Below are positions 1 through 21,374 of a stretch of DNA of 21,374 nt, one piece after another. Location of the stretch: positions 1 to 21,374 of the forward strand of contig JBBQPO010000078.1 in the NCBI GenBank assembly GCA_038217285.1, given 5' to 3'. Positions within the stretch are counted from its first letter, which is position 1. Every line of letters begins with the position of its first letter. This stretch comes from Chthonomonadales bacterium. Lineage in GTDB: Bacteria; Armatimonadota; Chthonomonadetes; Chthonomonadales; Chthonomonadaceae. The translations under genes and the position numbers were made by a program. The notes beneath the pieces are model-generated. The model was not told where the DNA came from. It worked only from the letters and a program-made list of their open reading frames with translations, and searched no databases.

Positions 1-136
1 GAGCCAGTTCCAGCGCGAAAAGTGGAAACAGCCGCAGGCCGGTGCTGAGAACAAGGAACCAGGCGGTCAGAATTTGCCAGTGGGAACGAAAGGCGAAATT
101 CGGAGGTTGCGCGAGAGACTCATCGGGAACGCTCAC
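1..136 (-). CDS. 5' part of a probable membrane protein, running off the window
   Basis: Manual translation from GTG at 136 gives VSVPDESLAQPPNFAFRSHWQILTAWFLVLSTGLRLFPLFALELA, open to the window edge, with a hydrophobic segment. A G-rich SD-like stretch (GAGGGGG) lies upstream, and the strand matches the upstream LolA-like gene. Confidence 0.5.
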   Translation of the reverse strand, partial: MSVPDESLAQPPNFAFRSHWQILTAWFLVLSTGLRLFPLFALELA

Positions 137-197
137 GGCCGGCCCCCCTCGACTGGCCGCTCCTTACATGACGGCGATGAAAACACGGATCCCTCTT

Positions 198-1001
198 CTA
201 CTGGTTGACATCGAACAGACTGTCGGCAAGTTTCTGATTGGCTTTTGCCTCGCTAAAGGTGACTTCCGCAGCCACGGTCCCCTCCGCGTTTTTGACCTGT
301 AGACGACCAGGCAGCCAGAGGCCAGGGGTCACTTCGCGTGGATCGAGGTAGGCGAAGGTCGCCCGCAGTTTGTTGGCGCTGTCGTACCATTCGCGCTTCG
401 TCGTGATCCGGGTTCGGGTGTCGATCCAGACGCGATAGTGCGCACCGGCGCCGGCATTCTGGTAGGTCAGATCGAAGACCGCCTTGTTCTCGCCCTGCAG
501 CGCTTCCATCTTGACGAACTGCGCCTGCATGAAGTGGAGCGTCTCCGGTACGATCAGGCCGCTGTACTCCAGCAGAGACTGGCGCTTGCCAGGCGCATTC
601 ACGAGATCCTCCGACTTTTTGAGATGGAATTTCGGCACTGAATAGAACCGCACCGTCCCATTGAGAATCATCAGGGCGCTGCCGCGCGTAGCGGAGTGGC
701 CCTCCAACCGAAGCTTGTCCGGCTGCTTGAACTGAAGGTTCAGGTTCCGAACGGAGTAGGTGGTCTTGAAGTCCGGACCGATCTTCTCCAGTTCCTGCGG
801 CTCGTATTTCGTCACTTTGAGCGCGGTTTCCAGATCGTCCAGTTTCGAAACGAGCGTCTGGATATCGGTGACTTCCCCACCGCGGCCCGGTTTCGGGTCT
901 TCGGCGGCGCTGCGGACGGCCAGTAGAGGCGTTAGCGCCATCGTCAGGGCGGTCAGGCTGAGGTAACGACGAACACGGGCGTCGCGGCTCTTCCGCGGCA
1001 T
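198..1001 (-). CDS. LolA-like / outer-membrane lipoprotein-sorting family exported protein
   Basis: Signal peptide (RRYLSLTALTMALTPLLAVRSAAE). LolA-type pattern FKQPDKLRLEG ... YRVWIDTRTRITTKREWYD ... NQKLADSLF. Start at ATG 1001 chosen from the SD and promoter position; 1016 is an alternative. Confidence 0.7.
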   Translation of the reverse strand: MPRKSRDARVRRYLSLTALTMALTPLLAVRSAAEDPKPGRGGEVTDIQTLVSKLDDLETALKVTKYEPQELEKIGPDFKTTYSVRNLNLQFKQPDKLRLEGHSATRGSALMILNGTVRFYSVPKFHLKKSEDLVNAPGKRQSLLEYSGLIVPETLHFMQAQFVKMEALQGENKAVFDLTYQNAGAGAHYRVWIDTRTRITTKREWYDSANKLRATFAYLDPREVTPGLWLPGRLQVKNAEGTVAAEVTFSEAKANQKLADSLFDVNQ

Positions 1002-1027
1002 GTACCGTCCTTGCATCCTGTCTATCC

Positions 1028-1054
1028 TTCCTCGCAACTCTTGCGTGAACCTGT
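1028..1054 (-). promoter_or_regulatory. sigma-H-like promoter (ACAGG-N19-GAA)
   Basis: Same motif and spacing as at 5805, 7513 and 16045, each just upstream of a gene on the matching strand. Confidence 0.4.
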
Positions 1055-1247
1055 CAGGGTGTGGAAAGAGGCTGCCCCTGACTCGGATGAGAAATCTGTC
1101 CCTTAGAATTTACGTAATGGAAAAGCGAGATGTTTGCGGATTTGTATGCGGCACCGACCGAGCCAGCGAAATGGGTGCGCGCCATGCTGTATAATAGAGT
1201 GTTGCGCAGAGTGTGCGGATGCAAGAGTATAGCCCAAGCAGCGGGAA

Positions 1248-2108
1248 ATGTCAAAACGGCGGAGCGGGAGTAAGAGTGTGAAGAGCAGGACGATGGGGCG
1301 CAGGGGACGGTTCACGTTGGCGAGTCTGGCTGCTGCCGGTCTGGCGGTTGTGCTTGCGGTGACGCGCGCGGCCTCGAAAACGCCTCAGTCGGGTTCTATC
1401 GCCCCTAAATCCGGTAAAGCGCCCCTCCTGTGGGTGTTGCCGGGCGAGGCGGTCAACCGCTGGCAGGGCGAGCGCCTTGTCAGCCTCTGGCGAGGCGAGA
1501 AGTCCCGCCGCGAGGTCGCCCTCACTTTCGACGATGGCCCTCATCCCAAGTTCACGGGCCGGCTGCTCACGCTGCTGAAACGTGAACATGTGAAAGCTAC
1601 TTTTTTTGTTGTCGGCAAGAAGGTGGACGAAGCTCCCTCTCTCGTGATGGCTATCGCCCGCGACGGTCACGAGATCGGCAATCACACGTATAATCATATT
1701 AACCTGGACAAACTGACCACGGAACAAGCCGGAGCGGAGATACGTCAGGCTAATGACGCGATCCGCCGCGCCTGCGGGGTCAGCCCACTCAGCTTTCGCC
1801 CTCCGGGCGGCCACCATAGTGAGGTCGTCTACCAGGCTGCTGCCAAACAGAAGATGCGCACCGTCTTCTGGACAGACGACCCGGGCGATTTCGCCAAACC
1901 GTCTCCAGAGGTTATCGAAGCGCGCACGCTCAAAGACCTTGCCAACGGTTCCGACATTCTGCTGCACGACGGCATCGAGCCGACCCTGCAGATGTTGCCC
2001 GACCTGATCGCCCGGCTGCGCCGCGACGGGTATCGTTTCGTCACCATTTCGGAAATGGCGCAGCATCTGGAGACCGTGCATCGTGGACAACGAAGCCTCA
2101 CACAGTGA
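1248..2108 (+). CDS. polysaccharide deacetylase (CE4/NodB family), N-terminal signal or anchor
   Basis: CE4 motifs LTFDDGP, HEIGNHTYNH, FRPPGG and ILLHDG; basic then hydrophobic N-terminus. TATAAT at 1190-1195 upstream. Confidence 0.93.
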   Translation: MSKRRSGSKSVKSRTMGRRGRFTLASLAAAGLAVVLAVTRAASKTPQSGSIAPKSGKAPLLWVLPGEAVNRWQGERLVSLWRGEKSRREVALTFDDGPHPKFTGRLLTLLKREHVKATFFVVGKKVDEAPSLVMAIARDGHEIGNHTYNHINLDKLTTEQAGAEIRQANDAIRRACGVSPLSFRPPGGHHSEVVYQAAAKQKMRTVFWTDDPGDFAKPSPEVIEARTLKDLANGSDILLHDGIEPTLQMLPDLIARLRRDGYRFVTISEMAQHLETVHRGQRSLTQ

Positions 2109-5100
2109 CATAAACTCGCCGTCGGACAGCAGCATCACGCCTGACGAACCGCCCTCGCCCGCTGCGTCGGCCCCAATGGGGGAGGATGCCCCTCGGGACA
2201 CTCCGCCCATCCCCTCGTTTCCCGTTTTCTATGACTCGGATCGGCGGCGCTGGCCCTGGGTACGACGTGGGCTTATCACCGGCCTATTTCTGATCGGAGC
2301 GGGCGCGATCCTGCTGATTGTCAGCCTGATCGCGCTGCCGCTCATGCCACGCAACGCGCTGCCGAAAATGGTGGCGCTTCGCGACTTCGGGCATCTAGAC
2401 CCGGCTGTGGACGATCATATCCGCGGGCAGATGGCCTACAAGCAGGCCCAGGAAGAGACCAAACGGCAGGAGTTGGAAGCGAAGTATCGGCACGACCGGG
2501 CGGCTCGCCGCCGCACAGACGCGGACCGCCGCGCCATCCGTCCCCTGGGGCCGCAAACTCCCGTCGTCGCGGGGTTCTATGTCAACTGGGAACAGACATC
2601 CAAAGCCTCGCTGCAGCGCAATATCAGCGCTATCACGCACCTGATACCCGAGTGGCTGCACCTTAAGGCCGCCGGAACCGACTACACCGATCCTAAATCG
2701 ACGCCGTTCCTGGACGCCCGTCAGAAGTCGGACCGTGACGAAATCACGCCGCTGGCACACGACCATAAGATTCCGGTGCTGCCGTTGTTCAACAATTTTA
2801 CCCGTAAGGGAACCGAAGAAGAGGGACGGGGCGACTTTGATCCCATTGCGTTGCATCAGATGCTGAGCAACCCGAAGGCCCGCGCCAATGTCATCCTCCA
2901 CCTGCGGGACTGGCTGCTGCACGAGAGCTATCAGGGCATCAATATCGACTTCGAAGAGGTCGTGGACATCGACCGCGGCAATCTCGTTCAGTTCATGAAG
3001 GAGCTGTATGCCGCGCTCCATCCGCATGGCCTGCTTGTCACCCAGGACGTTCAGCTCGAAAACGACACGTTCGATATGGTGGGTCTGGCGCAGTTCAATG
3101 ACTGGATCGTCCCCATGTTCTACGACCAGCATGCAGGCGGCACCGCGCCCGGCCCCGTCGCAGGCATCGCCTGGACGGAGAAGAATCTACGCACCCTGCT
3201 CCTCGACGTGCCGCGTGAAAAGATCGTGATGGGCGTCGGCAATCAGGCCTACGACTGGCGAATCGGGGATCCCAAGAATGGAGCCGACTCCCTGACCTAC
3301 CAGAGCGCGGTCATCATCGCCAAAGAGAGTCAGCCGGACGCCGTGATTCGGCTCGACAGATCCAGTTTGAACCCTACCTTTCACTATTCCGATACGACGA
3401 TAGACAGCGCTGGCCATTCTCAGGAAGAGCAGCATGTCGTCTGGATGCAGGACGCGGTGAGCGTCTTCAACCAACTGCAGATTGGGAAAGCACGCGGCGT
3501 TCGCGGCGGCGCTCTCTGGTTCCTGGGAGCCGAGGATCCCAGCCTGTGGACGTTCTTCCAGGTCGATGCCTGGAATACCGACTGGGGCAAAAAGGTCGAC
3601 AGCGGTGGGCTTGATACGATCCAGTACAAGGGACAGGGACAGATCGATTTCGAGGGGGACGGCGAACTGCTGCAGCCCCAGGCCGGTCCGACGGACGGCG
3701 CGCGAGAAGTCATCCGCAGTCCGAAAACCGGTATGCTCATCTCCGAGACCTACCGCAAAAACGCGGATGGAACTCCCATGCTGCCCTCTGGCTGGGTGGT
3801 GCGCCGCTACAGCGGCGGCAAGGACGGCAACCCCGATAAGAAGATCGTCCTGACCTTCGACGACGGCCCTGACCCGACCTGGACACCGCAGGTGCTGGAT
3901 CTGTTGAAAAAGTATCAGGTTCCGGCGACATTCTTTGTGGTGGGCAAGCAGGCGGAGGAGAACCCGGAGCTGATCCGGCGCATGTGGGACGAAGGCCACG
4001 AGATCGGCAACCACTCGTGGGATCATCCGGATATGTTCCGGCTCAGTATCGAACATCAGCATCTGGAACTGACACTGACTCAGCGCGTGATTCAGTCGAT
4101 CACCGGGCACTCCACCACGCTGTTCCGCCCTCCCTATGGGGGAGATGTCGAGCCGACCACCGGCAAAGAGGTCTCGCCGATGCTGGTCGCCGCCGACCTG
4201 AACTATCTGACGGTCGGCGAAAAGAACGATCCCCAGGACTGGCGGCTTTTCAATCTCAAGCCGGGCACCGGGGCGCAGGATCACAACAGCCCACGGGACT
4301 ACCGCGACATCGTCAACAGTGTCGTCAACAACCGCGATGTGGGCAGCGTCGTTCTGTTGCACGACGCGGGCGGCAATCCGCCGGACCGCAGCCGAACGCT
4401 CCAGGCTCTGCCGGAGATCATCACCAAACTACGGGCGATGGGTTACACCTTTACGTCGGTCGCCGACATCAGCCGGATACCGAAGTCGAAGCTGATGCCC
4501 TCCGTCGGCGGCAGCGACGTCTACCTCGTCGGCGCCGACCGGTATGTGTTCGAGGTGAGCTATCTCTTCCAGCGTACCCTGACGACGCTGTTCACGCTTT
4601 CGATCATACTGGGCGTGTCGCGCGTGGTGATCTTCGTCGTTCTGGCGCTCTTCCAGCGGGCGCGTGAGCAGCGGCGCGTCTTCCCAACCGATTTCACGCC
4701 CTCCGTCTCGGTAGTCATCGCCGCCTACAATGAGGAGAAGGTCATTGCACGCACCGTGCATTCGCTGCTGGAGTGCGGCTATCCTCACCTTCAGGTCATC
4801 GTCGTGGACGACGGGAGCAAGGACGCGACGTTTGCCATTGCCTCCAGCGCCTTTGTGGACGATCCGCGTGTGCTGGTCATTCACAAGGAGAACGGCGGCA
4901 AGGCGACCGCCCTGAATCGCGGCCTCGAAGTGGCGACAGGCGACATTCTGATCTCCCTTGATGCCGACACGCTGTTCGCGCCGGACACGGTGGCCAAACT
5001 CGTCCGTCACTTCGCCGACCCGAAAGTGGGCGCTGTCTCCGGCAATGTACGCGTCGGAAACACGCACAACATCTGGACCCGCTGGCAGGCGCTGGAGTAT

Positions 5101-5772
5101 ATCACCAGCCAGAACTTCGACCGGCGCGGCTACGATCTGCTGAACTGTATCACGGTGGTTCCGGGAGCTGTCGGCGCTCTGCGTCGTGAGGCGGTCCGGC
5201 AGGTCGGCGGCTACACGCACGACACGCTGGCCGAGGACACGGATCTGACCTGGAAGCTGCGGCGCGCGGGCTGGCGCATCGAGAACGAGAGCAGCGCAAT
5301 GGCCTATACCGAAGCGCCGGAGACGATGAAGAACCTGGCGAAGCAGCGGTTCCGCTGGGCTTTCGGCACACTGCAGTGCCTGTGGAAACATCAGGATGCG
5401 CTGGGTCAGCACGGCGCGTTCGGCTGGATCGCACTGCCGAGCCTGTGGATGTTCCAGATCCTGTTTCCCGCCATCTCGCCCTTTATGGATGTGGCGATGG
5501 TCTACTCGCTCTTTGAAGGCAACTTCCTGAAGTTCGGCTTCTACTTCCTGGCGATGTTCCTGCTGGAGTTTGTCGGCGCGGTGATCGCGATACGCATGGA
5601 CCGCGCGAACTGGCGTCTCCTGCCCTGGCTCTTCTTCCAGCGCTTCGTCTACCGACAGTTGATGTACTACGTCATCCTGAAATCGATCGTGGCGGCGGTA
5701 CGCGGCGGAGCGGTCGGCTGGAACAAGTTCGAACGCACCGGCACGGCCCGCATCGAAAACAAATCCGCCTGA
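2083..5772 (+). CDS. multidomain GH18-like hydrolase + CE4 deacetylase + GT2 processive glycosyltransferase (PNAG/chitin-synthase-like)
   Basis: N-terminal TM helix; GH18 motif GINIDFE and GGALWFLGAEDP; CE4 motifs LTFDDGP, HEIGNHSWDH, FRPPYG, LLHDAGG; GT2 motifs VDDGS, DAD, LAEDTD, QRFRW; C-terminal TM helices. Start uncertain (GTG 2083 or ATG 2176). Confidence 0.93.
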   Translation: MDNEASHSDINSPSDSSITPDEPPSPAASAPMGEDAPRDTPPIPSFPVFYDSDRRRWPWVRRGLITGLFLIGAGAILLIVSLIALPLMPRNALPKMVALRDFGHLDPAVDDHIRGQMAYKQAQEETKRQELEAKYRHDRAARRRTDADRRAIRPLGPQTPVVAGFYVNWEQTSKASLQRNISAITHLIPEWLHLKAAGTDYTDPKSTPFLDARQKSDRDEITPLAHDHKIPVLPLFNNFTRKGTEEEGRGDFDPIALHQMLSNPKARANVILHLRDWLLHESYQGINIDFEEVVDIDRGNLVQFMKELYAALHPHGLLVTQDVQLENDTFDMVGLAQFNDWIVPMFYDQHAGGTAPGPVAGIAWTEKNLRTLLLDVPREKIVMGVGNQAYDWRIGDPKNGADSLTYQSAVIIAKESQPDAVIRLDRSSLNPTFHYSDTTIDSAGHSQEEQHVVWMQDAVSVFNQLQIGKARGVRGGALWFLGAEDPSLWTFFQVDAWNTDWGKKVDSGGLDTIQYKGQGQIDFEGDGELLQPQAGPTDGAREVIRSPKTGMLISETYRKNADGTPMLPSGWVVRRYSGGKDGNPDKKIVLTFDDGPDPTWTPQVLDLLKKYQVPATFFVVGKQAEENPELIRRMWDEGHEIGNHSWDHPDMFRLSIEHQHLELTLTQRVIQSITGHSTTLFRPPYGGDVEPTTGKEVSPMLVAADLNYLTVGEKNDPQDWRLFNLKPGTGAQDHNSPRDYRDIVNSVVNNRDVGSVVLLHDAGGNPPDRSRTLQALPEIITKLRAMGYTFTSVADISRIPKSKLMPSVGGSDVYLVGADRYVFEVSYLFQRTLTTLFTLSIILGVSRVVIFVVLALFQRAREQRRVFPTDFTPSVSVVIAAYNEEKVIARTVHSLLECGYPHLQVIVVDDGSKDATFAIASSAFVDDPRVLVIHKENGGKATALNRGLEVATGDILISLDADTLFAPDTVAKLVRHFADPKVGAVSGNVRVGNTHNIWTRWQALEYITSQNFDRRGYDLLNCITVVPGAVGALRREAVRQVGGYTHDTLAEDTDLTWKLRRAGWRIENESSAMAYTEAPETMKNLAKQRFRWAFGTLQCLWKHQDALGQHGAFGWIALPSLWMFQILFPAISPFMDVAMVYSLFEGNFLKFGFYFLAMFLLEFVGAVIAIRMDRANWRLLPWLFFQRFVYRQLMYYVILKSIVAAVRGGAVGWNKFERTGTARIENKSA

Positions 5773-5804
5773 TCGGATGTCAGCGCGAGGTGCAGAGACA
5801 GAGC

Positions 5805-5831
5805 GGAGGATTACGCGGCGAGGATAGAGAA
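5805..5831 (+). promoter_or_regulatory. sigma-H-like promoter (GGAGG-N19-GAA)
   Basis: GGAGGATTACGCGGCGAGGATAGAGAA, 40 nt upstream of ATG 5871. Confidence 0.35.
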
Positions 5832-5870
5832 GCTAAGACCGAATTCTATAGGGCGGACAGAGAGGCAAAT

Positions 5871-6497
5871 ATGGCAGACGACATTTTTCTTATCCTGCAC
5901 GGCTGGGGCGGCAACAAGCCCGCGCACTGGCAGGAACATCTGGTTCAAAAACTGACGGCCGCGGGCAAAAAGGTTTTCTATCCGAAGATGCCCGATCCGG
6001 GCGCACCGGTGCTGGCAGCGTGGCAGCAGGGCCTGACAGCGGCGATGGCGGAGATCGCCGCGCAGTCGCCGGACGCGCCGTTGACCATCCTGGCGCACAG
6101 TCTGGGCAGTATCAACTGGATTCACTACACGGCCACCCGTACCCCGACAGGCGGCCCGGTCGCCGACCGTGTGCTGCTGGTCGCGCCGCCTTACATCGTG
6201 CCGCAAATTCCGCCTATCGATGTGCCGGAGACGGTGACGCAGTTCTTTCCGCCGCCCGTGAATCCCGCCGCGCTGAAAAGCGCCGCCCACCAGACCGTGC
6301 TGATCGCCTCCGATACCGACGACTACGCGACGTTCGACCAGTCGAGCGGGTACGCGCAGAAGCTAGAGATCCCAATCCACAAACTGCCGGGAGCCGGACA
6401 CATCAGCCCCTACTACGGTTACGGGGAGTGGCCCTGGGTGCTGGAATGGTGCCTGCGCCGCGCCGACCTTCCGCCCCTCCCGCGCCCCTCGGAGTAG
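5871..6497 (+). CDS. RBBP9/YdeN-family alpha/beta serine hydrolase
   Basis: ILHGWGG..HWQ, nucleophile AHSLG, LLVAPP, SDTDDY, GAGHI. ATG 5871 is preceded by GAGAGG. Confidence 0.88.
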   Translation: MADDIFLILHGWGGNKPAHWQEHLVQKLTAAGKKVFYPKMPDPGAPVLAAWQQGLTAAMAEIAAQSPDAPLTILAHSLGSINWIHYTATRTPTGGPVADRVLLVAPPYIVPQIPPIDVPETVTQFFPPPVNPAALKSAAHQTVLIASDTDDYATFDQSSGYAQKLEIPIHKLPGAGHISPYYGYGEWPWVLEWCLRRADLPPLPRPSE

Positions 6498-6500
6498 GCG

Positions 6501-7472
6501 CTATTCCGGGTCGGTCAACCAGAGAGCGATGGCGGCGAGATCCTGCGCGCGGTCTCCAAGGGCAGCGGGGACGATGCGGCAGGCATCCCGGATACGTTTC
6601 CATGCGAACTCTTCGACTGCCGCCTCGATGGGGTGCATGATCAGGTCGCCTGCATGGACGGCGATGGTGCCCAGAGCGATGCACTCCGGGTTGAGCATCT
6701 GCATCACGTTGGCGATCCCGACCCCCATATAGGTTCCGGCCTCTTCGAGAATCTGTATGGCGAACGGATCGCCCTCTTTCGCCGCTTCGATGATATGATA
6801 GGCGGTGATGTCGGCGGGCTTACCGCCTGCCAGCATCAACACCCGTCTGTGCCGGCCGTAGCGGGCGCTTTCGCGGGCGAGGCGGGCGATCGCGGGGCCG
6901 GAGGCGAGGGCTTCGAGGCAGCCGCGCTTGCCGCAGCCGCACAGCGGACCGTTCATCAGAATGGTCTGGTGTCCGATCTCGCCGGCCAGATCGTTCGCGC
7001 CGTGCGCCAGCCTTCCATCCAGGATGATGCCGCCGCCGATACCGGTGCCCATCGTGAGGAAGACGAAGTTGCGTGTTCCCTGCCCGGCTCCGAACCGCCA
7101 TTCGGCAAGCGCGGTGGCGTTGGCGTCGTTTTCCACCCGAACCGGCAGCGCCAGCGCCTTCTCGAAGAACTGTCGTACCGGAACGCCTTCCCAGCCGGGG
7201 AGGTTCGGCGGGGCATAGACGATACCCGTTTTGGTATCGAGCGGTCCCCCACAGGAGACACCGACCCCGCGCACGGAGCCCGGCTTCACGTCCTCCGCCG
7301 TCAGCAGCTCACGCGCCATAGCCGCCAGCCGCTCCAGCACTTCGAGCGGGCCGCGCAGGTCCGGGCGCGTCGGCTCGCTGCGGCGCTGCCGTATCTCACC
7401 ATCGGTAGTCGCCAGAACGACTGCCGACTTGGTTCCCCCAATGTCCACACCCAGAATCAACTTCCCGTCCAT
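6501..7472 (-). CDS. ROK-family sugar kinase (glucokinase)
   Basis: GVDIGGTK, ENDANATALAE, GTGIGGG, GEIGH and the Zn motif CGCGKRGCLEA; no N-terminal HTH. Confidence 0.92.
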   Translation of the reverse strand: MDGKLILGVDIGGTKSAVVLATTDGEIRQRRSEPTRPDLRGPLEVLERLAAMARELLTAEDVKPGSVRGVGVSCGGPLDTKTGIVYAPPNLPGWEGVPVRQFFEKALALPVRVENDANATALAEWRFGAGQGTRNFVFLTMGTGIGGGIILDGRLAHGANDLAGEIGHQTILMNGPLCGCGKRGCLEALASGPAIARLARESARYGRHRRVLMLAGGKPADITAYHIIEAAKEGDPFAIQILEEAGTYMGVGIANVMQMLNPECIALGTIAVHAGDLIMHPIEAAVEEFAWKRIRDACRIVPAALGDRAQDLAAIALWLTDPE

Positions 7473-7512
7473 GCGCCTCGCCTTCCTCGTAAATCGGAAT
7501 AGTGTCTGCGAT

Positions 7513-7539
7513 TTCGGCGCGAACGGGACGGATTCCTGC
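7513..7539 (-). promoter_or_regulatory. sigma-H-like promoter (GCAGG-N19-GAA)
   Basis: Minus strand GCAGGAATCCGTCCCGTTCGCGCCGAAAT upstream of the ROK kinase; resembles the B. subtilis sigma-H AGGA...GAAT consensus. Confidence 0.5.
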
Positions 7540-7644
7540 CTCGATGCGCATCACATGTATAGTTTACTTGCGAGGTCAACTCTTGTTAACTACCTGTACA
7601 TAGGTTCGACAGAAGGCCAGTTCATTGCAGTGATCTCCATATAC

Positions 7645-7683
7645 AAAAAGAGACACCCAGATAGTACAGCAGATCTATCTGGG
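7645..7683 (-). terminator. intrinsic terminator after the HTH gene
   Basis: 9-bp stem CCCAGATAG (7656-7664) / CTATCTGGG (7675-7683), followed on the minus strand by TGTCTCTTTTT. Confidence 0.65.
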
Positions 7684-7701
7684 CCGAATCATGCAGAGTG
7701 G

Positions 7702-7935
7702 TTACTGCGGATCGAGTCTCGCCGCGTAGTAGGCATCGAGCGCGGCCATGAACTCAGGCTTGACGTCTTTGAGGCCAATTTCAGCCTCGCTGACTCGTCC
7801 CTGGTTGACTCGCAGATCGTTGGCTACATCATGGACACGAAGCCCAAGGTGTAAGCGAGTGTCGGTGAGCCACTGTCCCTTGACAGTACACCGATGTTTG
7901 ATCGGCGGGCGTGGCCCGTTGTTTCCAAGGTGCAT
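7702..7935 (-). CDS. small XRE/Cro-like helix-turn-helix protein (77 aa)
   Basis: GQWLTDTRLHLGLRVHDVANDLRVNQGRVSEAEIG fits the XRE pattern (L..R..LGL...VA..L.V....VS..E.G). GAGGAG SD upstream of ATG 7935 and a terminator downstream. Confidence 0.7.
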   Translation of the reverse strand: MHLGNNGPRPPIKHRCTVKGQWLTDTRLHLGLRVHDVANDLRVNQGRVSEAEIGLKDVKPEFMAALDAYYAARLDPQ

Positions 7936-7970
7936 TTTGCACTCCTCTAGTAAGAGTGGCAAAACGAAGC

Positions 7971-8000
7971 TTGCTCTCACTCGGAAAAGTGAGGTATAAT
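7971..8000 (+). promoter_or_regulatory. sigma70-type promoter with a palindromic operator in the spacer
   Basis: TTGCTC (7971-7976), 18 nt, TATAAT (7995-8000). Inverted repeat CTCACT-N6-AGTGAG at 7976-7993. Confidence 0.6.
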
Positions 8001-8006
8001 CTTAAT

Positions 8007-8110
8007 TCAACATAAAGACTAGCAAGCTCCGGTTTGCCAGTTTACTGCTACGGTCTTTGCGAGAGACTTAGCAGCCTTGCCCCTAGTCTTCGACTAGGGG
8101 CAAACCTTTT
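8007..8110 (+). ncRNA. candidate ~100-nt structured small RNA, antisense to the intergenic part of the orf177-HTH transcript
   Basis: Lies between a TATAAT promoter and a plus-strand terminator and contains no ATG. Internal hairpin CTGCTA(8045-8050)/TAGCAG(8069-8074) encloses GTCTTT-GCGA-GAGAC. 5' AAGACTAGCAAG can pair with CTTGC-CCC-TAGTCTT. Confidence 0.5.
8077..8110 (+). terminator. intrinsic terminator, plus-strand polarity
   Basis: Perfect 12-bp stem TTGCCCCTAGTC-TTC-GACTAGGGGCAA followed by ACCTTTTAAT on +. No U-tract follows it on the minus strand. Confidence 0.7.
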
Positions 8111-8642
8111 AATATTCCTCTAATCCAGGCGGATCGCCATCCTCGAAATCTTCTTTGTCTTGATCGCCAGAACCTAGTTCTGTAAGTACTGGCAACGAGG
8201 TTGCTGGCCCTGCGTCAGCGCCAGGAACCAGGGAGCGATAGTGACTAGGAGCGATACGCTCGACGAATCCTTTAGTTTTGTTGTATGACAACTCAGCCCG
8301 TATACTCCGGTCGTTCGGATCAGTTATATACTGGTTGATATAGTCTCGAAGGTCCGCATAACTAAACTCTGTAGTCATAACCAGATACTGGTGCGTGAGC
8401 GACCTGATGCCTACAGTTGAAGATCCATGATGCGGAACACTGGTAATCCTTATCATAGTCTTACCCAGTCCAAGTTTGGCCTGGTAGTCTCTCAGAAACC
8501 GGATAGCTCCCTCAAGTTCTCTTGCCTTCGTCTCCTGCACCTCAGCCTTCTGCTTGTAATCCTCCGCCCGATGCAATGCGTCATTGAGTTGATACTCAGC
8601 ATGAGCAATCTGCTCTGCAACGATGCTCTCTCGCTCGGACAT
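8109..8642 (-). CDS. hypothetical protein (177 aa): N-terminal coiled coil, possible winged-helix domain, acidic tail
   Basis: AGGAGG SD 7 nt before ATG 8642 and a consensus promoter upstream. Helical, charged N-terminus; FSYADLRDYI...SIRAELSYNKTKGFVERIAPSHYR resembles a helix-helix-wing pattern. Confidence 0.7.
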   Translation of the reverse strand: MSERESIVAEQIAHAEYQLNDALHRAEDYKQKAEVQETKARELEGAIRFLRDYQAKLGLGKTMIRITSVPHHGSSTVGIRSLTHQYLVMTTEFSYADLRDYINQYITDPNDRSIRAELSYNKTKGFVERIAPSHYRSLVPGADAGPATSLPVLTELGSGDQDKEDFEDGDPPGLEEY

Positions 8643-8683
8643 TGGGCAGCCTCCTGTTGGGCAGGGGATCGTACTGATGGAAG

Positions 8684-8713
8684 AGTATAGCATCTGGAAT
8701 CGTGGCGTGTCAA
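8684..8713 (-). promoter_or_regulatory. strong sigma70 promoter with extended -10
   Basis: Minus strand TTGACA (8713-8708), 18 nt, TATACT (8689-8684), with TG-n immediately before the -10. Confidence 0.75.
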
Positions 8714-9026
8714 TCCTTCTGCCTATTTTTTATTGGCTAGGTGATTATTCTAGGGGTTGGTGCAGGTTGGATTGTAACATATATGTATCTATATAGGCAG
8801 TCGTCTGCGAAAGGTGGTTGTTGTTAAGCTTTCACAGAGGCTTGTGGGTCGCGACCTCATCGCGGTTGTGTTGGTTCCGATGGTGGCTCGGATGGTAGCT
8901 CTCCAGCCGGGGGACTGCTGGATCGGCAGGTGTGGCTGCTGTTGCTTCCTTGACGGGTAAGGTGGCGAGACTGATTATGATATGGAGATTATCGCCGAGC
9001 GTCCTGACGGTAACGCGCATATCAAC

Positions 9027-9191
9027 CTTGATTTTGTGAACGACCGAGCAGAGATCCGAGAGGCCTTTAGGCACTACTACGAGGGCGGGGAGACAGGAAA
9101 ATAATCCTATGTGGCACGGCTCTACGAACTGAAGCGTGACCTAGACGAAGCCGATATCTGCCTGCCCAAGGAAGTTGAGCGGTTTGCCTTT
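9027..9191 (+). pseudogene. hsdR: internal fragment of a type I restriction endonuclease R subunit
   Basis: Manual translation LDFVNDRAEIREAFRHYYEGGETGK*SYVARLYELKRDLDEADICLPKEVERFAF resembles, from memory, the HsdR segment after helicase motif VI (LDFVN...I..AF..YY....LY.LK..LD...I....EV..F). In-frame TAA at 9102-9104. Confidence 0.7.
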
Positions 9192-9193
9192 GG

Positions 9194-9455
9194 TGCTGGC
9201 AAGCGGTCTTATAGCTATTGAGATGAAATAACAGAATGCCTCCCACTCGCTATGGTCCACCAATTTTACCATAGCAATAGGGAGGCAGAGGGTTGGCGGT
9301 CACACCTGACAGCGGTTGATCCTGGGACGGCGCGGCCCGTTGCCGTAGGGAGCGTTGCCCTGCCGGGGCGCGGCGGGCGGATAGGGCTGCGGACACTGCG
9401 GGCGGGGGCGACGGTCTTGCTGTTGAAGACGGCCGAGACCGGAGCAGGAATATAC
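9194..9455 (-). repeat. decayed direct-repeat copy of the rhlE 3' end, TA promoter and antitoxin 5' end (partner ~10144-10490)
   Basis: 9325-9404 matches 10295-10374 at 75/80 nt. The palindrome 9238-9286 matches 10189-10235. ATT TCA TCT CAA TAG CTA TAA GAC CGC TTG aligns with antitoxin ATG CCG TCT CAG ACA ATC GAA GAG CGC CTG. Confidence 0.9.
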
Positions 9456-9557
9456 ACTTTGTTTCTGACCTATCGAACGTACCTACAGCCGACATCGCGC
9501 AGAACAAACAATCGGGAGGTTTATGTTCTGCCGCTCTGTAAGAGAAATAAGGTCGCG

Positions 9558-9974
9558 CTATGCCGACCAGTCTTCAATTCGAAGGTCAGGCACTTTCCCG
9601 AAATCCGACAGGTTACGCGTCAGTAGAACGGCATCGTTCGCGAGAGCTATAGAGGCGATTTTCAAATCCATGGTGCCGATGCGGACACGGGCCATCCAGA
9701 GGCGTTGGAAGTGCTCTATCGCCTTCTGATCGAAGGGCAATAATGGGGTAGTACAGTAGAACTGAAGCATACGTTCCAGCCGACGGTATCCGTCTAACTG
9801 TTGGTCCATCCTGCGTAGCGAGTTGATATGTGCGAGCCAACCACGCATCTGCTCTTCGTAACTGATGATGCTGGCGAAAACCTCGTCGGGTGATACAGCA
9901 GCGAGACGGACACGAATGTTGTGTCCGTCGCTGCGATCAATAAGCGATATGTGGTCTGTGTCAAGCAGATACAT
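9558..9974 (-). CDS. vapC: type II TA toxin, PIN-domain ribonuclease
   Basis: MYLLDTDHISL, SIISYEEQ and GTMDLKIASIALANDAVLLTRNLSDF carry the PIN acidic residues. Start overlaps the upstream small gene by 14 nt. Confidence 0.92.
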   Translation of the reverse strand: MYLLDTDHISLIDRSDGHNIRVRLAAVSPDEVFASIISYEEQMRGWLAHINSLRRMDQQLDGYRRLERMLQFYCTTPLLPFDQKAIEHFQRLWMARVRIGTMDLKIASIALANDAVLLTRNLSDFGKVPDLRIEDWSA

Positions 9975-10179
9975 CGTCGTCCGCAGGCGTGGGTTGAGAC
10001 TTACGGTATTCTGCACCGAGCCGCGTGGCTTCGTCGTACATGGAGTCGTCTTTGAACGCGCCCCATCTCTGCTCCCACCAGGGCGCCTGCGGTTGTGTAG
10101 ACGTGGTCCGTTGCCGCTTGAGCAGAAGAACCTCCACCTCTAAGGCTGCCAGGCGCTCTTCGATTGTCTGAGACGGCAT
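9961..10179 (-). CDS. probable cognate antitoxin (72 aa)
   Basis: Small gene directly upstream of and overlapping vapC, with GGGAGG SD. Pattern EERLAALE.EV..LK...PWWEQ.WG.F.DD..YDEA.RLG.EYR. Confidence 0.8.
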   Translation of the reverse strand: MPSQTIEERLAALEVEVLLLKRQRTTSTQPQAPWWEQRWGAFKDDSMYDEATRLGAEYRKSQPTPADDDVSA

Positions 10180-10188
10180 GACAAAATA

Positions 10189-10235
10189 CCTCCCTATTGC
10201 TGTGGTTAATCCATTATACCATAGCGATAGGGAGG
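10189..10235 (-). promoter_or_regulatory. TA promoter (TGGTATAAT) inside an 18-bp inverted repeat whose downstream arm contains the SD
   Basis: CCTCCCTATTGCTGTGGT (10189-10206) / ACCATAGCGATAGGGAGG (10218-10235), 16/18 complementary; -10 TATAAT at 10218-10213. Confidence 0.75.
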
Positions 10236-10269
10236 CAGAGTTTGTGGTAAGGTCACGCCTTACGGCGGA

Positions 10270-11616
<1,347 letters not shown>

Positions 11617-11800
11617 GGTGATAGAAACTCTCCTGGAATCGGCCTGTCTCCGCAGGGAAGCGGAAGTCCGGTTCAGGCAGACTGCAAAGCGGGTGCAACG
11701 ATCGGGGGATTAAAAGAAAACCACGAGCAGGGTGGAGACGCAAACCGGAGTGCGAGACAACACCACAATGCACAAAGTGTAGATGGTAACGAACAGAGAT

Positions 11801-11828
11801 AGTATACCACAATTTCGTCGTCCGTCAA
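11801..11828 (-). promoter_or_regulatory. sigma70 promoter of rhlE, implying a ~180-nt 5' leader
   Basis: Minus strand TTGACG, 16 nt, TATACT, with an extended TG. Confidence 0.6.
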
Positions 11829-11937
11829 AACGCTCCCGAATAAGCGAGCCTCCGGGTCCGCCCGTAAAGGGGCTGCACAAAGCTAACGCTGTCGCCAAAC
11901 CTCTGCGCGAACATGGAGCCGCCTGAGCCCGTGTTCC

Positions 11938-12621
11938 CTAAAGTGGCTGCCATCGGAAGAGACGGGCCGCTCGCTCCATCGTAACCTCCGCCCCGTTCCG
12001 GTTGAGGTGCGCGAGAATCTGCTCGCGCGCACCAGAGACGCGGAGGCACGAAGCCTGGGCAAAGCTGTCGGGAAAAACCTTCTCGCAGAGATCCCAGCGA
12101 TAGCCGTAGGTACCGCGTGTGCGGCCTGTCAGATCGACCTTGGTCAGCAGAAACTTCTGCTGCAGGGTCGCGAGGTAGAGCATGCGGCTGCCGGGAGGCC
12201 AGGGCAGCGCCTTCGTCGCCGTCGGTCCGGCCCGTTCGACATGCTCGTAGACACGCAGCGCATTCGAAGCCAGGAGTCCTTTTTCGTGGAGGGTGCGCGC
12301 GTCGATGTCTCCCTGCGCGGCGATCAGAACGGGTAGAAGCGCCAGCGACACGAACACAGGGGTGTCGGGGGCCAGCAGCATCCCGTAGTAGAGTCGGCGC
12401 TCGATGTGCAGATCGTCCTTCCAGAACCACGTCTGCATCGTCACATCGACGCCCCTCCATGCAGTCACCTCCTCCAGGGAGGGGAACCAGGAGAGCTTCG
12501 GCTGGTGTCGCCAGGTGCATATTCCCACGCGCTCTACATAGTGAACACACTCTTCGGGCGTCGTGACCGTCACAGGCATCGTCTCATTCCTCTTCCACCA
12601 TTGATCCGTCTGCTCTCTCAC
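11938..12621 (-). CDS. AlkZ/YcaQ-related winged-helix protein (putative DNA glycosylase-like)
   Basis: VERVGIC...FPSLEE...WFWKDDL...RLYYG......FVS resembles AlkZ-related proteins. GTGA overlap with the upstream methyltransferase. Confidence 0.6.
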   Translation of the reverse strand: MREQTDQWWKRNETMPVTVTTPEECVHYVERVGICTWRHQPKLSWFPSLEEVTAWRGVDVTMQTWFWKDDLHIERRLYYGMLLAPDTPVFVSLALLPVLIAAQGDIDARTLHEKGLLASNALRVYEHVERAGPTATKALPWPPGSRMLYLATLQQKFLLTKVDLTGRTRGTYGYRWDLCEKVFPDSFAQASCLRVSGAREQILAHLNRNGAEVTMERAARLFRWQPL

Positions 12622-13322
12622 GCTCCGGCGTGGGAGGTGCCGGAAACACAGAGCATCTTGTTTCCGCCGCGCTGAAACTCATACTCGACTGGCCGCACTT
12701 CCACCGCATAGCCCAGAGTTCGCAGATGCTCCATCACCGGAGACAGATGCGGAGAGAGCTCCCCGGAGAAGGCCGTTAGCAGCGGAAAGACGCGCACTTC
12801 CGTCGCGACGCGCAGCATCTCCACCAAGGCGGCCCGATGAAACTCCTCCGAGAACTGCTCGCTATAGGTAAAGAGAAGATGGGAACAGAGCGCCAGATCG
12901 AAATGACCTGCAAGCAGCGGCAGACTCGGCAGCTCTCCGGTGATATACCGACATGCCGACGCTTTACCGTCGGTATAGTCGTACAGAAAAAGGCGCATGG
13001 CGCGCATCCGCATCTGCCCTAACTGCCCCGGAGAGCCGTAGTCGTGCCAGAGAAAATTGTCATGGCTGGCTTCGGTAAGGGCCGTAATTCTGGGATAGGT
13101 CTCGTCTATTCTCTGCCGAATCTCCTCGGCGGTGAACTGATAGAGCGGATCGCAGCTCGCCACCTGCTTGCCTTGCGCCACCATCTCCGCTGTAAAACTG
13201 CTCGGCCCGCCCCCACAGTCCAGGATGCGACCGTCAAGATCCTGCGGCGTCAGAGCAAACATTCGAAGATACTCGCTTGCCAACCGTCCCCACGGCACAG
13301 CCTCCGTCAGTTTCAAAGTCAT
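12618..13322 (-). CDS. class I SAM-dependent methyltransferase
   Basis: ILDCGGGPSSF (motif I), SCDPLY, LPSLPL...FDLALCSHLLFTY, EMLRVA, EFQRGGN. Start uncertain (13322-13349). Confidence 0.85.
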   Translation of the reverse strand: MTLKLTEAVPWGRLASEYLRMFALTPQDLDGRILDCGGGPSSFTAEMVAQGKQVASCDPLYQFTAEEIRQRIDETYPRITALTEASHDNFLWHDYGSPGQLGQMRMRAMRLFLYDYTDGKASACRYITGELPSLPLLAGHFDLALCSHLLFTYSEQFSEEFHRAALVEMLRVATEVRVFPLLTAFSGELSPHLSPVMEHLRTLGYAVEVRPVEYEFQRGGNKMLCVSGTSHAGA

Positions 13323-13534
13323 TCTCAAATTCTCCATTCTCTTGACCACCGAAATACCGGTCGCCGACTGTAGTCATTCCTATTGCCTGGGCTGTCACTA
13401 ATAAGAGTGGACATCTCGACTGCCGAATCGGTTGCAAATCCCAGGCAGGCATCTGTTCGGCAACTCCGAGATAGTGAACATAAGCGGAAACAACGACAGG
13501 CGGTCAGATCCGACCCGCCAGGAAAGGCAGACGC

Positions 13535-14245
13535 GTGATACAGGCAGTTCTCTTCGATTTTGATGGTCTTATTCTCGACACGGAGTCCCCCGAGTTTCTC
13601 TCCTGGAAGGAAGTCTTCGACCGGCATGGCTATGTCCTTGCGCTGGATACCTGGGTAGCGCACACTGGGAAAGGAGCGGGCCAGGGGCTATTCTCGCCGT
13701 ATGAGGCGCTGGAAACGCTTCTGGGGCACCCGACAGACCGGGACGCGATCCGAACAGGCCGCCGCAAGCGCTTTGCTGAGCTGATGATCGAGGAGACGCT
13801 CCTGCCGGGCGTAGAGGCCAGGCTGCATGAATCCCGACAACTGGGCTGGAAAGTCGGACTGGTCTCCAGTTCGCCGCGGGAATGGGTCACGAACTATCTC
13901 TCTCGATTCGGATTGACCACCGCTTTCGACGCCCTCTTCTGCGGCGATGAGGTGAGCCGTACCAAGCCGGACCCCGAACTCTATCTCAAAGCGCTGGCTT
14001 ACTTCGAAATCGGCGCGGATCAGGCGGTTGTTCTGGAAGACTCAGTCAACGGCATCGCGGCAGCGAAAGCAGCAGGGCTGTACTGCGTGGCCGTACCGAA
14101 CGCATTGACGCGGCACTCCTGTCTGGATCAAGCCGATCTCATCGTCAGCTCGTTAGCGGACGTCACGCTTCGGGAACTTCAAGAACGGTTATCTCGGGAT
14201 TTCAATCCCGAGATAACGGCCTTCGCGGGTTCGGGAATTCTATGA
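13535..14245 (+). CDS. HAD-IA family hydrolase / phosphatase
   Basis: FDFDGLILDTE (motif I), VSSS, KPDPELY, LEDSVNGIAAAKAAG. Confidence 0.92.
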   Translation: MIQAVLFDFDGLILDTESPEFLSWKEVFDRHGYVLALDTWVAHTGKGAGQGLFSPYEALETLLGHPTDRDAIRTGRRKRFAELMIEETLLPGVEARLHESRQLGWKVGLVSSSPREWVTNYLSRFGLTTAFDALFCGDEVSRTKPDPELYLKALAYFEIGADQAVVLEDSVNGIAAAKAAGLYCVAVPNALTRHSCLDQADLIVSSLADVTLRELQERLSRDFNPEITAFAGSGIL

Positions 14246-14264
14246 ACGAATCCCACACCTCCGC

Positions 14265-15248
14265 TCAGGGCCGGGCATAGAGCCATACGTCGCGCCAGGC
14301 CTCTTTCTCCTGGAATTGGGCTGGCAGGACCGCTGTCTTGCGGAATCCCACGGCTTCTAAAGCGGCAATCTTCTGCGTATCCCGCGGGTCGGCATACGAC
14401 TGGACAGGGGAGTTGGGCAACGGGAGCGACGTCAGGAGACGGCACAGGTCTTCGGTCGTCGCGACGGGATGCGCGAACAGGTCGAGAATCTGCATGCCGG
14501 GCCATCGGCCGTCGGGGACGCAGGTCGCCAGAGCGGTCACGGCCCCCGTCTCCGACTCCAGCACGGCCGCAGCAGCCTCGGGGCGAGAACCATACGTGTG
14601 CAGGAACTGCGAGTAGCCGCCTTCCAGAAGGCCCACGCCCCACAGGCTCAGGGTCAGGTTGCGCAAGGCGGCAGGCACCGGAACGGTCGCCAACAGAGCC
14701 GCCAGTGGCCAGTGTTTCCAGCGGGCCGGGACCGGAGTGCAGGGCGCGGAGACGAAGAAACGCGCTTCGAATGCCTCTTGCGGCGCGCTGTCGTAGCGCA
14801 TCGCGCCTGGCTTGCCGACCGGCCAGTCCCGAAACCCATGCGTGGCGTAGATGCGGTAGGCCGGACTCTGGTAGCCCGTACCCAGCAGCAGCACATGCCC
14901 CTCCCGCCTGCGGAAATCGTCCATCTGATGCCGCATAATGGCGTCGCAGATGCCCTTGCGCCGCTGATCCTCCCGCGTGTGGACATGGCCGAAAATCCCG
15001 ATGCCTGCCGATTCCACCGTCATGATGTTGCCGACCATCTCGCCGTCCAGCAGGCCGATATAGAAGCGGGTCTCCAGCGCGTCGCACTGTCCGGTCAGCG
15101 CGGCCTCGATGTGCGCGCGATAGTTCGCCGGCTTGTGGCCCAGAAAGGGGCGTATCTGCGCCTCCCGCTCCGCATCGGGCGCGAGGACGCACTCGACTGT
15201 CAGGCGCTCGCCCGTCTTCAGGGTTTCCGTGGCCAGTGTTGTGTTCAT
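14265..15248 (-). CDS. GNAT-family N-acetyltransferase, probably with a second degenerate GNAT domain
   Basis: GHVHTREDQRRKGIC (acetyl-CoA motif A) and AYRIYATHGF. C-terminal ALEAVGFRK resembles a second GNAT fold. Start set at MNTTLATE. Confidence 0.8.
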   Translation of the reverse strand: MNTTLATETLKTGERLTVECVLAPDAEREAQIRPFLGHKPANYRAHIEAALTGQCDALETRFYIGLLDGEMVGNIMTVESAGIGIFGHVHTREDQRRKGICDAIMRHQMDDFRRREGHVLLLGTGYQSPAYRIYATHGFRDWPVGKPGAMRYDSAPQEAFEARFFVSAPCTPVPARWKHWPLAALLATVPVPAALRNLTLSLWGVGLLEGGYSQFLHTYGSRPEAAAAVLESETGAVTALATCVPDGRWPGMQILDLFAHPVATTEDLCRLLTSLPLPNSPVQSYADPRDTQKIAALEAVGFRKTAVLPAQFQEKEAWRDVWLYARP

Positions 15249-15276
15249 CGATTCTCTTTCATGATCGTTGGAGGAG

Positions 15277-15954
15277 CTACCATTTCGCATTGAGCGCCAG
15301 ACGCGGCCGGTCACTGACGTTCCGGCTGCCCGCGTGTGCGCAGAGATACGAGTAGAATAGCACATCTCCGCGGCGCGGCGTCATCTCGACCGGATCCCCC
15401 AGATCGAGTTGCGGCAGCTCCTGGTTGAGCGCCCACATCAGCTCGAATCGGGCCGGATCGCTCAACGCAAGTCGCTCCAGCAGAGCGTGCGAGCCCGGCC
15501 AGACGACCGTGCCGCCGCCGTGCGGTGGCACGTCGCTCAGAAAGGTCATCGCCGCGATCCGAAAGGCGCGCGGGAACGTCTTATGGCCGTGCTCCTTGAT
15601 AGCATGATCGATATGCGGAGGGGGCCAATGCCACTCACCCGGCGTGGGAAACACATTGATCGCATAGGGACGCTTCGGAGCCTGGATGGCCTCCGGCGCC
15701 TCACCGGCTAGTTGCGCGGCCGCGCCCAGCATGGCCGACGTGTAGCAGGCAGAGAGCTCCGAACTGTCGAACGCCTGGTGTCCCGCCTTTTGCGCCCACG
15801 TCGCAGGATCATCGGGACGTGCTTCCAGAAGACGCCATAGGGCGGCCTCCGCACTCTCGGCCACCTCTTCCGGGATCAAGCCGGAGACCAGCAAGAAGGA
15901 CTGCGCTGCATACTGCCGCGCCTGCTCTGCCGTCAAAACAGACAATGGTTCCAT
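15277..15954 (-). CDS. phytanoyl-CoA dioxygenase (PhyH) family Fe(II)/2OG oxygenase
   Basis: PHID (HxD), FLSDVPPHGGGTVVWPGSH, GDVLF...AHAGSRN.SDRPR. Confidence 0.88.
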   Translation of the reverse strand: MEPLSVLTAEQARQYAAQSFLLVSGLIPEEVAESAEAALWRLLEARPDDPATWAQKAGHQAFDSSELSACYTSAMLGAAAQLAGEAPEAIQAPKRPYAINVFPTPGEWHWPPPHIDHAIKEHGHKTFPRAFRIAAMTFLSDVPPHGGGTVVWPGSHALLERLALSDPARFELMWALNQELPQLDLGDPVEMTPRRGDVLFYSYLCAHAGSRNVSDRPRLALNAKW

Positions 15955-16044
15955 TTCCTTTCCGATTCCGCGTCATGACCTCGGATTTCGTGCCGCGCAC
16001 ACGCTCTCCGGACATCGGTCGACAGTTGTCGTGACCCAGACAAG

Positions 16045-16071
16045 TTCGTGTTCTCCTCTGCGAAACCCTGC
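16045..16071 (-). promoter_or_regulatory. sigma-H-like promoter (GCAGG-N19-GAA)
   Basis: Minus strand GCAGGGTTTCGCAGAGGAGAACACGAACT upstream of the PhyH-GNAT operon. Confidence 0.45.
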
Positions 16072-16165
16072 CTCTCTCTCCTGCACATTTTGCAGCCGCA
16101 TGGTCGAAAGAAGATTTCTTTTTTTGGTCGCCTGCTAAACTCGAACTACCTGCGTATGCCTTATT

Positions 16166-17671
16166 ATGAAGGAGACAGATTTCCAGGATTTCGAACGTTT
16201 GATCACCGCGCGCACGGGGCTTCATCTGCGGCCACGTGAGCGTGAGGCGCTGCGTAGGACGCTCGCAACCCGTATAGCGACACTGCATCTGAAGAGTGCC
16301 GACGCGTACCATCGACTGCTGCAAGCCGGCACGCGGGACGCCGCAAACGAATGGGAGCAGCTTGCCGCGCACCTGACCAACAATGAGAGCTATTTCTTCC
16401 GCGATAAACGGCAGATGGCGCTCCTGCGGGAGCGTATTCTGCCCGAACTGATCTCACGAAATCGGGCGAGGCGGACCTTGCGCCTGTGGAGCGCGGGCTG
16501 CTCGACCGGTGAGGAAGCGTATTCCCTGGCCATCCTGGTGGACGCGTTGCTGCCGCAGCGCGGGACAGCCTCTGGCGGGAACTGGGAGATCGTCATCCTC
16601 GGAACCGATATCGATGGGCCGGCGCTGCAGCAGGCGCGCCGGGGCATCTATAGTCCGTGGTCCTTTCGCACCGTGGAACCGGAACTACAGGAGCGCTACT
16701 TTCACCGCCGGGAGGGCGGCCTGCAAGTCGCGGAGGCGAGCCGCTCTCTCGTCACCTTCGGCCTATGCAATCTCGTGGGCGACCCCTTTCCGGGTGCGGC
16801 CCTGGGCCTCCATGATATGGATCTGATCCTCTGTCGGAATGTCTTCATCTACTTCGATCCGGGATCCGTGTCCGCCGTATTACGCAAGTTCGCCCGAACG
16901 TTGCGCGACGGCGGCTATCTCATGACGGGACACACGGAGACCTATGGTCAGTCGATGGAGCCGCTGCAAGCACGGATGTTTCCGGAATCGGTAATCTATC
17001 AGCGCGTGAGCACAGCCTCCGTCGGCATTGGCAAACCCACAGATTCCGGCTTAACGCCGGCTATGGTGGCAGTCGGACGCACCGGCGTCCGAAGTCCGAA
17101 TCCAGCGGTGCAAGCGCCGAACTCTCCCTCCCTGGCGGAGCAGCGGGTCGTATCCACCGCCGCTGCGTCTGTAAGGGCGTCGGAGCGCGGGTTGGCGGTG
17201 GGGAAAGCTCGGCACATCCCCATCGAAACTCCGTCGAAACCCGCAGCACCGCCGTCACCGCCCGAGCCTCCTGGAGACAGGGCGCTTCTGCTCCAGGCCC
17301 GGACGCATGCGGACCTCGGCCATTATGAAGAGGCGATCGACTGCTGCGAGCTTCTTATCAAGGAGGTTCCATTCGCTTCGGAACCTTATGAGCTTCTGGC
17401 CTCGATCGCGCAGGAACAGAGGCGTTACGAGGACGCCAGACTGCTGTTGAAAAAGGCGCTCTATCTGGCTCCCACGTCGCCGGCGGCCTATCTGGAACTG
17501 GCTGCGCTCTACCGGAGCGAGGGCGACCTTGTGCGGACGCGCAAGATGCACGTTACGGCGCTGGAGCTTCTGCGGCAGATGCCTCCGGACGCCGCGGTGG
17601 GGTTCTCTGGAGGGCCGACAGCGGGGGACTGGATACTCCATTTGAAACGGTTGTCGGCGGAAGGAGAATGA
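16166..17671 (+). CDS. cheR: chemotaxis methyltransferase CheR with C-terminal TPR repeats (WspC/FrzF-like)
   Basis: LTNNESYFFRD, WSAGCSTGEEAYS, GTDID, DLILCRNVFIYF; Pro/Ala linker; TPR pattern ARTHADLGHYEEA...LKKALYLAP..AAYLELA. Confidence 0.93.
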   Translation: MKETDFQDFERLITARTGLHLRPREREALRRTLATRIATLHLKSADAYHRLLQAGTRDAANEWEQLAAHLTNNESYFFRDKRQMALLRERILPELISRNRARRTLRLWSAGCSTGEEAYSLAILVDALLPQRGTASGGNWEIVILGTDIDGPALQQARRGIYSPWSFRTVEPELQERYFHRREGGLQVAEASRSLVTFGLCNLVGDPFPGAALGLHDMDLILCRNVFIYFDPGSVSAVLRKFARTLRDGGYLMTGHTETYGQSMEPLQARMFPESVIYQRVSTASVGIGKPTDSGLTPAMVAVGRTGVRSPNPAVQAPNSPSLAEQRVVSTAAASVRASERGLAVGKARHIPIETPSKPAAPPSPPEPPGDRALLLQARTHADLGHYEEAIDCCELLIKEVPFASEPYELLASIAQEQRRYEDARLLLKKALYLAPTSPAAYLELAALYRSEGDLVRTRKMHVTALELLRQMPPDAAVGFSGGPTAGDWILHLKRLSAEGE

Positions 17672-17672
17672 C

Positions 17673-18689
17673 ACGGAAGCCACGTCCTTTCTGATTTTCA
17701 GGCTGCGTTCTTCCCGTTATGCGGTGGAGGCGTCGGCTGTGCGTGAGATCGTGCCGTTACCCGAGATCGTCCCGCTGGAGGAGACTCCGCACTACGTCGT
17801 CGGCGTTTTCGACCTGCGTGGGCGGATCGTGCCGGTCATCGACCTCAATCTGCGTTTTGGACACTCGCCGCAGCGCTGTCGCCTGGAGGACTGCGTCATT
17901 GTACTGGAGCGGGCAGGAAGCGCCATCGGCCTCCTCGTCAACGAGGTGCAAAACGTGCGTGATGTCACGCCCGAGCAGCGGTCGCCCGTGCCCCTATACG
18001 AGGCGGAAGCGCCCTCCGAACTCCCCTTCCTCGTTGGCCTGGTAAAGTCGGGCGAGCAGGTGGTGATGCTGCTCCACCTGGAGAATCTGCTCTCTCTTGC
18101 GCAGAGCCTGAAAGCGTCGAGCGAAGCGGGGGAGAGCCTGCAGCCCGTCCTATCGGACGTTTTCTGCCCCGATGCCGCTCCGGAGGAGAGGGCGATATTC
18201 CGTGAGCGCGCCCGTAGTCTGGCCCGACCGCTGGAGAGCCAGGAGCAGGGCGGCCTGTTGTCACTGGCCGTGGTACGCCTGGGGGAGGAGTTCTTCGGCA
18301 TCGAGTTACAGGCGATCCGGGAGTTCACCGAACTGCGCAGCGTGACACCGGTGCCCTGCTGTCCAGCGCATATCGTCGGCCAGATGAACCTGCGCGGCGA
18401 TCTCATTACGATCATAGATATCGCCGGAACGCTGGGGCTGCCGTCGGCACAGGAGCGGGCGCGTCGCAATGTCGTCGTGGTGAACAGTGCTGATCTGGGA
18501 GCCGGTGTGCTCGTCGATGCGCTGCTCGATGTGCTCTATCTGCCCACAACGGATGTGATGCCCGTCCGCACGGATGGCCAGACCTATCTTCGGGGCACAG
18601 CCTCGTATGGATCGCAGATGCTGAGCCTGCTCGATCTGCCCGGCCTGTTGATGCAGGATACTCTTCAAGTAAACGAGAAGCCATCATGA
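17673..18689 (+). CDS. cheW: tandem two-domain CheW adaptor; start codon anomalous
   Basis: Two CheW domains ([34 protein letters not shown]). The first beta strand FLIFRL lies upstream of the first canonical start (GTG 17724), so 17673 (ACG) is used. Confidence 0.88.
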
Positions 18690-20179
18690 ATGTACGCTAC
18701 TGGAAAATCCGGACGAAGTTGACCCTGCTGCTGCTGGCCTTTGTGGTGGCGGTCGGCACCTATGCCGCCCTCTCCTACAACACGCGCCAACAACTGCAGA
18801 TAGACGGCCCTTACGTGGACAGCATTCTCCGCACACGGCAACTGCTGGCGGAGATCGCACCGTCGCCTCTGAATCTCAGCGAGGCCTTTCTGGCAGCCCG
18901 GCAGTTGGCGGCAAGCACGGACGGCGCACAGCGCAGCGCACTCATTCAGAAGCTGCGCGCTCTGCGGCAGTCTTACGACGCGACCCATACCCGTTGGCAG
19001 CAAGCGCTCTCTGCCGACTCCCACGACACCTTGAAGCAGGCGTTGCTGGTGAAGGCGCATGACCCTGCGATACGCTTCTTCGACGCGATAGAAAAACAGC
19101 TCTTTCCGGCGGTTCTGGCAGGCGACCGGAACAGAACGGCGGCGCTGTTGGCGGGAGCTTTGCAGCAGGACTATAACGAACATCAGCAGGGAATCGATGA
19201 GGCGGTCGGACTGACGACAGCCGAGAACACGGAGCGTAAGCAGGAGGCGGAAGCGCTGATTCACTCCCGAGGGCTGTTGCAGTGGGGCTTCCTGGTGGGA
19301 GTCGTCGTGCTCTTCGGTCTGCTGCTGGGACCGCTGATCAATCGCTCGATCACCCATCCGCTCCAGCAGACCGTGAACGCCCTCTCCACGACCTGCGTGG
19401 AGCTCGCGACGACCATCGAGGAGCATGAGCGCACCGCTATGAGCCAGTCGGCGGCGGTGAATCAGACAACCACGGCCATGGACGAGTTGGACGCCTCTTT
19501 CAACCAGACGGCAGAGGTGGTGAAGGCCGCTGCCGACAGAGTACAGCAGTCCGTGGCGGTGGCAAACGAAGGCATAAAAACGGTGCGGCAGATGCAGGAG
19601 GGGATGCTCGACCTGAAAGAGAAGGTGGGCACCACTGTTGCGGGTCAGATTCTGAAACTGAGCGAACAGACGGCGCAGATCAGCACTATCACCAATCAGG
19701 TCGGTGATCTGGCGATCCAGACCAATATGCTCGCGCTCAACGCGGCGGTGGAAGCGGCCCGTGCTGGCGAACACGGAAAGGGCTTCGCGGTTATCGCCGC
19801 CGAAATTCGCAAGCTGGCCGATGCGAGCCGGAAGTCTGCCGAGCGTATCAACGCGCTCGTGGACGATATTCAGAAGGCGACCAATGCCACGGTGATGGCC
19901 ACCGAAGAGAGCACCAAGACGGTGGAGCAAGCGATTCAACGCGCGCGGGCGACGGTGGATGCCTTCAACGAGCTCAAAGATGCCAGCAATGTCGCCGCCG
20001 ACACGGCGCAGCAGACACTATTGAGCGTCCCGCAACAGGTCACCGCCGTCAAGCAGGTCCTCGAATCCATGGACGCGCTAAATACGGGATCTCGGGAGAC
20101 CGCCGGCGCTATCGGCCAGAGTCGCACCGGCATCGAGACCTTGCGGGAGGCCGTGGCCCAGCTCAGGTCTACGATCTGA
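18686..20179 (+). CDS. methyl-accepting chemotaxis protein (2 TM, helical extracytoplasmic sensor)
   Basis: Hairpin-tip motif [37 protein letters not shown]; two TM segments; ATGA overlap with cheW. Confidence 0.95.
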
Positions 20180-20191
20180 CGGAGGAACGTC

Positions 20192-20227
20192 ATGTGTAAC
20201 CGCCGTGAGTCAAAATGTCAACCATGA
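20192..20227 (+). CDS. candidate 11-aa mini-ORF (MCNRRESKCQP) translationally coupled to cheA
   Basis: GGAGG at 20181-20185, 6 nt before ATG 20192. Its TGA (20225-20227) overlaps the cheA ATG at 20224. Confidence 0.35.
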   Translation: MCNRRESKCQP

Positions 20228-21374
20228 TCGATGACCCGGAACTTCGTGCGCTGTTCAAAGCCGAAAGCGAAGAACATCTGCAGACGTTAGAGAACGGGCT
20301 GCTCCGCCTGGAAGCGGAACCGCGCGATAGCGCCGTGCTGGAAGAGCTGTTCCGCAGCGCCCACAGCCTCAAGGGCGCGGCCCGGATGCTGGGCGTCGCC
20401 GGAGTGGAAACCCTGGCGCACCATTTCGAGGACGAACTCGGCGCGGCACGGCGTGGCCACCTGACGATGTCTTCGGCAACCGCAGACCGGCTCTACCACG
20501 GCCTGGACGCCATGCGGCGGCTGGCGCGGGAAGCCAGCGACGGGGAGGCCGCGCGGGTCGATATCCCACAGGTTCTCGCGCAGTTGCGCGGCGATCTCTC
20601 TCCCGCCGTATCCGCGCCGGACGACAGCACGGTACCGGACGGCGGAGTACCTGCTGGCGAAGTACCAGATATCGCTGCCGAGGAAGGCAGCACCACGTTG
20701 CTGCACCTCTCGGGGAGCGAGCAGGGCGCTGCCCGGCAGCAACCGGAACAGACCGGCGTTCTGTCGGAGATGCTCGGAGAGGCGCAGCCTCCTGCCGCTC
20801 TTCCGCCCCTGCGGGAACTCCCGCAGAATGAGCCGACGGCCCCGGCCGAGGAGCCACCCTCCGTCGGGAGCGAATCGGTTCCCGCTTTCGATGAGGTGCA
20901 GGCGCTGCCCTCACCGACCGTATTTCAGATTGCAACCCTCCGCGTGGAGCCGCAAAAACTGGACGCGCTGATGACGCTGGCTGGAGAGATGGCCGTAAAC
21001 ACCACGCGCCTGACGCGCGCCCTGGCCTTGATCCCCGACCTGATGGCCCTGTGGGAGGAGTGGGGTCGTGATGCTGCCGCGTGGCGTGCGGTGGCGGATG
21101 TTCCGTCGGACGGCTCGGCCGGCGGCGCACGCCCTGGAATCCGGGAACAGCGGGACGGTTTCCATGAGCGCGAGACGAGGCGGCTGGAGCGACTGGGGCA
21201 GTTGCTGGGCCGACTGGAACGGACGAGCGAGGCCGGAATCACGCGCCTGGGCCTGGTGTCGGACGCACTGGACGAAGCGATCCGCAGCATGCGCCTCCTG
21301 CCGTTCTCCACGATCTTCAACCTGTTTCCCCGCCTGATACGGGATTTGAGCCAGGAGCAGGAGAAAGAGGTGCA
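20224..21374 (+). CDS. cheA: chemotaxis histidine kinase CheA, 5' part, running off the window
   Basis: Manual translation: Hpt LFKAESEEHL...ELFRSAHSLKGAARMLG, long Pro/Glu linker, dimerisation TLRVEPQKLDALMTLAGE, and MRLLPFSTIFNLFPRLIRDL. Alternative in-frame ATG at 20215. Confidence 0.95.
   Translation, partial: MIDDPELRALFKAESEEHLQTLENGLLRLEAEPRDSAVLEELFRSAHSLKGAARMLGVAGVETLAHHFEDELGAARRGHLTMSSATADRLYHGLDAMRRLAREASDGEAARVDIPQVLAQLRGDLSPAVSAPDDSTVPDGGVPAGEVPDIAAEEGSTTLLHLSGSEQGAARQQPEQTGVLSEMLGEAQPPAALPPLRELPQNEPTAPAEEPPSVGSESVPAFDEVQALPSPTVFQIATLRVEPQKLDALMTLAGEMAVNTTRLTRALALIPDLMALWEEWGRDAAAWRAVADVPSDGSAGGARPGIREQRDGFHERETRRLERLGQLLGRLERTSEAGITRLGLVSDALDEAIRSMRLLPFSTIFNLFPRLIRDLSQEQEKEV

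Follow-up and report, generated by a model that had tools for sequence, protein, structure and literature searches.

A putative symmetric promoter pair and a possible antisense-controlled leader share an inverted repeat upstream of a small HTH gene in a Chthonomonadales bacterium

Does the long inverted repeat that precedes a small HTH gene of a Chthonomonadales bacterium act as DNA, in a promoter, or as RNA, in a translational switch? The repeat lies between the HTH gene and gene A, its upstream neighbor on the minus strand, within a window (the whole stretch of DNA analyzed) of 21,374 nt. The original prediction placed its function in RNA, proposing that the leader of the HTH mRNA adopts mutually exclusive pairings between the Shine-Dalgarno sequence (SD), an anti-SD, and an anti-anti-SD or activator arm and that a small plus-strand RNA antisense to the activator arm decides between them. 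The sequence features of the spacer (Table 1) are real and far beyond chance, and the question is which of the two uses explains them better.

Table 1. Positions of the genes and predicted signals around the spacer
Feature	Position	Strand	Remarks
Small Xre/Cro-CI-type HTH gene	7702..7935	-	77 aa; ATG at 7935-7933; from ORF list
SD/AUG-locking leader hairpin	7933..7966	-	14 bp plus one bulged C, 5-nt loop; ViennaRNA fold
Shine-Dalgarno GAGGAG	7942..7947	-	6 nt 5' of AUG; read from sequence
Left repeat arm	7949..7975		HTH-leader anti-SD segment; also -35 and upstream part of plus-strand promoter
Promoter of predicted small RNA, TTGCTC-18-TATAAT	7971..8000	+	9/12; perfect -10 TATAAT
Inner perfect palindrome CTCACT-N6-AGTGAG	7976..7993		Between -35 and -10 of plus-strand promoter; candidate operator
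Mirrored candidate HTH promoter, TTGCTA-18-GATTAT	7996..8025	-	8/12; its -10 overlaps plus-strand -10
Predicted small RNA, ~100 nt	8007..8112	+	Three hairpins: 8016-8043, 8045-8074, terminator
Right repeat arm	8021..8046		Activator arm if transcribed on minus strand; inside predicted plus-strand RNA; mirrored -35 TTGCTA (8025-8020)
Terminator hairpin, 12 pairs, then ACCTTTTAAT	8077..8103	+	T-run on plus strand only; 6 nt from stop of convergent 177-aa gene
Gene A, orphan 177-aa protein	8109..8642	-	Long N-terminal helix, acidic C-terminal tail, charged; from ORF list
Strong gene A promoter, TTGACA-18-TATACT with TG	8684..8713	-	11/12; only evident source of read-through long leader

The HTH protein matches Pfam HTH_31 with an E value of 5e-5, under the gathering score; HTH_31/HTH_3 matches extend across its family, in which HTH_31 was matched by 10 of the 12 members. 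The three closest proteins are 48 to 52% identical. The family alignment (A1) backs the start codon, and a profile of A1 searched against solved structures matched ClgR, C.BclI (E = 7.7e-5), and HigA2, with C.AhdI also among the matches. Viral contigs yielded no HTH relatives, and a word-index protein search returned no HTH or gene A protein other than those of the window itself. Three loci (L001, L007, and L013) were dropped from the family, their matches falling inside unrelated large genes. In relatives, this type of HTH sits beside CRISPR-Cas and restriction-modification genes, and in one case (L006), the genes that immediately follow the family member encode a C5 methylase and an HNH nuclease.

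Gene A is less readily placed. A search for relatives found none, PADLOC, PHROGs, and NCBIfam returned nothing, and Pfam gave only a weak match to DUF7669. The Atlas held unnamed clusters only, with a HARE-HTH lead at 0.88; a literature search for "DUF5343" found no paper with the term, and the AF2 single-sequence model (pLDDT 51) was too poor for a fold search. For its start we chose 8642, which is preceded by AGGAGG at a distance of 7 nt and by a promoter at 8713-8684. Among the island ORFs scanned (HTH, gene A, and a 40-aa ORF at 8982-9104), no methylase or nuclease family was matched. The GC content of the island is 0.48 to 0.52, versus about 0.61 in the flanks.

On the minus-strand RNA, the anti-SD proposed at 7964-7954 does pair with 7944-7935, and ViennaRNA extends the pairing to 14 bp (7966-7959 and 7957-7952 with 7946-7933), so that both the SD (7947-7942) and the entire AUG are covered. 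The hairpin is specific to the minus strand, where it reaches -13.6 kcal/mol (7968-7933) versus -7.9 kcal/mol on the plus strand. Folded in its 51-nt context (7975-7925), the region reaches -18.0 kcal/mol (z = -3.15), with none of 200 shuffles as good.

The imperfect 27-nt inverted repeat was found as described, with 23 matches, 3 mismatches, and 1 gap. Its core (7957-7975 and 8021-8039) is 89% complementary, and the gapless repeat score of 14 was reached by none of 500 shuffles (mean, 6.9; standard deviation, 1.1; maximum, 12). On the minus strand, 8050-7925 folds arm to arm with 5 + 7 + 11 pairs, one of the 23 being G-U, at -47.5 kcal/mol (z = -5.78; 0 of 200 shuffles). In a leader reaching at least 8046, this fold is preferred over the locked form at -37.6 kcal/mol, a gap of 9.9 kcal/mol, and the minus-strand fold of the repeat region is 6 kcal/mol better than that of the plus strand. 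The plus-strand RNA is perfectly complementary to the activator arm, all the pairings originally described being present, and once it is paired, the SD hairpin re-forms. In silico, the three mutually exclusive states exist in the energetic order proposed. The claim that arm-to-arm pairing frees the SD holds in part: the pairing is favored by that gap, but the SD is not wholly free, since a weak hairpin of -6.8 kcal/mol remains. Activation in trans was rejected; cofolding of the RNA with the short leader gains just -1.5 kcal/mol and leaves the lock intact.

The on/off chain built on these states is partly supported, by the energetics and by a plausible plus-strand RNA. It would require transcription of the activator arm on the minus strand, which contains no promoter-like site in 8090-8330, even with a relaxed threshold. 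A long leader would therefore need read-through from gene A, which is plausible because the hairpin is not followed by a U-run on the minus strand.

On the plus strand, a promoter and a strong terminator make a ~100-nt RNA plausible, and the 107 nt from 8006 to 8112 are predicted to fold into three hairpins at -47.5 kcal/mol (z = -6.37). Its promoter is absent from a standard scan because the -35 box matches at 3 of 6 positions only. Rfam gave no gathering-score match in the window (the best E value in 7600-8800 was 0.41) or in seven related loci. A coding reading of the RNA, as a 29-codon TTG frame (8034-8123), was rejected because the frame lacks an SD and runs through the terminator.

The inverted repeat also frames two promoter-like sites. 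The -10 hexamers TATAAT (7995-8000, plus strand) and GATTAT (8001-7996, minus strand) overlap such that positions A2 and T6 are base-paired; the axis of the repeat core and that of the -10 pair coincide at 7998.0, and each -35 box, separated from its -10 by an 18-nt spacer, marks the inner end of an arm. These two are the sole promoter-like sites of at least 8/12 on both strands of 7930-8115. Since sites of 8/12 are common (13 in 2 × 1,201 nt of island), support for the mirrored promoter comes from the exact mirror geometry. The coincidence of the axes gives a putative DNA-level reason for the repeat, and for the symmetry of the spacer, a two-way promoter is an explanation no worse than an RNA switch.

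Within the window, the arm motif TGGCAAA-N4-AGCTTGCT is confined to the two arms. No further exact copy occurs in the 6.2-Mb genome, in which 6 matches with up to 2 mismatches were found, versus 5 for a control pattern, and a pattern scan of the genome contigs for the full repeat returned nothing. The inner palindrome has a single exact copy in the window, and its genome copies are not in excess; palindromes read by eye occupy the equivalent position in the antisense promoters of five related loci (L005, L008, L010, L011, and L012). A regulon was rejected, as both the arm motif and the inner palindrome are unenriched in the genome over reversed-pattern controls. A MITE or other repeat element was rejected as well: the genome holds no second copy of 7600-8800, and no target duplication was seen by eye. 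In the contigs of four DNA runs, searched at 80% likeness, the pieces over 7419-8817 differ by 0 to 2 letters, so none of them is a diverged copy of the island. Among RNA runs, none was found to contain 7650-8750.

Related HTH loci offer a comparison for both uses of the spacer. We scanned for antisense signals the five loci with a co-directional upstream gene (L005, L008, L010, L011, and L045). Three of them (L005, L008, and L010) carry an antisense promoter, each of 11/12, and three (L005, L010, and L011) carry a terminator of antisense polarity, convergent and right after the upstream gene's stop; only L005 and L010 have the two together, and L045 has neither. In all three alignable relatives (L005, L008, and L010), a sense promoter of 10 to 11/12 lies upstream of the whole antisense RNA gene, so the HTH 5' UTR would span the RNA's complement. 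RNAalifold on these loci gave a long-range helix that flanks the antisense promoter, with a covariation term of about zero in a consensus fold of three sequences only. In that fold, another anti-SD keeps the SD paired, long leader or not, and the window's switch is therefore not seen in these relatives. A covariance model (R1) built from the three loci found no match in the window at E values up to 10 (19 sources searched), and with MAFFT the window spacer was not alignable to theirs. The window resembles the related loci in layout alone. Gene A is unrelated to the upstream genes found there, and L009, the closest relative with DNA examined, has a 12-nt spacer without such an RNA.

The reading that we tentatively prefer is a symmetric divergent promoter/operator combined with a translation-limiting leader hairpin, the antisense switch being a possible second layer that acts on read-through RNA only. 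The 173-bp spacer would control a small cassette of low GC content, acquired horizontally, in which gene A, the spacer, and the HTH gene follow one another on the minus strand, and two-fold symmetric, back-to-back promoters would form its core. The rightward promoter would drive the terminator-ended RNA, and the leftward one would start the HTH mRNA near 7990; such a transcript would begin beyond the activator arm, the case in which the original prediction held that its own switch would not apply. The 27-bp repeat would correspond to the mirrored -35 and upstream halves of the promoter pair and, because it is longer than RNA polymerase needs, may be a regulator-binding site too. The regulator is probably the HTH protein itself, for which the inner palindrome would be the more conventional operator candidate. 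HTH mRNA with a short leader would lock its own SD and AUG in the RNA-specific hairpin, leading to low HTH synthesis. In the possible second layer, read-through RNA from gene A would hold both arms, fold arm to arm, and relax the ribosome site, and the small RNA, perfectly complementary to this transcript, would restore the lock and probably trigger cleavage of the duplex. We infer the firing of either promoter, the existence of the RNA, the read-through, and the identity of the binding protein.

Several observations weigh for this divergent promoter with a leader hairpin, namely, the coincidence of the axes, the lack of other promoter sites in 7930-8115, a layout that matches the commonest bacterial two-way type, the low GC content, and the RNA-specific SD hairpin; the switch energetics, the plus-strand polarity of the terminator, the antisense signals in relatives, and the C.BclI/ClgR-like HTH were also counted in its favor. 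Against it, 23 matched positions in 27 exceed what polymerase needs, so that a binding protein must be assumed, and the internal GCAA-N8-TTGC palindromes of the arms are weak, with 4-bp half-sites only. The better folding of the repeat on the minus strand is what selection on RNA would lead one to expect. The 8/12 score of the minus-strand promoter, the 3/6 match of the plus-strand -35, and the lack of further genome copies of either motif also count on this side, as do the nonmatch of R1 and the short spacer of L009.

More doubtful is the converse order, in which the antisense switch is primary. The HTH would then be translated from a long-leader or bicistronic RNA, with 8046-8021 serving as the anti-anti-SD; the plus-strand RNA would keep HTH translation off, and its loss would turn translation on. 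The repeat would have been selected for RNA pairing, the mirrored promoter being a by-product. This order draws on the 9.9-kcal/mol preference for arm-to-arm pairing and the return of the lock once the RNA is paired, on the 23-pair helix with its one G-U and its better fold on the minus strand, on the RNA specificity of the SD hairpin, and on the minus strand's lack of a U-run after the terminator hairpin. The three alignable relatives add a sense promoter upstream of the whole RNA gene and the long-range helix around the antisense promoter. However, no minus-strand promoter-like site was found upstream of the arm within the window (8090-8330), and this order leaves unexplained why the repeat axis falls exactly on that of the -10 pair, for which we estimate a chance of a few percent. 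The relatives also speak against a primary switch in that their SD pairs with another anti-SD in the long leader, with covariation about zero among three sequences.

It is improbable that the small RNA is real but acts mainly on the gene A mRNA, at its 3' end, or on the junction between gene A and the HTH gene, with the SD pairings incidental. Duplex formation and RNase III cleavage would in that case set the stability of the gene A mRNA or uncouple the two genes (compare Bacillus SR6 and lambda OOP). The RNA ends a few nucleotides from the gene A stop and shares gene A's hairpin, the convergent terminator follows the upstream gene's stop directly in L005, L010, and L011, and yonT/SR6 supplies a precedent (PMC5848175). 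Yet gene A does not encode a small hydrophobic toxin, the relatives' upstream genes are unrelated to it, and a hairpin of such strength and position at the SD can hardly be incidental.

We would be surprised if there were no functional small RNA at all, with the hairpin at 8077-8103 merely ending gene A, the plus-strand promoter a chance or weak by-product, and the repeat and palindrome autoregulatory operators of the HTH, since the weak -35, the promoter's absence from the standard scan, the lack of an Rfam family and of a window match to the relatives' RNA model, and the paired palindromes that Xre and controller-type relatives of the HTH bind at their own promoters are set against a perfect -10 TATAAT, a T-run on the plus strand only, a 107-nt plus-strand fold of z = -6.37, and 11/12 antisense promoters with matching terminators that recur in relatives.

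Should the RNA layer prove real, these 27 bases would serve two purposes, in DNA as the mirrored halves of a two-way promoter and in RNA as anti-SD and anti-anti-SD arms, and a transcriptional switch over a small regulator would be coupled to a translational one with unusual economy. If the DNA layer alone is real, the locus would be a divergent promoter of an ordinary kind, autoregulated and followed by a hairpin that damps translation. The combination of an HTH gene and an antisense small RNA appears to recur, uncatalogued, in a poorly studied phylum. It is unlikely, although worth stating, that these loci belong to an undescribed module of defense-type or acquired islands in this phylum, in which the HTH 5' UTR or intercistronic leader would hold a complete antisense RNA gene and the RNA would gate translation by competing with the anti-anti-SD helix; the window would then be the most compact form, promoter symmetry and switch sharing the 27-nt arms.

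Among known systems, the promoter pair resembles the 18-bp offset two-way promoters, whose divergent starts lie about 18 bp apart and which have overlapping opposite-strand -10 hexamers with positions 2 and 6 base-paired, are the commonest bacterial two-way type, and are enriched in horizontally acquired, AT-richer DNA (bioRxiv 10.1101/2020.01.31.928960). The pairing of positions 2 and 6 and an AT-richer, acquired setting are likewise found here. Unlike in that type, the symmetry in the window extends 27 bp outward through both -35 regions, far above promoter need, and one of the products is a predicted terminator-ended small RNA. With the C proteins of restriction-modification systems, the HTH shares its small size, its Xre type, and paired symmetric candidate sites at its own promoter; Xre/controller-type relatives bind such paired palindromes (C-boxes). 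Unlike in C-protein systems, no methylase or nuclease gene lies beside the window HTH, and we know of no antisense small RNA that is part of a C-protein circuit.

In hok/sok, P1 C4, and P4 CI, translation depends on which of several mRNA folds forms, a choice swayed by a small antisense RNA. hok depends on a 5'-3' fold-back and 3' processing, and C4 and CI are processed from the transcript that they control; neither feature is evident in the window. SR6 of Bacillus subtilis overlaps both the yonT 3' end and the 5' end of the following gene, within one operon (PMC5848175). With yonT/SR6 (PMC5848175) and lambda OOP, the predicted window RNA shares the layout of a 77- to 100-nt antisense RNA between two genes of one transcription unit, running convergently toward the upstream gene and covering the region where the downstream gene starts. 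SR6 is suggested to bind the downstream ribosome site by direct pairing and is part of a type I toxin-antitoxin pair, whereas the predicted window RNA falls short of the HTH ribosome site because it starts about 70 nt away. The small hydrophobic toxin of type I pairs (yonT/SR6 and bsrG/SR4 type) has no counterpart in gene A, which is charged, is 177 aa long, and has no PADLOC match.

In the IncI-alpha/IncB plasmids (ColIb-P9 Inc RNA/repZ and pMU720), a leader-encoded antisense RNA binds an upstream element, and the long-range pairing of this element is needed for translation of a downstream gene to start at an otherwise structured ribosome site (PMC8053102). The window would share with ColIb-P9 Inc/repZ a predicted antisense RNA in the leader and an upstream activating pairing; in silico only, its downstream ribosome site is closed by local structure and opened by the upstream element. 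Whereas the plasmids use a short pseudoknot activator that needs translation of a leader peptide, the window has a helix of 23 bp and lacks a leader ORF: in the spacer, the minus strand contains no ORF of at least 30 aa except a 5' extension of the HTH frame. The antisense switch considered here is a variant on known antisense and leader controls; the plasmids gate a replication initiator, whereas the window would gate a small HTH regulator on a chromosomal island.

All the pairings predicted for the leader of the HTH gene were found in the sequence. The local hairpin that closes the Shine-Dalgarno (SD) sequence exists, and it is stronger than the original prediction had described it, with 14 pairs and one bulged C that cover the SD GAGGAG and the entire AUG (-13.6 kcal/mol); in a 51-nt context it reaches -18.0 (z = -3.15), a value equaled in 0 of 200 shuffles. 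Because the plus-strand version of this stretch reaches only -7.9 kcal/mol, this lock is a feature of the RNA and not a DNA palindrome. The inverted repeat formed by 7949-7975 (the anti-SD side) and 8021-8046 (the activator arm) is also real: its core is 89% complementary, and its score of 14 was matched in 0 of 500 shuffles (mean 6.9, maximum 12). Once the 5' end of a minus-strand RNA reaches 8046 or lies beyond it, the arms join in 5 + 7 + 11 pairs (-47.5 kcal/mol, z = -5.78), the irregularities being one G-U, one 1x1 mismatch, and one 2x3 loop. Such a long leader was proposed to free the SD, and arm-to-arm pairing is indeed favored over the locked alternative (-37.6 kcal/mol), but the ribosome site still lies in a hairpin of -6.8 kcal/mol. 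When cofolded with the long leader, the predicted plus-strand small RNA forms a full duplex and the lock re-forms, as expected. Since the pairings, the folds, and the cofold outcome hold, the three-state logic is a true property of the sequence.

The locus (contig C78 of a 6.2-Mb genome in 459 contigs) has a GC content of 0.48-0.55 at ~7600-9200 vs ~0.61 in the flanks. The orphan gene upstream of the HTH gene, here gene A, was assigned its start because an AGGAGG lies 7 nt upstream, and a spacer of 173 bp separates the two genes. That the HTH gene begins with the ATG at 7935 is supported by the family alignment. The match of the HTH protein to Pfam HTH_31 is weak (E=5e-5, under the cut-off); of the 12 aligned family members, 10 match this Pfam family, and solved structures matching the family profile include ClgR, C.BclI, HigA2, and phage repressors. 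The family is small, an exhaustive HMMER search (E up to 0.001) yielding 16 matches besides the query, the nearest 48-52% identical. In the ROK-kinase gene region (6502-7397), contigs of a relative (records 2 and 8, runs X3 and X4) are ~85% identical, with 132 differences in 896; the match ends at 7397 with a continuation unlike the window, and another record resumes matching only from 9960. A cassette within 7400-9950 thus appears, from these alignments, confined to this lineage. Also present are two short neighboring plus-strand ORFs (8982-9221; 40 and 36 aa, Pfam match absent), which we take to resemble pieces of a larger decayed gene, and a PIN-domain (VapC-like) gene (9558-10016) with an overlapping upstream 72-aa ORF (region 9558-10179). 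A direct repeat of ~250-330 bp (9195-9450 and 10145-10480; blocks 73-94% identical) brackets the PIN gene and this ORF, its right-hand copy taking in the 3' end of a DEAD-box helicase gene (10270-11616). The arrangement resembles an insertion with duplication of the target.

Features of the HTH locus
Feature	Position	Strand	Remarks
Gene A promoter	8713-8684	minus	strong, 11/12 with TG
Gene A (orphan)	8642 to 8109	minus	177 aa
HTH gene	7935-7702	minus	77 aa
Candidate promoter	TTGCTC 7971-7976, 18-nt spacer, TATAAT 7995-8000	plus	promoter-like score
Candidate promoter	TTGCTA 8025-8020, 18-nt spacer, GATTAT 8001-7996	minus	promoter-like score
Perfect inner palindrome CTCACT-N6-AGTGAG	7976-7993		between -35 and -10; sole copy in window

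We tentatively favor, at somewhat less than an even chance, the reading that the repeat is primarily promoter/operator symmetry, that the leader hairpin is an independent translational damper, and that antisense-gated unlocking is a possible secondary layer. Only two promoter-like sites of at least 8/12 occur in 7930-8115 on the two strands together, and they are mirror images, although such 8/12 sites are frequent (13 in 2x1201 nt). The two -10 hexamers overlap such that the bases at positions 2 and 6 are paired, an arrangement described in bioRxiv 10.1101/2020.01.31.928960 as the commonest for bacterial two-way promoters and as enriched in acquired DNA. The promoter pair and the repeat core share the axis 7998.0. 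Because loop length is free in a pure RNA-switch model, chance would place a -10 on that axis in an estimated few percent of cases only; a DNA model predicts the shared axis, and transcription of both arms is then enough to produce the arm-to-arm helix. The mirrored -35 boxes, their weakness, typical of regulated promoters, and the acquired-DNA context were also counted for this reading. From the minus-strand promoter, the HTH mRNA would begin near 7990 and carry a 55-nt leader that includes the lock and excludes the activator arm. A binding protein must be assumed, since 23 matched positions are more than RNA polymerase requires. The internal arm palindromes (GCAA-N8-TTGC) are weak, with 63 bp between their centers and a distance of ~41 bp to each predicted start, and the inner palindrome is the better operator candidate; the relatives' antisense promoters, read by eye, have palindromes at the same position. 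Neither motif is in excess in the genome beyond the locus. On the minus strand, 7934-7962 holds another promoter-like sequence, TTGCCA-17-CAAAAT (9/12), with the arm motif as -35 and a -10 overlapping the HTH start codon; its predicted start would fall within the HTH coding region.

That antisense RNA gating of HTH translation is the main function, as originally predicted, we consider rather unlikely; the observation was confirmed, and the causal interpretation is partly supported. For it speak the length of the arms, a minus-strand fold advantage of 6 kcal/mol over the plus strand in the repeat region, the RNA-specific lock, a minus-strand hairpin with no U-run after it, and the long predicted leaders of three relatives, which span the antisense unit. 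With three false positives (L001, L007, L013) removed, a co-directional upstream gene together with a long spacer is present at five loci: L005 (to which L014 and L017 also correspond), L008, L010, L011, and L045. A promoter scan of these gave an antisense promoter of 11/12 in L005, L008, and L010 and, in L005, L010, and L011, an antisense-polarity terminator directly 3' of the stop of the upstream gene; L045 gave neither. In L005, L008, and L010 a sense promoter (10-11/12) lies upstream of the entire antisense unit, so that the RNA would be complementary over its whole length to the HTH 5' UTR. The spacers of these three metagenome or MAG loci are mutually alignable and share a predicted antisense RNA of ~135 nt (L005:1165-1520, L008:2166-2515, L010:1290-1650; promoter TTGACA-17-CATAAT) of conserved shape, with 4-5 hairpins and 4 compensatory pairs, and a structured sense leader of ~230 nt ahead of the related HTH gene; neither matched Rfam, and the RNA may represent an uncatalogued family. 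Against gating, the identical switch is not seen in the relatives, because even with the long leader their consensus fold keeps the SD paired to another upstream segment, and the covariation signal from the three sequences is essentially nil. A covariance model of their antisense RNA, R1, did not match the window, and their upstream genes are mutually unrelated (DUF5343 in L010, nothing found in the others). The layout is common to window and relatives; homology is not demonstrable from the sequences. The layout is missing in L009 (12-nt spacer, 3' of a DndB-like gene, an N6/N4 methylase also upstream), L006 (ahead of a C5 methylase and an HNH nuclease), and L015 (between the Cas3 and Cas5d genes), whose neighbors suggest a family of regulators tied to defense-type islands.

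Two further readings, that the small RNA acts chiefly on gene A or operon processing and that functional RNA is absent, are each improbable. In favor of a small RNA are a candidate promoter of 9/12 with a perfect -10 (TTGCTC-18-TATAAT), a 12-pair hairpin with a T-run after it on the plus strand alone, and a very stable 107-nt fold (z = -6.37). Against it, the -35 matches 3/6, the reason for the promoter's absence from the standard scan listing, the predicted RNA had no match in Rfam, and a look through RNA sequencing runs turned up none that covers the locus. A 29-codon TTG-initiated frame within it (8034-8123, plus) has no Shine-Dalgarno sequence, crosses the terminator, and is probably noncoding.

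On the protein side, the HTH gene product resembles restriction-modification controller proteins, but no restriction-modification genes adjoin it in the window. A literature search listed no description of an anti-SD/anti-anti-SD arrangement with antisense RNA for an HTH gene, a thin basis for calling it unpublished. The layout is similar to that of lambda OOP. Closest in layout is yonT/SR6 (PMC5848175), whose toxin feature is not seen in the window. Closest in logic is IncI-alpha/IncB replication control, where antisense RNA prevents an activating long-range pairing from forming (PMC8053102); its defining feature, leader-peptide coupling, is absent here. If real, the control in the window would be a variant on already-known antisense and leader mechanisms.
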